Assembly: GCA_015065085.1 (NCBI GenBank)
Contig: SVQW01000001.1
Span: 104,258-168,257, forward strand
DNA length: 64,000 nucleotides
From: Oscillospiraceae bacterium
GTDB lineage: Bacteria; Bacillota; Clostridia; Oscillospirales; SIG627
Reading direction: 5' to 3'
Part shown: positions 1-64,000 of the stretch, piece by piece
How positions within the stretch are numbered: the stretch's first letter is position 1
How the letters are laid out: each line of letters starts with the position of its first letter
Translations under genes and position numbers: made by a program
Notes under the pieces: model-generated
Databases searched by the model: none
What the model was told of the DNA's origin: nothing
Seen by the model: only the letters and a program-made list of their open reading frames with translations

Positions 1-686
1 AATTGCTTTGTTATATAATCGGAGGAAATTCCTACGTTTTCGGCTATCTCAGAGCTTGTTATATCGTTTTTGAAATTGTCCTCAATAAACTTAAGTGTTT
101 TCAAAATGTATCCGTAATACACAACGCCTTCGGCGTTTTCGAATGCCCTTTCGCGTTGCGAAGATGCATATGCACGCGCAAAGAAAATCAGAAAATCCAA
201 AGTGTGTACGCGCAACATTGTTTTCCATCCGATGGCTGTCTGGATTTGCTCATTCACCATTTTGTTGATCATGTTCATCATTTCATGACGCTGAGGAATG
301 TTGAGCTTTACAACGGGAAAAACATTTGTGTTGCAGGATAAAATGTCTTTCAGAATATCAATTGAGGAGATTTCGTTGATAGCAGGGCCAAAAGCGTTTC
401 TGTCAAATAAAATATTGTAGATTGTCGCTTCGTATGCCATTGTGTAGGAATGTATCTGCCCCGGAACGATGCAAAGAACATCACCGGCTGTGAGAATATG
501 TGTTCTGCCGTTGTGATTGTGAACCATAAACCCCTTTTCTACATAAACAAACTCAAAAAAGTCGTGTGTATGAAAAGATCCTTTGGTCTGGTACACCTTA
601 TTGATACGTATGTTGATTCCGAAGGGGGCGAACAGCTCACTGCCTTCCAGGACGCGGTATTTGACCGTGGATTTATCGTTTTTCAT
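1..686 (-). CDS. AraC family transcriptional regulator (cupin N-domain plus HTH); C-terminus cut by the window edge
   Basis: I translated the minus strand from ATG (complement of 684-686): MKNDKSTVKYRVLEG...HTHDFFEFVYVEKG...GDVLCIVPGQIH, a cupin sensor, then ...DITSSEIAENVGISSDYITKQ, the start of an AraC HTH. There is no stop before position 1. The plus-strand ORFs 3..341 and 450..692 are antisense artefacts. Confidence 0.8.
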   Translation of the reverse strand, partial: MKNDKSTVKYRVLEGSELFAPFGINIRINKVYQTKGSFHTHDFFEFVYVEKGFMVHNHNGRTHILTAGDVLCIVPGQIHSYTMAYEATIYNILFDRNAFGPAINEISSIDILKDILSCNTNVFPVVKLNIPQRHEMMNMINKMVNEQIQTAIGWKTMLRVHTLDFLIFFARAYASSQRERAFENAEGVVYYGYILKTLKFIEDNFKNDITSSEIAENVGISSDYITKQ

Positions 687-713
687 AAATAACAGCAATT
701 CAGCATAAAATTA

Positions 714-1736
714 TTATTTCATGAAGGTACATTCGTCAACCTTGATGGGCTTACCGCCGGCACGCAGTGATTCAATGGCGGAATGTATAACAGTCTGTGC
801 TTTGAGACCGTCCAGACCCGAACCGTTTATGTCGGAAGGCTTCACACCGTTTTTAACTTCTTCGATAAAAGCGAAGATGCGGTTTCTGAATGTGTCGCCG
901 AAGTCACGGTGATGGTCGCCGAAAACCGGATTGGTGAATACTTCCTTAACGGGATTTCCGGCAGGATAAAGGGTAGCTTCGCGCCACATATCTTCGAAAA
1001 TCAAACGTCCGTTTATACCTGCGACTTCGCAACGCTCCATCGGGTGTCCGCGTGTTATGTCGTATGAGCTTGTAAGATGGCCTACGGCACCGCACTTAAA
1101 CTTCATGTTGATGGAAGCGGTGGAGTAGATGAAACGTCCGGATGACTTCATTGCAAAGCAGGATACCTCATCAACATCACCCATAAAATGACGCATAATA
1201 TCAACGCTGTGCGGATTGAGAGCCTTGAGATGATAATACTCAGTATCAAGGTTGGTATCCGGTTTACCTATCCACAGAGCCATGTTGCAGAATAAAAGCT
1301 CGCCGATTTTCCCCTCGTTCTGCCAGCGCTTTGCATGGTAAGCAGCCTGAGTGAAGCGATGGTTCATATCAATGGCAAAGCATCTGTCAAGCTTCTTAGC
1401 GGTTTCAACCATTTTTCTTGCGTTGTTAAGGTCGTTGGAAATGGGCTTTTCGCACAGGACGTGGCATCCCGCTTCAAGTGCCTGTATGGTGGGTGCAAAA
1501 TGGTCGGAGCTGTATTCAGAACCGCCGGTAGACACACTGCACATATCAGGCTTTAATTCTTTGAGCATTGTTGCTGCATCCAGATAATAAGGTACATCAA
1601 ACTTCTTTCCCGCGGCTTCTGCACGATCCTGACGGAGGTCGCACACACCCACAAGCTCTGTATTGGGGTTTTCGTAATAAGCCGATGCGTGGATATTTCC
1701 TATGTGGCCCATGCCGATGACACATACACGTAACAT
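714..1736 (-). CDS. Gfo/Idh/MocA family NAD(P)-dependent oxidoreductase
   Basis: N-terminal Rossmann motif MLRVCVIGMGHIGNIHA and the EKP motif (VLCEKPI). I trimmed the start to the internal ATG at 1736, which follows AGAGG. The tracked ORF start at 1799 adds 21 non-homologous residues. Confidence 0.85.
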   Translation of the reverse strand: MLRVCVIGMGHIGNIHASAYYENPNTELVGVCDLRQDRAEAAGKKFDVPYYLDAATMLKELKPDMCSVSTGGSEYSSDHFAPTIQALEAGCHVLCEKPISNDLNNARKMVETAKKLDRCFAIDMNHRFTQAAYHAKRWQNEGKIGELLFCNMALWIGKPDTNLDTEYYHLKALNPHSVDIMRHFMGDVDEVSCFAMKSSGRFIYSTASINMKFKCGAVGHLTSSYDITRGHPMERCEVAGINGRLIFEDMWREATLYPAGNPVKEVFTNPVFGDHHRDFGDTFRNRIFAFIEEVKNGVKPSDINGSGLDGLKAQTVIHSAIESLRAGGKPIKVDECTFMK

Positions 1737-1808
1737 AATAACTAACCTCTCGCTGCAATGAGCACCGTTGAAGCGGCGATCCGCTTCAACGATGTTCATG
1801 AAATTTTA

Positions 1809-3233
1809 TCAGTCTTTTACACCCATATTGTTAAGGGTTTCGGTAAGCTTTTTAGCTGCTTCGGGATCACCGATGTGCATGGAGTTGTAAGCTTCTTCAC
1901 TGCTGATGAAGCCTCTGTCCAGACCGTCAACACCGTGCCAGGTAACATTTGTGTAAATCGGGTCTATGTTGCCTGTTTCCTTTTCGCGCTTTGCAATGTG
2001 GTTTTCCATGCGCTTGGTGAGACATTCAACAACTTCGGGGTACTTGTCCGCAACGTTGTCGTATTCCTCGGGGTCGGAAATGAGGTTGTAAAGCTCTACT
2101 GCGGGCTTGAAGTGGAAATCGGGCTCAAGTGCACGGATAAGCTTCCACTCAGGGGTACGCCAGCCGTGCTTTCTCATCCAGGTAGCTTCGGTGATGTACA
2201 TTTCGCTTTCCTGAACGAATTCCTCACCGCGGTAGAGGTTCATAAGGTTGCGACCGTCAAAGGAAACATCAGTATTGATGTCGAGAATATCAAGAATTGT
2301 GGGCACGATATCCTTAGGCTGAACGAAATCCACAAATCTCTTTGCATTCAGTCTTTCGCCGTTAGCCAGCTTTCCTTTGTAACGGAACGCAAGAGGTACG
2401 GTGAGAGTGCAATCGTAAAGACCGTGATGGTCAAAATAGCAGTCGTGATCGTACAGGGTTTCACCGTGGTCGGAGGTGAATACCACCAGAGTATCTTCTT
2501 CCAGTCCAAGGCTGTCAAGACGGTCGAGAATCTGCTGGATGCAAGCGTCCATGTAAGCAACTGCGCCGTCGTACTGGGCAACTATGTACTCGGCATCGGT
2601 ACATCCTTCGGGGAACCAGGTCAGGAAGTAATCTCTGAAGGGCTTGAATTCGTACACCGGAACGAGTGTTTTGACCTCAGGGTCCTTTTCGTCTTTGGTG
2701 TAGAATACTCTGTCAAAAGGCATGGGAGGAAGATAAGGACTGTGAGGATCCATGTGACGCAGGAACAGGAACCAGGGCTTATCTTCGCTTGCAAGTCTTT
2801 CAAGCTCGGGTATGGCAACCCTGTTGCAGGCTTCGGCTTTGTGAGCTCTGCCGTCGTCCTGGTCAGGACCCCAGCCGGGGAATGCAAGATACTTGTCAAA
2901 ACCGCGTGCGGCAACGTGACCGGTAAAACCGATACAAGTAGTGTTATATCCGTTTTCTTTGAGAATCTCTGCAAGAGTCACACATCCGTCTGCATAGTCA
3001 CCTTTGTGACGCAGAGCAACGATACCTGTTGAGAAAAGATCCTTACCGGTGAGCATTGAAGCATATCCGGGGGAAGTGGGAATAGAAGGGCTGTAACAGT
3101 TATCGAAAACGATGCCGTCTTTCAGATATTTATCCATGTGGGGGGTAGTAAGTCTGTCATAGCCGTAAAGACTCATATGGTTTGCACGCATACTGTCGAT
3201 ACCGAAGAACAGAACATTTGGTTTTTTATTCAT
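1809..3233 (-). CDS. Sulfatase-family (alkaline-phosphatase superfamily) hydrolase lacking the Cys/Ser-x-P-x-R formylglycine motif
   Basis: PNVLFFGIDSMR metal-ligand start and ...SPSIPTSPGYASMLTG at the nucleophile position, plus downstream sulfatase-like blocks (FTSDHGE). RBS AAAGGAGATAAC lies upstream. Confidence 0.8.
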   Translation of the reverse strand: MNKKPNVLFFGIDSMRANHMSLYGYDRLTTPHMDKYLKDGIVFDNCYSPSIPTSPGYASMLTGKDLFSTGIVALRHKGDYADGCVTLAEILKENGYNTTCIGFTGHVAARGFDKYLAFPGWGPDQDDGRAHKAEACNRVAIPELERLASEDKPWFLFLRHMDPHSPYLPPMPFDRVFYTKDEKDPEVKTLVPVYEFKPFRDYFLTWFPEGCTDAEYIVAQYDGAVAYMDACIQQILDRLDSLGLEEDTLVVFTSDHGETLYDHDCYFDHHGLYDCTLTVPLAFRYKGKLANGERLNAKRFVDFVQPKDIVPTILDILDINTDVSFDGRNLMNLYRGEEFVQESEMYITEATWMRKHGWRTPEWKLIRALEPDFHFKPAVELYNLISDPEEYDNVADKYPEVVECLTKRMENHIAKREKETGNIDPIYTNVTWHGVDGLDRGFISSEEAYNSMHIGDPEAAKKLTETLNNMGVKD

Positions 3234-3258
3234 GTTGTTATCTCCTTTTTATCAGGGC

Positions 3259-4056
3259 TTATCTTGCGCCCAGTGCTTTGAGAAGTGAATTCATGTATCC
3301 GTAGCTTTCAGCTGCTATTGCCATGGCATTAATGGGATCCTGCTCGGGACCTATTACTTCGAGACATACAGGGCCGTCGTAGTTAACATCCACCATAGCC
3401 TTGAAATAACCTTTAAGGTCAATTTCGCCTCTGCCGCAAGCCTGGTTCATAGGTTCTCCGGGAGAAGGTCCGGGGCCTACGCAGTCACGAATGTGTACGT
3501 GCTTAACTCTGGAAATAACCTGAGGAAGAGCTTCGGCAGGGTTTTCACCGGCGCGGTGGATGTGGCTGGGGTCCATATCAACACCAAAGGCGTCGCAGGT
3601 GACACCCTCCATCATACGCAGAGTGGTGGGAGTGTTGTAAATAGCAGAGTTAACGTGAGCTTTGCAGCACAGTGTTACGCCGTATTCCTTTGCCTTTTGA
3701 GCAAGTACGTTTGTAACTTCGATGGATTCCAGAACAGACTGCTCGTCATCCATTATACCGCCGGGACCGATGTTAAGAATCGGAATACCTATTTCATTTG
3801 CAGCCTGGCAGGCTTTAATTATTCTGTTAATGTCGCGGGAAGCAACTTCTGAGGAAAGGATTTCAAGACCGTTTCTCTTGACACAGTCCTTGATATACTG
3901 AGCCTGCTCCTTCCAGTTGTTGAGATCAAGATGTGGATTCATGCCTTCAATGGCACAAATTTCGACGCCGTCATAGCCGGCTCTTTTTATGTAGCGGCAA
4001 GCATCGGAGAAAGCAACTGTCTTAAACAGTACGGAATTTACGCCGAGTTTAATCAT
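3259..4056 (-). CDS. Sugar phosphate isomerase/epimerase (xylose-isomerase-like TIM barrel)
   Basis: 265 aa with GYDGVEI...HVHIRD...ICLE-type blocks typical of the AP-endonuclease-2/xylose-isomerase-like TIM family. It is co-oriented and tightly spaced with the sulfatase-like gene. Confidence 0.8.
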   Translation of the reverse strand: MIKLGVNSVLFKTVAFSDACRYIKRAGYDGVEICAIEGMNPHLDLNNWKEQAQYIKDCVKRNGLEILSSEVASRDINRIIKACQAANEIGIPILNIGPGGIMDDEQSVLESIEVTNVLAQKAKEYGVTLCCKAHVNSAIYNTPTTLRMMEGVTCDAFGVDMDPSHIHRAGENPAEALPQVISRVKHVHIRDCVGPGPSPGEPMNQACGRGEIDLKGYFKAMVDVNYDGPVCLEVIGPEQDPINAMAIAAESYGYMNSLLKALGAR

Positions 4057-4257
4057 ATTCTTTCCTTTCCGGCATAATGCCTGAAAATTTTTGTCAACTC
4101 AATTATATAACAAAAAATAAATTATATCAACCCTTTTTTCAAAATTTGTAATATAAAAAACGAAAAAAAACAAAAGCCGAAAAAATTTTTGCAATTAAGG
4201 TTATTGCAAAAAATATTACACTGTGTTATAATGGTGCAAATTGCACAAGGAGCTTGT

Positions 4258-4905
4258 ATGAAAACAATCAATATAACCAATGGCGAATGGTTCAATAAAT
4301 ATTTTGAAAAGACATACAATCAACACGGAATACCATTTAACGAAGCAATGATGTCGGGTGTGGCTCCCGAACCGATATATGATGATGACTTTATCAGAAT
4401 ACGTGCGGCTGAAAACAATGTTACCGTGTCGGAATACGAAGAGAAAATGGCACTTTTCGGGGATTTTATAAGGAATACGTCACAGTACGAAAAGGTTGTT
4501 TTGTGGTTTGGAGCTGACTGCTTTTGCCGGATGAACATGATAACCGTGCTTGCGCTGATGGAAAACGCAGGGTGTAAAGCCAAGGTTTATTCGGCGGTGA
4601 CAGATGACGAAAGCTTTGAAATAAAACAACAGCCTCAGCCCGTATATCTTGGCACATGGCGCGAGATTTACCGAAACGTTCTGCAAATGAAACGACGTAT
4701 ATATTTCGGTGATGCAATACTGGACAATGCTGTTGAAATGTACCTTGATTACCTTGCTCCCGATGGAAGATTTGCGCGTTATATAAAGGAAAATCCCTAT
4801 AAAAGCGATGAAGAATTGCTTGTTGATATAATTAATATGAGTGCCGATTACGGACTCAGCGACATACAGATAAAAGCGCTTATAAAAAAGTACAGAGAGC
4901 AGTGA
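4258..4905 (+). CDS. Hypothetical protein, possibly DUF1835-like
   Basis: ATG at 4258 is preceded by CAAGGAG. VVLWFGADCFCRMNMITVLAL resembles the DUF1835 core. The call is from memory of the motif only. Confidence 0.45.
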   Translation: MKTINITNGEWFNKYFEKTYNQHGIPFNEAMMSGVAPEPIYDDDFIRIRAAENNVTVSEYEEKMALFGDFIRNTSQYEKVVLWFGADCFCRMNMITVLALMENAGCKAKVYSAVTDDESFEIKQQPQPVYLGTWREIYRNVLQMKRRIYFGDAILDNAVEMYLDYLAPDGRFARYIKENPYKSDEELLVDIINMSADYGLSDIQIKALIKKYREQ

Positions 4906-4928
4906 ATTTCACTGCTCTCTGTGTTTTT
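4893..4928 (+). terminator. Rho-independent terminator
   Basis: CAGAGAGCAGTGA-att-TCACTGCTCTCTG followed by TGTTTTT. It overlaps the stop codon at 4903-4905. Confidence 0.8.
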
Positions 4929-4936
4929 ATCGTTGT

Positions 4937-5584
4937 TCAATACTGAAGAAACTGTTTTACGGTGGCTTCAACATCCTTCGCTTTGAAAACGGAAGAACCC
5001 GCAACAATAACATTTGCACCGCACTCGGTTACAAGACCTAAGTTGTCCAGTGTAATACCGCCGTCAACTTCTATATCAAGCTCCGGATTGTGAACCTGCG
5101 CCATTTGTTTAACAGCCTTGATGCTTTCTATTGTTTCCGGAATGAAGCCCTGACCGCCGAATCCCGGCTCGACAGTCATGACAAGTACCATTTCAACATG
5201 CTTTATAAGGGATTCGAGAACAAAAGCGGGGGTCTTGGGTTTAATTGATATAGCCGCTTTTTTACCGCATGCATGTATTTTGTCAATAACCTCCATGTGA
5301 TTTTCACAGCTTTCGTAATGGAAGGTTATGATGTCGGAACCTATTTTTGCAAATGTTTCAATATAGCGAACGGGGTCGGTTATCATAAGATGGGTATCAA
5401 AAACCATTTTGGAAATAGGACGTAAGGACTGGATAACCGGAACACCGAAAGAAATATTGGGTACAAGCAATCCGTCCATAACGTCAAGATGGATGTACTG
5501 AGAGCCTGCGTCTTCAACTTTTTTTATTTCTTCGCCAAGTTTTGAAAAATCGCACGCCAGAATTGACGGAGAAAGTTTAATCAT
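4937..5584 (-). CDS. rpe: Ribulose-phosphate 3-epimerase
   Basis: MIKLSPSILACDFSKLGEEIKKVEDAGSQYIHLDVMDG... matches the canonical Rpe N-terminus over its full length. Confidence 0.95.
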   Translation of the reverse strand: MIKLSPSILACDFSKLGEEIKKVEDAGSQYIHLDVMDGLLVPNISFGVPVIQSLRPISKMVFDTHLMITDPVRYIETFAKIGSDIITFHYESCENHMEVIDKIHACGKKAAISIKPKTPAFVLESLIKHVEMVLVMTVEPGFGGQGFIPETIESIKAVKQMAQVHNPELDIEVDGGITLDNLGLVTECGANVIVAGSSVFKAKDVEATVKQFLQY

Positions 5585-5732
5585 ACAAAAAACCTGCCTT
5601 TTTTAGAATTTGAGCTCAGTAGCATTAATTTTACGTTGCCATAAAATATACTAAAGCCCGCGGCTTTGGACGGGAATCGGAACGAAAAAACAAAGGAATA
5701 CAAAAAATTATTCCCGCCAAACCGCTATATTA

Positions 5733-5784
5733 TATACCAAACGCAAAGCATTGTCAAGAGTTTGACAGTGCTTTGCCATTTTTT
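5733..5784 (+). terminator. Orphan terminator-like hairpin with T-tract upstream of spoIIGA
   Basis: 15-bp arms GCAAAGCATTGTCAA / TTGACAGTGCTTTGC (one G-U pair), a 4-nt loop, then CATTTTTTGTTATTTTTG. No plus-strand gene ends here. Confidence 0.5.
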
Positions 5785-5878
5785 GTTATTTTTGCCGACC
5801 TTAAACGACATGTTTTTTATGGCATTTGGGCTATACTGTTGCTGGAAATTATATATTTTATACGTTGAAGGTTTGTAT

Positions 5879-6598
5879 ATGATATTGTATGCCGATGTTT
5901 ACATATTAATCAATGTTTTTTGCAACTGGCTTGCGTTTTTTACTTGCGGTAAAATGCTTTCACTGAAAATCAGACCTGTCAGGCTGATTATTGGTGTTGT
6001 GATACTCAGTATGTATGGTTTTATAAGCATATTCTTACGTGTTAATGCTGTGACGGCAGTTTTTTTTCATATGGCTGCTCTGTGTGCGGGATGTATTGCG
6101 GTATACGGATTACCGAGTGCTGTACAGCTTTTCAAGACAATTATTGTGTTTTTTGTAAGCTGTGTTTTTATCGGAGGTGTTGCGGGATGGCTGTATGGTC
6201 TTGCAGGCGGAAAAATGATTATAGCTTTGCTCCTTACCCCCGTTATATACGGTATATGGCTGCTTGTTTTTGAAAAAACCATGACGGATGTACACAAAAA
6301 ATCTGTAAGTGTGGAAATCGACGGAGTACGGCTGAAAGGTCTTGCGGACAGCGGAAATCTGTTGATCGACCCTCGAAGCGGTTTACCCGTCATTGTAATT
6401 TCACCGACCGCCGGTTTTTCATTTGCAGATAAAGAATGCTTTGAAACAGAGGTATCGACCGCAGCGGGAAATGATATTCTCATGTGCTTTAAACCTTGCA
6501 GCGTCACTGTCGGTAAAAGGGAGGTTTGTGCCGTAGCCGCGGTTTCTGCAAATAATTTCGAGGAATATGACTGTATTGTTCCTGTCAAACTGATATAA
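5879..6598 (+). CDS. spoIIGA: Sigma-E processing peptidase SpoIIGA
   Basis: Membrane N-domain [21 protein letters not shown] and the aspartic-protease signature [20 protein letters not shown]. It lies immediately upstream of sigE. The start is set at ATG 5879; the tracked ORF from 5666 is an upstream extension. Confidence 0.85.
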
Positions 6599-6611
6599 TG
6601 GGGGAAAAGAA

Positions 6612-7322
6612 ATGAATGATATAATCGATAAATTAAGATTGAAACTGTACAGGATGTTTTTACGTCCGATGCACGGAGTGTATTACATAAACGGTGCTCA
6701 GACTCTTCCGCCGCCGCTTGAAGCCGAGCGTGAATCTGAATTGCTGGAAAAAATAAAAGTGCAGGGAGACGACATCAAAAGCCGTAACATACTGATTGAA
6801 CATAATTTGCGTCTGGTGGTGTATATAGCTAAAAAATTCGAAAATACGGGTATTGGCATCGAGGACCTTGTTTCCATAGGTACAATAGGGCTGGTAAAAG
6901 CTATAAATACTTTTCGGAATGATAAAAATATAAAGCTTGCAACCTATGCCTCACGTTGCGTTGAAAACGAAATACTTATGTATCTGAGAAAAATAAATCC
7001 GCAGAAAAACGAAATATCAATAGACGAACCGCTTAATGTAGACTGGGACGGCAACGAATTGCTTTTGGGAGATATTCTGAGCAGCGAGGAAGATATGGTT
7101 TACAGAGATATTGAGCGCAAGGAGGAGCACGGCATAATAATGAAAGCGGTTGAAACACTGTGTGAAAGAGACAAACGTATTGTATATATGCGTTTTGGAC
7201 TGTGCGGAGAAAAGGAAAAAACCCAAAAGGAAGTAGCTGATCTTTTAGGAATTTCGCAAAGCTATATATCCCGAATTGAAAAGAAAATAATAAACACATT
7301 GAAAAAGGTACTGAGCCAATAA
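6612..7322 (+). CDS. sigE: Sporulation sigma factor SigE (pro-sigma-E)
   Basis: The pro-sequence is followed by [13 protein letters not shown]...[14 protein letters not shown]...[17 protein letters not shown] and a region 4 HTH ([21 protein letters not shown]). Confidence 0.9.
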
Positions 7323-7352
7323 ATACATATTAGTACCAAAAGGGGAGAAGCG

Positions 7353-7955
7353 ATGGAAATGAATATACAAAAAAACAGCGGTAATAAGTTATTGCTGTTG
7401 CCCGACGGACAGAATCCTCTTGTACATGTAAATATAAAATACCCGCTCTCGGGAGACGAAAAGATAGATAAATACATTGTAAATATTGTATCCGGTCTTG
7501 AAAAATTTGCGCGTAAAAAACTGGTTAAGCGGGCAAAAAAGTTTTATGGGAATTTACAGTCTGCACAGCCGTTTTCATTGGTTGCCACGTTCAGGGTTAC
7601 ACTCGACAACGAAAAGCTTTTTTGCTTTTATCTGGATGCTTTTGTATGGCAGGGCAGTGGACGAAGTGTCGTAAAGAGAATACCGCTTAATTTCGACCGC
7701 ACGGTATCCTCACTTATTTTTCCGTTGGAAAAAAGAAAAAGACGGGAGCTTACGGGTAATCTCCGAGTTGCGCTTTCCACTATGGTTTATGACAAAGCAT
7801 ATTACTCTGATTGTCATAAGCGTGCACTGAGGTATTTAAGGAAAAATAACGCGGTTATTTCACGGGATGGCATATATCTGACATATAACAGCGGCATACT
7901 GGCGCCTCACGACAGGGGAGCCGTCAGCATTTTGCTTTTTCCGCTCCGTAATTAA
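7353..7955 (+). CDS. Hypothetical protein occupying the position usually held by sigG
   Basis: 200 aa. RBS GGGGAG lies 5 nt before the ATG. I recognise no motif with confidence. Confidence 0.5.
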   Translation: MEMNIQKNSGNKLLLLPDGQNPLVHVNIKYPLSGDEKIDKYIVNIVSGLEKFARKKLVKRAKKFYGNLQSAQPFSLVATFRVTLDNEKLFCFYLDAFVWQGSGRSVVKRIPLNFDRTVSSLIFPLEKRKRRELTGNLRVALSTMVYDKAYYSDCHKRALRYLRKNNAVISRDGIYLTYNSGILAPHDRGAVSILLFPLRN

Positions 7956-8158
7956 TACGGAATTTTATAGTTTTTTCCGTTGACAATCAATTTGCGAAGT
8001 ACGTATATAAATGAATGATTAAATATAGAAAAACGTTTTGTTTTTTTATATAAAAGTCTTTACATTTTTTGTTTTGTGTGTTATAATGCGGTAGTAAGCA
8101 GTGTTTTGCAACACGAGAATAACCGCAAAAGCGGAAAAAGAAAAAGAGGTGCACCAAT

Positions 8159-9379
8159 ATGTTCCCCTTGAAAGACAAAAGAATACGTATCGGCGGTTGG
8201 TGGTCTACCGACCCAAAGCTTATTTCCGATGAGTATGTGAAAGCTATCGCTGAAAATGGATGTGATTTTATAATGACATCTCAATTGAGCGATACCGCAA
8301 AAATCAAAGAATTGCTTTCCTATTGCGATAAATACGGAGTTGAGTGTATAGTTTACGACCAAAGGCTTTATGACCGCGAAGACGTGGATGTTGCTTCCAT
8401 CACCAAGGAATACAGCGGCTATAAGAGCTACGTGGGTAATATGGTCAAGGACGAACCCGGTACGGATGAATTTCCCCATTTGCGCAGAGTTTACGATAAG
8501 TTCAGAGCAGAGACTCCCGGTAAGGATGCTTACATAAATCTCCTTCCGATGTATGCCAATGCAGCTCAGCTTAAATACGGCGCAGGTGCCGCGGCAATAA
8601 AGTACTATGATAAGGACCCGGATCTTTACAAAAAACACCTTGAGGATTACTGCGAAGCTTTTGATACTCCCTACCTCTGCGTTGATGTGTATCCCTGCCG
8701 TAATGCTCCGGATGGCGTTACACGTACTATTTATAACGGTTATCTTGAGAATGTAAGTCTCATGGCGGAAACCTGCCGTAAGTATAACCGTGAAATGTGG
8801 ATAATGGTTCAGTCGCTTGTTTGGTATGCAAATGCTACACCGCCGGACGAAATCGACCTCAGATGGCAGTTCTACACAGTTCTTGCATTTGGTGCAAAGG
8901 CTATATTCCACTATTGTCTGGCAACTCCTCCCGGACACACTCCCGGTCTTCTTACCTCCGAGGGAACCAAGTCCGATCTTTATTATCCCGCTCAGCGTTG
9001 CCATCGTTTTCTGCATGCTATCGAGGATGTATACTATCAGTACAATCCTGTCGGTGCGTTTAACGTTAACTGCACAGACGAGTATGAGTACCTTAAGTTC
9101 AGTGCGCAGTATAAGAATTTTGCCCCTATCAAAGAAGTTGTTTCCGACGATCAGCTTCTTGTGGGATGCTTTGAAAAGCAGGACAACAAAGGTTATGCCT
9201 TCACGATAGTAAATATGACACAGATAAGCGAACGTAAGACAGCTCGCGCAAAGCTTAAAATAGAGGGCAAGAAGGTGACCGTTTACGCGGATACTATGTC
9301 ATATACCATTGCTCCTGTTGATGGATACTATGAATTTGATTTGCCTTGCGGAGAGGGCGCGTTTGTAACAGTAGAATAG
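8159..9379 (+). CDS. Uncharacterised 406-aa protein, paralogue A (possibly a glycoside-hydrolase-like TIM barrel)
   Basis: RBS AGAGGTG upstream. The protein is collinear with the 9575..10786 product along its whole length (KRIRIGGWWSTDP...NLLPMYANAAQLKYGAGAAAI...YTIAPVDGYYEFD). Confidence 0.7.
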   Translation: MFPLKDKRIRIGGWWSTDPKLISDEYVKAIAENGCDFIMTSQLSDTAKIKELLSYCDKYGVECIVYDQRLYDREDVDVASITKEYSGYKSYVGNMVKDEPGTDEFPHLRRVYDKFRAETPGKDAYINLLPMYANAAQLKYGAGAAAIKYYDKDPDLYKKHLEDYCEAFDTPYLCVDVYPCRNAPDGVTRTIYNGYLENVSLMAETCRKYNREMWIMVQSLVWYANATPPDEIDLRWQFYTVLAFGAKAIFHYCLATPPGHTPGLLTSEGTKSDLYYPAQRCHRFLHAIEDVYYQYNPVGAFNVNCTDEYEYLKFSAQYKNFAPIKEVVSDDQLLVGCFEKQDNKGYAFTIVNMTQISERKTARAKLKIEGKKVTVYADTMSYTIAPVDGYYEFDLPCGEGAFVTVE

Positions 9380-9390
9380 TTTGAATTATA

Positions 9391-9452
9391 ACGAGCCGAG
9401 CCTCGGCGTTCGGCTCGTTTTGTGAATTGCAGATGCAATTCACATCTTTTTG
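9391..9452 (+). terminator. Two tandem hairpin terminators after paralogue A
   Basis: ACGAGCCGA...TCGGCTCGTTTTG, then GTGAATTGCA-ga-TGCAATTCAC followed by ATCTTTTTG. Confidence 0.75.
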
Positions 9453-9574
9453 AGCATTTGAGGAAACGTTTTCCTTATTTTTGCCGTATTTTCATTCAAA
9501 TTGTTTTGGATGTATTTACTTTTTATAATTAATATGCTACAATGTGGCTACAAAAAATGTAAAGGATGTGCTTT

Positions 9575-10786
9575 ATGTTAACTCTCAAAGAAAAAAGAAT
9601 ACGCATAGGTGGTTGGTGGTCTACCGACCCGAATCTTATATCCGACGACTATATAAAAATGATAGCCGATGTGGGCGCTGATTTTATTATGTCCTCTGAG
9701 CACGGTGATGAAAAACAAATTGACGAACTTCTTACATATTGCGATAAATACGGCGTTGAATGTGTTCTTCAGGATTCACGCATTTATGATAACGAGGATG
9801 CCGATATTGCCGGAATAACAAAAGGCTATGCTCATCATCCGAGCTTCGTGGGTCATATGATAAAAGACGAACCCGGCACGGACGAAATGCCCAAGATACG
9901 CCGTCTTTACGATAAATGCAACGCCGCTCTTCCCGGAAGAAAAGCATATATAAATCTCCTTCCGATGTATGCCAATGCAGCTCAGCTTAAATACGGCGCA
10001 GGCGCGGCGGCTATCGAGTATTATGACAATGACCCGAAGCTTTACGAAAAGCATCTTGACACATATTGTCAGATATTTGATACACCATATATCTGCGTTG
10101 ATGTATATCCCTGTCGTGTGGACGAAAACAACAAACGTATCATGTATCCCGGATATCTGGAAAACATAAATGTAATTGCTAAGTGTTGCCGCAAATATGA
10201 CCGCGAGCTGTGGATAATGGTACAGAACATGATGTGGTACGCTTGCGATAATACGCCTGATGAGGCTGAGTTAAGATGGCAGTTCTTTACAATGCTTTCT
10301 TTCGGAGCAAAAGCGATTTTCCACTTCTGCCTTGCTACCCCTACGGGTCATACTCCCGGCCTTATCACCAAACAGGGCACCAAGTCAGATCTTTATTATC
10401 CTTCTCAGCGTATGCACCGCTTTATCAAGGCTATCGAGGATGTTTATCTGCAGTATGATAATATTGGTGCGTTTTGTCTCAATGGCGACGATGAACATGC
10501 ATATATGCAGTTCACCGACCAGGTGAAGAACTTCAAGCCGATAGAGGAAATTGTATCCGGTCAGCGTTTGTTGGTGGGTTGCTTTGAAAAACAGGATAAG
10601 TATGCATTTACCCTTGTTAACATGGAGGCTGTTGATGACTGTGTAACAGCACATGTAAAGCTTAAGCTTGACGGTAAAAAGGTTACCGTGTACGCAGACA
10701 CTATGTCTTACACTGTTGCACCGGTTGACGGCTATTATGAATTTGACATACCTTTTGGTGAAGGTTTGTTTGTAACGGTTGAATAA
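9575..10786 (+). CDS. Uncharacterised protein, paralogue B of 8159..9379
   Basis: The start is set at ATG 9575, preceded by AAAGGA. The product has the same architecture and length as paralogue A. Confidence 0.7.
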   Translation: MLTLKEKRIRIGGWWSTDPNLISDDYIKMIADVGADFIMSSEHGDEKQIDELLTYCDKYGVECVLQDSRIYDNEDADIAGITKGYAHHPSFVGHMIKDEPGTDEMPKIRRLYDKCNAALPGRKAYINLLPMYANAAQLKYGAGAAAIEYYDNDPKLYEKHLDTYCQIFDTPYICVDVYPCRVDENNKRIMYPGYLENINVIAKCCRKYDRELWIMVQNMMWYACDNTPDEAELRWQFFTMLSFGAKAIFHFCLATPTGHTPGLITKQGTKSDLYYPSQRMHRFIKAIEDVYLQYDNIGAFCLNGDDEHAYMQFTDQVKNFKPIEEIVSGQRLLVGCFEKQDKYAFTLVNMEAVDDCVTAHVKLKLDGKKVTVYADTMSYTVAPVDGYYEFDIPFGEGLFVTVE

Positions 10787-10800
10787 TCAAATATAAGCAT

Positions 10801-10836
10801 AAAAAAGCAAAAACTCTTTCGAGTTTTTGCTTTTTG
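10801..10836. terminator. Bidirectional terminator between convergent genes
   Basis: AAAAAGCAAAAACTC-tttc-GAGTTTTTGCTTTTT, with A/T tracts on both sides. Confidence 0.8.
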
Positions 10837-12441
10837 TTATTCCACGTCGCCTTTGACAACATCCAACATGTAAACCGTATCGGCAATGTCAAATTCGTTG
10901 TCCTTGAAAACCAGATTTTCTGTTGAAACGGCTTTCAGCACGTGAGGATGTGCGGTTATGAATGTATTGTTTGTGACGATAATGTTTTTGTGGTAATATC
11001 CGTCTTTTTCGTTAGGGCAGGGGATTTGAGGGAAAATGTTTATGACATTGTGGTTTACACTTCGTTTTCCTATTATACCGCATCTGTCAAAAATGTTGTT
11101 TCGTATGGTAACATCTCTCACACAGCCCGATTCAAACCAGTGATTGGTGTCTCCTGAAATGTGAATGCAACTGCCGAAGGTGTTGAAGCGGTTGTTTTCC
11201 ACACGAACCTTTCCGCGGGTTGTTATAAGCAAGCCACGGGGGAATGCTTTTTGCATAGTACAGTTTGTAACCGTAAGATTGGGTGCCGCATCCAGACTTT
11301 CGATGCAATCCTTGAGATTTATATTTTTGTCTGTTTCGTTTTCAAATTCTATAACGCAAAGACTTCTGCTTATTTGTTTTACGGATTTGACAATATTTTT
11401 TTGAACGTCCATCAGAGTATTGTGATTGATAAATTCGACACTTTCGCCGGCTTCAAATATATCAACGCCTAACTGCTGATGATGTACAAAGCGTGCCAGA
11501 ACAGTTCTTTTGTCAATAAACTTGTCAATCTGCATATATATTCCGTGACAGTTCAGACAATCGTCGAAATGCTTTTCAAAAAAGCAGTTGTTAAGCGTGA
11601 TATTACCGCGGCAATTAACAAAGTGTGTAGCATCTGCGTAGGACGAAACGTAACGGCCGTCGGAGGGTGTTATTTTTAATGCTTCGAGAGTTATATTTTC
11701 GGACTTTTGGCACAAAACGCCCATGCCGAGTGCATGATGAAGTGTCACGTTTTCGAGAGTTACGTTTTTAGAATAATCCATAAAAACACCGCATGCATAG
11801 CGTTCTCCGAAATGTATGCACAAGGTGTTACCCGGTTTGGGCACGCAGTCAAGCCTTTTTCCCGACAGAGTTACAACCGACGTGTTATTTTCATCTGCGA
11901 ATGCGTCCATATCTTTTATCAATGTGCGTGATGTGCCTTCTGTTATAAAATCAGTTTCGGAATCTATGTCAAGAAAAAATTCCGCTTCTGCATCCTTTGC
12001 ACCGGGCATAGTGAATTTCAAGGAATGATTTACCACTTTGAAAGGGGAGTTGTCCCAAATTTTTATTTTGAGAAGTTTTTCTCCCGATTCCAGAACAGTC
12101 GCGTGAGCGTATTGCGCCACAGGATAGTCCACCGAGAGATTTTTGACGGTAACATCGCGTGAATTTGTTATTTCAATCGGAACCATTACGCCGTGAAATA
12201 TCAGCTCGGCACCATTACCTTCAATAGTAATGCCATCAAAATCAATTATCGGTATACCGATTTTCTTGTATCCGTCATTGTCGTGGTTAAGTATACAGCT
12301 TACACGTTCCGCGGCGTAATCCGGATAAAAATTATATCGTCCCTTTTCAAATTCCAGCATCTTGTCGCCGGTTTGCTTCATGGATTCCAGAGCGCTAAGA
12401 ACGGTGTAGGCAATATCTTCATGTGTGTGCCGTATTATCAT
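10837..12441 (-). CDS. Right-handed parallel beta-helix repeat protein (putative glycoside hydrolase or lyase)
   Basis: 534 aa, no signal peptide. Repeated short beta-helix-like segments (ITLENVTLHHALGMGVL..., NITLNNCFF..., VTNCTM..., IRNNIFDRCG). The functional subfamily is not resolvable by eye. Confidence 0.65.
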   Translation of the reverse strand: MIIRHTHEDIAYTVLSALESMKQTGDKMLEFEKGRYNFYPDYAAERVSCILNHDNDGYKKIGIPIIDFDGITIEGNGAELIFHGVMVPIEITNSRDVTVKNLSVDYPVAQYAHATVLESGEKLLKIKIWDNSPFKVVNHSLKFTMPGAKDAEAEFFLDIDSETDFITEGTSRTLIKDMDAFADENNTSVVTLSGKRLDCVPKPGNTLCIHFGERYACGVFMDYSKNVTLENVTLHHALGMGVLCQKSENITLEALKITPSDGRYVSSYADATHFVNCRGNITLNNCFFEKHFDDCLNCHGIYMQIDKFIDKRTVLARFVHHQQLGVDIFEAGESVEFINHNTLMDVQKNIVKSVKQISRSLCVIEFENETDKNINLKDCIESLDAAPNLTVTNCTMQKAFPRGLLITTRGKVRVENNRFNTFGSCIHISGDTNHWFESGCVRDVTIRNNIFDRCGIIGKRSVNHNVINIFPQIPCPNEKDGYYHKNIIVTNNTFITAHPHVLKAVSTENLVFKDNEFDIADTVYMLDVVKGDVE

Positions 12442-12451
12442 CTTTGTATCC

Positions 12452-13120
12452 TCATCTGAAAACAGAATTGTCGGTATTGTATATTTCTTTTCGCATTATG
12501 CGGTAATCGGCGGATAAAACGTTGATATCCACTTTCTCTGCAATGACCTTTACTACATATTCAGGATTGAGGTAATCATTGTTTCCCGAGGTGAGACGTG
12601 CGTTAATCGTAAGTATTCCGTCGGCGTAGCTTGCGTTAATGTGTTTTATGTTTTCCGAAATATCCGTAACAGCCTCGCTGGATTTGGTTTGTTTGAGTAT
12701 CATCACAGGGGGTGTAAAGACCTCATTCGCCCGTTCACTTATGTCCGAAGGGCAGGGAATGGTAATTTCATAATCGCAGGTGCCTATGGTCTTAAGAGGC
12801 ATAACGGGACGCTTTACGTAATACACTTCAAGACCGGCGGGAAGAGTGTCGTTCAGTGCTTTCATTATGTCCTCGTATTCCATTTCTTCGGTAATCTGTG
12901 TGTCAAGAACTTCACATTCGCTTTCGGCACCGATACTGAGGTTGAGACCGAATACCAGCTTGGGACGGGGATTGAAGCCCTCACTGTACGCTATTGGCAA
13001 GCCTGCACGTCGGAAAGCCCTCGCCATTGTGCGGTTGAGATCAAGATGAGATATAAATCTCATGGGGCCTGTTTTCTTAAAACGTATTCTTATATCTTTT
13101 TTTATGTTATTCATCTTCAT
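12452..13120 (-). CDS. DUF2344 / radical-SAM-linked protein family
   Basis: IRIRFKKTGPMRFISHLDLNRTMARAFRRAGLPIAYSEGFNPRPKLVFGLNLSIGAESE is the hallmark N-terminal block of this family. The start (ATG near 13120/13114) overlaps the stop of the upstream ABC gene. Confidence 0.8.
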   Translation of the reverse strand: MKMNNIKKDIRIRFKKTGPMRFISHLDLNRTMARAFRRAGLPIAYSEGFNPRPKLVFGLNLSIGAESECEVLDTQITEEMEYEDIMKALNDTLPAGLEVYYVKRPVMPLKTIGTCDYEITIPCPSDISERANEVFTPPVMILKQTKSSEAVTDISENIKHINASYADGILTINARLTSGNNDYLNPEYVVKVIAEKVDINVLSADYRIMRKEIYNTDNSVFR

Positions 13121-15368
13121 CATCCTTTGAAATTTTGTGCATCTGACGCTGAGCATTTATAAGACCGTAGTAAATGCCGCGCTTTTCAATCAGTTCGTCA
13201 TGAGTTCCGCTTTCGGCAATGGTGTTGTTGTCAATCACAATAAGTCTTGTGGCGTTTCTGAGGGTTGACAGACGATGAGCAATCGCAAGGGTAGTGCGGT
13301 TCTTTGTGAGCTTTTGCAGTGCATCCTGAATCAGCTTTTCCGTTTCTGTGTCAAGAGAAGCGGTTGCCTCGTCCAGAATAAGTATTTTGGGATCTGTCAG
13401 CACTGCACGAGCGATTGCAAGTCTTTGACGCTCGCCGCCTGAAAGCGTATAGCCGCTTTCGCCGATATATGTGTTGTAGCCGTCGGGTAACTTCATAATG
13501 AAGGAATGCGCATTGGCGAGCTTTGCGGCACGTATTATTTCCTCACGTGTGGCAGCAGGATTGGAGTAGGCGATATTCGCGTAAATCGTGCCGGAGAACA
13601 GGAATGTTTCCTGCAACACCGCACCAATCTGTGAACGCAGACTATGCTGTGAAAGGTCTCGTATATCATGACCGTCAATGCGTATAGCACCGCTTTTTAC
13701 ATCGTAAAGACGCATAACAAGGTTTATGAGCGTGCTTTTTCCGGCACCGCTTCGTCCTACAATGCCTATCATTTCGCCCGGCTTTATCGATAGATTGATG
13801 TTCTTTAGTACCTCGTTGGTTTCTTCGTAAGAAAAATCCACGTTTTCAAAGTCGATATTGCCCTTGATATCGATATCCAGTGCATCACTTTTGTCTGTCA
13901 CCTCGGGCTCTTCGTCCACTATTTCAAATACCTTGGTCACAGAAGTGAAAGTACGCACTATCATTCTGGGGAGATGGGAAGCCCAGCGCAGCGGACCGTA
14001 AATAAATGAGGCATAAGACGATATCATGGTCATGTCGCCAAAAGACATTTCCCCTTTAAGTATAAGAACACCCACGAAATAGGTGATTATGTATGAACCG
14101 ATACCAAAAGCAAAGTTTGATATGGGCGTAAGTATGTTCCATATTATTTCGTTTTTTTCGGATATTTCCGCAACGTCTTTTGCGGCCTTATCATACTTTT
14201 CGGTTTCGCGTTTTTCCGTTCCGAACACTTTTACTACGCGTATTCCTTTGAAAATATCGTGAAGAACCGTGTTGGCTTCCGAATCCACAAACCACTGCTT
14301 GTGATACAATTTGTGTGTGTAGCTGTGTATGAGTCTGAAAAGAATTGCCACAAAGGGTGCAGGTATCAGTATAAGCAATGTCAGAAGGGGATTGTAGAAT
14401 AAAAGAACAATGACAACTGCTGTAAATGTCAACACTTGCTCGATAATATTTGGTAATTCACGGGTTATAAACTGGCTTATACGCGATGTATCATTTGAAA
14501 TTCGGTTCATCAGGTCGCCCGCGGTACGCTTGGAAATATCCGCCACCGACATGGCTTGAACCTTTTCAAAGGTCATATTGCATAGGGTTACAACGATTTT
14601 ATTACCAACCTTGGCAAGCAGATTGTTTCTGAAAATTCCTAAAATACGGGTGGCGAGATTTGCCACTGCAAGACCCAGTACGAGGATAATAAGTCCCCAT
14701 GTGACATTGCCGAGTACTTTTTGCGTGTTGTCGGCGTTTATGTAATCGTCCACCATAGCTTTTTGAATTTGTGGTGTGATAAGCTGTATGGCTGTTGTCA
14801 TGAAGAATAAAACGACAGACAGAAGAATGGGGAGCATATAGGGCCTTGCAATCTTGAAAAGACGTTTCAAAATTTCTCTTTTGCCCATGGAGCAATGTGC
14901 ACATTTGCTTGAACCATCACGGTAAATACGTCCGCACTTTGGGCACTTGCGCTCTTTTACATCAACGCGGAAGCCGTCCTTGCCTTCTTTTTTTGCATTG
15001 AGTGCTTTCACGGCTGCGGCAAGTGCCAGATTGAATTTCATATCGGCACGGCACAATTCGAACAGCTCTGAATTCTTCTCGTATTCTATGCGTACAAGTC
15101 CGACTTCGGTGCGAAATTTGAAATTCTCCATTGAATCAAAGTCTAACTCTTCGCATACTATTTCTTTTTCAACTTCGGTAACACGAAGCAGTTTTCCGTC
15201 AGCAAAGAAAAGCCCTCCGCTTACGACCTTGTTGTCGGATGTGAGATTGAAAGGAAAGCCCTCCGGTCTTTTGTCGCCGTAGGTATCCTTTACCCATTTC
15301 TGTAAAGGAGTGGGGGGAGCTTTTTTCTTTTTGAAAATTTTTCTGTATAGCTTTTTGAGCAGCTTCAT
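13107..15368 (-). CDS. ABC exporter (fused TMD-NBD, type I exporter fold) with an N-terminal cytoplasmic module ending in a zinc ribbon
   Basis: Walker A GRSGAGKST, signature LSGGERQR and Walker B ILILDEATASLD. There are six predicted TM segments. About 175 aa precede the first TM segment and include CPKCGRIYRDGSSKCAHC. Confidence 0.9.
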   Translation of the reverse strand: MKLLKKLYRKIFKKKKAPPTPLQKWVKDTYGDKRPEGFPFNLTSDNKVVSGGLFFADGKLLRVTEVEKEIVCEELDFDSMENFKFRTEVGLVRIEYEKNSELFELCRADMKFNLALAAAVKALNAKKEGKDGFRVDVKERKCPKCGRIYRDGSSKCAHCSMGKREILKRLFKIARPYMLPILLSVVLFFMTTAIQLITPQIQKAMVDDYINADNTQKVLGNVTWGLIILVLGLAVANLATRILGIFRNNLLAKVGNKIVVTLCNMTFEKVQAMSVADISKRTAGDLMNRISNDTSRISQFITRELPNIIEQVLTFTAVVIVLLFYNPLLTLLILIPAPFVAILFRLIHSYTHKLYHKQWFVDSEANTVLHDIFKGIRVVKVFGTEKRETEKYDKAAKDVAEISEKNEIIWNILTPISNFAFGIGSYIITYFVGVLILKGEMSFGDMTMISSYASFIYGPLRWASHLPRMIVRTFTSVTKVFEIVDEEPEVTDKSDALDIDIKGNIDFENVDFSYEETNEVLKNINLSIKPGEMIGIVGRSGAGKSTLINLVMRLYDVKSGAIRIDGHDIRDLSQHSLRSQIGAVLQETFLFSGTIYANIAYSNPAATREEIIRAAKLANAHSFIMKLPDGYNTYIGESGYTLSGGERQRLAIARAVLTDPKILILDEATASLDTETEKLIQDALQKLTKNRTTLAIAHRLSTLRNATRLIVIDNNTIAESGTHDELIEKRGIYYGLINAQRQMHKISKDDEDE

Positions 15369-15958
15369 AAGTATAACTCTATTTTTCTGAAAGATTTTTT
15401 GTCCAGGGCTTCAAGACTCTCTATTTCGAAACGATTAGAATCAACGTCCAGAATAAACACCCTGTCCTGCGAAACGTGTATTATGCTTTTGAAGGTGTCT
15501 TTCACCGTGAAATCGTAATTTCCTCTGTCGCACTTTACCTTCCAGTAGGAATAACCGAAGCGTTCCTTTAAGGAAAGAACCTTTTCAATTTTTGGAGCAA
15601 AATATTTTGAATCCAGTTCATTATCCAGTAATGACGCAGTTTCAGCAAAATCACGGGTGTTGAATATTATTCCTATTTCCCCGTTGTCATCTGAAACAGA
15701 AATATATTCATAGGGCTTATCGAACGGGAACGCTCTGTGCAGAAATGCTCTGCGCTTTCCTGTAAGCGGCCCTTTTTCTTCGGAGGGATTCTTTGTGTCA
15801 TCACCATGTGGTGCACCGTGATGGCGACGGGGTTCCTTTGTTGCCTTTGAAGTTATCTGAGTGTCAATCATGAGAAATCCGTTTTCCGTAACGGAAAAAT
15901 TGCTGTTTTCTGGTGTGAGTCTGACAAGTTCTATTGCGTTATCAAGTGTATGTTCCAT
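15365..15958 (-). CDS. DUF1854 domain protein with a charged insertion
   Basis: RAFPFDKPYEYISVSDDNGEIGII...YFAPKIEKVLSLKERFGYSYWKVKCDRG...ILDVDSNRFEI fits my memory of DUF1854. The gene overlaps the next gene by 4 nt (ATGA). The insert is KEPRRHHGAPHGDDTKNPSEEKGP. Confidence 0.7.
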   Translation of the reverse strand: MEHTLDNAIELVRLTPENSNFSVTENGFLMIDTQITSKATKEPRRHHGAPHGDDTKNPSEEKGPLTGKRRAFLHRAFPFDKPYEYISVSDDNGEIGIIFNTRDFAETASLLDNELDSKYFAPKIEKVLSLKERFGYSYWKVKCDRGNYDFTVKDTFKSIIHVSQDRVFILDVDSNRFEIESLEALDKKSFRKIELYL

Positions 15959-15967
15959 TGTTACTCC

Positions 15968-18265
15968 TCATTCAATACCGATGGTTTTCAGTGCTTCCAG
16001 CTGCATCTGATATAAGCGGTGATAATCTCCCTGTTTTTCAAGCAGCTCCTTGTGTGTACCGCTCTCGGTCATCTTGCCGTTGTCAATGACTATAAGCTTT
16101 GTGGCATCGCGTAAGGTGGAAAGACGGTGCGCTATGATGATTGTGGTACAGTTTTTGGTTATATGGGTTATGGCTGACTGTATCATACGCTCCGTTTCGG
16201 TATCCATGGCGGCGGTCGCTTCGTCAAGTATAAGTATTTTCGGGTTTTTCAGTATTGCACGCGCTATGGATACTCTCTGCTTTTCACCGCCTGAAAGTTC
16301 TCGGTTTCCCCAGCCTATGGGTGTGTTGTATCCATCGGGGTATTTAATTATAAAAGAGTGAGCCCCGGCGGTTTTGGAGGCGGCAAGCACTTCTTCATAT
16401 GTGGCATCCGGTTTGGCGTAACGTATGTTTTCAAGAATGGAGCCGCGGAAGAAATAAGTTTCCTGTGAAACTATCGCTATGTTTTTGTGCAGCTGCTCAA
16501 AACTCATATCTCTGACATTTACGCCATCTATGAGTATTTCTCCGCTTTCGGTATCATAAAGTCGTGTGAGCAGGTTGGCGAGGGTTGATTTTCCTGCACC
16601 TGTTTTTCCTACGATTCCCAGCGTTTCACCCGCATTCACTTCAAATGAAACGTTGTCGATGGTTTTGCGGTTTTTGACGTAAGAGAAGCATACATCCTTA
16701 AACACCACGTCTCCCTTTATATCGGGCATATCTACGGTGTTATCGGCTTCTCGAACATCCGGCTCGGCGTCGATTATTTCAAACATGCGTGATATTGCAT
16801 TCAGACAGTTGGCCCACCAATCGGTAACCTCCGTCAGAAAATCAAGAGGACCATATATCATACCCATGTACATTGTGTAGGTCATAAGTTCGCCGTAGTG
16901 AAGTTTACCTGATATAACCAGATATCCGCCGTATGCCCACACTATGTAAGAACCGATACCCATGATGTAGTATACCAGGGGGAACACCGAGTTCTGAGAT
17001 ATATTCAACTCCGTTTTTGCATTTGAATTATCTCTGTTGCGCTTGTCAAAACGTTGTATCTCGGCTTTTTCGCGCGCAAACACCTTAACTATTCTCATGC
17101 CCGTAAGAACGTCGGCTATAATTGCATTAAAGGAACGGCTTTTGGAATAGCTCTTGGCGTGAAGCTTGCGGAAGAATTTTAAAATTATGCTGTACAGAAT
17201 AACAAAAACCGGAACCGGCACAAAAGTAAGAAGCGTCAGAAGCGGACTCATGCAGAACATGAGAACAGCTATTCCGATAAACTGGAATATGTTGGTCACA
17301 AAGTACGGGAATCCGTCACAGAAGAACCAGTAAAGTGTATTGGAATCGTTGTTTATGCGGGTCATCAATCCGCCTGTTTGACGTCCTGTGAAAAAGCCCA
17401 GCGAAAGACGACCGATAGAATTAAAAATTTCTTTTTTAAGGTCATACGTGACACGTGCGGCAATTTTGGAATGTATTACGCCGTTAATGATTGTAAGAAG
17501 AGAGGAAATTACATTCGAACCTATCAGTGCGGCAAGCAGAAGCCCGATTCTGCCGTAAAGCGAGCCTCCCGGCTTCAAAACATCATCATACATGACCTTA
17601 CCGCTGATGTAAGGCATTATTATTCCCAGAAGTGTTGTGAGGATAATTCCGGAAAACAGCAGAAAAAGATAGAATTTATAACGCTTGAAAAATGGCAGGA
17701 GACGCGCTACAAGCTTGCCCTTTTCCATACATCTTGGGCATATTTTGCGTTCCGGCTCGGGGTAACGTGAGCCGCACTTGGGACAACATGTTTCATGGTG
17801 GGGATGATCCTGAATCTCACCGATATTACCGTCTTTTACAAGGTTATTAAGACATTTCGCAAAGGTGAATGCATCATGCTTTTTGGAAAAAGTAGCATTG
17901 AATAATACTGCCGTATTTTCACCGTAATCCGCTACAAGGCGGCAAGATGAAATCAGTTCTTCTACTTTTGCGTTTCTGATGTCTTTTAAATCAAAATGCT
18001 TGAAGGCATATTCGTGGTACACTGCTTCCAGTTTTTTTCCGAAAAACAGAAATTTTGTCAGAAACGTAATGTTCTCTTTTTCGCGAAGCGAACGCGTAAC
18101 CGTGAGACAGCACACCTCGTCTTTTGTGAGCACTACCCAGTTATCATAAAAAAAACAGTTGTCATCAAGGTCGCTCATCATACATACAAGTATGCTGTCT
18201 TTTGTTATTCCTTTTTGCTCAAAAAGCTCCAGGACTTTTTGAGGGATTTTGTCCAGTTCAGTCAT
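15968..18265 (-). CDS. ABC exporter (fused TMD-NBD) with an N-terminal cytoplasmic module ending in a zinc ribbon
   Basis: Walker A GKTGAGKST, signature LSGGEKQR and Walker B ILILDEATAAMD. About 190 aa precede the first TM segment and include CCPKCGSRYPEPERKICPRC. RBS GTGAGG upstream. Confidence 0.9.
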   Translation of the reverse strand: MTELDKIPQKVLELFEQKGITKDSILVCMMSDLDDNCFFYDNWVVLTKDEVCCLTVTRSLREKENITFLTKFLFFGKKLEAVYHEYAFKHFDLKDIRNAKVEELISSCRLVADYGENTAVLFNATFSKKHDAFTFAKCLNNLVKDGNIGEIQDHPHHETCCPKCGSRYPEPERKICPRCMEKGKLVARLLPFFKRYKFYLFLLFSGIILTTLLGIIMPYISGKVMYDDVLKPGGSLYGRIGLLLAALIGSNVISSLLTIINGVIHSKIAARVTYDLKKEIFNSIGRLSLGFFTGRQTGGLMTRINNDSNTLYWFFCDGFPYFVTNIFQFIGIAVLMFCMSPLLTLLTFVPVPVFVILYSIILKFFRKLHAKSYSKSRSFNAIIADVLTGMRIVKVFAREKAEIQRFDKRNRDNSNAKTELNISQNSVFPLVYYIMGIGSYIVWAYGGYLVISGKLHYGELMTYTMYMGMIYGPLDFLTEVTDWWANCLNAISRMFEIIDAEPDVREADNTVDMPDIKGDVVFKDVCFSYVKNRKTIDNVSFEVNAGETLGIVGKTGAGKSTLANLLTRLYDTESGEILIDGVNVRDMSFEQLHKNIAIVSQETYFFRGSILENIRYAKPDATYEEVLAASKTAGAHSFIIKYPDGYNTPIGWGNRELSGGEKQRVSIARAILKNPKILILDEATAAMDTETERMIQSAITHITKNCTTIIIAHRLSTLRDATKLIVIDNGKMTESGTHKELLEKQGDYHRLYQMQLEALKTIGIE

Positions 18266-18295
18266 TTAAACCTCACAATTTCAAAGTTAAGGCAT

Positions 18296-18335
18296 AAAAC
18301 CCCTACACTGCCATAAAATGGCGGCGTAAGGGTTT
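18296..18335 (-). terminator. Hairpin with short U-tract between the peptidase gene and the ABC genes (terminator or attenuator)
   Basis: Minus strand reads ACCCTTACGCCGCCAT-tttt-ATGGCAGTGTAGGGGTTTTAT. The 16-nt arms contain two G-U pairs and one mismatch. Confidence 0.55.
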
Positions 18336-18360
18336 GTGATTTACAGTGATTATGTACGTT

Positions 18361-18828
18361 TTACTTTCCAAAGAGTTTTCTCCTTATTCTGCCCAAAAGA
18401 GACCTCGTGCGTCTGTAAAGTTTTCTTACGGGCATCGACAGGACCCATATCCTGCTGTACAATTTGTATAAGAAGCTGTCACAGTATATATGTTTTCCGT
18501 CTCGGTAAAAGGAGGACATAACAGCAATGATGCAGTCGTCTTTCACGGAATACTCTTTGATTGTCTGATTGTCCCCGCACATAACATAACCGTCGGATTT
18601 TATTCCGACAACCCTATGAAGAACAAAAGCACCGTTACTGCGCTTGTAAAGGGGAACATCATACTTTCTGAGTTTCCCCTCGGGCTTTCTGAGCACAATT
18701 TTGTCCTTCTGGTTCCGAAGAAGAGGCAACATACTGTTACCGCCCGGAGTGAATGCGACCTCACTGTTTACGGCCAGCATTTCTTCTATCAGGGGCATAG
18801 CCTGCACCAGCGCAATATCTTTTTTCAT
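18361..18828 (-). CDS. S24/S26-family (SipW/Sec11-like Ser-His) peptidase, apparently cytoplasmic
   Basis: The GNSMLPLL serine motif and AFVLHRVVG histidine motif resemble ER/archaeal-type signal peptidases. There is no N-terminal TM anchor. The start overlaps the PqqD stop (ATGA). Confidence 0.7.
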   Translation of the reverse strand: MKKDIALVQAMPLIEEMLAVNSEVAFTPGGNSMLPLLRNQKDKIVLRKPEGKLRKYDVPLYKRSNGAFVLHRVVGIKSDGYVMCGDNQTIKEYSVKDDCIIAVMSSFYRDGKHIYCDSFLYKLYSRIWVLSMPVRKLYRRTRSLLGRIRRKLFGK

Positions 18829-19091
18829 TCGGAAATCAAGCCGGCATCGGAAAGCTTTTTTACAAATGCCCGTATGTCTTCAGCCGCAGTTTTTTCATCA
18901 ACATCGTATTCATCCAGCATTGCTTTTATAAGCTGAGCCTCGTCGGCACCCTCTTCAAGCTTTTTCCAAAGCAATGCGCCTGTTTCGCTGAGAGTAATCA
19001 TACCGCTGAAATCCACGGTATCATTTCCGAGGGGGATGACAACGAAATTACCGGCAACTTCTCTTAAAAGGTAACCTTCTTTTATTTTCAT
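18825..19091 (-). CDS. PqqD-family protein (RiPP recognition element-like peptide chaperone)
   Basis: ...YLLREVAGNFVVIPLG...ITLSETGALLWKKLEEGADEAQLIKAMLDEYDVDEKTAAEDIRAFVKKLSDAGLI is a typical PqqD/RRE profile. ATG 19091 is preferred over GTG 19103. Confidence 0.75.
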   Translation of the reverse strand: MKIKEGYLLREVAGNFVVIPLGNDTVDFSGMITLSETGALLWKKLEEGADEAQLIKAMLDEYDVDEKTAAEDIRAFVKKLSDAGLISE

Positions 19092-19111
19092 AGCTTTAAC
19101 CACACTTTCTT

Positions 19112-19828
19112 TTAAGATCTTTTTGTTCTCATCGCTTCATACGCGGTTTGCGCAGCCTCGCAGGACATGTTGCAATGTAGTCTGAACAGCCCGGTGCTCG
19201 CAAGGAAATCATTGAATATGGCGAGAACTTTATCGATATCTTCCGCATTGTTGGGGCGGAAAGTCTGCCTGAAAAGCTCCTTGAATGCCTCGATGGCAGA
19301 AATTTTTACAACACTGTTCTGCACCGCGCGTTCAAGAAGTGCGATGCCTGCAATGGGTGCTGAAAAATTCAGATTTTTATCGCTTTTTCCGCTCCACGGA
19401 GTGCCTGCTGCATGAAAAACACCGTTCTTTTTGATTATCAAAGGCTTGTCATCATTCAATATAAGTGCATTATCCTCACCAAAATTCTTTTGCCAAAAGG
19501 ATGCGTGTGTTGATTTTCCCGTACCGCAGTCAGCAGAGAAGAGGAACGCCTCATTATCGTACATAACACATGATGAATGCATTACAAAGGCGTTGTAATT
19601 AATAACCTGACGCGAAAAATCAAAACCCGTGAGAATGTAGTCCAATTCTCCTCGTGTTAGGTGCGGATTGCGTTCAAGGTGGTAGTCCATAACCTGATCC
19701 GGCACTTTTATGTATATATCGGTGGGTCTGCCTCCGCTGTAAGCATAGGCGGCTGATTGCTTTGCAAGCGTTTCGCTGATAAAATCAATTTCGGTAATCA
19801 GACCCGCAATGTTATAACGTCCCTGCAT
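19112..19828 (-). CDS. HPr-kinase-C-domain-like P-loop protein
   Basis: P-loop SADCGTGKSTHASFW in the sequence context found in HprK-related kinases of RiPP clusters. 238 aa with no HPr-kinase N-domain. Confidence 0.55.
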   Translation of the reverse strand: MQGRYNIAGLITEIDFISETLAKQSAAYAYSGGRPTDIYIKVPDQVMDYHLERNPHLTRGELDYILTGFDFSRQVINYNAFVMHSSCVMYDNEAFLFSADCGTGKSTHASFWQKNFGEDNALILNDDKPLIIKKNGVFHAAGTPWSGKSDKNLNFSAPIAGIALLERAVQNSVVKISAIEAFKELFRQTFRPNNAEDIDKVLAIFNDFLASTGLFRLHCNMSCEAAQTAYEAMRTKRS

Positions 19829-19847
19829 TTGCTTCGTGCCTTCCGTA

Positions 19848-20957
19848 TTAGTACCATCCGTCTATCCAACCATCGCCGTCCTTGTCTTCCGGGAGGACAG
19901 GGTTGGAAGCGCTATTGTTTTCCTTTTCTCCGGTGTTGTCTATATTTCCCCATCCGGGAGTTGCAGCTCCGGGAGAGGAAATGATAACAGAATCCTCGGA
20001 AGAAGAATGGGATTTTACATTCGCGCCGGAAATATTTACCGTAAGCCCCTTTCCGACAACAGAAACAACATTGTAGTTTCCGGTCAGAACGGCACTTTTG
20101 CCGCCTCTTATGACCACACGGTGATCTGAAGAAACGTTGGAAAGTGTGATTGAGTCCCCGACACCCTCACCGATGTAAAGGTTGCCGGTGAGCGTTATTC
20201 CGTCAAGAACTACGCCCGGTACACGGATAACGATACTTCCTTCGGGAAGTTCTGTATAAGTTCCGGGCTCGGTGATGTAAGCACCAACAAGATTCTTCAT
20301 TATTTGGGCAAATTCCGCGCGGGTGATGGAATTGTCCGGGTTTATGTAACCGTCGGAGCCGTTTACGTATCCATTGGAAATAAGAGAAGCGGTAGCGTCA
20401 CTTGCCCAATCGGCAACAAGGCTGCCGTCGGGAAAACCGGCAAGAACGGAAGCATCAGCACCTGTAATGTCGAAAGCTCTGGAAATAACTGTGAAAGCTT
20501 CCTGACGGGTTATTGAATCGTCCGGACGGATTTTACCGCTTCCGTCACCGCGGAAAATACCCATAGCAACGGATTTTGCCATGTAGTCATAATACCATGC
20601 ATCGGTAGAAATATCTGTAAAGCCAAGTAAATCTGCAGATACGGTGGCACCGAAAGCGCGCACAAGTATGGTGGCAAGCTGTGCACGGGTGAGGGGATCA
20701 TTGGGAAGTATATGGCCATCCGAACCGTTGAGAAGACCGTTCTGAACAGCTTTAACCAAAGCATCGGTGGACCAGTCGTTCGGCATGTCGGGATAGCGAA
20801 GCTTTATTGCAACTTCTGAATTGGGGAATTTTTCAACATATTCGTCTACCCATTCTTGAGGTGCCTGAGCAGCGGTTTCCTCTGCAAATACATATGTTCC
20901 GAAAGAACAAAACACGGTAATCAAAAGCAAAACTGCAATTTTTGAAATGAATTTCAT
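19848..20957 (-). CDS. Secreted SLH-domain protein
   Basis: Signal peptide MKFISKIAVLLLITVFCSFGTYVFA. Three SLH-like repeats (WSTDALVKAVQNGLLNG, AWYYDYMAKSVAMGIFRG, WASDATASLISNGYVNG). The C-terminal Gly-rich segment ends in DGDGWIDGWY. Confidence 0.85.
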   Translation of the reverse strand: MKFISKIAVLLLITVFCSFGTYVFAEETAAQAPQEWVDEYVEKFPNSEVAIKLRYPDMPNDWSTDALVKAVQNGLLNGSDGHILPNDPLTRAQLATILVRAFGATVSADLLGFTDISTDAWYYDYMAKSVAMGIFRGDGSGKIRPDDSITRQEAFTVISRAFDITGADASVLAGFPDGSLVADWASDATASLISNGYVNGSDGYINPDNSITRAEFAQIMKNLVGAYITEPGTYTELPEGSIVIRVPGVVLDGITLTGNLYIGEGVGDSITLSNVSSDHRVVIRGGKSAVLTGNYNVVSVVGKGLTVNISGANVKSHSSSEDSVIISSPGAATPGWGNIDNTGEKENNSASNPVLPEDKDGDGWIDGWY

Positions 20958-21177
20958 TGGTATCCTCCATAAGTATAAATCGGTATTGAGTACATTAATA
21001 TCTTATATTTTAACATATTTAAACCGTTATGTCAATCTTTCGGGAGAAATAAATGCCGCAAAAAATTAAAACATTTTGTAAATCTGCCCAAAAAAACACA
21101 AATTGAGGAAAACTATCCCCGCAGACGGTTTTAAAAAAATAAACTTTTATTCAAAATATTAATTTTTTGTGAAACTA

Positions 21178-21207
21178 TTGACAAAACGCATATAAGTGTT
21201 GTATAAT
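21178..21207 (+). promoter_or_regulatory. Sigma-A-type promoter of rpmH
   Basis: TTGACA (21178-21183), an 18-nt spacer, then TATAAT (21202-21207) preceded by TG. Confidence 0.6.
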
Positions 21208-21258
21208 GTATGTTGTCTGAAAATGCATTTGATTGTAAGGAGGGATTATGCAATGGCA

Positions 21259-21393
21259 ATGAAGAGAACATATCAGCCCAAAAAGCGTCAGAGAAAAATG
21301 GAGCATGGCTTCCGCAAGAGAATGAAGACTGCTAACGGAAGAAAAGTCCTCAAGAGACGTAAAGCAAAAGGAAGAGCAAGACTCACTTACTAA
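21259..21393 (+). CDS. rpmH: 50S ribosomal protein L34
   Basis: [44 protein letters not shown]. Confidence 0.95.
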
Positions 21394-21444
21394 TTCAGGG
21401 TCAACAAACCTCCTTCTCGGGGGTTTTTCCTTTAATGGGGCATT

Positions 21445-21801
21445 ATGGGTAAAATTTACACAATCAAACAAAACGGTTTGTTTTCGCGCGTTTACAATAG
21501 GGGCGTAAGCATTGTGGGCAAAAATATTGCACTTTACGCCCTTAAATGTAAAAGCGGCACCAAAACCAAAATAGGAATTACCGTTAACAGAAAGCTCGGC
21601 GGGGCGGTGGAGCGCAATCGTGCAAAGCGTCTGATACGCGAGGCATACAGAACGCTTTTACTGTCCGAACCTGAGCTTTTTGTCAATCAGTACCTGTTTG
21701 TTTTCGTAGCACGCACACGTTGCCTTGGAAAGAAAACAAAAATGCAACATGTGCGACGTGATATAAAAAATGCTTTGATTAAGCTTAACGAAAAACAATG
21801 A
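21445..21801 (+). CDS. rnpA: Ribonuclease P protein component
   Basis: 118 aa, basic. It contains the RNR-like motif ([15 protein letters not shown]) and follows rpmH. Confidence 0.9.
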
Positions 21802-22007
21802 AGTATATCTTTATTTTTCCGATTTTGCTTTACCGCAGGTTTATTTCGCCGCTTTTTCCGCCTTGTTGCCGTTTTACGCCTACGTGCTCACAGTATGCTT
21901 TGGAAGCTTTCAGAAAACACGGCGCATTGAAGGGGCTTTGCCTGACAATTTGGCGCCTTTTACGTTGTAATCCGTTTTCAAAGGGCGGGTATGACCCCGT
22001 GCCTTGA
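21798..22007 (+). CDS. yidD: Membrane protein insertion efficiency factor YidD
   Basis: [33 protein letters not shown]. It overlaps the rnpA stop. Confidence 0.9.
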
Positions 22008-22033
22008 ACTAAAATTAATATGGAGTGAATCTG

Positions 22034-23137
22034 ATGGATATTTGGGGATATATATGTCTACCCTTCGGTTATCTCATTAAATGGTGCTACAACCTTACGG
22101 GAAGTTATGCCATAGCACTGTTTATTTTCGCACTTGTAGTAAAAATCATTCTGTTTCCCTTTGGTATTAAACAGCAGAAAAATTCAATCAAGCAAGCAAA
22201 GCTTCGCCCTAAAGAACAGGCGATAAGAAATAAATATGCCGGCCGTACCGACCAGGCTACTCAACAGAGAATGCAGCAGGAGATTATGGATTTCTATCAG
22301 AAAGAAGGCTATAATCCCGCAGGCGGTTGTCTCCCGCTTCTTATACAGATGCCTATCATTTTTGCTCTGTATAGTGTTGTCAGAAGCCCGCTTACTTACA
22401 TTTCCAGAATTTCTTCTGATGTTATTTTCAAATTAAAGGAAATCACGGCAGGCATTATGTCCGCTAACGGCGGCAGAGCGCTTGAAGCAAAGAACATTGA
22501 TGAAATCAGTGTAGTGAGCGCAATGCAGAAAAATGCCGAAGCATTCGGCGAATTCGCTATTGAAGCTCCTGATATGAGTATGTTCGGCATAATAAACCTT
22601 GCCGACACGCCTCAGTGGACAACGCTTCTTACACCTATCATACTTATTCCCGTGCTGGTACTCATTACAGGTTATGTTCAGCAGTTTGTTATTCAGAAAC
22701 TGTCATACCAGCCCAACCCCGAAGCGGCAAAGCAGATGCGCGGTATGAATATTTTTATGCCTCTCATGTCTGTGTGGTTCTCATTTATGCTTCCTTCGGC
22801 GCTTGGCTTGTACTGGTCTTTCCAGAATATTCTTGCAATCGTACAGCAGTATATACTTGCTAAGGTGTACCCGATACCCGTTATAACTGAAGAAGAAATG
22901 AAAGCTGCCGAGCGCGAACTTAAGGCAGCACAGAAACATAATGCCAAAGCGGCATCTGTATCAAAACGCCGTTCTTTGGTATATGACGATGACGATGTAC
23001 CTCAGGTACCCGTTTCATCTCCCAAAAAGCCCGAGCCTAAGTCAACCGAAACTGAAAAGTCGGATGATAAAACCAAAGAGATACTGGCTCCCGCACCGCT
23101 TAAAGAGGATAATAACAAAAAAGAAGATAATAATTAA
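22034..23137 (+). CDS. yidC: YidC/SpoIIIJ membrane protein insertase
   Basis: KQQKNSIKQAKLRPKEQAIRNKY...NPAGGCLPLLIQMPIIFALY and a basic C-tail. ATG 22034 with GGAG 9 nt upstream is preferred over GTG 22025. Confidence 0.9.
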   Translation: MDIWGYICLPFGYLIKWCYNLTGSYAIALFIFALVVKIILFPFGIKQQKNSIKQAKLRPKEQAIRNKYAGRTDQATQQRMQQEIMDFYQKEGYNPAGGCLPLLIQMPIIFALYSVVRSPLTYISRISSDVIFKLKEITAGIMSANGGRALEAKNIDEISVVSAMQKNAEAFGEFAIEAPDMSMFGIINLADTPQWTTLLTPIILIPVLVLITGYVQQFVIQKLSYQPNPEAAKQMRGMNIFMPLMSVWFSFMLPSALGLYWSFQNILAIVQQYILAKVYPIPVITEEEMKAAERELKAAQKHNAKAASVSKRRSLVYDDDDVPQVPVSSPKKPEPKSTETEKSDDKTKEILAPAPLKEDNNKKEDNN

Positions 23138-23155
23138 TTTTTTCGGAGGCATAAG

Positions 23156-23965
23156 TTGATAAGAGAAATCATTGTCACAGCCAAAACGATTGAAGAAGCT
23201 GTGAAAAACGGCGCCGAACAGCTTGGCGTTGATATTGAAAAAGTTGAAAATGAAATACTGGAACAGCCTAAAAAAGGCATACTCGGTATTGGTGCGCAGG
23301 ACGCAAAGGTCAGAGTTTATTACACGCTCGGACCGGCGGAGGCAGCAGAAGCTTTTGTACGTACCGTACTTGATGATATGGGCGTCGAAGGTTATAACCT
23401 TACTCTGGATGACGAAATTGCAGACGACATAAAGATTTCCGTGTCAGGCGGGGAACTGGGCGTTGCAATAGGACGCCACGGGGATGTACTTGATGCACTT
23501 CAGTATCTTGCCAACCTTGCGGCAAACCGTACCACGGATAAGCTTGTCAGAGTTACCGTTGATTTAGAGAATTACCGTTCCAAGCGTGAGGAAACTTTGC
23601 GCGCACTTGCACGCCGCATGGCGCAGAAGGCAATCAAGTCCGGCAGAAATGTTTCACTTGAGCCTATGAATTCTTACGAACGCCGTATCATCCATTCCGA
23701 AATTCAGGATATGGAAGGTGTAACCACTTTCTCGGTGGGAAATGACAGCGACCGCAGAATTGTTGTTTCTCCCGAAAAGAAGCAGAGACCCGCAGGCGAA
23801 AATAAGCCCAATCATAGCAGTGCAAAGCCTGCCGCTCCCAAGAAGAAGGTTGTTCTTCCCGAAATTACTCTTCCGCCGGTTAAGCGCGAGCCCGTTGTGA
23901 AGGCAAAGAGCATTGATGAACTCAATCTGGCGGATGCCGATCAGGGCGAGACCTTTAACCCTTAA
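23156..23965 (+). CDS. khpB: Jag/KhpB RNA-binding protein (Jag_N, KH, R3H)
   Basis: TTG start after GGAGG. The R3H block is LEPMNSYERRIIHSEIQ. It occupies the conserved position after yidC. Confidence 0.85.
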   Translation: MIREIIVTAKTIEEAVKNGAEQLGVDIEKVENEILEQPKKGILGIGAQDAKVRVYYTLGPAEAAEAFVRTVLDDMGVEGYNLTLDDEIADDIKISVSGGELGVAIGRHGDVLDALQYLANLAANRTTDKLVRVTVDLENYRSKREETLRALARRMAQKAIKSGRNVSLEPMNSYERRIIHSEIQDMEGVTTFSVGNDSDRRIVVSPEKKQRPAGENKPNHSSAKPAAPKKKVVLPEITLPPVKREPVVKAKSIDELNLADADQGETFNP

Positions 23966-24049
23966 TTTACTTTTTAAGGTAATACAGTCTGAATAATACA
24001 TCTGTGTCATGGCAATACTACTTTCAAATGATTTTGGGAGTGTGTTGCC

Positions 24050-24352
24050 ATGATTAAAGGGTGTACAAAGCGAGTCATTGTTATTAAAAATCCCGAGGGA
24101 AACTATTTTGATGAAGCGTATTTCATTGTCAAAGAACGCTTCAACGAACAGAAGCAGAGCGCGTCAAGTGAAACTAAAATGATTGACGAGGCCAATCGTA
24201 TAATATCGGACAATATATTGAACAAGTATTGCACCCAGACACAGCAGGTCAGAAGAAAAGCGAGCTTGAAGTTTTCTCCCATAGCAGTATATATAATGGG
24301 AATGGCGACCTCTTGCCTTATCATAACTTTGTGCAGACTTGTCCTTTTTTGA
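24050..24352 (+). CDS. Hypothetical tail-anchored small protein
   Basis: 100 aa with a C-terminal hydrophobic segment (FSPIAVYIMGMATSCLIITLCRLVLF). I do not recognise a family. Confidence 0.4.
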   Translation: MIKGCTKRVIVIKNPEGNYFDEAYFIVKERFNEQKQSASSETKMIDEANRIISDNILNKYCTQTQQVRRKASLKFSPIAVYIMGMATSCLIITLCRLVLF

Positions 24353-24515
24353 GTAATTTATATTGCACTTGGTGCATATATTTTAATACCACTGAAAACG
24401 AATGAAATTGCATCGGCGGGCTGTCCGGTGCTTACATATTAAAATCATATACCATAACATGCCGTATATACAGTTACGGCTTTGTTGTTGTGTAATAATT
24501 TAAGAAAGGAATTTT

Positions 24516-26189
24516 ATGGCAAAAAAGAAAAAGAACAAATCCATGCTAAAGGTTATTCCGCTCGGCGGACTGGGAGAAATCGGTTGCAATATAACCGCTG
24601 TTGAATATGAGGATGATATAATTGTTATCGACTGCGGCTTTGGCTTTCCGGATGATAACATGCTTGGTATCGACCTTGTAATTCCGGATGTTACGTATCT
24701 TGAAAAGAATATCGAAAAGGTAAGAGGCATTTTTCTCACTCATGGTCATGAAGACCATATAGGCGCCCTTCCGTATATTCTTAAAACTCTTAACGTCCCG
24801 ATATACGGTACAAGTCTTACGCTTGAAATATTGGCTAATAAGCTTATTGAATTTAAACTTGATAAGGTCACCCGGACTGTAAAATGCGCCGCAGGGGACA
24901 CTGTGGACATTGGTTGCTTCTCTGTTGAATTTATAAGAGTAAACCACTCTATTGCAGACAGCGTGGCGTTTTCCATAACCACTCCCGTCGGCGTTGTGAT
25001 TTTTACCGGCGATTTTAAAATCGATCTTACCCCAATAGATGGTGAAATGATAAATCTCACTCGCTTCGGAGAACTGGGAAACAAAGGCGTACTTGCGCTG
25101 TTTTCTGACTCCACCAACGCTGAGAGACCGGGGTATACCCCCTCCGAACGTACTGTCGGACATTCCTTTGATAACATTTTCCACGGTACAACCAAACGTG
25201 TTGTTATAGCGAGTTTTTCTTCCAACGTTCACCGTGTACAGCAGATAATTGACGCTTCCGAAAAGTATGGACGCAAGGTGGCAATTATCGGACGAAGTAT
25301 GATAAATATCGTTACAGCGGCAATTAAGCTTGGGTATATGCATGTGCCTGAGGGGATGATAGTTGATATAGATGAGATAAAAAAATATCGTCCTGACCAG
25401 CTCACCCTTATAACCACCGGAAGCCAGGGCGAGCCTATGAGTGCTTTGTACCGCATGGCGAATTCTACGCATGATAAGGTTCACCTTGGTATGGATGATC
25501 TTGTGGTTATTTCCGCAACGCCTATTCCGGGTAACGAAAAGCTTGTTTCCAAAATCATAAATGAGCTTTTGAAAAAAGAGGTCGAAGTGGTGTATGACCG
25601 ACTTGCCGAGGTACATGTTTCCGGTCATGCCTGCCAGGAGGAGATTAAAACAATCATTGCTCTTACCAAACCAAAATATTTTGTTCCGTTGCACGGCGAA
25701 TACAAGCATGTGACAAAATGTGCATCTCTGGCAGAATATATGGGCGTACCGCATGAGAATATACTTATCCCGGAGGTTGGCAAAGTGATGGAATTCGGCG
25801 AAGAATCCGCACGCTTCAACGGCAATGTCCCCGCGGGTAAGGTTCTTGTAGATGGTTACGGCGTGGGTGATGTCGGTAATGTTGTTCTGCGCGACAGGCG
25901 CCATCTTGCTTGCGACGGTCTTATAGTGGTAGTGGCCACCATCGACCTTGTCGGCGGATATCTGTTCTCCGGACCCGATATAGTTTCACGCGGATTTGTA
26001 TATGTCAGAGAGTCCGAAGAGTTGATGGAGGAGCTTAAAAATATAGCCAAAGAGGCAATTTACTATTGCATAGATGAAAATATCAGTGATGCAAATGCCA
26101 TCAAATCCAAGGTTAAGGATGACCTTACAAAGTATATTTATTCCAAAACCAAGCGCAAACCCATGATACTTCCCATAATAATGGAATAA
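24516..26189 (+). CDS. rnj: Ribonuclease J
   Basis: LKVIPLGGLGEIGCNITAVEY..., the metallo-beta-lactamase motif THGHEDHIG and a beta-CASP region. The 557-aa length is typical. Confidence 0.9.
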   Translation: MAKKKKNKSMLKVIPLGGLGEIGCNITAVEYEDDIIVIDCGFGFPDDNMLGIDLVIPDVTYLEKNIEKVRGIFLTHGHEDHIGALPYILKTLNVPIYGTSLTLEILANKLIEFKLDKVTRTVKCAAGDTVDIGCFSVEFIRVNHSIADSVAFSITTPVGVVIFTGDFKIDLTPIDGEMINLTRFGELGNKGVLALFSDSTNAERPGYTPSERTVGHSFDNIFHGTTKRVVIASFSSNVHRVQQIIDASEKYGRKVAIIGRSMINIVTAAIKLGYMHVPEGMIVDIDEIKKYRPDQLTLITTGSQGEPMSALYRMANSTHDKVHLGMDDLVVISATPIPGNEKLVSKIINELLKKEVEVVYDRLAEVHVSGHACQEEIKTIIALTKPKYFVPLHGEYKHVTKCASLAEYMGVPHENILIPEVGKVMEFGEESARFNGNVPAGKVLVDGYGVGDVGNVVLRDRRHLACDGLIVVVATIDLVGGYLFSGPDIVSRGFVYVRESEELMEELKNIAKEAIYYCIDENISDANAIKSKVKDDLTKYIYSKTKRKPMILPIIME

Positions 26190-26194
26190 GTAAA

Positions 26195-26232
26195 AAACGT
26201 GCTCGAAGTATTTTCGAGCACGTTATCTTTTT
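26195..26232 (+). terminator. Terminator of rnj
   Basis: AACGTGCTCGAA-gtatt-TTCGAGCACGTT followed by ATCTTTTTTG. Confidence 0.8.
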
Positions 26233-26236
26233 TGAT

Positions 26237-26266
26237 AAAAAAGGTCACAGATTTCTGTGACCTTTT
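26237..26266 (-). terminator. Terminator of the rplU-prp-rpmA operon
   Basis: AAAAAGGTCACAGA-ttt-CTGTGACCTTTTT, with a T-tract on the minus strand after the stem. Confidence 0.8.
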
Positions 26267-26277
26267 TCGGTTGGCGA

Positions 26278-26559
26278 TTATTCAGCCGCGTAAACGGATA
26301 CGCGGGTCTTTTTGCCGGGCATCTGTTCAAATTTAACAGTGCCTGCAACAAGTGCGAACAGAGTATCGTCAGAACCCTTTCCGACATTAACGCCGGGATG
26401 GATGTGTGTACCTCTCTGTCTAACAAGAATGTTGCCTGCGATGCAAGCCTGTCCGTCAGCTTTCTTAACGCCAAGGCGCTTAGACTCACTGTCACGGCCG
26501 TTCTTAGTAGAACCAACACCCTTCTTATGAGCAAAGAACTGTAAGCTTATTCTTAACAT
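26278..26559 (-). CDS. rpmA: 50S ribosomal protein L27 with an N-terminal propeptide
   Basis: [32 protein letters not shown]. The propeptide ends at FF/AHKKG, the site expected for Prp cleavage. Confidence 0.95.
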
Positions 26560-26582
26560 AGTATTTCTTCCTTTCCGATAGA

Positions 26583-26915
26583 TTACTTTGTGTCCTTGAG
26601 GCTTATCTTTATGTTTTTCGGATACTGTGCGGCATAGTCTTCAAGCTGAAGCAAGAAACCATTAAGCACGCCGTAAGCCGATTTGTCACTAAATTGTGAT
26701 TGGGGCAGAGAATAGGATAACTCTCCGCTTTCTTCAGCTTCAATTGCACCGCCGCAATGAAAAATCTCTTCCAGAGTGTTAACTACAAGAGACGTCATGG
26801 CGCTTACCGCGGCACAAACAATATCCTTTCCGTAGTCATCAAAACCTGCGTGGCCCGAAATCGAAAAGCCCGTAACATCAAAGTCTTGATTCCGGTAAAA
26901 AAACGCTTTGATCAT
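26583..26915 (-). CDS. prp: Ribosomal-processing cysteine protease Prp
   Basis: [25 protein letters not shown] carries the His/Cys dyad context. The gene sits between rplU and rpmA. Confidence 0.9.
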
Positions 26916-27226
26916 TATTTCGCGATCTTGGTGATCTGAACCTTAGTGTAAGGCTGTCTGTGACCGATCTTCTTCTTCTCGTTCTTCTTAGCTTTGTACT
27001 TGAGAACGTGAATCTTCTTGCCCTTGCCGTTTTTAACGACACTAGCGGTTACGCTTGCGCCTGCAACGGTGGGGGTACCGGCAACAAAGCCTGCATCATC
27101 GGAGTAAGCAAGAACTTTGTCGAAAGTAACTGTCTGTTCAGCTTCAACGTCCAACTTTTCAACAAAGATAACGTCGCCTTCCTGAACCTTGTACTGTTTA
27201 CCGCCTGTTAAGATAATAGCAAACAT
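26915..27226 (-). CDS. rplU: 50S ribosomal protein L21
   Basis: [25 protein letters not shown]. The start is set at ATG 27226, after GAGGTG. Confidence 0.95.
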
Positions 27227-27338
27227 GGTATGCACCTCGCTTTCTTAATACGTCTCGCTACGGCAGGCATTCCGAAGAATTTTATGAACCTGCAATATGC
27301 GGTCATATCATTATACAATATAATGAATTTCTTGTCAA
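27227..27338 (-). promoter_or_regulatory. rplU promoter plus a structured 5' leader (candidate L21 ribosomal-protein leader)
   Basis: Minus strand: TTGACA (27338-27333), a 17-nt spacer, then TGTATAAT (-10 at 27315-27310). The ~75-nt leader contains the hairpin GCAGG...CCTGC. L21 leaders are known in Firmicutes, but identity is not verified here. Confidence 0.45.
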
Positions 27339-27341
27339 GAG

Positions 27342-27377
27342 TTGTGCACAATAAAATTGTAAATTTTTTGTGCACAA
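27342..27377. repeat. Two copies of the 10-bp palindrome TTGTGCACAA, 26 bp apart
   Basis: Exact copies at 27342-27351 and 27368-27377, just upstream of the rplU -35 element. Confidence 0.7.
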
Positions 27378-27458
27378 GTGATAATCCCGGATAAAAGTGC
27401 AAAAAATGAAAATTAACTATTTACAAATTTAACAAAAGTGTTATAATGTAATGGTAAA

Positions 27459-28625
27459 TCAAAGGGTATCAATGAACTCTTTGATTTTTGTAAGCGCTTT
27501 CTGAATATGCTCAAGGCTGTATGCATACGAAATGCGGGCGAATCCTTCTCCGCAAGCACCGAAAGCCGTGCCGGGGACTATACCTACCTTGTGCTGATAT
27601 AAAAGCTTTTCGCAGAATTCTTCACTGGAAAGACCGAATTTTGAAATGTTGGGGAATGCATAGAAAGCACCCTCGGGCTCGAAGCAATCTATGCCGATGT
27701 TTTTCAGACCCTTGAGAAGTATTTTTCTGCGTCCGTTGTATTCGCCACGCATGTATTCTATATCGTCATCTCCGTTTTTCAGTGCCTCTGTGGCGGCAAA
27801 CTGACTTGTGGTAGGAGCACACATTATAGCATACTGATGTATTTTGAACATCTGACTGACGAGCGCTTCGGGAGCCGCAAGATACCCCATTCTCCAACCG
27901 GTCATGGCATATGCTTTTGAAAAACCACTTACCAGAATGGTGCGTTCTTTCATGTCGGGCAAAGAGGCGAACGAAACATGCTTTTTGCCATATGTAAGCT
28001 CGGCGTATATTTCGTCCGAAAGCACGATAATATCAGTTCCGCGCAAAACATCTGCTATTTTTTCCAGTTCATCTTTTTCAAGAATAGCACCTGTTGGATT
28101 GTTGGGGAAAGGAAGAACGAGGAGCTTTGTTTTATCGGTGATGGCGGACTTCAGCTCTTCTGCTGTCAGTTTGAATTTATTCTCTTCGCGCGTGTTTATA
28201 ACGACCGGTGTAGCACCTGCCATTGCGGCGATGGGGGAGTAACATACAAAAGCAGGCTCTACGATAATAACTTCGTCGCCGGGGTTTACGACTGCGCGTA
28301 TCGCAATGTCAATTGCTTCACTGCCGCCCACGGTAACAATGAGCTCACTTTGCGGATCGTACTCCAGATTGAATCTGCGGTCGAGATATTTTGAAATTTC
28401 AACTCTCAATTCGGTAAGGCCCTTGTTGGAGGTGTAATATGTCTTTCCGTTTTCAAGCGCTGTTATACCTGCTTCGCGTATGTGCCAGGGAGTTATAAAG
28501 TCCGGCTGACCGACGGTGAGAGAAATAACGTCATCCATGCTTTCGAGAATGTCAAAAAACTTTCGTATTCCCGAGGGCTTGGTATCGCGTACACGTTGCG
28601 CGATTATTTTGTCGTAGTTAATCAA
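27459..28625 (-). CDS. Class I/II pyridoxal-phosphate-dependent aminotransferase (aspartate/aromatic type)
   Basis: 388 aa with LTVGQPDF..., NPTGA and the SGFSKAYAMTGWRMGY lysine block. Confidence 0.85.
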   Translation of the reverse strand: MINYDKIIAQRVRDTKPSGIRKFFDILESMDDVISLTVGQPDFITPWHIREAGITALENGKTYYTSNKGLTELRVEISKYLDRRFNLEYDPQSELIVTVGGSEAIDIAIRAVVNPGDEVIIVEPAFVCYSPIAAMAGATPVVINTREENKFKLTAEELKSAITDKTKLLVLPFPNNPTGAILEKDELEKIADVLRGTDIIVLSDEIYAELTYGKKHVSFASLPDMKERTILVSGFSKAYAMTGWRMGYLAAPEALVSQMFKIHQYAIMCAPTTSQFAATEALKNGDDDIEYMRGEYNGRRKILLKGLKNIGIDCFEPEGAFYAFPNISKFGLSSEEFCEKLLYQHKVGIVPGTAFGACGEGFARISYAYSLEHIQKALTKIKEFIDTL

Positions 28626-29101
28626 TTAAGATTTCTCCTCTCGTCTTTTTCGAGAACATCGTAAATTTCGCCTTTGTCCTTGTATTTTTTAAGCACAAAG
28701 TGTGTTGCAGTGGATTGAACCTGATCCAGCGGGGCAAGCTTTTCCGCAACAAAAAGAGCCACCTCGCGCATTGTTTTGCCTTCTATAAGAACCGAAAGGT
28801 CATAGCTTCCGCTCATCAGAAAAAGACTGCGTACTTCGGGGAAATTGCATATTTTTTTTGCAATACCGTCAAAGCCATGGTCTTTCTGAGGAATGATTTT
28901 AAGCTCAATCATGGCAGTAACATATTCGCGTTCTGTCTTGTCCCAGTCGATAAGGGTTTTGTAGCCTACGATAACTTTTTCCTTTTCATACTGCTCTATT
29001 GCAGCTTTAATGTCACTCTCATCCTTGTCGAGCATGAGGGCAAGTTGCTCGTATGTAAGACGGCTGTCGTTTTCCAAATATTGTAAAAGTGAATTTTTCA
29101 T
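28622..29101 (-). CDS. Lrp/AsnC family transcriptional regulator
   Basis: 159 aa with an HTH N-domain and a RAM-like C-domain. Its stop overlaps the aminotransferase start by 4 nt. Confidence 0.8.
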   Translation of the reverse strand: MKNSLLQYLENDSRLTYEQLALMLDKDESDIKAAIEQYEKEKVIVGYKTLIDWDKTEREYVTAMIELKIIPQKDHGFDGIAKKICNFPEVRSLFLMSGSYDLSVLIEGKTMREVALFVAEKLAPLDQVQSTATHFVLKKYKDKGEIYDVLEKDERRNLN

Positions 29102-29157
29102 TTCAATGCTCCTGAAAAGATTATAATTTTAAAATTTTAAATATATAGGGGAAAATT

Positions 29158-30129
29158 ATGAAAGAAATAACCTGCGTAATACCAACATTATCCTATCATA
29201 AGGAAATGCTTGAAAGGGCTGTCGATGGCAGAGCGGCGATAAATTATATCGACAGTAAAATAATCGAGCTCCGCGATATAAAAAACAGCGAAATAATGCT
29301 CGGCAACATTCCGCTGAATGTTGTAAATTCATGCACATCGCTCAAATGGCTTCAGCTCAGCACTGCGGGCTCGGATACCTACGCTGCTCCCGGTATACTT
29401 CCTAAAGGCTGTACTCTTACAAATGCCAGCGGTGCATTTGGACTTGCAATAGCCGAGCACATGATAGGCACTTTGCTGGAAATATACAAAAAACTGCATT
29501 ATTACAGAGATAACCAAAATAACAGTCTGTGGCAGGATGAAGGTAGTGTGGAAACCATAGAAGGTAAAACCGTACTTGTTGTAGGATTAGGCGATATAGG
29601 AAGTACCTTTGCACGAAAAATGAAAGCATTGGGCGCTCACATTATAGGTATACGCCGTACCGCTCAAAAATGCCCTGAATATGTCGATGAGCTTTACATG
29701 CCCGAAATGCTTGATAAGCTTCTGCCACAGGCAGATATTGTGGCACTTTCCATTCCTCAGACACCTCAGACGGATAAGCTTTTTTCGAGAGAGAGAATTG
29801 CTTTGATGAAAGAAAGGTCGGTGCTTATAAACGTAGGCAGAGGCAGTGCTGTGGATACCGAGGCACTATGTGATGCCTTGGAAAGCGGAAAGCTACTGGG
29901 AGCAAGTCTTGATGTGACAGATCCGGAGCCGCTTCCCGCAGAGCACAGAATTTGGAAAATCAGAAATGCGGTTGTGACTCCGCATATATCAGGTTTTTTC
30001 CATCTGCGTGAAACTCATGATCGAATAATATCCATTGCCGCACAGAATATCACAAGATATTTTGAGGGAAAACCTCTCATCAATACGGTAGACATGAATA
30101 CAGGATACCGCAGATCAGACGGTAATTAA
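29158..30129 (+). CDS. D-isomer-specific 2-hydroxyacid dehydrogenase
   Basis: GKTVLVVGLGDIGSTFARKMKALGAHI (NAD-binding fold), LINVGRGSAVD and DVTDPEPLP...TPHISG. Confidence 0.85.
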   Translation: MKEITCVIPTLSYHKEMLERAVDGRAAINYIDSKIIELRDIKNSEIMLGNIPLNVVNSCTSLKWLQLSTAGSDTYAAPGILPKGCTLTNASGAFGLAIAEHMIGTLLEIYKKLHYYRDNQNNSLWQDEGSVETIEGKTVLVVGLGDIGSTFARKMKALGAHIIGIRRTAQKCPEYVDELYMPEMLDKLLPQADIVALSIPQTPQTDKLFSRERIALMKERSVLINVGRGSAVDTEALCDALESGKLLGASLDVTDPEPLPAEHRIWKIRNAVVTPHISGFFHLRETHDRIISIAAQNITRYFEGKPLINTVDMNTGYRRSDGN

Positions 30130-31364
30130 AGAATAATGTGAACCGGCAGACCGTTCTCATATTTGGGAGCGGTCTCTCCTTTTATCAGAGGAAGTATATA
30201 CTCAAGGCATTCGTCGGTAACAAAGTTTCCGCGCTCATTGATATAGTTGAGCGGAACACTGCGTACTGCGTTTGCAATTGTGGAAATATCGATAAGCTCA
30301 AATTCGCACTTGTATTCCTTGCCGGGCAGACGCTTGTAGGAAGCCATCATACCGGTTTTGCCTGCGATGGCATTGTCAACTGCAAAGTTGGCGATGTCAA
30401 CACCCTCTTCTATGTCGGTGAGAGAGCCGAGATGAGCCGCACAACGCTGAAGAATATTAAGCTCGACAGAACGAACCTTGCAGCCGATACGATCTTTAAC
30501 AATGAGTTCAAGCGCCTTTCCTGTGCCGGAAAGGTATTTGTGACCAAAAGCATCGACACTGCCGCTCTGAGCAGATTCACCGGCATATTTTCCGTCCTTG
30601 TCGCGTATACCCTCGGAAACTGCTACAACAACAGCGGACTTTTCGCTCAGCTTTTGCTTTACGTCTTCGATGAATTCGTCAACATTGAAGGGCTTTTCGG
30701 GCAGATAAATGAGGTCAGGCGAAACACCCGAAACAATTTTGGGCAGACCTGCAGAGGCGGTGAGCCATCCTGCATCACGTCCCATGATTTCAACTATTGT
30801 TACGGCTTTAACTGTGTAAACCGAACAGTCGCGTATAATTTCCTGCATGGAGGTTGCAATATACTTTGCGGCAGAACCGAATCCGGGTGTGTGGTCTGTG
30901 GCTACAAGGTCATTGTCGATGGTCTTGGGAATACCGATAACCTTCATTTTCCAATCGGAAACCTTTGAATATTCGGATATTTTATAAACGGTATCCATGG
31001 AGTCGTTACCGCCGATATAGAAGAAATATCCGATGTTGTGTTTCTTAAAAATATCAAAAAGCTTTTCGTATGTTTTTTTGCATTCGGGGTCTGTGTCCAG
31101 CTTTTTGATATCCGGAAGCTTAAGACGACAAGAGCCGAGAGCGGCTGCGGGAGTGGTTTTCAATATTTCAAGCTTTTCATCGGTGTCTACTTTTTCTCCC
31201 AGATTGCAGAAGCGTTCTGCGAGAACACCCTCGATGCCGTTGTATGCACCGTAAAGTGTACCGATTTCATCTTTGTGCTGGCGGTATCCGCGGATTACAC
31301 CCGCAAGAGTTGCATTAATTGCGGCGGTAGGGCCGCCGGACTGACCTACAATAGCGTTAAGCAT
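30126..31364 (-). CDS. 6-phosphofructokinase (long ~410-aa type; ATP versus PPi donor not resolvable)
   Basis: IVGQSGGPTAAINATLAGVI, FFYIGGNDSMDT, IGIPKTIDNDL and MGRDAGWLT. Confidence 0.85.
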   Translation of the reverse strand: MLNAIVGQSGGPTAAINATLAGVIRGYRQHKDEIGTLYGAYNGIEGVLAERFCNLGEKVDTDEKLEILKTTPAAALGSCRLKLPDIKKLDTDPECKKTYEKLFDIFKKHNIGYFFYIGGNDSMDTVYKISEYSKVSDWKMKVIGIPKTIDNDLVATDHTPGFGSAAKYIATSMQEIIRDCSVYTVKAVTIVEIMGRDAGWLTASAGLPKIVSGVSPDLIYLPEKPFNVDEFIEDVKQKLSEKSAVVVAVSEGIRDKDGKYAGESAQSGSVDAFGHKYLSGTGKALELIVKDRIGCKVRSVELNILQRCAAHLGSLTDIEEGVDIANFAVDNAIAGKTGMMASYKRLPGKEYKCEFELIDISTIANAVRSVPLNYINERGNFVTDECLEYILPLIKGETAPKYENGLPVHIIL

Positions 31365-31376
31365 TTTTTATTCTCC

Positions 31377-32300
31377 TTATTCTTGTGTAATATTGTTAAT
31401 ATTGAAAGGGGTTTCTTGGTATACAAAGTAGTTTAGCCAGTTGGAATAAAGTAAATGAGCGTGGGAACGCCATTTGTTGACAGGCTTTTGGTTTGGATTG
31501 TCCCCGGGGAAATAGTTGTAAGGTACTTTGATATCCAGCCCCTTGTCAACGTCCCTGAAGTATTCCTTGGAAAGTGTGTCGTAATCGTATTCCGGGTGAC
31601 CCGTTATGAAGAAATAACGGTTATTTTTTGCCGCCACCATGTACACACCGGCAATATCACTTTCAGAAAGTATTTCAAGCTTACTGCACTTCAAAATATC
31701 CTCCCGGCGTACCTCACTGTGACGTGAATGCGGGGCGTAAAAGCACTCATCAAATCCACGCACGATGGGGTGAGAGGGATTGTGTATTTTATGTTCAAAT
31801 ATGCCGAACATTTTTTGGTCTATGGGGTATTTGGGAATTCCGTATTTGTGGTAAAGCGCTGCTTGCGCTGCCCAACAAATAAATATTGAAGAGTGAACAT
31901 TGGTGCGCGACCAGTCCATTATTTCGCACAGCTCTTTCCAGTATACAACCTCTTCAAATTCAAGATTTTCAACCGGTGCACCTGTTATTATCAAGCCGTC
32001 GAATTTTTCATCTTTTACGTCAGAAAAGTTTTTATAAAAAGCAGTCAGATGCTCTTCAGATGTGTTTTTCGACTTATAACTTTCGGTCTGCAAAAATGTA
32101 ATGTCAATTTGCAATGGTGTGTTTGAAAGCAGACGAAGAATCTGTGTTTCTGTAACAATTTTTGTGGGCATCAGGTTCAGAATGGCAATACGAAGCGGAC
32201 GGATGTCCTGATGCTGTGCACGTATTTCGTTCATTACGAAAATGTTTTCGTTTTCCAGCGTTTCACGTGCGGGTAATAAATTTGGTATTTTTATGGGCAT
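31377..32300 (-). CDS. metA: Homoserine O-acyltransferase MetA
   Basis: [23 protein letters not shown]...[25 protein letters not shown] and a downstream Cys nucleophile block ([12 protein letters not shown]). Confidence 0.9.
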
Positions 32301-32318
32301 AATACCCCTCCGGATGCA

Positions 32319-33380
32319 TTATAAGTATTTTTTGAAAAATTCGGGTGCTAAGTTTCCGCCGAATGAATGTTCACCGTCGAATATATCGCTGTACAAATCC
32401 TTTTGGGCCTCTGCGGCAGTGTAAATTCTTTTAACATTGTCAAAACCGGTTTTGACAGTTTCATACGAGAAGCAGGAATCACGTGTGCCTATTTCCATAA
32501 GAAGAGGTCTGGGAGCAATCATCCCCGCAATATCAAAAGTGTCAAAATACTTGTATATTTCGGGAACCATCTGAGAACCGCACCAGTTTGCATTTCCTAT
32601 GGCAAAATACTTGAATGGGCTTCCGTAGCATATGATGTCGGCACATTTGATTCGCTTGTCAAATGCGGATGTAAAGCAGGTCATTGTTCCGCCCTGGCTA
32701 AGTCCCATCATTCCGATGCGTTCGGGATCAATTTCTTCACGGGATTGGAGATAATCTATACAACACCCCATGTCATGTATATTGAGCATAAGTGTGTATA
32801 CACCGAACATTGCGCCTTTTAAAAAATTTATATTACAGCTGTCACGTCCGGGAAAGGGCTTTATGGGGCCAAGACCGTCACGCCTTTCGCCAAATCCTCT
32901 CAGATCGGGGCAGATTGTCATAAAGCCGTGATGTGCCATCTGTTCGCCGTAATTATAGTTGCAGCGTTTTATATTTTCAATGATTGCTTGCTTGTCCGTT
33001 CCGGGATAATCGGTGATACCCGCAACGGGGAACTTACCCCACGGGCCGTGACCGTGCGAACATACGATAGCCGCGTTCTTTTTGTTCCTTTTCATATCCT
33101 TGGGGCGAATAACATAGCAAGGAACCGACATGTTGTCGTCGCAGTCGAAAACAACGCGCTCATAAATGAGACCGTCTTTTTCGAATGTGTCCTCGATTTC
33201 CGCTTCAAGCGGAACTTTTTTTATTTTACCCATACCCAAAAGCTCACAGTATTTTTCATACGCTTTGTCATACCATAGCTCAAAATCGCTTTTGCTTTTT
33301 CCTTCAAAAGTCATTTCGGGTTTGTGGTTGGCGGCTAAATCATCCCAATACTTCTGCATTGAGAATTGTTTTTTACTCAT
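32319..33380 (-). CDS. Alpha/beta hydrolase (acetyl-xylan-esterase/dienelactone-hydrolase-like)
   Basis: Nucleophile elbow GLSQGG and a C-terminal DGEHSF histidine block. It has the same architecture as the 61711..62757 product. Confidence 0.7.
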   Translation of the reverse strand: MSKKQFSMQKYWDDLAANHKPEMTFEGKSKSDFELWYDKAYEKYCELLGMGKIKKVPLEAEIEDTFEKDGLIYERVVFDCDDNMSVPCYVIRPKDMKRNKKNAAIVCSHGHGPWGKFPVAGITDYPGTDKQAIIENIKRCNYNYGEQMAHHGFMTICPDLRGFGERRDGLGPIKPFPGRDSCNINFLKGAMFGVYTLMLNIHDMGCCIDYLQSREEIDPERIGMMGLSQGGTMTCFTSAFDKRIKCADIICYGSPFKYFAIGNANWCGSQMVPEIYKYFDTFDIAGMIAPRPLLMEIGTRDSCFSYETVKTGFDNVKRIYTAAEAQKDLYSDIFDGEHSFGGNLAPEFFKKYL

Positions 33381-34287
33381 CGCTTTTCCCCTTAAGATAT
33401 TCGATCATTGCCTTTATTTCTTCGGAGGCAAAATTATACTTTCCGTTGCAGAAATGGCATACGGTTTCTATGCCGTTAGGATCTTTAGCTAAGTCCTCAA
33501 GCTCGGTTATTCCAAGACTGAGAAGCGCCCCTTCATATTTTTCACGCGAGCAGGGACATTTGTAATCGACACTTATTGTGTCGAAAATGTCGAAGTCAAT
33601 GCCGTTGAGCACCTTAGCACCGATTTCTTCACCTGTGAGGCCGTCTGCGATGAGCTGAGAGACCGATTTGAGATTCTTTATGTTGTTTTCGAGAGTAACA
33701 ATAACGTTTTCATCCGCGCCCGGCATAAGCTGCAGAAGAAAACCGCCTGCTGCAAAGCAGATGTGCTCATCGGAAACACGTACGCCCAAAGCACATACGG
33801 ACGGCGTCTGTTCACTCGAAGCGTAGTATTCGGTTATATCCTCTGCTATTTCACCGCTTACAATAGGCGAGAGACCTACGTACGGCTCATTTAGTCCAAG
33901 GTCTTTTATTATATATAAGTTACCTTTTCCCACTGCACCGCCTACGTCTATCTTGCCGAATTTGTTGGGCGGCAGGTCGAGCGAGGGATTCTGAACATAA
34001 CCACGCACGTTCCCCAAATAATCGGATACGCACACAACGCTTCCTCCGGGGCCGTCACCCTTTAACTGAAGCGTAAGAGAATGCTCTTTGTCCTTGAGCA
34101 GTGAGCCCATAAGAGACGTTGCGGTAAGCGCACGTCCCAATACGGCGGTCATGGTGTGTGAAAGACCGTGTATCTCGGCGGCTTTTTTTACAATTTGCGT
34201 GGAATTGGCTATTATAAGCATAGCACTTCCGTCGCATGTCATTATTCTTGTTATTATGGAATTGTCGCTGGTTACATTTTTCTGCAT
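33373..34287 (-). CDS. hslO: Redox-regulated chaperone Hsp33
   Basis: Full-length match in pattern, including the C-terminal zinc centre CPCSREK...CHFCNGKY. Confidence 0.9.
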   Translation of the reverse strand: MQKNVTSDNSIITRIMTCDGSAMLIIANSTQIVKKAAEIHGLSHTMTAVLGRALTATSLMGSLLKDKEHSLTLQLKGDGPGGSVVCVSDYLGNVRGYVQNPSLDLPPNKFGKIDVGGAVGKGNLYIIKDLGLNEPYVGLSPIVSGEIAEDITEYYASSEQTPSVCALGVRVSDEHICFAAGGFLLQLMPGADENVIVTLENNIKNLKSVSQLIADGLTGEEIGAKVLNGIDFDIFDTISVDYKCPCSREKYEGALLSLGITELEDLAKDPNGIETVCHFCNGKYNFASEEIKAMIEYLKGKSDE

Positions 34288-35030
34288 ACTAAATAAAATC
34301 TTTCCGTTTCTTCTTGATTTTTCATATCTGCCGGAGTAAAGTCGAAGTCGCTGTATATGCCGACTGCTTCAAGACCGGCGGTTTTAATGTAGGTGAGCAT
34401 TTGTCTCAAGGTGTAACAACGCTCACGTTGAGTTTCACTGAAGCGTCGGTACAAATCGCCGTCGCGTACGAAAAAATCCAGATAAAAATCACACATGCGT
34501 GTGGAGGATTTATAATAATTCTGCCATGTGCAGAAAACATTGTCGCTTTCAAAAACGTAGGCGTTATCTGCGTATATATTTTTAAATTTGTATTCTGAAT
34601 TTATATCAAAAATAAAATATCCGCCGTGGTTAAGATAGTTTTGCACATTACAAAAACATGATACAACATCGTCGGGATGCGTGAGATAATTTATACTGTC
34701 AAGACAGCAAACGATAAGGTCTACTGTCCCGTACAGTTCAAACTCCGCCATGTCCTGGTTCAGAAAAAGTATATCAAGCTTTTCGCTGTCCGCCTTCTGT
34801 CTTGCGAGAGCAAGCATTTCGGGGGATAAGTCAATGGCTGTGGTATCATAGCCTTCACGCGCAAAACGAAGTGCCATTTGCCCCGTACCACAGGCTAAAT
34901 CCAGCACCGAGGAGGGGGAGAAGCCGTTTCTTTTACAAACATTTTTCAAAAAAACGAACCATTCATCGTAATCCACACCGTCATTGAGAATGTCATAGTA
35001 AGCAGCGAGATTTGAATACTGCTCAGACAT
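34272..35030 (-). CDS. Class I SAM-dependent methyltransferase
   Basis: SAM motif I VLDLACGTGQMALRFA. Confidence 0.8.
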   Translation of the reverse strand: MSEQYSNLAAYYDILNDGVDYDEWFVFLKNVCKRNGFSPSSVLDLACGTGQMALRFAREGYDTTAIDLSPEMLALARQKADSEKLDILFLNQDMAEFELYGTVDLIVCCLDSINYLTHPDDVVSCFCNVQNYLNHGGYFIFDINSEYKFKNIYADNAYVFESDNVFCTWQNYYKSSTRMCDFYLDFFVRDGDLYRRFSETQRERCYTLRQMLTYIKTAGLEAVGIYSDFDFTPADMKNQEETERFYLVCRKM

Positions 35031-35347
35031 CAGCGGTTTCCTCGTTTTTCCTGTTCTTCCAGCGCTTCCAGGCGATCAAGAACACGCAGATATCCGTCAG
35101 AACCGTATTTGAGACAACGATTTACTCGGCTTATTGTAGCGGTACTGAGTCCTGTTTTGTCCGCAATATCGTTGTATATAACGTTCTGTCGGAGAAGCCT
35201 TGCCACCTCAAGGCGCTTGGACATTTCGCAAAGCTCCGAGGCTGTGCACAAATCCTCAAAAAAGTTATAGCATTCCTCCATGTCTTCCAATGAAAGTATG
35301 GCTTTAAAAAGATAGTTGATATTTGCACTTTTGAGTTTATCGTTCAT
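35030..35347 (-). CDS. YerC/YecD family TrpR-related DNA-binding protein
   Basis: LFKAILSLEDMEECYNFFEDLCTASELCEMSKRLEVARLL...ATISRVNRCLKYGSDGY. The start is set at ATG 35347, after GGAGAG. Confidence 0.85.
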   Translation of the reverse strand: MNDKLKSANINYLFKAILSLEDMEECYNFFEDLCTASELCEMSKRLEVARLLRQNVIYNDIADKTGLSTATISRVNRCLKYGSDGYLRVLDRLEALEEQEKRGNR

Positions 35348-35357
35348 TTTTTCTCTC

Positions 35358-36348
35358 CTATTCAAATAACATATTGATAAAATCGGCTTTGGTCATGGAT
35401 CCGATATAATTTTCGATTTTAATATTTTCAAGTGCGGCTGTGACAGCATGTCTTTCATGGCGTACACCTGTAAGAAGGTTTTCAATTTCAGCCGTATCTT
35501 TCGTACCGAAAAAGTCACCGTATATGCCGATATGCGTAATAACTGCACATTTTACGGTGTAGCGAATGTCCACTAATCCAAACGAAAAATACTTTTTAGC
35601 GCGGTTTTCGTATGTCCCTCTGGGTGTAAAGGTCCAATCGTGAGAGGCGTACTTTTCCCTGAGCTTAAGGATTTTTTCATTTTCTGCGGCAGTGATGGTA
35701 TGCGCTGTTGGCCTGTACATCTTTTGAACGTGATCTCCAATGAGGTTCATAAAATCCTCGACTGCAATGTCGGAATTTTCAAAAAGCGGCTTCAGATTTG
35801 AAACACGGCTTTTGACGGATTTTATTGACTTTGATTTAATTTTGTCGGGATCAACTGTCAACAGATTCGGCATTATTGAAAGGTCGCTGTCAAAAAGCAA
35901 TGTGCCGTGATGCAGGGTTCGCGAGTCGGTGGAGTACTGTGCATTTCCGGAAAATTTCATTCCATTATAGAGAATGTCGTTTCTTCCGGAAAGCTCGGCA
36001 TTTATACCATACTGCGAAAGCACCGAAATAATGGGGGAGGTGAAGTAAGAAAAATTCAATACTCCCGATTTTTCCCGTGAAGTAATAAAGGTATAATTTA
36101 CATTTCCCAAATCGTGATATACCGCTCCGCCACCGGTAATACGGCGAACGACGGTGATGTTCTTTTCCTTGGCGTATGGAATATTTATTTCCGCGTATAC
36201 ATTCTGATTTTTTCCTATGACAGCGGTATTGTTGTTCCGCCACAGCATGAAAACATCTTCATCGTTGTTTGTAAGAAAATATTCCTCAACCGCCAGATTG
36301 TAGTATGGGTCAAAAGAATTTGTATTAATTGTGATCACGGTATCCTCC
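35358..36348 (-). CDS. lplA: Lipoate-protein ligase
   Basis: DPYYNLAVEEYFL...RRITGGGAVYHDLGN...KFSGNAQ. The start is set at GTG 36348, 5 nt after GGAGG. The tracked ATG 36389 has no RBS. Confidence 0.85.
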
Positions 36349-36468
36349 GGCTCGGTTTGTATGAAATTATACAGTATATAGTATAACATTTAATTTTGGT
36401 TTTGTAAAGAACTAAAGTGAAACTTTTTAAATTTTATGCCTTAAAATTAATGTTTTCGATAAATAAAT

Positions 36469-36503
36469 AAAAAAACGCTGTCCGAAACTTTGTTTCGGAC
36501 AGC
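36469..36503 (-). terminator. Terminator after the ceramidase-like gene
   Basis: GCTGTCCGAAAC...GTTTCGGACAGC with a run of T on the minus strand. Confidence 0.8.
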
Positions 36504-36526
36504 AAAATTTTGTAAAAAAAGGTTTA

Positions 36527-37855
36527 TTATCTCAATTCCTTGACAAGCTCGTTTGCTTTGTTGATAAGAACTTCGGCAACGTTGGGCTTGAATGGGCTGG
36601 AACCTGACTCGTATCCACCCTCGTAAGCATCACGAGTGGGGAAGTAACCTTCGGAACCATTTGCGCAGCAGCAGATAAAGCATCTTTCAAAACCGGAAGC
36701 ATTCTTTACCTGACGACCAATTTCGGTAAAAGGCTCGCCGGGGAATGCAACAAAGCAGATGTTGGCAAACTTAATGGCGGTAACGCGAAGCTCGTGGTGG
36801 TCGGAAGGGAACTTTTCCATTCTGAGGACACGGTAACATTTTGCAAGAAGACTTACGTCCTCCATATTGTTGGTTACGAATTCGCCTCTCTTGTCCTTTT
36901 CGACAATGGGAATAGCTGCCTCAATTTCTTCGGGAGTACCCTTGTTAGCGCCTACAATAGCAAAATCCTGTCTGTAATCTACATTGCCGTCATCCGAAGG
37001 CTCAAGCTTTTCATAAAGACCAAGTACAGTACCGGCAATTATGCGACCCATGGTTTTCGCATGGCCCACGCCACCTTCACCGATGTTTGCATGCTGGATT
37101 TCAATTTTTCTCTTGGTTTTGGGAGGATGAACGTTGATGTGGTTGGTATCACCCTCTGCACCGTTATAGAAAATGCACTTGGTGTTGGGAAGAACTTCTT
37201 CAACAGTATCACGAACATATTTGGGGAAGTCAGCGGAGAATTTCGTTCCGCCCACAACGTCTGCGTGCACCTGGAAGTTGACCAGAATGATTTCATGACC
37301 GCCCTGTTGTGCGAGAGAAACGACCTGAACGCTTTCATCGTTTTCTCCGATTGGATGGTCGATGTTGGGATTGTCGACACCGGGGTTGGTCTGAACTTTG
37401 CCGTCCTTCATCTTATATCTGCGGATAAAGGAGATGTTTTCAGCCTTGGAAAGACCGGTTTTGATTTCAACGGGCTTGAGGTCCTGAATAGCGAGCGCAA
37501 CAACATCGCTTATTTTGCAGGCGAACATTTCGTTGTACAGTTCACTGGCTTGATTGTAGGTAGTATCTGCAAAGACAGGGCCGGTGTGCGTATGTGTGCA
37601 GGCCATAATGACAGCCGCCGGGTCAAGCTTGTTGACCTCACATACTTTTTCAAGCACCTTTTTATAAACGGCGGTTGGGATGGAAATTACGTCAATGCTG
37701 AGGATTGCGGCACGTTTTTCGCCGTCATCTACTACCAAAGCGGAAGCCAGAAGCGGATCTACAATTCCGTCTGCCACTCTGCGTGCATAGTATCCTGCAA
37801 TACAGGTACCCAGCTGGGGAGTGATATCTATTCTTGCAAAACCTGCTTTCAACAT
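36527..37855 (-). CDS. Neutral/alkaline ceramidase N-domain-like amidohydrolase
   Basis: MLKAGFARIDITPQLGTCIAGYY...ILSIDV..ACTHTHTGP resembles the N-terminal catalytic region of the neutral ceramidase family. At 442 aa it is shorter than true ceramidases. Confidence 0.6.
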   Translation of the reverse strand: MLKAGFARIDITPQLGTCIAGYYARRVADGIVDPLLASALVVDDGEKRAAILSIDVISIPTAVYKKVLEKVCEVNKLDPAAVIMACTHTHTGPVFADTTYNQASELYNEMFACKISDVVALAIQDLKPVEIKTGLSKAENISFIRRYKMKDGKVQTNPGVDNPNIDHPIGENDESVQVVSLAQQGGHEIILVNFQVHADVVGGTKFSADFPKYVRDTVEEVLPNTKCIFYNGAEGDTNHINVHPPKTKRKIEIQHANIGEGGVGHAKTMGRIIAGTVLGLYEKLEPSDDGNVDYRQDFAIVGANKGTPEEIEAAIPIVEKDKRGEFVTNNMEDVSLLAKCYRVLRMEKFPSDHHELRVTAIKFANICFVAFPGEPFTEIGRQVKNASGFERCFICCCANGSEGYFPTRDAYEGGYESGSSPFKPNVAEVLINKANELVKELR

Positions 37856-37877
37856 GGTTTTTTACCTCTTTCAAAAA

Positions 37878-38918
37878 TTAAAGTGTAATAGTTTTTCCTT
37901 CGTCGGATGCGCGGTATGCAGCATCAATAACCTTCTGCATCCATATAGCATCGGACATAGGAACTTCAACGGGAGTACCGTTGAGAATGGAATCGGAGAA
38001 GGACTCGATTTCCTTGGTGTACATGTTGCCGAATTCAACATCCAGTTGCTTGGGAGTCACATCCACACGGTTCTGAGCTGCGTCATAACCGCTTTCACCG
38101 GAAATAACAACCGAAACTGTACCGCCCTCAACCTGACCGATAGTGCCTTCAGCCAAAATACTTCCGCGGGTGCCGTAGAATTCGAGACGGCATTTTGCGG
38201 CAGCGTCGGGAATGTTGAAGTTGGAATCAACGTATGCATGAGCACCGTTTGAAAGCTTAAGAATAACATTGGAGGTGTCATCTACATTGTAGCCGTGAGT
38301 AAGAGTATCGTTGAAAGCGGCAACCTTGACAGCCTTGGAGCCGGTGATGTATTCAATAAGGTCGATACAGTGGATACCCATGTCAATAAGAGCGCCGCCA
38401 CCGGAAAGCTCCTTCTTCTGACGCCATGCACCTTCCATCGGAGGATACCAGCAGGTCAGCTGACCGCGACAGGAAACGATATCGCCCAGTTCGCCGTCTG
38501 CAATAAGCTTTTTCATTGCCTGGTGGTAAGCGTGGTAACGCATCATAAAGCCGGAAGCGGAGAGAACACCGTTTTCGTCGCAGGCGGCTTTTGCTTTTTC
38601 AGCATCCGCAACAGTCATTGCAATGGGTTTTTCGGAAAGCACATGTTTCTTTGCCTTGGCTGCGGCTATTATCTGTTCAAGATGACAGCCAACGGGAGAA
38701 GCAATGTATACTGCTTCTACCTCGGGGTCTGCGAGGAGAGCTTCTGCATTATCGTAAGCTCTTTTTGCGTTGTATTTTGCACGGATTTTTTCGCTGAGTT
38801 CCATGTTGATTTCCATAACGGCAACAAGCTCGGCATTTTTAGCCAGCATCATGCCGGGAATGGTTCTTCTGTCAGCGATACCGCCGGCGCCTATAACGCC
38901 CCATTTTACCTTTTTCAT
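37878..38918 (-). CDS. Gfo/Idh/MocA family oxidoreductase
   Basis: MKKVKWGVIGAGGIADRR and VLSEKPIA. The start is set at ATG 38918, after GAAAGGAA. Confidence 0.85.
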   Translation of the reverse strand: MKKVKWGVIGAGGIADRRTIPGMMLAKNAELVAVMEINMELSEKIRAKYNAKRAYDNAEALLADPEVEAVYIASPVGCHLEQIIAAAKAKKHVLSEKPIAMTVADAEKAKAACDENGVLSASGFMMRYHAYHQAMKKLIADGELGDIVSCRGQLTCWYPPMEGAWRQKKELSGGGALIDMGIHCIDLIEYITGSKAVKVAAFNDTLTHGYNVDDTSNVILKLSNGAHAYVDSNFNIPDAAAKCRLEFYGTRGSILAEGTIGQVEGGTVSVVISGESGYDAAQNRVDVTPKQLDVEFGNMYTKEIESFSDSILNGTPVEVPMSDAIWMQKVIDAAYRASDEGKTITL

Positions 38919-38950
38919 ATAGATAATTCCTTTCTGGTGGTTGAAGAATA

Positions 38951-38993
38951 CAAAAATGGGAACGGGCACACACCTGCGCGTGTGCCGTTCCCG
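38951..38993 (-). terminator. Terminator or attenuator between the DegT gene and the oxidoreductase gene
   Basis: GGGAACGGCACAC...GTGTGCCCGTTCCC on the minus strand, followed by ATTTTTG. Confidence 0.7.
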
Positions 38994-39001
38994 TTTATAT
39001 C

Positions 39002-40279
39002 TTATTTCAGATGATTCTTGATTACCTGGGTCAGACCATCGATACACTTGTTAATGTGTACCTCTTCCCAAGAGGGATGCAGGAACAGACAAACGGTAGC
39101 AAATCTGAGGTCGTGTGCAACGGGACAGTGAGCCTTGGTGTAATCAACGGAAGCCGCATCGGTGTATTCCTTGGATTCGAAGGGGAACTGAGCGGAACCG
39201 AAGCCCTGATGCTCGGTGTAAGCTTTTTCGAGGTAAGCCTCGGGCCACTGGATACCATAGCAAGGAATTTTCATGGAGCCAAGCTCTTTAATGATAGCGG
39301 GAGCATCACAGTCAAGAGCATCTCTGTCGATAACGATAGGATACCACCAGTAGGAGTTCTTTCTCTCTTCGGTGTTAACAGGCAGCTTCTTGATACCCTT
39401 CATGCCGCCGAATGCCTTATCATACATAGCAGCATATTTCTTTCTTCTTGCAAGATTCCAGTTGTCGAATCTCTTGAGCTCATTGATACCGATGATAGAC
39501 TGGATTTCGGTCATTCTGTAGTTGAAGCCTACTCTTCTGTGGATGTAGGGGAGCTTTTCTTCCAGAGCGAGCATGCTCATTCTCTGCTTAACATCGTAAC
39601 CGTGGTCACGGAAGGAACGGCATTCCCAACCGATTTCTTCGTCGTTGGTAACAACCATACCGCCCTCACCGCCGGTGGTGAAGTGCTTGGACTGGCAGAA
39701 GGAGAAGCATCCTACGTCACCGATCAAACCGGCTTTAACGCCGTTGAACTCACCGCCGAAGCACTGAGCACAGTCTTCAACAACCTTGAGGTTGTGCTTC
39801 TTTGCAACAGCCATGATGCCTGCCATATCAGCAACAACACCGTAAAGGTGAACAACAACGATACCCTTGGTTCTGGGGGTGATGAGAGCTTCAATCTTGT
39901 CGGGGTCGAGAGTGTGATCCTCGGTAACATCGCAGAATACGGGGATAGCGCCCGCCTGAACAACTGCGAAAGAGGAAGCGATAAAGGAGTAGGATGTAAC
40001 GATAACCTCGTCGCCGGGGCCTATGCCGAGAGCTGCCAGAGCGATGTGAAGCGCTGCAGTACCATTGGTGCAGGAGATCGCCATCTTGGCGCCGATCCAT
40101 TCTCTCCACATTTCTTCAAATTCCATACCTTTGGGACCTGTCCAGTAGTTAACCTTACCGTTGATGATAGGTTCCTGGATATCTTTTAATGTTTCGGGAG
40201 CGAACTGGGGCCACATGGGAAAGCCGATTTCAGCAATACCGGCACCGTTCATTACGAGTTCTTCATTTTTGTTTGCCAT
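39002..40279 (-). CDS. DegT/DnrJ/EryC1/StrS family PLP-dependent aminotransferase
   Basis: SCTNGTAALHIALAALG..., FSFCQSKHFTTGGEGGMV (lysine block). The start is set at ATG 40279, after AAGAAAGGA. Confidence 0.9.
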   Translation of the reverse strand: MANKNEELVMNGAGIAEIGFPMWPQFAPETLKDIQEPIINGKVNYWTGPKGMEFEEMWREWIGAKMAISCTNGTAALHIALAALGIGPGDEVIVTSYSFIASSFAVVQAGAIPVFCDVTEDHTLDPDKIEALITPRTKGIVVVHLYGVVADMAGIMAVAKKHNLKVVEDCAQCFGGEFNGVKAGLIGDVGCFSFCQSKHFTTGGEGGMVVTNDEEIGWECRSFRDHGYDVKQRMSMLALEEKLPYIHRRVGFNYRMTEIQSIIGINELKRFDNWNLARRKKYAAMYDKAFGGMKGIKKLPVNTEERKNSYWWYPIVIDRDALDCDAPAIIKELGSMKIPCYGIQWPEAYLEKAYTEHQGFGSAQFPFESKEYTDAASVDYTKAHCPVAHDLRFATVCLFLHPSWEEVHINKCIDGLTQVIKNHLK

Positions 40280-40418
40280 GATTGTATATCCTTTCTTGTA
40301 TAAATATAGTTTCAATTGTCAATCAATAATCACATTGATGTCACAAGTATAACATTATTTATATATGTTGTCCATATAAAATTTACACAGACCTTTGCAA
40401 TTTAAAGATGTTTTTTAG

Positions 40419-40464
40419 TAAAAAACATGCATCCGAATGCTTTTTACGACACGGATGCATGTTT
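40419..40464 (-). terminator. Terminator of the GntR-ABC-sigma-r4 operon
   Basis: AACATGCATCCG...CGGATGCATGTT with TTTTTTAC on the minus strand. Confidence 0.75.
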
Positions 40465-40483
40465 GAAAAAGAAGAAAATGAAC

Positions 40484-40702
40484 TTACAGTGTTTTAATTA
40501 GTTTTTCTTGCAGATAAATCCTTGCACGGTCAAGGCGTTTTTTGGCGAGGCATTCGCTGATTCCCAACAGCGTTGCAATTTGCGAAACACAAAGATGTCG
40601 GACATCGTAAAGCACAATAACCTCACGTTGTTTACGCGGTAACGACTTCACGGCATTTATGATATTCAATTGCGTCGTAGTGAAGTCTTCGGATGTATAC
40701 AT
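40484..40702 (-). CDS. Stand-alone sigma-70 region 4 (HTH) protein, 72 aa
   Basis: LPRKQREVIVLYDVRHLCVSQIATLLGISECLAKKRLDRARIYLQEKL is a region 4.2 pattern. There is no region 2. A good RBS (GAAAGGAA) lies 18 nt after the upstream gene. Confidence 0.6.
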   Translation of the reverse strand: MYTSEDFTTTQLNIINAVKSLPRKQREVIVLYDVRHLCVSQIATLLGISECLAKKRLDRARIYLQEKLIKTL

Positions 40703-40719
40703 AATCGTTCCTTTCAGTA

Positions 40720-42990
40720 TCAGTAAAGCGTTGAATTGCGTTTGAGAAAATCAACGCGGACATTGTTGTCGGCATCCTGGTATTTCGCGTAATCTGCCAT
40801 ATATACCATATCGCTGTCGGGACTATACTCGACATCTCCTGTGTACAAATAGAGAACAACGCCTCTTTTAGGGAAAGACATGGAGTGCGAAACACGGTTT
40901 ACCGTGTCATTGAGGATGCGATCGATTTCTTCCCGGTCTGTAACTTCCGTAATCCGCAGCGGTTCCTCATCGGAATAAATCTGTACATCAATCTTTACGA
41001 TTTTCGCATTTTCTTTCGCCACGAGATTGTCGATTTCATCAAGGTAAGAATACTTTCTGAGTATTTCCAGGGTTCGTGTAAAGCCTGCAGGAATTGAAAT
41101 AGTCATGTTGCGCTCGTAATCTACGTTGTTTCTCATTACATCGTAGTCAGCAACGTCGACCGTCTGAATAGCCGTAACAAATGTTTTTTCGTTTTCAAGC
41201 GATGTTATATTTCCATTCAGATTGTACAGAAGCTCCAATGTGTATTGGGTGTTGTCCTGAAGCCCTTCAAAGTCGGTATTCTTGTAATCTTCAATAAGAG
41301 CCAGTCGCAATTCTTCCAGAACGTCCTTTGAGTATATCGCGAGTTTTGCAGGATTATCGCTGTATCTCAAAAGGTTAGAGCCCGGCTGTGCCCATACAAA
41401 TTCCGCGTCCTCCAGCACTGTTATTACAGGGTCGGAGTAGGAGGGAGAATCGTATATGGTTTTGTAAAGCTCATACATTTCCTCTGTCCTTGTGAAGTAA
41501 CTGCTTCGCAGAGGGCGTATCTCTTCTTGGTTTTTCATCATACGCACAACTACATGATTACTGCGTCCGAGATTGCTTAAAGCTATGTCATCGAAAATCT
41601 TCAATCCGCTGTAGCTCACCGAGTTTTCCGGCCCGTTGAACAAATACGAATAGTTGCCGTTTCGTATCTGTTCATGAAGCATGGTATACAGCTTTATGGC
41701 CGCTTCCTTTTCCTCATCCGATTCCATTCTGCTCAGACAGAATTCACGCTCATCGACAGTGTAATAGTTTTGCGTTATTACACTGTGATTGAGTGAAACC
41801 TCAACATAATCTACCTGAGATAACGCGGGCTCACGGTAACGGAATATACCGAATATGTCAATTACTATAACCACAAACACAACAATGAATATGAGAGCCG
41901 ACCATAAAAGTCTCAAAGGCTTTTTAAAGATTGCTTTGACGTCTCTTTCAAATATGATGTTGAGCACCATAAATGAAACTACAAGACCTATAACAGAGCC
42001 TACGATTATATTTATCACAGAGCGGTCTGAAACGGCATAGAAGAACAGTCCGCCCGCAAAAGCGACTATGAAGCAGTACATGTACTGCAAAATAAGGCGC
42101 AGAGGCTTGAATACTATGGCGCTGCTCCAGCTTTCGGCAGGGCGTATGTTGCAGATAAAGCATCCCAATGCGCCGATAATTACGGAGGATATTACTGCCA
42201 TGACGTATGTCCATACGGTAGGAGCAAGTTCGTTGTACACGAGTATACGTACAATGGGTGTGATTGGCAGTATGTCCTTCAGTATTTTTTCAGAAAAATC
42301 AATTATGTCATTGTTGAAGATTTCTGCCGATGCCAAAAGCATTGCCAAGAATACGATGGGGTAAAAATTGATGGTGCCGTATACTACCAACGCGTTTATT
42401 CCGTTGCTTGTGAGAAGCACCGCCACTGTTCCTATGGCAAAGAAGAGCAGGAAAAACGCCAGATTGTTGCCCAGCATGGCAAGCATTCCGTTGTTTTCGG
42501 CAGACATAAATAAAAGCTTTGATATATTCAGGAACTTCCACGATCCCATTATGTTAAGACCGACTATTGTCACAACGGAGGTGAACAGCAGAGGGATAAC
42601 GTAATAAATGACACCCGAAATGAAGTTTGCAATGTAGCACTCCGTGCGCGTCAGCGGCAGGGAAAGGAAAAAGTCAGCCGAATTTTTCTTCCTGAAATGG
42701 AAGAAAAGTACATAAGCCAGAACAAGTCCCGCAACTGCGGCGATAAGGCTGAGAAAAATTGAATAGTACTCATCTGTCAAGTCAAAAATGCTGCGTAACT
42801 GACGTTCGACAGTTCTGGCATAATCCATTTTTTCGATACCGATGCGGTTGTCAAAACGGTCCATATAATCGCCGATTTCCATAAACACGGGAATGGGACC
42901 GCATATCAGCATAACTACCGTCAGAAGAATGATTATGGAACGTCCGATTTTAAGATTGTGACGGATGTATTGAGAAATGTTCTTAAACAT
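40720..42990 (-). CDS. Polytopic membrane protein (ABC-2-type permease-like N-half) with a ~360-aa C-terminal extracytoplasmic domain
   Basis: About 10 hydrophobic segments lie in residues 1-390, followed by a soluble domain with no motif I recognise. The start overlaps the ABC ATPase stop. Confidence 0.7.
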   Translation of the reverse strand: MFKNISQYIRHNLKIGRSIIILLTVVMLICGPIPVFMEIGDYMDRFDNRIGIEKMDYARTVERQLRSIFDLTDEYYSIFLSLIAAVAGLVLAYVLFFHFRKKNSADFFLSLPLTRTECYIANFISGVIYYVIPLLFTSVVTIVGLNIMGSWKFLNISKLLFMSAENNGMLAMLGNNLAFFLLFFAIGTVAVLLTSNGINALVVYGTINFYPIVFLAMLLASAEIFNNDIIDFSEKILKDILPITPIVRILVYNELAPTVWTYVMAVISSVIIGALGCFICNIRPAESWSSAIVFKPLRLILQYMYCFIVAFAGGLFFYAVSDRSVINIIVGSVIGLVVSFMVLNIIFERDVKAIFKKPLRLLWSALIFIVVFVVIVIDIFGIFRYREPALSQVDYVEVSLNHSVITQNYYTVDEREFCLSRMESDEEKEAAIKLYTMLHEQIRNGNYSYLFNGPENSVSYSGLKIFDDIALSNLGRSNHVVVRMMKNQEEIRPLRSSYFTRTEEMYELYKTIYDSPSYSDPVITVLEDAEFVWAQPGSNLLRYSDNPAKLAIYSKDVLEELRLALIEDYKNTDFEGLQDNTQYTLELLYNLNGNITSLENEKTFVTAIQTVDVADYDVMRNNVDYERNMTISIPAGFTRTLEILRKYSYLDEIDNLVAKENAKIVKIDVQIYSDEEPLRITEVTDREEIDRILNDTVNRVSHSMSFPKRGVVLYLYTGDVEYSPDSDMVYMADYAKYQDADNNVRVDFLKRNSTLY

Positions 42991-43915
42991 TCATTTCACC
43001 TCCCGTAAATGCCGTAAGTCCTTTTGCTTTAAGTTCGTAACAGAAGATTTCATCCAGTGTAAGGCGTATGGGCTCAAAATAAGATACCGTGCTTCCGTTA
43101 TCTTCGCAGTACGCACGGAATTTGCTTTCTATCTCATCAGCCGCACCGGGCGCAATAAAGCTGTAAAGCTTGCCCTTGTTTGTCAGAGAAGATATTTCTA
43201 TATCCTGCGGAATGATACTTTCCGGGGCATTTTCTATAACCGTCTGATAACGGAAAATGTTGTCCTTTATATCGTCAAGTGAACGGTTTATAACCAGTTT
43301 GCCGTTGTCGATAAGCGCTATGTGGTCGCAAAGATCCTCCAGCTCGTACAGATTGTGCGAGGACAGTATGACCGTAGCACCCTGCTCAGCTACATAAGCC
43401 ATCAGCTCACGCTTGGCATAACCTCTCATAAGCGGGTCGAGGCCGTCAAAGGTTTCGTCGCATAACATATACTTGGGCATGGTTGAAAGAGCCAGTATCA
43501 CTTCGCATTGACGAAGCATTCCTTTTGAAAATGTATTAAGCAAACGTTTTTTGTCCAGCCCGAAATTACCCACCAGTTTTTCAAAATATTCATCCGAAAA
43601 GTTGGGGTAAAACCTTTTGTGAAACTCCGCACACTGTAAAAGATTTGCGGATTTGAAAAAATAATGGTCGTCCGGCAGGTAGGATAGTGTTTGCTTCAGC
43701 TCTCTGTTATCAAACACACCGTTACCGTCAATGAGTACCTTTCCGCTATCCGGTCTGTAAACCCCTGCAAGTATTCTCAGAAGTGTTGATTTTCCTGCGC
43801 CGTTTGTGCCGACAAGTCCAAGTATAGATCCGTTATTTATATTAAGATTTATATCATCCAGTGATTTTACACCGCTGGAAGGATAGGTTTTTGATATGTT
43901 GATTATTTCAATCAT
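42983..43915 (-). CDS. ABC transporter ATP-binding protein
   Basis: Walker A GTNGAGKST, an atypical signature FSKGMLRQ and Walker B YMLCDETFDGLD. The start is set at ATG 43915, after GGAGGTG. Confidence 0.85.
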   Translation of the reverse strand: MIEIINISKTYPSSGVKSLDDINLNINNGSILGLVGTNGAGKSTLLRILAGVYRPDSGKVLIDGNGVFDNRELKQTLSYLPDDHYFFKSANLLQCAEFHKRFYPNFSDEYFEKLVGNFGLDKKRLLNTFSKGMLRQCEVILALSTMPKYMLCDETFDGLDPLMRGYAKRELMAYVAEQGATVILSSHNLYELEDLCDHIALIDNGKLVINRSLDDIKDNIFRYQTVIENAPESIIPQDIEISSLTNKGKLYSFIAPGAADEIESKFRAYCEDNGSTVSYFEPIRLTLDEIFCYELKAKGLTAFTGGEMNV

Positions 43916-44300
43916 TTTTAATGTCACCTCCACAGTAACCTTTGTGAATTGCAGTTTCCAGCTCCGCCATGTCTATTCCTAAATCTTTAGCCTCCTTTGC
44001 TGCTATGTGAAGCTTTTTCAGGATTTCTGATTTTTTTGCTTCCAGAATGCTTGAGCCGATGATGGAAACAAAACATCCTTTTCCCAGAACAGTGTAGGTT
44101 ATTCCCTGACGCTCCAGCTCGCTGTATGCCTTCTGAATTGTGTTGGGATTTATACCTAATTCCGCCGCCAACGCTCTGACCGAAGGAAGTTGCTCATCCT
44201 CGGTAAGTATCCCTCGCATTATTTGATCCTTTATCGATTCCACAAGCTGTTCGTAAATAGGTCTTCGGTCGCGGAAATCAACGTTTATCATTGTAGCCAT
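43908..44300 (-). CDS. GntR family transcriptional regulator, short YtrA subfamily
   Basis: RPIYEQLVESIKDQIMRGILTEDEQLPSVRALAAELGINPNTIQKAYSELERQG, with a short C-terminal tail (130 aa total). Confidence 0.85.
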   Translation of the reverse strand: MATMINVDFRDRRPIYEQLVESIKDQIMRGILTEDEQLPSVRALAAELGINPNTIQKAYSELERQGITYTVLGKGCFVSIIGSSILEAKKSEILKKLHIAAKEAKDLGIDMAELETAIHKGYCGGDIKND

Positions 44301-44329
44301 ACTTTCACCCCTTTTCGCAATGACGTAAG

Positions 44330-44377
44330 TGTACTATTCGTGTTAGTACAGTTGTATGATATCATAAAAAATTGTGT
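44330..44377 (-). promoter_or_regulatory. Promoter and candidate YtrA-type operator of the GntR operon
   Basis: Minus strand: TTGACA, a 17-nt spacer, TATCAT, then the perfect inverted repeat TGTACTA-n7-TAGTACA (44330-44350) around the predicted transcript start. Confidence 0.55.
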
Positions 44378-44486
44378 TTGTCAATAGTTTTGGAAAAAAA
44401 TGATAAAAAAATATTATGTTGGCGGGAATTATTTTTTCTTTAATGTGCAAACTAAAGACACAACAACGAAAGGAAAGTGAAATAAT

Positions 44487-44813
44487 ATGCCTAAATTAAG
44501 CTGTACCGTTACCGATTGTACTCATAATAAGGATAACCTTTGCTGTCTTGACGCAATAAAGGTTGGAAAGATGAACGCAGTTCAGACCTGCGATACCGAG
44601 TGTGACAGCTTTTCTCAGAAGGATGACATTGTGAAGAAGTTCATTTCTTCCGTTGAAAAGCCTGTAAGTGACCTGTATATCGAATGCGATGCGAAGCATT
44701 GTGATTACAATGCCGACAACAGCTGTACCGCTGCCGATGTTCACATTTGCGGCAATAAGTGCTGTACTTGCTCCGATACACAGTGCGACACATTCAAATG
44801 CAGCGATAAATAA
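44487..44813 (+). CDS. DUF1540 domain protein (two Cys-rich repeats)
   Basis: CTVTDCTHNKDNLCCLDAIKV...TCDTECDSF and IECDAKHCDYNADNSCTAADVHICG...TQCDTF. Confidence 0.8.
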   Translation: MPKLSCTVTDCTHNKDNLCCLDAIKVGKMNAVQTCDTECDSFSQKDDIVKKFISSVEKPVSDLYIECDAKHCDYNADNSCTAADVHICGNKCCTCSDTQCDTFKCSDK

Positions 44814-44991
44814 AAAGGGATAATATACGGTTTAGCCAAATCCGCAGACGAAAAAGCTTTCGTCTGCGGTTATTTTTTTACATAGGTTTTTACTTTATCT
44901 TATGGTTGATATTTTGCATTTTTTTGGTCAATATTGATATTGATTTTATCATTTATGTGTGATATAATTACATCTCGATGAATACTGAATT

Positions 44992-45921
44992 ATGAAAGGT
45001 ACATATTGTATGACAATAACAAACGCTTTGCTGCTGGTGCTGACTACCGTGGCAGTTGTTACTGCCGAATCCTTTAATAATCTGTTCGGCAAAAAAATGG
45101 TTAAAAAAAGCACGGATATTACCCGCTTTACCATGATAACCTCAGTGTGCTCCATTCTTACTTTTGTTGTATTGGGACTTTTTTCGGGCGGATTGGAAAT
45201 TCCCACGCTGTATACTTTGATGATGGGCGGTATTTTCGGTCTCATACTCACCGGGTTTCAGCTTGCACTCTACCGTGCACTGGGGCTGGGTTCCTTTGCT
45301 TATACAACGCTCCTTTCCTCCTGCGGTATGGTTATTTCCGCACTGTTTGGAGTGGTATGGTTTCACCAGAGCATCAATGTTTTCCAGGTGATAGGTGTTG
45401 TTTTAATGCTCATTATGTTTTATTTCAACGCCAACCCGAAGAAGAATGAAAGCGTAAGTGCAAAGTGGCTGTTTTTCGCAATAATCGTATTCTTCCTCAA
45501 CGGCGGCTTCGGAGTTATGCAGACAGTTTTTCAAGCATACGTTCCCGATGGAGAACCGCAGATGAACGAGTTCCTTATCGTTGCGTTTGCAATTTACGCA
45601 GTTGCGTCGTTCCTGAGTGTGCTCAAGAACGAAAAATCTGTTTCAAAGGTGTTTTCAATCAAGCCTGCTACTGTTGCAATAGCATCGGTGGTGGGTGTGG
45701 GAACGGCAATAAACCACAGTGTCAATCTTTATCTTTCCGGTGTTATGGACAGCATCATATTTTTCCCTATTGCAAACGGAGGATGCTTGATATTCTGTAC
45801 ACTTGTTTCAGCGGTTATATTTAAGGAACGATATAATGCCAAGCAGTATGCAGGTCTTGTGCTGGGTATAGTTGCGATTCTTCTTCTGAGCAATGTAATG
45901 AATAATTTTATAAATGTATAA
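44992..45921 (+). CDS. Integral membrane protein, EamA/DMT-like
   Basis: About 10 hydrophobic helices in two halves. An alternative start is ATG 45010. Confidence 0.55.
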   Translation: MKGTYCMTITNALLLVLTTVAVVTAESFNNLFGKKMVKKSTDITRFTMITSVCSILTFVVLGLFSGGLEIPTLYTLMMGGIFGLILTGFQLALYRALGLGSFAYTTLLSSCGMVISALFGVVWFHQSINVFQVIGVVLMLIMFYFNANPKKNESVSAKWLFFAIIVFFLNGGFGVMQTVFQAYVPDGEPQMNEFLIVAFAIYAVASFLSVLKNEKSVSKVFSIKPATVAIASVVGVGTAINHSVNLYLSGVMDSIIFFPIANGGCLIFCTLVSAVIFKERYNAKQYAGLVLGIVAILLLSNVMNNFINV

Positions 45922-45934
45922 AGGAGTTTATGTT

Positions 45935-46279
45935 ATGCAGGTATTGTTTTTTGTAATCAATCGTCTTGACAAAATTGATGAGCTTCTGGAAAGATTCAAC
46001 GAAGCCGGATTGAAGGGAGCTACCGTCATCAATTCCACCGGTATGGCCCATGCTTTGGCAAATCATCACGAGGATGATCTTACTTTTGCTTCTCTGCGTG
46101 CGTTTTTTGTGGGAAACCGCGAGGATAACCGCACTATTTTTATGGTGGCGGACGATAAGGCTGTGGAAATCGCAAGAAATATTTTCCATGAGGTGATTGA
46201 TGTGACACAGCCGGATTCCGGTATAGTTTTCGGTATGCCGGTAACTTTTGTTGATGGCATTTCTTCACTTGAGGATTGA
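45935..46279 (+). CDS. Small P-II-like (ferredoxin-fold) regulatory protein
   Basis: MQVLFFVINRLDKIDELLERFNEAGLKGATVINSTGM. RBS AAGGAG upstream. Its stop overlaps the antiporter ORF. Confidence 0.5.
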   Translation: MQVLFFVINRLDKIDELLERFNEAGLKGATVINSTGMAHALANHHEDDLTFASLRAFFVGNREDNRTIFMVADDKAVEIARNIFHEVIDVTQPDSGIVFGMPVTFVDGISSLED

Positions 46280-46296
46280 TGGGGGAGTTATTTTGT

Positions 46297-47484
46297 ATGG
46301 AATTTAATACCCTTGTTTATATAGCGATTCTTCTTGCTGCGGGGCTTTTGTGCGGAAGACTTGTAAAGCTTATAAAGCTTCCCAATGTAACAGGTTACCT
46401 GTTGGCGGGTCTTCTTTTGGGGCCTTATGTTTTTAAGATACTTCCCGAAAATGTGGTTTCGGATTTTTCTGTTGTTTCTGATATGGCGCTTGCGTTTATC
46501 GCTTTTACCATAGGTCTTACGTTTAAGCGCTCGTATTTTAAACGTGTCGGTATGATGCCGGTGATAATAGCATTTTTTGAGGCACTTGTTGCGGTATTTC
46601 TGGTTCAGTTCGTGCTTATTGCCTGCGGCTTTGATAAAGCATTTTCCATAGTTCTGGGTGCTATCGCCGCGGCTACTGCACCGGCTGCAACCATTATGGT
46701 AATAAAGCAGTATAAGGCAAAGGGACCGGTTACCGAGACACTTCTCAGCGTTGTTGCAATTGATGACGCGGTGGCGCTTATGGCGTTTGGTTTTTCCGTT
46801 ACGATTGCCAATTCCATGAACGGGAACGGCGGCAGTATACTCATGTCCGTGCTTCAACCGTTTATTGAAATCGGTCTTTCTGTGCTTATTGGTGCTGTTG
46901 TGGGGGTATTTATGCTTATTCCCATGAAGTACTTCAAAAAGACTTCAAACCGCCTTTCCATAGCTGTTTGCGCAGTATTTCTTTCCAGTGGTGCTGCTTC
47001 CATGTTTGGAGCTTCGGCACTTTTGACCACCATGGTTACCGGTATGGTATTCTGCAACATTTCCAATGAAAGTGACACCGTCGCAAATATCGCCGACAAT
47101 GTTACTCCGCCCATTTTTATGATGTTCTTCGTTATTTCGGGTGCGCAGCTTAATGTAAGTATAATCCCGCAGATAGGAATTGTGGGAATACTTTACCTTG
47201 TTGTAAGAGTTGCCGGAAAAATGCTGGGTTCCTACATCGGTGCAAAGCTTACCCATGCACCCGATAAGGTTTGTAAGTACATAGGTCCCACGTTGATCCC
47301 TCAGGCAGGTGTTGCAATAGGATTAACCATTGTCGCTCAGACATCTGTACCTCAATATGCGGACGTAATACGCGCTGTAATACTTTGCGCTACACTGATC
47401 TACGAAATCATAGGTCCTGTAATTACAAAAATAGCTCTTGTGAAGGCGGGCGAAATAAAATCTGACATCGTCGGTGCAAAATGA
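46297..47484 (+). CDS. Cation:proton antiporter (CPA family, Na+/H+ exchanger fold)
   Basis: LLCGRLVKLIKLPNVTGYLLAGLLLGP, with 11-12 TM segments. Confidence 0.85.
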   Translation: MEFNTLVYIAILLAAGLLCGRLVKLIKLPNVTGYLLAGLLLGPYVFKILPENVVSDFSVVSDMALAFIAFTIGLTFKRSYFKRVGMMPVIIAFFEALVAVFLVQFVLIACGFDKAFSIVLGAIAAATAPAATIMVIKQYKAKGPVTETLLSVVAIDDAVALMAFGFSVTIANSMNGNGGSILMSVLQPFIEIGLSVLIGAVVGVFMLIPMKYFKKTSNRLSIAVCAVFLSSGAASMFGASALLTTMVTGMVFCNISNESDTVANIADNVTPPIFMMFFVISGAQLNVSIIPQIGIVGILYLVVRVAGKMLGSYIGAKLTHAPDKVCKYIGPTLIPQAGVAIGLTIVAQTSVPQYADVIRAVILCATLIYEIIGPVITKIALVKAGEIKSDIVGAK

Positions 47485-47678
47485 TTATACGAAAAAAGAA
47501 CTGCAATATCGAGTTGCAGTTCTTTTGTTTTTATATAATTAACAAGTTTACTGTTTTTTTAAAAAACATATACAGGGAATTTATATATTGGTCTTGTTGT
47601 GTCACATTTTATACACGCGAAGTACATATAAATGTGTAAAATATTATACGTGAATAAATTTTGGGAAAGGAAAATACC

Positions 47679-49625
47679 ATGTCAGAAAAGAATAATACAG
47701 AAACTCAAACCAACACCGCACAAGAGATTTTTGAAGGCAAAAATAACAAAAAGCCAAAAAATCATAAGCGCCGTAGGCTCATAAGCGGTATTATCAGATG
47801 GCTTTCAGTGATTGTGTTAATTGCAGGCGTGTGCATATTCGTATGGAAGAATGATAAGGCATATTCGTTTGCTCAGAAATACATAAGCTTTTTGCCCGAG
47901 CGAAGTGCTGCGGTGCAGAGCACCTCGGGTTATACGGTGGCTCCCGCCGAACGCCGCACCATCAGTGTTACTCTTACAGGCACGGGAACACTTCAGCCAA
48001 TTGATTCATACACCATAACCGCTAAGGTTACGGGTGAGATAATGAGCGCAGATTTTGAAGAAATGGATATTGTTGAAAAGGATCAGGTGCTGTATACAAT
48101 AGATTCTGCCGATTTGCAAAGCGACATACGTGATTTTGCCGACAATGTGGAGGATGCACGCGAGGCACTTGACGAACTCATGGAAGACTATACAGACCTT
48201 GTGCTTTACAGTGACTACGGCGGTGTCTGTGAAGAGGTATATGTTGAAGAGGATGATACAGTTCAGAAAGGTGCAAAAATAGCTCATATAATTGACCGTG
48301 ATACAATGCTTCTCGAGGTTCCTTTCTTCGTACAGGATATTCCCGATATAAATGTGGGACAGTCGGCGGTTGTTACCGTCAATTCCGCTTCCGACAGCGT
48401 TATCGGTGTTGTTACAAAAATCGGCTCTCTCGAAACAGTAACTTCGGTTGGTGCAAAGCTCCGCACTGTTACTGTCAGTGTAAAAAACCCCGGAAGCATT
48501 ACTACTGCTACCACAGCCTATGCAATCGTAGGCGATATTGAATCCGCAGGAGAGGGCACATTTAAGTACAATGTAGATGAGGAAATAACTGCTGTATACA
48601 GTGGAGAAATAGAAACCCTTAACATTTCCGAGGGTGACAGAATTTCGGAAGGCTCGGTTATATTGAAAATTTCCTCCGAAAATCTCGATGACCAAAAAGA
48701 AAATCTGGAAAAACAGCTTGAAAAGGCTCAGGAAAACTATAACGATTACCTCGAAAAGCTTGAAGACTATACAATAACCGCTCCTATTGCGGGAACGGTT
48801 GTTCAGAAGAATTACAAGGCTTCCGACAATATTTCAAGCGGTACAGGCGGAAATTCCGCTTTGGCTATCATATACGATATGTCAAAGCTTAATTTTGAAA
48901 TGAATATTGATGAATTGGATCTTTCTCTCATCAAGGAGGGACAGGAGGTTAGCATAACCTCCGATTCATTTGATGAAACATATACGGGCTATGTTAAGAA
49001 AAAGAGTATTATCGGCTCCAGCTCCATGGGCACCACAACTTACCCGGTTACCATTGAGCTTGACGGAAACGATGTACTTTTGCCGGGTATGAACGTTAAT
49101 GCAACCATATATATTGAAAAGGTTGAAAATGCGCTTGCAGTACCCGTTGAAGCGATAATGCGAGGAAATAAGGTCAGGGTTCTGAAAAAAGATGCAGGAA
49201 ATGGTGCACCCGGTGATAAGATTCAGCAGGAAAAGGAAACGTTTGGTAAAGACGAAATGCCGCAGATGCCGGAAAAAATGGAAATTTCCGATATGTCGCA
49301 GTCAGATCGTGAAAAACTCCCGCAAAGACAGCAGGGCTTCGAGCGTCACAATGCTTTTGGAAACATGAACGTACAGGAAGGCGATTTTGATATCGTTGAG
49401 GTTGTTACCGGTGTGAGCGATGATGACTATGTTGAAATAGTTTCGGGACTTGAAGAAGGAGATATGGTTGTTATTCTGAACACCACAGTTGACTCAAGCG
49501 CCACTGTTACCGGCGGTATGATGGGCATGGGCTCAATGGGTGGTATGGGCTCAATGCCGTCGATGGGTGGAAACATGGGCGGAGGCTTTAACAGCGGAAA
49601 TATGGGAGGCAGAATGCCCAGATGA
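47679..49625 (+). CDS. HlyD/MacA-like periplasmic adaptor (membrane fusion) protein with a Gly/Met-rich C-tail
   Basis: One N-terminal TM, a coiled-coil segment (QKENLEKQLEKAQENYNDYLEKLED) and barrel-like domains (ITAPIAGTVV). The start is set at ATG 47679. Confidence 0.8.
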   Translation: MSEKNNTETQTNTAQEIFEGKNNKKPKNHKRRRLISGIIRWLSVIVLIAGVCIFVWKNDKAYSFAQKYISFLPERSAAVQSTSGYTVAPAERRTISVTLTGTGTLQPIDSYTITAKVTGEIMSADFEEMDIVEKDQVLYTIDSADLQSDIRDFADNVEDAREALDELMEDYTDLVLYSDYGGVCEEVYVEEDDTVQKGAKIAHIIDRDTMLLEVPFFVQDIPDINVGQSAVVTVNSASDSVIGVVTKIGSLETVTSVGAKLRTVTVSVKNPGSITTATTAYAIVGDIESAGEGTFKYNVDEEITAVYSGEIETLNISEGDRISEGSVILKISSENLDDQKENLEKQLEKAQENYNDYLEKLEDYTITAPIAGTVVQKNYKASDNISSGTGGNSALAIIYDMSKLNFEMNIDELDLSLIKEGQEVSITSDSFDETYTGYVKKKSIIGSSSMGTTTYPVTIELDGNDVLLPGMNVNATIYIEKVENALAVPVEAIMRGNKVRVLKKDAGNGAPGDKIQQEKETFGKDEMPQMPEKMEISDMSQSDREKLPQRQQGFERHNAFGNMNVQEGDFDIVEVVTGVSDDDYVEIVSGLEEGDMVVILNTTVDSSATVTGGMMGMGSMGGMGSMPSMGGNMGGGFNSGNMGGRMPR

Positions 49626-50362
49626 TAAGATTTGAACATATATCAAAAATATATGAAATGGGTGACACAGAGGTAAGAGCAGCAGATGACATATCTTTTC
49701 GAATCGGAAAAGGTGAATTTGTAGCCATCGTAGGCCAATCAGGCTCCGGAAAATCTACCTGTATGAATATTATAGGATGTCTTGATGTACCTACATTGGG
49801 CTCATATTACCTCAACGATGTCGATGTTTCCACTCTTAACGACAATAAGCTGGCGGACATAAGAAACAAAACACTGGGATTTATATTTCAACAGTATAAT
49901 CTGATACCCAAGCTCAATGTGCTTGAAAATGTGGAGCTTCCTTTGCTTTACAGCGGTATGCCCAAGTCACAAAGACGACGTATGGCAATGGAGGCACTCA
50001 AAAAGGTTGGGTTGGAGGAAAAAGCGAAAAACCTTCCGTCACAGCTTTCGGGTGGACAGCAGCAGAGAGTTTCCATAGCAAGAGCACTTGCGGGCAATCC
50101 GCCTGTTATACTTGCTGACGAGCCTACCGGTGCTCTGGATTCCCGAACGGGCAGGGAAGTGCTGGAATTTCTGCAGAAGCTTAACAGCGAGGGGAACACG
50201 GTTGTTCTTATTACCCATGATAATGATATAGCCCGTAAGGCACAGCGTATTATACGTCTTGCGGACGGCAAAGTGATATATGACGGGCCTTCCGACGGAG
50301 CGGGCGCGGTGGTAAATCCTGAGCTTTCTCACGAAGAACAGCATAAAGGAGGTAAAAAATGA
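49622..50362 (+). CDS. MacB/LolD-type ABC transporter ATP-binding protein
   Basis: GQSGSGKST, LSGGQQQRVSIARAL and ILADEPTGALD. It overlaps both neighbouring genes by 4 nt. Confidence 0.9.
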   Translation: MIRFEHISKIYEMGDTEVRAADDISFRIGKGEFVAIVGQSGSGKSTCMNIIGCLDVPTLGSYYLNDVDVSTLNDNKLADIRNKTLGFIFQQYNLIPKLNVLENVELPLLYSGMPKSQRRRMAMEALKKVGLEEKAKNLPSQLSGGQQQRVSIARALAGNPPVILADEPTGALDSRTGREVLEFLQKLNSEGNTVVLITHDNDIARKAQRIIRLADGKVIYDGPSDGAGAVVNPELSHEEQHKGGKK

Positions 50363-51534
50363 GCTTTTATCAATCTTTTTTGCTGGCTCTGAAAGGACTC
50401 AGTACCAGTAAAATGCGTGCTTTCCTCACTATGCTGGGCATAATTATAGGCGTTGCGGCGGTTATAATTATAACAGGGCTCGGCAACGGTATGCAAAACT
50501 ATATGACAGAGCAGTTTGAGGGAATGGGAACAAGAACTCTCAATATAAATCTTACCGGACGCGGCTCAAACCGTACTGTTTCTGTTGACAGGATGTATGA
50601 AATCGCCGAAGAAAACAATGAACTCGTCGCGTACATAAGTCCGAAGGTCAATGTTTCGGGCGCCGTACGTTGCAACAACGAAAATTTGTCAAGCTCTGTT
50701 ACGGGTGTGGGCGAGGACTATCTTAGTGTTAATGCCTGGACACTTGCTTCGGGCAGATTTTTGCAGTATTTCGATATTTCCGCGCGCAAAAAGGTGTGTG
50801 CGGTAGGCTCTTATTACCAATCTGCGGATGTTTTTGACGGTGCTGCACTCGGGAAAACACTTAAAATCAACGGAGAGTTGTACAATATTGTAGGTGTGAT
50901 TGAGGAAATAGCCGATTCCACCGAAAACAGCACGGATAATATGGTGCTTATACCGTACTCTAACGCTACCAAGTTTTCGAGAAACGCCACCATTTCTTCA
51001 TATGTTGCCGCAGCCACAAGTGATGACACTGTTATAGAGGCGCAGGAAAAAATCGAGGAAGCTCTTTACGAGGTCTTTCTTAATGATGACTTGTATACCG
51101 TTTTTTCCATGACTGAAATACTTGGCATAGTTAATGAAATTATGGATATAGTTGTAGGTATTTTAGCCGGAATCGCAGGAATATCTCTTGCGGTGGGCGG
51201 AATAGGCATTATGAACATAATGCTTGTGTCCGTTACCGAAAGAACCCGTGAAATAGGAATCCGAAAGGCGTTGGGCGCCAAGCAACGTGATATAAAGAGC
51301 CAGTTTATAATTGAGGCAGGTACCACAAGCGCCATCGGAGGCATACTCGGGATAATTGTGGGAATATCAATTGCCGGCGTCATAGGACCCATGTTTGATA
51401 TTACTGCTGTTCCTAAGGTGGATTCGGTAATGCTTGCTTTCGGAATTTCAGTTGGTATAGGAATAATATTCGGCTTTTTGCCTGCCAATAAAGCCGCAAA
51501 GCTTAATCCTATTGATGCACTCAGACACGATTAG
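50359..51534 (+). CDS. FtsX/MacB-type ABC transporter permease
   Basis: N-terminal TM, a large extracytoplasmic MacB_PCD-like domain and a C-terminal FtsX block (ERTREIGIRKALGAK). Confidence 0.9.
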   Translation: MSFYQSFLLALKGLSTSKMRAFLTMLGIIIGVAAVIIITGLGNGMQNYMTEQFEGMGTRTLNINLTGRGSNRTVSVDRMYEIAEENNELVAYISPKVNVSGAVRCNNENLSSSVTGVGEDYLSVNAWTLASGRFLQYFDISARKKVCAVGSYYQSADVFDGAALGKTLKINGELYNIVGVIEEIADSTENSTDNMVLIPYSNATKFSRNATISSYVAAATSDDTVIEAQEKIEEALYEVFLNDDLYTVFSMTEILGIVNEIMDIVVGILAGIAGISLAVGGIGIMNIMLVSVTERTREIGIRKALGAKQRDIKSQFIIEAGTTSAIGGILGIIVGISIAGVIGPMFDITAVPKVDSVMLAFGISVGIGIIFGFLPANKAAKLNPIDALRHD

Positions 51535-51546
51535 AAAGGAAAAAGT

Positions 51547-54267
51547 ATGAAAAAACTTATTTTACTTTTGCTGTCTTTTTCTCTGATTTTCACTGCCATG
51601 GTTCACGCCCGTGAAAACGCTGATATTGACAAGATAACTGATGTTATCCGTCTTCTGGAGATAATGCACGGCGATGAAAACGGAGAACTTAACCTGAGCG
51701 ACAATGTTACACGTGCGGAGTTTGTAAAGATGGCTATTTGTGCCTCAAGCTACAAAAGTGCTGCCGATACAGCGCCAAAGAATACGCTATTCCCCGATGT
51801 GAGAAGTAATCACTGGGCAACTCGCTATGTGGGACTTGCTATTTCAAACGGATGGATCAACGGCTATCTTGACGGCACCTTTCGCCCCGACAACAATGTA
51901 AAGCTGGAGGAAGCCGTAAATATCGTACTCAAAATACTCGGCTATACCGAAAAAGAGCTTGTGGGAGCATACCCCACACCGCAGATGTCGAACTACAAAT
52001 CCCTGAAGCTGGATAAAAATATCAATGCCGTTCAGGGGGAATTTCTCACGCGTGAGGAATGTATGCTCCTTATATATAATATGCTCAATACCGAGAATAA
52101 AAACGGTACCATTCATGCGCAGGCTCTCGGATACGCTCTTGATTCCAATGACGAAATAGACTACCTTGCCGTCGTTGAGAAAAATACCGACGGACCTTTG
52201 CTTGTCACTGACAAAAACTGGCTTGATATAACCGGCATTGCAGCTGAAAAGGCTGAAATATGGCGTGACGGCAGACAAACATCTTTTGGGGATGTTCAGC
52301 AGTATGACGTTGTTTATTATTCGAAACTGATAAATACCGTGTGGGCGTACAGTGATAAGGAGTTCGGTGTGCTTCAGAGCGTTTCTTCCGTGGCTTCTCC
52401 CAACACCGTGACGCTTTCCGGTAAAACATATACCCTCGGGAATTCCGATGTGAAATACAAATTCTCTTCTATGGGTACCTTTGCAAAAGATGATATCGTC
52501 GTGGTGCTTTTGGGTGATAACGGCCAGGTTGAATATGCTTACGATGCGCACGAAATTGATTACCGCCTGTTTGTCGAGGACGAAACGGACTATGTTCTGC
52601 TGACTCAATACTCTCTTGAAGATCCTTTTGTAGTTGAGGATGAATTAAGTTGGAAGGACAACATACCGTTTGATGTGTCGGGTGCAATGATATATAAAAA
52701 CGGCAATGCTTCAAGTGCTGATAAAATACAGAAATATGATGTAGTCTACTCCTCGAAGCTTATGAATACCGTCTGGTGCTATGACACAAAAAAGAGCGGA
52801 ATAGTAAACGGAGTTTCTCCCACAAAGTCAGCTCCGTCATCCGTTAATCTTTCGGGCACAAATTACAGCATTGCTTCCGACAGTGTTGCTTTCAGCTTGT
52901 CCGAACTTGGTACTGTTTCCGAAGGTGATGTGGTAACGCTGCTTTTGGGCCGCGATAATCTTGTGGAGGGTATTATTACTGCCGATGCCTCTGACAGTTC
53001 CATGTATATTCAGGGTGATTTGGACTATCAGCAGATAGTTAACGCATCCATCGAAGGGCCGTACATTGTCAACGGAACAAGCTATAAAGACGAGATCGAT
53101 TTTGAACTTGACAGCGCTTCAATTTACCGTAACGATGAAGCATCAAATGCCGATGCTATCCGTGAATGGGACGTTTACTACTACTCCAAACCCTTGAAAA
53201 CCGTGTGGGTTTATTCAAAAAAGGTAAGCGGAAGATATGAAGCAGCTTCTCCCGATAAATCGGCACCAAGCTCTGTTGTGGTCTCGGGCAAGAGTTATTT
53301 AATTGAGAACACCTCCGTATCTCATAAGCTTTCGTCAGCAGGCGAATACGCAATTGGTGACAATGTCACACTTCTTCTTGGTAAAAGCGGAGGTATTGCA
53401 GGTGTCGTGAGCGCGGACGAGGTTTCCGATGAGGTTATCGGATTTATCACGGATTTCTACACAAAGGACTATACTACCGCTTACGGCGGTACATATACTT
53501 CAAATTGTATATCCGTAACCGACTTTGACGGCAATACTATGGAATTCCCTACAACGCTTTCTTATACTTCCAAGGGTAAGATGGTATCCGTGAAGGTGAC
53601 ATCCTCTGGTACAAAAATATCCGTTATTGCCAAGACCTATACTTCTGTAAAAGACCTTGAAAAAGCCATGGCGGAGAATAAGTATGCCGACGGTGCAAAG
53701 GTGGCTGATAAGTGCGGCTCGGCAGTTATTCCCGTTTACACCGAAAGACTTGCCGGCTGTAAGGTGACATCGGATGATGTTATTTACTATAAGCTTAACG
53801 CCGAGGGTGAGATAGAAATACTGCTTCTGAATGATTATACCGGTGACAGTCATACATATGTTATAATGGAAAAGGCAATCGAAACCGTTACAAACCGCGG
53901 TGTCACGGGAACCTATGAATACGTTGGTCCGGACGGTACAAAACGTCTTATCACTGACACTGTTTTCGGCATTGAGAGCGGAATTGCATCAATAGAAAAT
54001 GACGGTGCATATGTCACCGATATGCGCAATCTCAAAATCGGTGTGAACCTTGATGCCGTAGGACAACTCACGGCTCTTTCTGACGGATTGACCTATGCTG
54101 TGTGGGATAAAGTTGCGATATACGAATACAAGGATGCCGATTACCGTGCAATAACGGTTTCTGATATTGAGAACAGTGATGATTACGCTCTTATCGGATG
54201 GCTTGATAAACGTCCCGACCGTGGCGGTCTTATAAGAATTATTATAGCAACTCCTCTTGCAAAATAA
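51547..54267 (+). CDS. Secreted SLH-domain protein with three ~144-aa internal repeats
   Basis: Signal peptide MKKLILLLLSFSLIFTAMVHA. SLH repeats (VTRAEFVKMAI, HWATRYVGLAISNGWINGYLDGTFRP). The repeats are described under findings. The gene starts 12 nt after the permease gene. Confidence 0.8.
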   Translation: MKKLILLLLSFSLIFTAMVHARENADIDKITDVIRLLEIMHGDENGELNLSDNVTRAEFVKMAICASSYKSAADTAPKNTLFPDVRSNHWATRYVGLAISNGWINGYLDGTFRPDNNVKLEEAVNIVLKILGYTEKELVGAYPTPQMSNYKSLKLDKNINAVQGEFLTREECMLLIYNMLNTENKNGTIHAQALGYALDSNDEIDYLAVVEKNTDGPLLVTDKNWLDITGIAAEKAEIWRDGRQTSFGDVQQYDVVYYSKLINTVWAYSDKEFGVLQSVSSVASPNTVTLSGKTYTLGNSDVKYKFSSMGTFAKDDIVVVLLGDNGQVEYAYDAHEIDYRLFVEDETDYVLLTQYSLEDPFVVEDELSWKDNIPFDVSGAMIYKNGNASSADKIQKYDVVYSSKLMNTVWCYDTKKSGIVNGVSPTKSAPSSVNLSGTNYSIASDSVAFSLSELGTVSEGDVVTLLLGRDNLVEGIITADASDSSMYIQGDLDYQQIVNASIEGPYIVNGTSYKDEIDFELDSASIYRNDEASNADAIREWDVYYYSKPLKTVWVYSKKVSGRYEAASPDKSAPSSVVVSGKSYLIENTSVSHKLSSAGEYAIGDNVTLLLGKSGGIAGVVSADEVSDEVIGFITDFYTKDYTTAYGGTYTSNCISVTDFDGNTMEFPTTLSYTSKGKMVSVKVTSSGTKISVIAKTYTSVKDLEKAMAENKYADGAKVADKCGSAVIPVYTERLAGCKVTSDDVIYYKLNAEGEIEILLLNDYTGDSHTYVIMEKAIETVTNRGVTGTYEYVGPDGTKRLITDTVFGIESGIASIENDGAYVTDMRNLKIGVNLDAVGQLTALSDGLTYAVWDKVAIYEYKDADYRAITVSDIENSDDYALIGWLDKRPDRGGLIRIIIATPLAK

Positions 54268-54392
54268 AACTAAAACAAAACACCGTGCCATGGCATGGTG
54301 TTTTGCAGTTTTTTTGCATATTTAATAGAATGTATTGACAAAAATATTTAAAAGATATATAATGCACTTAAAGTTATTTTTGGAGGTATACC

Positions 54393-55295
54393 ATGTTTAT
54401 AGATATTCATTCTCATTGTTATCGTAAACCCCATCATTTTCCCTGTATTCCTTCTTTTTCAACACCGGAAGAGCTAATCAAGGAGTACGATGCCCTCGGT
54501 ATTGATAAGGCCGTTCTTATGCCGGTGGTTAATAACGAGATATACTTGCCTCAGAGCAATGAAGAAATACTGGAAATATGCGCAGAATATCCCGACAGAT
54601 TTATACCTTTCTGCAATCTTGACCCACGCGCCCTCACCAACAGCCCCGATGCACCGCTTGATGTAGTGCTGCAATACTATAAGGATAACGGCTGTAAGGG
54701 AGTGGGCGAGGTAATGCCCAATATGGAACTTATGGATCCGATGGTTCAGAACCTTTTTGCATGTGCTGAAAAGGTCGGACTTCCCATTACATACGATGGC
54801 TCGGATCAAAAGACTAATGACTTCGGTCTTTATGATGACCCCGGACTTCCTCAGCTTGAACACACACTTCAGCGCTATCCAAAGCTTAAAATATTTGGTC
54901 ACGGTCCTGTTTTCTGGGCTGAAATCGCCCGTCTTGAAACTCCCGGTGAACGTGCATATGTGTGGACACGCAGCGGTGATATGGTAGGTAAACTTAATCG
55001 CGGAAAGATAAAAGAAGAGGGTGTAGTACCCAAACTTCTCCGCCGTTATCCCAATCTCCTTTGCGACCTTTCGGACGGCACCTGCTATAACGCCCTTACC
55101 AGAGATGAGGAGTTTACCTTCAAATTCATAGAAGAGTTTGCTGACAGAATGTTCTTCGGAACCGATATGTGCTTCCCCGGAATGAATGCGCCTCTTGCCA
55201 ATACTTTGCGCACCTGGTATAAAGACGGCAAGATCTCCAAGGACAGCTTTGACAAAATTACTCACAAAAATGCAATCGAACTTTTGGAACTGTAA
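54393..55295 (+). CDS. TIM-barrel metal-dependent amidohydrolase family protein
   Basis: MFIDIHSHCY at the N-terminus (HxH metal motif). TTGACA-17-TATAAT promoter upstream (54337-54365). Confidence 0.7.
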   Translation: MFIDIHSHCYRKPHHFPCIPSFSTPEELIKEYDALGIDKAVLMPVVNNEIYLPQSNEEILEICAEYPDRFIPFCNLDPRALTNSPDAPLDVVLQYYKDNGCKGVGEVMPNMELMDPMVQNLFACAEKVGLPITYDGSDQKTNDFGLYDDPGLPQLEHTLQRYPKLKIFGHGPVFWAEIARLETPGERAYVWTRSGDMVGKLNRGKIKEEGVVPKLLRRYPNLLCDLSDGTCYNALTRDEEFTFKFIEEFADRMFFGTDMCFPGMNAPLANTLRTWYKDGKISKDSFDKITHKNAIELLEL

Positions 55296-55308
55296 TAAAT
55301 AGCCTTCA

Positions 55309-55345
55309 AAAGCCTCATTATACTCCGGTATAATGAGGCTTTGTG
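55309..55345 (+). terminator. Terminator of the amidohydrolase gene
   Basis: AAAGCCTCATTATAC-tccg-GTATAATGAGGCTTT followed by GTGTT. Confidence 0.7.
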
Positions 55346-55374
55346 TTGACAAAACAAATATAATGTTGTAAAAT
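55346..55374 (+). promoter_or_regulatory. Promoter of the Card1-like gene
   Basis: TTGACA (55346-55351), a 17-nt spacer, then TAAAAT (55369-55374) preceded by TG. It overlaps the tracked ATG at 55373, which argues for the downstream start. Confidence 0.5.
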
Positions 55375-55408
55375 GTACGTATACATTTTTTCGGATTGGA
55401 ATACATAT

Positions 55409-56647
55409 ATGGTACTGATTGAATTTTTTGATAAAGAGCCCATGAATAATATGATAGGCTGTCTCAGCCTTCGCCCTCAAAAGGTATATTTTGTGGGCGG
55501 AGATGCAAGAAGAATAAAAAAACAGCTTCCTAAATATTCTGAATTTTTGTCACGGCGCGGCATTGATACACAGTTTTATGTAAAATGCGCAGCCAAGAAT
55601 AATATGGGTGCAATGCTTTCTGTTCTTGAAAAGATAGTTGAAGCTGAACAGGAATGCTGTTTTGACCTTACGGGAGGCGGCGACGTTGCGCTTGTTGCAG
55701 TAGGTGTTATATACGAAAGATACCGTGACAGCAGAGATTTGACCTTGCACAGGTATAATATCAGCACTCACAGCGTAGGGCTGTTTGAAACAGATGACGG
55801 CGAAATACCACAGTTAAACACTTCCATGCCGAGCATTACCATCGAAGAAAGTGTTTCGCTTCACGGTGGTGCAGTATGTATGGCGCAGGAAAACGGCAGA
55901 CGATGCGACGGATGGGATTTTAACGATGAATTTATCTGTGATGTGGACACTTTGTGGAATATTTCCAAAAAGTCACCCTCGTCATGGAATTCGGCAGTGG
56001 GGGCTCTGTCGGCACTGGAGGCGGCAAAATTGCCGAAAAGCTCAAACGGCTTGATAAAAGCGGACGTTACTATAAATAAAAGCGCCTCGCAGGCAGTTTC
56101 GTTGCTGGAGGCTTTGGCTGAATATGGTTTGATACACGAATTTGAAAAAGACGGTACCACTGTCTCTTACCGCTACAAGAACAGTCAAATTAAAAAATGC
56201 CTTTCAAAAGCGGGAAATGTTCTGGAACTGAAAACACTTATTTTGGCGCGCCGCCTGAAAAATTCCGACGGCAGCAACTATTATACAGATTCCGCCATGC
56301 AGGTGTGCATTGATTGGGATGGCAATGTAAACCAATCCGGGGACGGCAAACGTGATACGGAAAACGAAATTGATGTGGTATTCATGAAAAACCTTGTACC
56401 TGTTTTTGTTTCCTGCAAAAACGGCTCGGTGGGTGATGATGAGCTTTATAAGCTTAATACCGTAGCTCTCCGATTCGGAGGCTCATATGTCAAAAAGGTG
56501 CTTGTGGCTACGCATCTGGGCAAACAGGGTGAGGCAGCAAAGTATTTCCGTCAGCGTGCACAGGATATGAATATATGCCTTATTGATAACGTCCACCTTA
56601 TAAAGGAAGAAAACTTTGAACAAAAACTTATGAATATTGTGATGTGA
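55409..56647 (+). CDS. CARF-domain plus PD-(D/E)xK nuclease-fold protein (DUF1887 / Card1-Can2-like)
   Basis: N-terminal Rossmann-like VYFVGG...CFDLTGGGDVALVAVGV (CARF-like TGG motif), a central wHTH-like segment, and the C-terminal GNVLELKT...ENEIDVVFMKNLVPVFVSCKNG restriction-endonuclease-like core. Confidence 0.6.
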   Translation: MVLIEFFDKEPMNNMIGCLSLRPQKVYFVGGDARRIKKQLPKYSEFLSRRGIDTQFYVKCAAKNNMGAMLSVLEKIVEAEQECCFDLTGGGDVALVAVGVIYERYRDSRDLTLHRYNISTHSVGLFETDDGEIPQLNTSMPSITIEESVSLHGGAVCMAQENGRRCDGWDFNDEFICDVDTLWNISKKSPSSWNSAVGALSALEAAKLPKSSNGLIKADVTINKSASQAVSLLEALAEYGLIHEFEKDGTTVSYRYKNSQIKKCLSKAGNVLELKTLILARRLKNSDGSNYYTDSAMQVCIDWDGNVNQSGDGKRDTENEIDVVFMKNLVPVFVSCKNGSVGDDELYKLNTVALRFGGSYVKKVLVATHLGKQGEAAKYFRQRAQDMNICLIDNVHLIKEENFEQKLMNIVM

Positions 56648-56648
56648 A

Positions 56649-56679
56649 AAATGTGCTGAACACAAGTTCAGCACATTTT
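56649..56679. repeat. 31-nt hairpin repeat, copy 1 (also the terminator of the Card1-like gene)
   Basis: AAATGTGCTGAAC-acaa-GTTCAGCACATTTT, identical to 56915-56945. Confidence 0.9.
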
Positions 56680-56760
56680 CGGACTGTCGAGAAAGTCGTG
56701 ATACCGCGACTTAAAAAAATTACATTTCAAAAAGACGAAAATAAATCGAAAAATAATTTA

Positions 56761-56800
56761 ACAGCAGGTGATGCATCGAATATCACCTGCTGTTTGTCGC
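56761..56800 (+). terminator. Internal hairpin with T-tract inside the hairpin-bracketed segment
   Basis: CAGCAGGTGAT-gcatcgaa-TATCACCTGCTG followed by TTTGTCGCTTTTTG. Confidence 0.5.
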
Positions 56801-56914
56801 TTTTTGTCGCTTCAAGCCCTATCGTACCTTTGTACGCCGACGGGCTTTAATCGGCAAAATATCCCTGACTTTTCGAAAGTCTCACAGTGTGCCGATAGGG
56901 TTATCGACACACTG

Positions 56915-56945
56915 AAATGTGCTGAACACAAGTTCAGCACATTTT
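56915..56945. repeat. 31-nt hairpin repeat, copy 2 (also the terminator of the convergent 120-aa gene)
   Basis: Exact direct copy of 56649-56679, in the same loop orientation. Confidence 0.9.
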
Positions 56946-56953
56946 AACTCATA

Positions 56954-57316
56954 TTATTCAGCGTCTTCGTCGGAATCTTCGGGAATTTCCGCGTTTTCTT
57001 CAGTTTCTTCCTGAATAGAGTAGCTTACTTCGTCGTCGTCGAATTCTTCAAATCCGTCATAAGACGAGCAATCACAGCAATTTTCGTTATCGCAGTCGTA
57101 GCAGGCATCCATTGCGTCCATGTGGCGCTTGTTTTCTGCTTCGAGATATTCCATATAAAGAATCCACAGACCTGCAAGACCGCCTATCAGACCTACCGTA
57201 AGAAAGGTACCCGCAAGCTGTTTCTTGTTCTTGTTCATGAAGGACAGGAAAAGTACAAACATGGTTACGGATTGAACAACAAGTGAAATGCCGACAATCA
57301 TTCTGGGTTTACGCAT
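56954..57316 (-). CDS. Small membrane protein with a Cys-rich, highly acidic C-tail
   Basis: Two TM helices, then ACYDCDNENCCDCSSYDGFEEFDDDE...EDSDEDAE. RBS AAAGGAG upstream. Confidence 0.5.
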   Translation of the reverse strand: MRKPRMIVGISLVVQSVTMFVLFLSFMNKNKKQLAGTFLTVGLIGGLAGLWILYMEYLEAENKRHMDAMDACYDCDNENCCDCSSYDGFEEFDDDEVSYSIQEETEENAEIPEDSDEDAE

Positions 57317-57362
57317 AACAATTCTCCTTTATATATAAATTATTTTTTGTTTATTATCTGAA

Positions 57363-58472
57363 TTATGCCTGCGCTTTATACTTAAGAAAGGCATTCATAA
57401 ATTCATCCAATTCTCCGTCCATGACAGCAGAAATATCGCCTGTTTCATAGCCGGTGCGGTTGTCTTTTGCGAGAGTGTAGGGCATAAATACGTAAGAACG
57501 TATCTGTGAACCCCACTCAATATTGTTCTTAATTCCTTTGATATCCTCAATTTTTTCAAGGTGCTCACGTTCTTTGATTTCGAGAAGCTTGCTCTTAAGC
57601 ATTTTAAGTGCGACTTCACGGTTCTGAACCTGGCTTCGCTCGTTTTGGCATCCGACAACAATTCCGGTTGGAATATGTGTAATACGTATAGCAGAGTCGG
57701 TTTTGTTTACGTGCTGTCCGCCGGCACCGCTGGCACGATGGGCTTCCACTTTTATTTCTTCTTCTTTGATTTCGATTTTTATTTCATCATTGAACTCGGG
57801 CGCCACCTCTACCGAAGCGAATGAGGTATGTCGTCTTCCCGAAGAGTCGAATGGGGAGACACGGACAAGTCTGTGTACACCGTTTTCGCTCTTTGCATAT
57901 CCGTAAGCGTATAATCCTTCAACAAGGAAAGTAACACTCTTTATGCCGGCTTCGTCGCCGTCCAGATAGTCAAGTACCTTGACCTTGAAGCCTCTTTTTT
58001 CGGCCCAGCGGGAATACATTCTGTAAAGCATCTGCGCCCAGTCCTGAGCTTCTGTTCCGCCGGCACCGGGGTGTATGGCGATGATGGCATTGTTTCGGTC
58101 ATATTCACCCGAGAGGAGTATGCGTGTTTTTTGCTCGTCATAGCCTTTTTCTATTCTGCGTATATCATTGAGGATATCTTCCGCAAGTGCTTCGTCATCC
58201 TCTTCACAGGCAAGCGCCAACATTTCGCAGGTGTCGTTAAATAAAAGCTTGAGCTGCTTGAAGCTTTCCAGTCTGTCCTTTTCGGCTTTCAATTCAACCA
58301 GAGTCTTTTGAGATGCCTGTGGGTCATCCCAAAAGCCTTCGGACTGCACTTTTGCTTCCAGAGAGTCCACTTTTTCGGTCAGTGCGTTTATGTCCAGCGA
58401 AATCTCAAGCTCGTCTATTTTTGTTTTAAGTTCATCGAGTGTCTGCTTGGATTGTTCAAGAATAAGTATCAA
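57363..58472 (-). CDS. prfB: Peptide chain release factor 2, encoded in a single uninterrupted frame
   Basis: SPF tripeptide context (VRVSPFDS) and the GGQ motif (SGAGGQHVNKTDSAIR). TTG start after GGAG. There is no in-frame TGA at the usual frameshift position (codons ...TCG CTG GAC ATA...). Confidence 0.95.
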   Translation of the reverse strand: MILILEQSKQTLDELKTKIDELEISLDINALTEKVDSLEAKVQSEGFWDDPQASQKTLVELKAEKDRLESFKQLKLLFNDTCEMLALACEEDDEALAEDILNDIRRIEKGYDEQKTRILLSGEYDRNNAIIAIHPGAGGTEAQDWAQMLYRMYSRWAEKRGFKVKVLDYLDGDEAGIKSVTFLVEGLYAYGYAKSENGVHRLVRVSPFDSSGRRHTSFASVEVAPEFNDEIKIEIKEEEIKVEAHRASGAGGQHVNKTDSAIRITHIPTGIVVGCQNERSQVQNREVALKMLKSKLLEIKEREHLEKIEDIKGIKNNIEWGSQIRSYVFMPYTLAKDNRTGYETGDISAVMDGELDEFMNAFLKYKAQA

Positions 58473-58672
58473 TGAGGTGCTCCTTACAATTAAAAATTTC
58501 CTTATACATATTATATACTATTTTTTCAAGAATGTAAAGACAAATTTATATAATTTTTCAAAAAATTTCTTTTATGTTTCTTTAGACGCTTAATTGTGCA
58601 TCTGAATTCTGTGAAAAACGGATGATTTGTAAATATTATCTAAAAAAAAGATGTATTTTTAGATAAGTGTAC

Positions 58673-58719
58673 AAACTATATTTAGTTATCAAAAAGCTAT
58701 TGACAACTAGATGTAGTAT
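58673..58719. promoter_or_regulatory. Tandem candidate NrdR boxes
   Basis: The cores CTATATTTAG (58676-58685) and CTAGATGTAG (58707-58716) fit the CwAtATaTwG core of the NrdR box as I recall it. They are 31 bp apart centre to centre. The second lies between the -35 and -10 elements. Confidence 0.55.
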
Positions 58720-58729
58720 GTGATATAAT
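58700..58729 (+). promoter_or_regulatory. nrdD promoter
   Basis: TTGACA (58700-58705), an 18-nt spacer, then TGaTATAAT (58721-58729). Confidence 0.6.
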
Positions 58730-58768
58730 ATTTTTACTTTCAAAAATGTTATCGGAGGATTTATATAA

Positions 58769-61054
58769 ATGATACAGCAAATTAAAAAAAGAAACGGCGA
58801 TGTTGTTGATTTCGACCCGTTAAAAATCAGAGCCGCCATAAGTAAAGCCAATAAAGCAGGCGGGGAAAACGAAATTTCCGACGAGACCCTTGACTGTATA
58901 ACCAGACAGGTGGTTTCTGATATACCTAAGGACAGCGTTCCCACTGTGGAAGAAATACAAGATATAGTAGAGTCTACTCTTATTTCTTCGGGTTACGCGA
59001 AAACCGCAAAGGCGTATATTCTCTACCGTGCCGAGCACACCAAAATACGTCAGACCGAAAGTGACCTGATGGATATATTTAAGGAGCTTACCTTTTCCAG
59101 CGCAGCCGATGCGGATATCAAGCGTGAAAACGCCAATATTGATGCCGACACCGCTATGGGTACCATGCTCAAGTACGGCTCTGAGGGTGCTAAGTATTTT
59201 GTTGATAATTACATTCTTCCCAAGGATGTTGCCTCGGCTCATATGAACGGTGATATACATATCCACGACAAGGATTTTTATATGCTCACCGAAACCTGTT
59301 GCCAGATAAACCTTCTTGAGCTTTTTAAAAACGGATTTTCCACGGGACATGGATATCTGCGTGAGCCCAACGGAATAGGAAGCTATTCCGCACTGGCTTG
59401 TATAGCTATCCAGGCAAACCAGAACGAAATGCACGGCGGTCAGGGTATTCCCAATTTTGACTACTGCATGGCTCCCGGCGTTGCCAAGACATTCCGTAAA
59501 GAATACTTTAAATCTCTTGTAAAGTATATGTCTTTTAACCTTGGAAAAACAGCCGAGGAAGCACTCAAGATAATTGACAAAATCAAGCCTCAGATAAGTG
59601 AGTCGGTCGGAATCGGAAAGAAAGATGAAACACTTTCCGCACTCAATGCGGCGTTCTCCGGCTCATCGCTCAAACCCGCCGAAATTAAGGAAATGCATGA
59701 AAAAGCATTTGAAATGGCGTATTCCGATACCGAAAATCAGACATATCAGGCAATGGAGGCCTTCATTCATAACCTCAACACCATGAATTCCCGCGCAGGT
59801 GCACAGGTTCCTTTCAGCTCGGTGAACTACGGAACCGATACCTCTCCCGAGGCGAGAATGGTAATCAAGAATCTGCTTCTTGCCACCGATGAGGGCTTGG
59901 GAAATGGCGAAACTCCTATTTTCCCCGTACAGATTTTCAAGGTTAAGGAAGGCATCAACTACAACGAGGGCGATGTAAACTATGACCTCTACAAGCTGGC
60001 AATAAAGACATCTGCAAAGCGTCTTTTCCCCAACTTCAGCTTTATGGATGCTCCCTTTAATATGGAATACTATAAAGAGGGCGACTATAACACCGAGGTT
60101 GCGTACATGGGTTGCCGTACACGTGTAATGGGCAACGTTCATGACCCTGACAGACAGGTTACCTGCGGACGAGGAAACCTCAGCTTTACCTCTATAAACC
60201 TTCCCAGAATCGCTATCGAATCCAAGGGCGATCTTGCAAAATTCTATACTATACTTGATAAGCGTATAGACCTGGTTATCCGTCAGCTTATTAACCGTCT
60301 GCAGATTCAGTCCTCCAAAACTGTCAGAAACTATCCGTTCCTTATGGGACAGGGCGTGTGGATTGATTCAGAAAAGCTCGGCCCGGATGACAGTGTTGCA
60401 GAGGTACTTAAGCACGGTACTCTCAGCATGGGCTTTATAGGACTTGCCGAAACACTTAAGGTTCTCACCGGCTCTCATCACGGCGAAAGCGAAGCCTCCC
60501 AGAAGCTGGGTCTTGAGATAATCGGCTATATGAGACGCCGAATGGATAACGAATCCAAGAATCGCGGACTTAACTTTTCACTTCTTGCAACCCCCGCAGA
60601 GGGCCTCAGCGGACGATTTGTACGTATTGATAAAAAGCGATTCGGTATAATTCCCGGCGTTACCGACCGCGAATATTATACAAACTCTTTCCATATTCCC
60701 GTATATTTCCCTATCACTGCTTTCAAAAAAATCCAGCTTGAAGCACCTTACCATGCACTTACCAATGCCGGACACATCAGCTATGTTGAATTGGATGGTG
60801 ACACCTGCAAAAACCCCGAAGCTTTCGAATCGGTTATCCGCTGCATGAAGGAAAGCGGAATCGGCTACGGCTCGGTTAACCACCCTGTTGACCGCGACCC
60901 TGTTTGCGGCTACACCGGTGTTATTGATGATGTCTGCCCCCGTTGCGGAAGACGCGAAGGCGAGGAACTTACCCCTGCAAAATACAAAGAACTCAGAAAA
61001 CTTTATCCCAATATGCCTAATTTGGCAGGACAATACATACAAGGAGAAGAATAA
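58769..61054 (+). CDS. nrdD: Anaerobic ribonucleoside-triphosphate reductase large protein, lacking the glycyl-radical C-terminus
   Basis: N-terminal ATP-cone (IKKRNGDVVDFDPLKI) and a class III core. The C-terminal Cys cluster is PVCGYTGVIDDVCPRCG. The ORF stops at TAA 61052-61054, before any RxxGY glycyl-radical motif. Confidence 0.9.
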   Translation: MIQQIKKRNGDVVDFDPLKIRAAISKANKAGGENEISDETLDCITRQVVSDIPKDSVPTVEEIQDIVESTLISSGYAKTAKAYILYRAEHTKIRQTESDLMDIFKELTFSSAADADIKRENANIDADTAMGTMLKYGSEGAKYFVDNYILPKDVASAHMNGDIHIHDKDFYMLTETCCQINLLELFKNGFSTGHGYLREPNGIGSYSALACIAIQANQNEMHGGQGIPNFDYCMAPGVAKTFRKEYFKSLVKYMSFNLGKTAEEALKIIDKIKPQISESVGIGKKDETLSALNAAFSGSSLKPAEIKEMHEKAFEMAYSDTENQTYQAMEAFIHNLNTMNSRAGAQVPFSSVNYGTDTSPEARMVIKNLLLATDEGLGNGETPIFPVQIFKVKEGINYNEGDVNYDLYKLAIKTSAKRLFPNFSFMDAPFNMEYYKEGDYNTEVAYMGCRTRVMGNVHDPDRQVTCGRGNLSFTSINLPRIAIESKGDLAKFYTILDKRIDLVIRQLINRLQIQSSKTVRNYPFLMGQGVWIDSEKLGPDDSVAEVLKHGTLSMGFIGLAETLKVLTGSHHGESEASQKLGLEIIGYMRRRMDNESKNRGLNFSLLATPAEGLSGRFVRIDKKRFGIIPGVTDREYYTNSFHIPVYFPITAFKKIQLEAPYHALTNAGHISYVELDGDTCKNPEAFESVIRCMKESGIGYGSVNHPVDRDPVCGYTGVIDDVCPRCGRREGEELTPAKYKELRKLYPNMPNLAGQYIQGEE

Positions 61055-61055
61055 T

Positions 61056-61211
61056 ATGAATACAACAGAAAAGAATGCACTCGGAAAAGGAATAAAATTC
61101 GAAAGAATCCGCCGTATCACAGGCTATCTTGTTGGTACAACAGACCGTTTTAATGATGCGAAACGCGCAGAAGAGCGTGACCGTGTCCGTCATAGTCTGA
61201 GCACAAAATAA
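61056..61211 (+). CDS. Stand-alone 51-aa glycyl-radical domain of class III RNR
   Basis: MNTTEKNALGKGIKFERIRRITGYLVGTTDRFNDAKRAEERDRVRHSLSTK carries the RITGYL glycyl-radical loop. The ATG is 1 nt after the nrdD stop, and AAGGAG lies 9 nt upstream. Confidence 0.7.
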   Translation: MNTTEKNALGKGIKFERIRRITGYLVGTTDRFNDAKRAEERDRVRHSLSTK

Positions 61212-61214
61212 GCC

Positions 61215-61718
61215 ATGTCGGAACTTATGCTTTGCGGTATCGAATCGGAAAGTATAGTGGACGGCCCGGGCTTCAGATACGTTATATTCACTCAGGGCTG
61301 TCCACACAATTGTAAAGGTTGTCACAATCCGCAAACCCACCCTTTTGAGGGTGGGTTTAAAGCGGATATAGACCTGATACTTTCCGCTTTTGACGAAAAT
61401 CCGCTTCTTTGCGGTATAACCTTTTCGGGTGGTGAACCGTTTTGTCAGGCGTCGGAACTTTTGCCGCTGGCGCGTGCGGTAAGGGCTAAAAATAAAGGCG
61501 TTATGTCTTACAGTGGTTATACACTGGAGGAACTTTTAAAACTTTCGGAAGAGAATCCCGATATAATGGAACTTTTGAAGCTGTGCGACTTGCTTGTCGA
61601 CGGAAGATATGTTGAAGAACAACGCGACCTCACTTTGCGCTTCCGCGGCAGCCGCAATCAACGTGTTATTAACATGGGAGAATATTTTAAAACAGGAGAA
61701 ATAAAACTGTATGAGTAG
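61215..61718 (+). CDS. nrdG: Anaerobic ribonucleotide reductase activating radical-SAM protein
   Basis: ESIVDGPGFRYVIFTQGCPHNCKGCHNPQTH (CxxxCxxC cluster), and GITFSGGEP. Confidence 0.9.
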   Translation: MSELMLCGIESESIVDGPGFRYVIFTQGCPHNCKGCHNPQTHPFEGGFKADIDLILSAFDENPLLCGITFSGGEPFCQASELLPLARAVRAKNKGVMSYSGYTLEELLKLSEENPDIMELLKLCDLLVDGRYVEEQRDLTLRFRGSRNQRVINMGEYFKTGEIKLYE

Positions 61719-62757
61719 ATATGAAGTATCGGAAAATGTTGAATTTTCCCCCGATCTCAGCCATGAAAATATATTGCTGAACAGAAAAAAGCTTTTGTCA
61801 TTTGACCCCAATGCGGATTATCAGGTATGGAAAAATGCTGTCCGCGAGCGTCTTGATGATTTGCTCGGAGATATGCCTGAGAAGGTAGACCTCAAGGTGG
61901 AAGTGGAATGGGAAAAGGAAGAAGAAACATTTATTGAGCGTCGCTTTACTTTTTATTCTGAGTACCGCACACTGGTTCCTTGCCATCTGCTTATCCCCAA
62001 GACAGGCAAAGGCAAGTATCCTATGGTAATTTGTTTGCAGGGACACTCCAGTGGTATGCATATTTCGCTTGGCAGACCTAAATATGAAGGAGACGCGGCG
62101 CTTGTTGCCGACGGAGACAGAGATTTTGCGCCTCAGATAGTAAAAGAGGGCTATGCGGCTCTTGTTGTAGAACAGCGCGGCTTCGGTGAACGCCGTACAC
62201 CTAAGCATCATGGTGATAATAACACTACATGTGCCCATCCGTCCATGGTTGCACTGCTTTTGGGCAGAACTATGGCAAGAGAGCGCGGATGGGATATTTC
62301 CCGTGCTATCGATGCGGTAGGGGAGACCTTCAAGGATATCGACATGGATAAAATTGCTCTTATGGGCAACTCCGGCGGCGGAACGGCAACATATTATACT
62401 GCTTGTTTTGAACCGCGTATAAAGGTCGTAATGCCATCATGTGCGGTCTGCTCGTTTGATACATCTATAGGCACACTTCGCCACTGTGACTGTAATTACA
62501 TTCCCAGAATGGCAAAATACTTTGATATGGGTGAAATAGCATGCCTTATTGCACCACGTCCGCTCATTGTTGTCGCCGGTGCGAAGGACCACGGCTTCTT
62601 GTATCCCGGGGTAGAGAAGGTATACGATGTGATAAAGCAGATATACGAAAAAGAAGGAGCCCCCGAAAATTGTCAGCTTATCACCGGAGATGCAGGACAC
62701 CGTTTCTATGCTGATATTTCATGGCCTGTGTTCAGAAAATATTTTGTAGGCGAGTAA
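61711..62757 (+). CDS. Alpha/beta hydrolase (acetyl-xylan-esterase/dienelactone-hydrolase-like)
   Basis: Nucleophile elbow GNSGGG and a C-terminal GDAGHRF histidine block. It overlaps the nrdG stop by 8 nt. Confidence 0.7.
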   Translation: MSRYEVSENVEFSPDLSHENILLNRKKLLSFDPNADYQVWKNAVRERLDDLLGDMPEKVDLKVEVEWEKEEETFIERRFTFYSEYRTLVPCHLLIPKTGKGKYPMVICLQGHSSGMHISLGRPKYEGDAALVADGDRDFAPQIVKEGYAALVVEQRGFGERRTPKHHGDNNTTCAHPSMVALLLGRTMARERGWDISRAIDAVGETFKDIDMDKIALMGNSGGGTATYYTACFEPRIKVVMPSCAVCSFDTSIGTLRHCDCNYIPRMAKYFDMGEIACLIAPRPLIVVAGAKDHGFLYPGVEKVYDVIKQIYEKEGAPENCQLITGDAGHRFYADISWPVFRKYFVGE

Positions 62758-62781
62758 TACGCTTTTTCAATATTATAAAAC

Positions 62782-62814
62782 AAAGTCACCGAGCAATCGG
62801 TGACTTTATTTGTT
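62782..62814 (+). terminator. Terminator after the hydrolase gene
   Basis: AAAGTCACCGA-gcaa-TCGGTGACTTT followed by ATTTGTT. Confidence 0.75.
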
Positions 62815-62883
62815 ACTTATTACTTGTCAGTGGAGTTGATTACAGTGATTTTTATATCTCCCGTATCTGTGTATATCCTTTAT

Positions 62884-62919
62884 AAAAACAGACTTGCCAA
62901 ATGACAAGTCTGTTTTTTC
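62884..62919. terminator. Bidirectional hairpin terminator next to the tRNA 3' end
   Basis: AAAAACAGACTTG...CAAGTCTGTTTTTT. Confidence 0.7.
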
Positions 62920-62921
62920 AG

Positions 62922-62993
62922 CACCCCCAACAGGAATCGAACCTGTAACTAACCCTTAGGAGGGGTTTATTATATCCATTTAACTATGGAGGC
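62922..62993 (-). tRNA. tRNA-Arg (anticodon CCT)
   Basis: I folded it by hand on the minus strand. Acceptor GCCUCCA/UGGGGGU. D-arm GUUA-AAUGGAUA-UAAU. Anticodon arm AACCC-CUCCUAA-GGGUU. T-arm ACAGG-UUCGAUU-CCUGU. Discriminator G. No CCA is encoded. Confidence 0.85.
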
Positions 62994-63016
62994 GTGTGGC
63001 GGTTTGCACCGCCATT

Positions 63017-63045
63017 ATTTTAATATATTTTTGACATGTTGTCAA
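63017..63045 (-). promoter_or_regulatory. Candidate promoter of the tRNA-Arg gene
   Basis: Minus strand: TTGACA (63045-63040), a 17-nt spacer, then TAAAAT (63022-63017). A GGCGGT/ACCGCC hairpin follows, immediately before the tRNA 5' end. Confidence 0.45.
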
Positions 63046-63054
63046 TAGAAAAAA

Positions 63055-63669
63055 TCAAAAATTAAAAAATTCTCTTTCCTTCGAAAGTCGTGAAAAGTTG
63101 CCGTGACCGGGATAAATCCTGTAATCACCTTCCAGCGAAAACAGCTTTTTCAGCGAATTACTGAGTATCTTTTCGCTACCGCCGTGTAAATCGGTGCGAC
63201 CTACATCGCCGGCAAAAAGAGTATCACCTGTAAACATACTTTCTTCTGCAACAAAGGTACAAGAGCCTTTTGTGTGCCCGGGAGTGTGAATGACTTTAAA
63301 ACTCATGTTACCGCAGTTGATTGTATCACCGTCATTCAGAAAAATATCCGCGTTTCCGCATGTAAAATTGCTTCCTGCAAACTGCATTGCGTAGCTTAAC
63401 ATGGGGTCGACAAGCATTTCATTGTCGTAAGCATGAATTGCGATTTTGGCACCTGTCTTTTCCTTCAGCACTTTACATGCCATAATGTGGTCAAAATGCC
63501 CGTGAGTAAGCAGAATATATTCAAGTGTCAGATTTCTTTCGGCAATTTTGCGGTAAATTCCTTCACCATCACAGCCCGGGTCAATAACAACACATTTTGA
63601 GGTCTCGGGGTCAACACATATGAAAGCGTTTGTACGGACCGATCCCAGAATAAAAGTCAGTATCTTCAT
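63055..63669 (-). CDS. MBL-fold metallo-hydrolase (glyoxalase II-like)
   Basis: LLTHGHFDHIMA, HTPGHTKGS and TGDTLFAGDVGRTDL. Confidence 0.85.
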   Translation of the reverse strand: MKILTFILGSVRTNAFICVDPETSKCVVIDPGCDGEGIYRKIAERNLTLEYILLTHGHFDHIMACKVLKEKTGAKIAIHAYDNEMLVDPMLSYAMQFAGSNFTCGNADIFLNDGDTINCGNMSFKVIHTPGHTKGSCTFVAEESMFTGDTLFAGDVGRTDLHGGSEKILSNSLKKLFSLEGDYRIYPGHGNFSRLSKEREFFNF

Positions 63670-64000
63670 TTTGTCATTTTTGCGCGTATCTTTGCACGCT
63701 GTTCGTTGTTGAGGATTTTTTTGCGAAGTCTGAGCGAGGTGGGAGTTACCTCCAGAAGTTCGTCATCTGCGATGAATTCAAGGCATTTTTCCAGCGACAT
63801 TTGACGTGGAGGAACCAATCTGAGAGCTTCGTCGGCGCCTGTTGAACGTATGGCGGTAAGATGCTTCTTTTTGCACGGGTTGACAACCAGATCGCTGCTT
63901 TCGCTGTTTTCACCGATTATCATTCCCTCATATACATCCACTGAAACACCTATGAACATAGTTCCTCTGTCTTGCGCATTGAACAGACCGTAGGAAGTGG
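63666..64000 (-). CDS. typA: Translational GTPase TypA/BipA, C-terminal part (the gene continues beyond the window)
   Basis: ...NPCKKKHLTAIRSTGADEALRLVPPRQMSLEKCLEFIADDELLEVTPTSLRLRKKIL matches the conserved BipA C-terminus. The reading frame stays open to position 64000. Confidence 0.85.
   Translation of the reverse strand, partial: TSYGLFNAQDRGTMFIGVSVDVYEGMIIGENSESSDLVVNPCKKKHLTAIRSTGADEALRLVPPRQMSLEKCLEFIADDELLEVTPTSLRLRKKILNNEQRAKIRAKMTK

Follow-up and report, generated by a model that had tools for sequence, protein, structure and literature searches.

A probable naturally split class III ribonucleotide reductase with its radical glycine on a 51-residue subunit

Is the class III ribonucleotide reductase (RNR) of this locus built from two polypeptides? 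In the window (the whole 64-kb stretch of DNA analysed here), the gene order is nrdD large ORF, 51-codon ORF and nrdG, and the radical-glycine motif RxxGY lies on the separate 51-aa ORF instead of at the C-terminus of the large subunit. The original prediction had considered a genuine two-piece NrdD, a recoding event, and a sequencing or assembly error. The features that it had described proved exact in the sequence, namely the 761-aa nrdD with its Cys cluster and stop codon, the 51-codon ORF with an AAGGAG upstream of its ATG inside the nrdD 3' end, the radical loop and conserved tail on this small ORF, and the position of nrdG 3 nt after its stop. On sequence and modelling evidence, we consider it likely that the locus encodes a naturally split class III RNR consisting of three proteins from one operon: a 761-aa catalytic subunit, a 51-aa radical subunit, and the NrdG activase. 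The features are listed in Table 1.

Table 1. Features of the split nrdD locus (window coordinates).
Feature	Position	Strand	Basis or remark
Two AACTA-N4-TAGT(T/A) palindromes	58674-58687 and 58705-58718	.	Read by eye
Sigma-70 type promoter, TTGACA-18 nt-TATAAT, extended -10 TG	58700..58729	+	40 nt 5' of nrdD
nrdD large subunit, 761 aa	58769..61054	+	ORF; Pfam and NCBIfam profile matches
Split-specific C-terminal extension, residues 729-761, REGEELTPAKYKELRKLYPNMPNLAGQYIQGEE	60953..61051	+	Not in fused-family profile
Shine-Dalgarno AAGGAG of small ORF	61041-61046	+	Within large ORF 3' end; 9 nt 5' of ATG
Small subunit, 51 aa	61056..61211	+	Own ATG; TAA 61209-61211; Pfam and NCBIfam matches
nrdG, radical-SAM activase, 167 aa	61215..61718	+	TIGR02491, Pfam Fer4_12, Radical_SAM
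Alpha/beta-hydrolase ORF, 348 aa	61711..62757	+	8-nt overlap with nrdG stop
Intrinsic terminator-like hairpin, then T-run	62782..62807	+	First one 3' of promoter

The large ORF matched the NrdD profiles PF13597 (630 bits; cut-off 26.2) and NF005497 (1071.7 bits; cut-off 764). It contains an ATP-cone (residues 4-91), the NRDD barrel (residues 120-730) and the flap motif ENANIDADT, together with Cys177, the thiyl-radical Cys449, Asn470, and Glu611. Alignment to P. copri NrdD (8P23) showed that the equivalents of Cys171, Cys416, Asn435, and Glu581, whose roles have been described (PMC11226230), are kept, the first three aligning with Cys177, Cys449, and Asn470, respectively. All catalytic residues of the large subunit are thus intact by comparison with the P. 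copri enzyme. Further downstream, the ORF contains CGYTGVIDDVCPRCG with Cys713, Cys723, and Cys726 of the Zn ribbon, and the stop codon (TAA, 61052-61054) follows the ribbon. Three of the four Cys of a structural Zn site are thus present, the first ligand position being occupied by Asp (R-D-P-V-C vs. R-C-L-D-C in P. copri); since fused relatives have this substitution too, it is unrelated to the split. The large ORF lacks a glycyl-radical loop.

The roughly 30 residues that follow the Cys cluster had been taken as unrelated sequence, but they turned out to be a conserved extension of split-type large subunits. Position 711 of NF005497 aligns to residue 730 of the large ORF, and the extension measures 24-33 aa across 59 type-A loci, with the consensus REGEaVSiEKLnELRKKYPdvP. 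The motif EKLxELRKKYP is conserved within it, and fused relatives lack the extension. A helix is predicted within the extension at residues 736-745 (AF2 pLDDT about 86).

The small ORF starts one nucleotide past the nrdD stop in a different frame (offset +1), and this arrangement of stop, 1 nt and start suggests that its translation may be coupled to termination of the large gene. It contains FERIRRITGYLVG, in which the radical glycine is G23 (codon GGC, 61122-61124), and carries NDAKRAEERDRVRH. The protein is composed of a variable N-terminus (residues 1-9), a Gly-radical hairpin (ERIRRI-TG23-YLVGT), a C-terminal helix (residues 34-42), and a tail. Its residues 15-46 align with P. copri NrdD 707-738, placing G23, Y24, and R31 at Gly711, Tyr712, and Arg719, respectively. 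The small ORF matched positions 533-562 of the 562 in PF13597 (E = 6.9e-8) and positions 710-744 of the 746 in NF005497 (E = 2.3e-12), and this match to the C-terminus of the NrdD family is far above chance. NF005497 therefore divides cleanly between the large ORF (positions 1-711) and the small one, with about 43 extra residues at the junction. PF01228 (Gly_radical) gave no match in the small ORF, and PF13597 (NRDD) was the only Pfam family returned at E <= 0.01. The detached part, which had been called the glycyl-radical domain, consists only of the buried Gly loop, the C-terminal helix, and the tail, the Zn ribbon being encoded in the large ORF; the glycyl-radical domain of P. copri NrdD comprises residues 676-739 with the Zn site included (PMC11226230).

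The third ORF begins 3 nt past the small-ORF stop and matched TIGR02491 with E = 9.1e-43 and 145.8 bits (curated cut-off 126.1). The promoter upstream of nrdD agrees with the consensus at 12 of 12 positions and is the top-ranking site in the region, and a region scan revealed no comparable promoter and no terminator between the three cistrons. The large subunit, the small subunit, and NrdG would thus be expressed from one promoter as one operon. The two palindromes, with a centre-to-centre distance of 31 bp, overlap the promoter; we take them to resemble NrdR boxes, and they possibly represent a candidate NrdR operator. The alpha/beta-hydrolase ORF at the distal end is probably co-transcribed with nrdG. 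It is not conserved beside nrdG in loci L001-L004 and is no part of the RNR.

The breadth of the arrangement was assessed in the 80 nearest species-level genomes, in which four loci were broken by a contig end. Among the 76 complete loci, 64 were split and 12 fused. The split genomes include the cultured isolates Coprococcus catus, Hominiventricola, Neglectibacter, Scatolibacter, Anaerovibrio, and Desulfovibrio, and the order large ORF, small ORF, nrdG is also present on human-gut contigs. An NrdG-type ORF lies 3' of the radical-loop ORF in 67 of 78 loci, mostly abutting or overlapping it. Moreover, clustering at 90% identity places the stand-alone homologues of 46-67 aa in over 120 clusters, one of which occurs on 280 contigs. 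In the Gly-loop core, pS was 0.82 and pN was 0.087 (pN/pS about 0.1), and codon entropy was 1.44 at position 3 vs. 0.28 and 0.13 at positions 1 and 2, indicating strong purifying selection on this core. Together with the 64 split loci, this selection argues for a genuine two-piece NrdD.

These data also bear on whether the split might be an error of sequencing or assembly, or a pseudogene in decay. Such artefacts do exist: ORFs of 77-85 aa with a Zn ribbon plus Gly loop proved to be ordinary fused genes on scaffolds with frameshifts or N gaps. However, the 51-aa protein of this locus (NCBI MBE6687799.1) has identical copies on 26 contigs from NCBI, JGI, ENA, and Logan assemblies, the same architecture recurs in 64 species-level genomes, and the split tracks an extension that fused relatives lack. 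With strong purifying selection and intact catalytic residues in addition, an error or pseudogene has a negligible probability.

Programmed recoding, in which a +1 frameshift or read-through near 61052 would yield a single NrdD of about 812 aa, draws on the window itself, where a single nucleotide separates the stop from the start, the frame of the small ORF has no stop from 60849 onward so that a +1 shift would produce a fusion, and the SD-like AAGGAG just 5' of the stop bears a superficial likeness to the prfB frameshift site. The sequence GAA GAA TAA, however, offers no slippery codon. Across split loci, the inter-cistron gap ranges from -44 to +642 nt, all three frame offsets occur, and spacers contain stops, with some harbouring hairpins or an IS-like ORF fragment. 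The nearest relative, L005, is 90% identical and still split, and its stop codon, gap, and frame offset are all different. In addition, the fused-with-extension proteins in databases are all singletons (one member, one contig), several with evident assembly damage. Nearly all small ORFs have their own ATG and Shine-Dalgarno sequence: AGGAGG, AGGAG, GGAGG, AGGA, or AAGG is located 4-12 nt 5' of the ATG at every split locus except one, most commonly AGGAGG or AGGAG at 7-9 nt. These patterns indicate that the small gene is translated separately from its own start signals, and recoding as a general mechanism is highly improbable.

The stand-alone loop invites comparison with GrcA/YfiD and phage T4 Y06I, the spare parts of pyruvate formate-lyase (PFL), which are likewise small proteins bearing a glycyl-radical loop, presumably activated by the activase of the parent enzyme and inserted in a large subunit without a functional loop. 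YfiD, activated by PFL activase, restores oxygen-cleaved PFL (PMC8683613). By the same logic, the small protein could rescue a complete NrdD from a different locus, with the large ORF here as a regulatory or degenerate paralogue; NrdD-like proteins without a radical domain and without a nearby nrdG do exist (P0228/L091). Against this, neither the ATP-cone nor any catalytic residue is missing from the large ORF, nearly all split genomes have it in one operon with the small ORF and nrdG, immediately 5' of them, and no second nrdD was found within the 64-kb window, making a GrcA-type spare very unlikely. The earlier analogy with GrcA therefore holds for a stand-alone radical-loop protein but not for a spare. 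GrcA (127 aa) is a homologue of the PFL C-terminus (Pfam Gly_radical, PF01228 / IPR011140); its gene lies away from pflB, and the enzyme that it rescues ordinarily possesses a loop. In contrast, the 51-aa peptide belongs to the NrdD family (PF13597) and to the operon of its partner, and since the adjoining large subunit never has a loop, the small protein would be an obligate subunit.

The naturally split enzyme was further examined by structure prediction, for which the two pieces were modelled with AF2 as one artificial chain using an alignment that included fused homologues; the model accordingly speaks for compatibility rather than binding. It reached a pLDDT of 92.7 and a pTM of 0.89, with pLDDT below 50 only at residues 758-768. 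This stretch spans the natural break, with 4 residues from the end of the large subunit and 7 from the start of the small one. The best structural match was the active P. copri NrdD monomer with an ordered radical domain, on which the joined model superposes (40-45% identity over Foldseek alignments). The two pieces are thus predicted to be structurally compatible. Joining of the two polypeptides by protein trans-splicing or ligation would also give a continuous enzyme, and NrdD genes often host inteins, many 50%-identity representatives measuring 900-1700 aa with 2-4 separate matching stretches. Nevertheless, the extra sequence of about 43 aa in total falls far below the length of a split intein, the terminal residues are variable and without a conserved nucleophile, and Pfam found no intein domain; post-translational ligation is vanishingly improbable.

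We infer instead that the two subunits assemble in trans and that the radical resides on the small one. NrdG with SAM would abstract the C-alpha hydrogen from Gly23 of the small subunit, whose hairpin would dock in the large-subunit barrel and face Cys449, like the covalent loop of an ordinary NrdD. The docked hairpin would then initiate nucleotide reduction, with formate as the putative reductant (Asn470 type). More speculatively, oxygen damage, which in glycyl-radical enzymes cleaves the chain at the radical glycine (PMC3019208, PMC13450708), would cost only a replaceable peptide of 51 residues, or some 6% of the whole enzyme. The free peptide might also be an easy activase substrate, where a buried loop must otherwise swing out; in fused NrdD, the radical domain is highly mobile (PMC11226230). 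A selective benefit of the split, including cheap repair after oxygen cleavage, is putative.

Canonical NrdD with NrdG (P. copri 8P23, phage T4, and E. coli) shares with this system the ATP-cone, barrel, flap, both active-site cysteines, formate-type Asn, Zn ribbon (here with three Cys), RITGY loop with C-terminal helix, and an adjacent NrdG. The chain here differs in its break, which falls after the Zn ribbon and before the buried Gly loop; on either side of it, the large subunit has acquired the conserved extension of about 30 aa and the small one a short variable N-terminus. BssB/BssC of benzylsuccinate synthase and HpdC of 4-hydroxyphenylacetate decarboxylase are also small accessory polypeptides bound to a large glycyl-radical subunit. 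They are not known to carry the radical glycine, which stays on the large subunit (compare PMC12590467). Two consecutive ORFs also encode the class II NrdJa/NrdJb of Pseudomonas aeruginosa and the class Ia NrdA of Aeromonas phage Aeh1, and the NrdJa piece has an extra C-terminal element proposed to aid interaction of the pieces (PMC9669993). The NrdD locus has the hallmarks of such two-ORF RNRs, consecutive ORFs conserved across species. The pieces of NrdJ and Aeh1 NrdA must assemble non-covalently, as the present pair presumably would, but RNR class, break point, and cause all differ: the Aeh1 split was caused by a homing-endonuclease gene, NrdJb carries IscU-like and Zn-finger domains without a radical site, and in neither case do the catalytic barrel and the residue that bears the radical end up on different pieces. 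Phage nrdD genes may also be interrupted, leaving two or more coding regions (T4 intron; Lactococcus phage 949; Aeromonas phage phiAS4; PMC3653736). Those breaks are due to introns, inteins, homing endonucleases, or unexplained fragmentation in one phage each, whereas the present break is conserved and sets the Gly loop apart in a small protein that has a ribosome-binding site to itself.

Selenomonadaceae possess a second, differently built split with a small subunit of 94-105 aa; it clusters with fused Negativicutes NrdDs (bootstrap 90-100%), indicating that this type-B split arose separately, in Negativicutes. Another split was found in a phage. In the tree, fused and split forms are interleaved and the type-A sequence L066 nests in a fused clade (bootstrap 89-92%), so the state has flipped or recombined, and fused NrdD is evidently also viable in similar organisms. 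Comparison of split and fused systems identified no distinguishing residue in NrdG and only four in the large subunit, all in the Zn ribbon; co-adaptation is therefore minimal, which agrees with an adaptive fission and no less with a nearly neutral one. Under neutral fission, the two-piece enzyme works without benefit: tight binding of the Gly loop in the barrel would have made an insertion with a stop and a start tolerable, and the split would simply have been inherited and transferred since. The mixture of fused and split forms among close relatives fits this account, as do the split RNRs of classes II and I, for which no advantage has been demonstrated (PMC9669993, PMC3653736). It sits less well with the conserved, length-constrained extension that accompanies the type-A split in several families, with the separate and structurally different split in Negativicutes and the further one in a phage, with the position of the break in both types just before the oxygen-labile element, and with the survival of the arrangement over 40-60% sequence divergence of the large subunit. 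We regard neutral fission as somewhat unlikely. Tentatively, and at a little short of even probability, this may be the first glycyl-radical enzyme with its radical glycine on an obligate separate peptide of about 50 residues, a consumable cartridge with at least two origins (a type A of Clostridia that also reached Desulfovibrio and a phage, and a type B of Selenomonadaceae) that was kept because strict anaerobes of the gut could re-arm a 760-residue reductase after oxygen damage by replacing 6% of it, and because NrdG could activate the free peptide.

No description of a split-off NrdD radical loop was found in the searchable literature, and Pfam and NCBIfam hold no dedicated family for the small protein. 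Annotation is affected, as the small genes are often named 'hypothetical protein'; a large RNR phylogeny dropped all sequences below 400 residues (PMC9531940), so that split large subunits appear complete although they are not. According to a review of June 2026, spare-part proteins are known for formate lyases only (PMC13450708), and reviews from 2021 and 2026 explicitly ask if other classes possess one. The split NrdD would extend the repair principle beyond PFL to a second glycyl-radical enzyme class, with the loop permanently detached in an essential anaerobic DNA-precursor enzyme. How an activase gains access to a glycine buried in the barrel is a long-standing question. If our reading is true, the locus would provide a natural 51-residue activase substrate that is open to synthesis, isotope labelling, and mutation and must dock in trans. 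The hosts include many abundant bacteria of the human and animal gut, among them Coprococcus, Lachnospiraceae, Oscillospiraceae, and Selenomonadaceae, and the split enzyme may bear on the oxygen tolerance of gut anaerobes.

The sequence description in the original prediction (two ORFs, the stop between them, the ATG with its AAGGAG, and nrdG) was borne out by the window sequence and its ORFs. The large ORF comprises an ATP-cone and the NRDD domain (PF13597, 630 bits, Pfam) and scored 1072 bits against NCBIfam NF005497 (cut-off 764); its family assignment and that of NrdG are firm. It contains CGYTGVIDDVCPRCG, with Cys713, Cys723 and Cys726, and continues for 33 further residues before the stop. 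The small ORF translates as MNTTEKNALGKGIKFERIRRITGYLVGTTDRFNDAKRAEERDRVRHSLSTK, a protein deposited as NCBI MBE6687799.1 and found in exactly this form on 26 contigs. NF005497, a fused-family profile of 746 positions, was matched by both ORFs in succession: positions 1–711 by residues 1–730 of the large ORF and positions 710–744 by residues 13–47 of the small one. Therefore, relative to an ordinary NrdD, about 43 residues together with a stop, a ribosome-binding site, a start and a frame change have been gained at the junction.

Features of the split nrdD locus (window positions)
Feature	Position	Strand	Details
Promoter	58700-58729	+	Single, perfect TTGACA-18-TATAAT, upstream of nrdD
nrdD large ORF	58769-61054	+	761 codons; stop TAA 61052-61054
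AAGGAG (small-ORF ribosome-binding site)	61041-61046	+	9 nt before ATG 61056
Small ORF	61056-61211	+	ATG 61056, 51 codons, TAA 61209-61211; offset +1 vs large ORF
nrdG	start 61215	+	TIGR02491 score above cut-off (NCBIfam)
Alpha/beta-hydrolase ORF	61711-62757	+	Abhydrolase_7 / glucuronyl-esterase-like; 8-nt overlap with nrdG stop
Terminator hairpin	62782-62807	+	Only one; none earlier in the transcription unit

The large, small and nrdG cistrons lie on one apparent transcription unit. A pair of AACTA-N4-TAGT(T/A) palindromes (58674-58718, centres 31 bp apart) overlaps the promoter and resembles a tandem NrdR operator, which it may be. The alpha/beta-hydrolase ORF seems to be co-transcribed with the reductase genes, since it overlaps nrdG and precedes the only terminator; it is absent after nrdG in loci L001-L004. 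An Rfam scan of 57000-62000 gave no relevant family match.

Searching with the small ORF recovered stand-alone homologues of 46–67 aa in more than 120 clusters (90% identity) at 68–100% identity, one cluster being present on 280 contigs. The top 120 matches were all short, and a reading of this as dominance of the split form was rejected because HMMER favours short targets; the ranking was therefore not used as evidence of prevalence. An unbiased count was obtained from a scan with the large subunit, using one genome per species, followed by frame analysis of the best 80 loci: 64 were split, 12 were fused and 4 were cut by a contig edge. Cultured isolates in the split set included Coprococcus catus, C. 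intestinihominis, Hominiventricola aquisgranensis, Neglectibacter caecimuris, Scatolibacter rhodanostii, Anaerovibrio sp. RM50 and Desulfovibrio sp. ZJ369. The same order was present on contigs from human gut that bear the database protein P0066, with a 754-aa NrdD, a 16-nt gap, a 49-aa ORF and an overlapping nrdG. In 67 of 78 loci the radical-loop ORF was followed by an NrdG-type ORF, which mostly abutted or overlapped it.

A further search of 50%-identity representatives, which yielded chiefly intein-bearing or fragmentary sequences, supplied alignment rows and a view of large-subunit diversity. Several distinct clusters (P0147, P0162, P0195, P0197, P0215 and others) carry CPRCGRREGE and the tail and have no radical loop, indicating that the large subunit lacking its glycyl-radical loop is an old and diverse form. 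Many of the NrdD representatives among P0121-P0270 were 900–1780 aa long and matched the query in 2–4 stretches, with breaks near query residues 450, 614 and 668 that are consistent with recurrent intein insertion sites.

Recoding (read-through or frameshift) and a sequencing or assembly error had also been proposed for the junction, and the comparative data refuted both. Most relatives were split and carried their own Shine–Dalgarno (SD) sequence rather than a continuous frame. Among split loci, the distance from the large-ORF stop to the small-ORF ATG ranged from -44 to +334 nt, with 642 nt in Desulfovibrio sp. Dsv1, and every frame offset and each of the three stop codons was represented. 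An SD-like sequence, mostly AGGAGG or AGGAG at 7–9 nt, preceded the ATG by 4–12 nt in all small ORFs but one. L005, the nearest relative at 90% identity, differs from the window in its TGA stop, 2-nt gap and frame offset. Some spacers contained inserts: a partial tandem duplicate of the large-gene 3' end cut by a palindromic element (L073 5298-5695, Neglectibacter caecimuris), a 145-aa ORF resembling an IS fragment (L074 2939-3656, Desulfovibrio sp. Dsv1) or a long inverted repeat (L040 5262-5520, a Lachnospiraceae MAG). Because gaps, offsets, stops and spacer contents vary so widely among relatives, no frameshift or read-through model fits, and the comparison argues firmly that the small cistron is independently initiated.

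Two further candidates were rejected. Proteins of 77–85 aa consisting of a Zn ribbon plus Gly loop, some on 28–33 contigs, were considered as a third split type with a break before the Zn ribbon and were set aside as assembly artefacts after inspection of three loci. In these loci (L085, L086 and L089; proteins P0313 and P0317, 77–78 aa) the gene is continuous apart from N-runs or a local frameshift, and the small ORFs are artefacts since the same frame reads on upstream. False 'small NrdD C-terminal' genes of 77–78 aa thus arise repeatedly in scaffolded metagenome assemblies, some of them on as many as 33 contigs, and call for caution when small radical-domain ORFs are mined. Fused intermediates keeping the extension were sought with a chimeric query, which matched only singletons (P0271-P0277, one member on one contig each); one is a clear tandem-duplication artefact, and two Coprococcus-like sequences have a 1-nt frame change within a 44-nt overlap. 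By this search there is no established lineage of fused enzymes with the extension.

Selection was measured on the 33–35-codon core of the radical loop across 78 loci, giving pS = 0.82 and pN = 0.087; codon entropy was 1.44 bits at position 3, compared with 0.28 and 0.13 bits at positions 1 and 2. The residues following the Cys cluster, described in the original prediction as about 30 unrelated residues, are in fact a conserved tail that travels with the split. Across 59 loci of this type (type A), the tail is 24–33 aa long (mode 28–29) with the consensus REGEaVSiEKLnELRKKYPdvP, and the small subunit consists of about 10 variable residues and then vGEGVkFERIRRITGYLVGTtDRFNnAKRAEErDRVKH. Fused relatives read CPKCHR-xEDDGGPKFERIRRITGY, with a linker of just 7–9 residues; Caproiciproducens is one natural example of a fused relative. 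Both pieces are under selection, and together they appear to supply every NrdD element. The split in 64 of the 80 best relatives, together with this selection on both pieces, supports the reading as a genuine two-piece NrdD.

Among solved structures, that of Prevotella copri NrdD (8P23) is the closest relative. In the alignment the large ORF reaches chain residue 708, and residues 15–46 of the small ORF correspond to chain residues 707–738. In the numbering of the structural paper, which is the 8P23 chain number minus 4, G23, Y24 and R31 of the small subunit are equivalent to the radical Gly711, Tyr712 and Arg719. The P. copri glycyl-radical domain spans residues 676–739, Zn site included, and is highly mobile, being invisible in dATP-inhibited states (PMC11226230). 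By these domain limits, the type A break falls inside the glycyl-radical domain and separates the Zn ribbon from the buried loop. The flap ENANIDADT is retained in the large subunit, whose Cys177, Cys449, Asn470 and Glu611 align with P. copri Cys171, Cys416, Asn435 and Glu581. Judged by alignment, its formate-type catalytic barrel is complete, and only the radical source is missing.

The two products were also modelled head to tail with AlphaFold2, using an alignment of database representatives and small-subunit matches. The joined model reached a pLDDT of 92.7 and a pTM of 0.89; the same sequence without an alignment gave a pLDDT of 35.6 and no usable model. A tail helix (736–745) had a pLDDT of about 86, and the radical hairpin (small-subunit residues 16–21 and 24–28, with G23 at the tip) and a helix at 34–42 had values of 80–86. 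Values below 50 were confined to 758–768, the last four large-subunit and first seven small-subunit residues. The top Foldseek match was P. copri NrdD as the active monomer, in which the radical domain is ordered. Because a single artificial chain was modelled with fused homologues in the alignment, the model speaks for compatibility and a floppy junction, not for binding.

A second split type (type B) was found in five Selenomonadaceae/Anaerovibrio genomes (L034, L037, L054, L055 and L076). Its large subunit ends ...CPRCGRTEAEHHQHIVVPRMNCCD, and its small subunit is 73–101 aa in these genomes and 94–105 aa among the Selenomonadaceae/Negativicutes proteins P0407-P0526, with an N-terminal domain of ~55 residues (...VNGIEVSVKG...SEEL...L.IS...DGSV.LDY...) that has no match in Pfam. 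Stand-alone type B proteins are very abundant and form more than 120 clusters, with single sequences on 503 and 345 contigs. In a bootstrapped neighbour-joining (NJ) tree, type B grouped with one fused Selenomonas NrdD (100%) and with one other fused Negativicutes sequence (90%), apart from type A. The simplest reading of type B is a separate fission event, and the split appears to have arisen at least twice.

Within Oscillospirales, fused and type A forms are interleaved in the tree, and one locus (L066) sits inside a fused clade with 89–92% NJ bootstrap; re-fusion or recombination of a 3' cassette has therefore occurred, in numbers that, like those of type A origins, the NJ tree does not allow to be counted. 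Desulfovibrio loci carry clostridial type A at 67–69% identity, suggesting horizontal transfer. In Eggerthella phage EL753P1 (L093, OP172808.1, 1686-5147), nrdD carries an intein and stops after the Zn ribbon plus an extension ...CPQCHRKEFEAVPEEYRDMVDEIRKSGMR; a 102-aa ORF comes next, and then a radical-loop ORF. The latter is frameshifted within the motif in the deposited record (...GFERIRRI* / MTTGYLTGS...), and its first part alone is annotated, as a hypothetical protein. Separately, NrdD-like proteins of 666–696 aa with an ATP-cone and barrel end just before the Zn ribbon, as in P0228 (L091 3001-5031) and the similar P0192, P0231, P0233, P0245, P0253 and P0254; several 50%-identity clusters end at this same point. 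The P0228 gene has a terminator hairpin directly downstream, with neither a radical-loop ORF nor nrdG within 3 kb.

By established class III chemistry, Gly23 of the small subunit would lose a hydrogen to NrdG, the radical hairpin would fill the large-subunit barrel facing Cys449, and the radical would pass from Gly to Cys to substrate. In glycyl-radical enzymes, oxygen cuts the chain at the radical glycine (PMC3019208, PMC13450708), and oxygen-cleaved pyruvate formate-lyase (PFL) is restored by YfiD/GrcA once PFL-AE has activated it (PMC8683613). By analogy, and more weakly, the split might limit oxygen loss to the small peptide, whose exchange should be easy and cheap because it has just 51 residues and would be non-covalently held. 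Again more weakly, with a free peptide the activase might no longer depend on the loop leaving the barrel; PFL-AE, for its part, can act on peptide substrates. Alternatively, the fission may have been nearly neutral, which we consider rather unlikely; in its favour, no NrdG residue and only four large-subunit positions, all in the Zn ribbon, separate split from fused systems, and close relatives still keep fused forms. Action in trans and a selective rationale such as cheap exchange are inferred.

The split enzyme presumably shares its mode of working with ordinary NrdD/NrdG, the difference being that the radical glycine lies off the catalytic chain. The small subunit is similar in principle to GrcA, as a small separate radical-loop protein; however, GrcA has PF01228 homology and a parent enzyme with its own loop, whereas the 51-aa protein shows no PF01228 homology and the parent enzyme lacks a loop. 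In the split class II NrdJa/NrdJb, in phage class I split RNRs and in phage nrdD interrupted by introns, inteins or endonucleases, the radical residue is not isolated (PMC9669993, PMC3653736). According to a June 2026 review, spare-part proteins are known for formate lyases alone (PMC13450708), and a 2021 paper speculated that other enzyme classes may have them (PMC8683613). The searchable full-text literature, thin on subscription journals, held no account of a bacterial NrdD whose radical loop is detached, nor the phrases 'split NrdD' or 'split class III'. The largest RNR phylogeny dropped every sequence below 400 residues (PMC9531940), so small subunits would be hidden in it. The small subunits have no family of their own in Pfam or NCBIfam (June 2026), and their source names are 'hypothetical protein' or 'ribonucleoside-triphosphate reductase'. 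In its architecture the split form is an apparently new variation on a familiar enzyme, and split NrdD is widespread in gut anaerobes.
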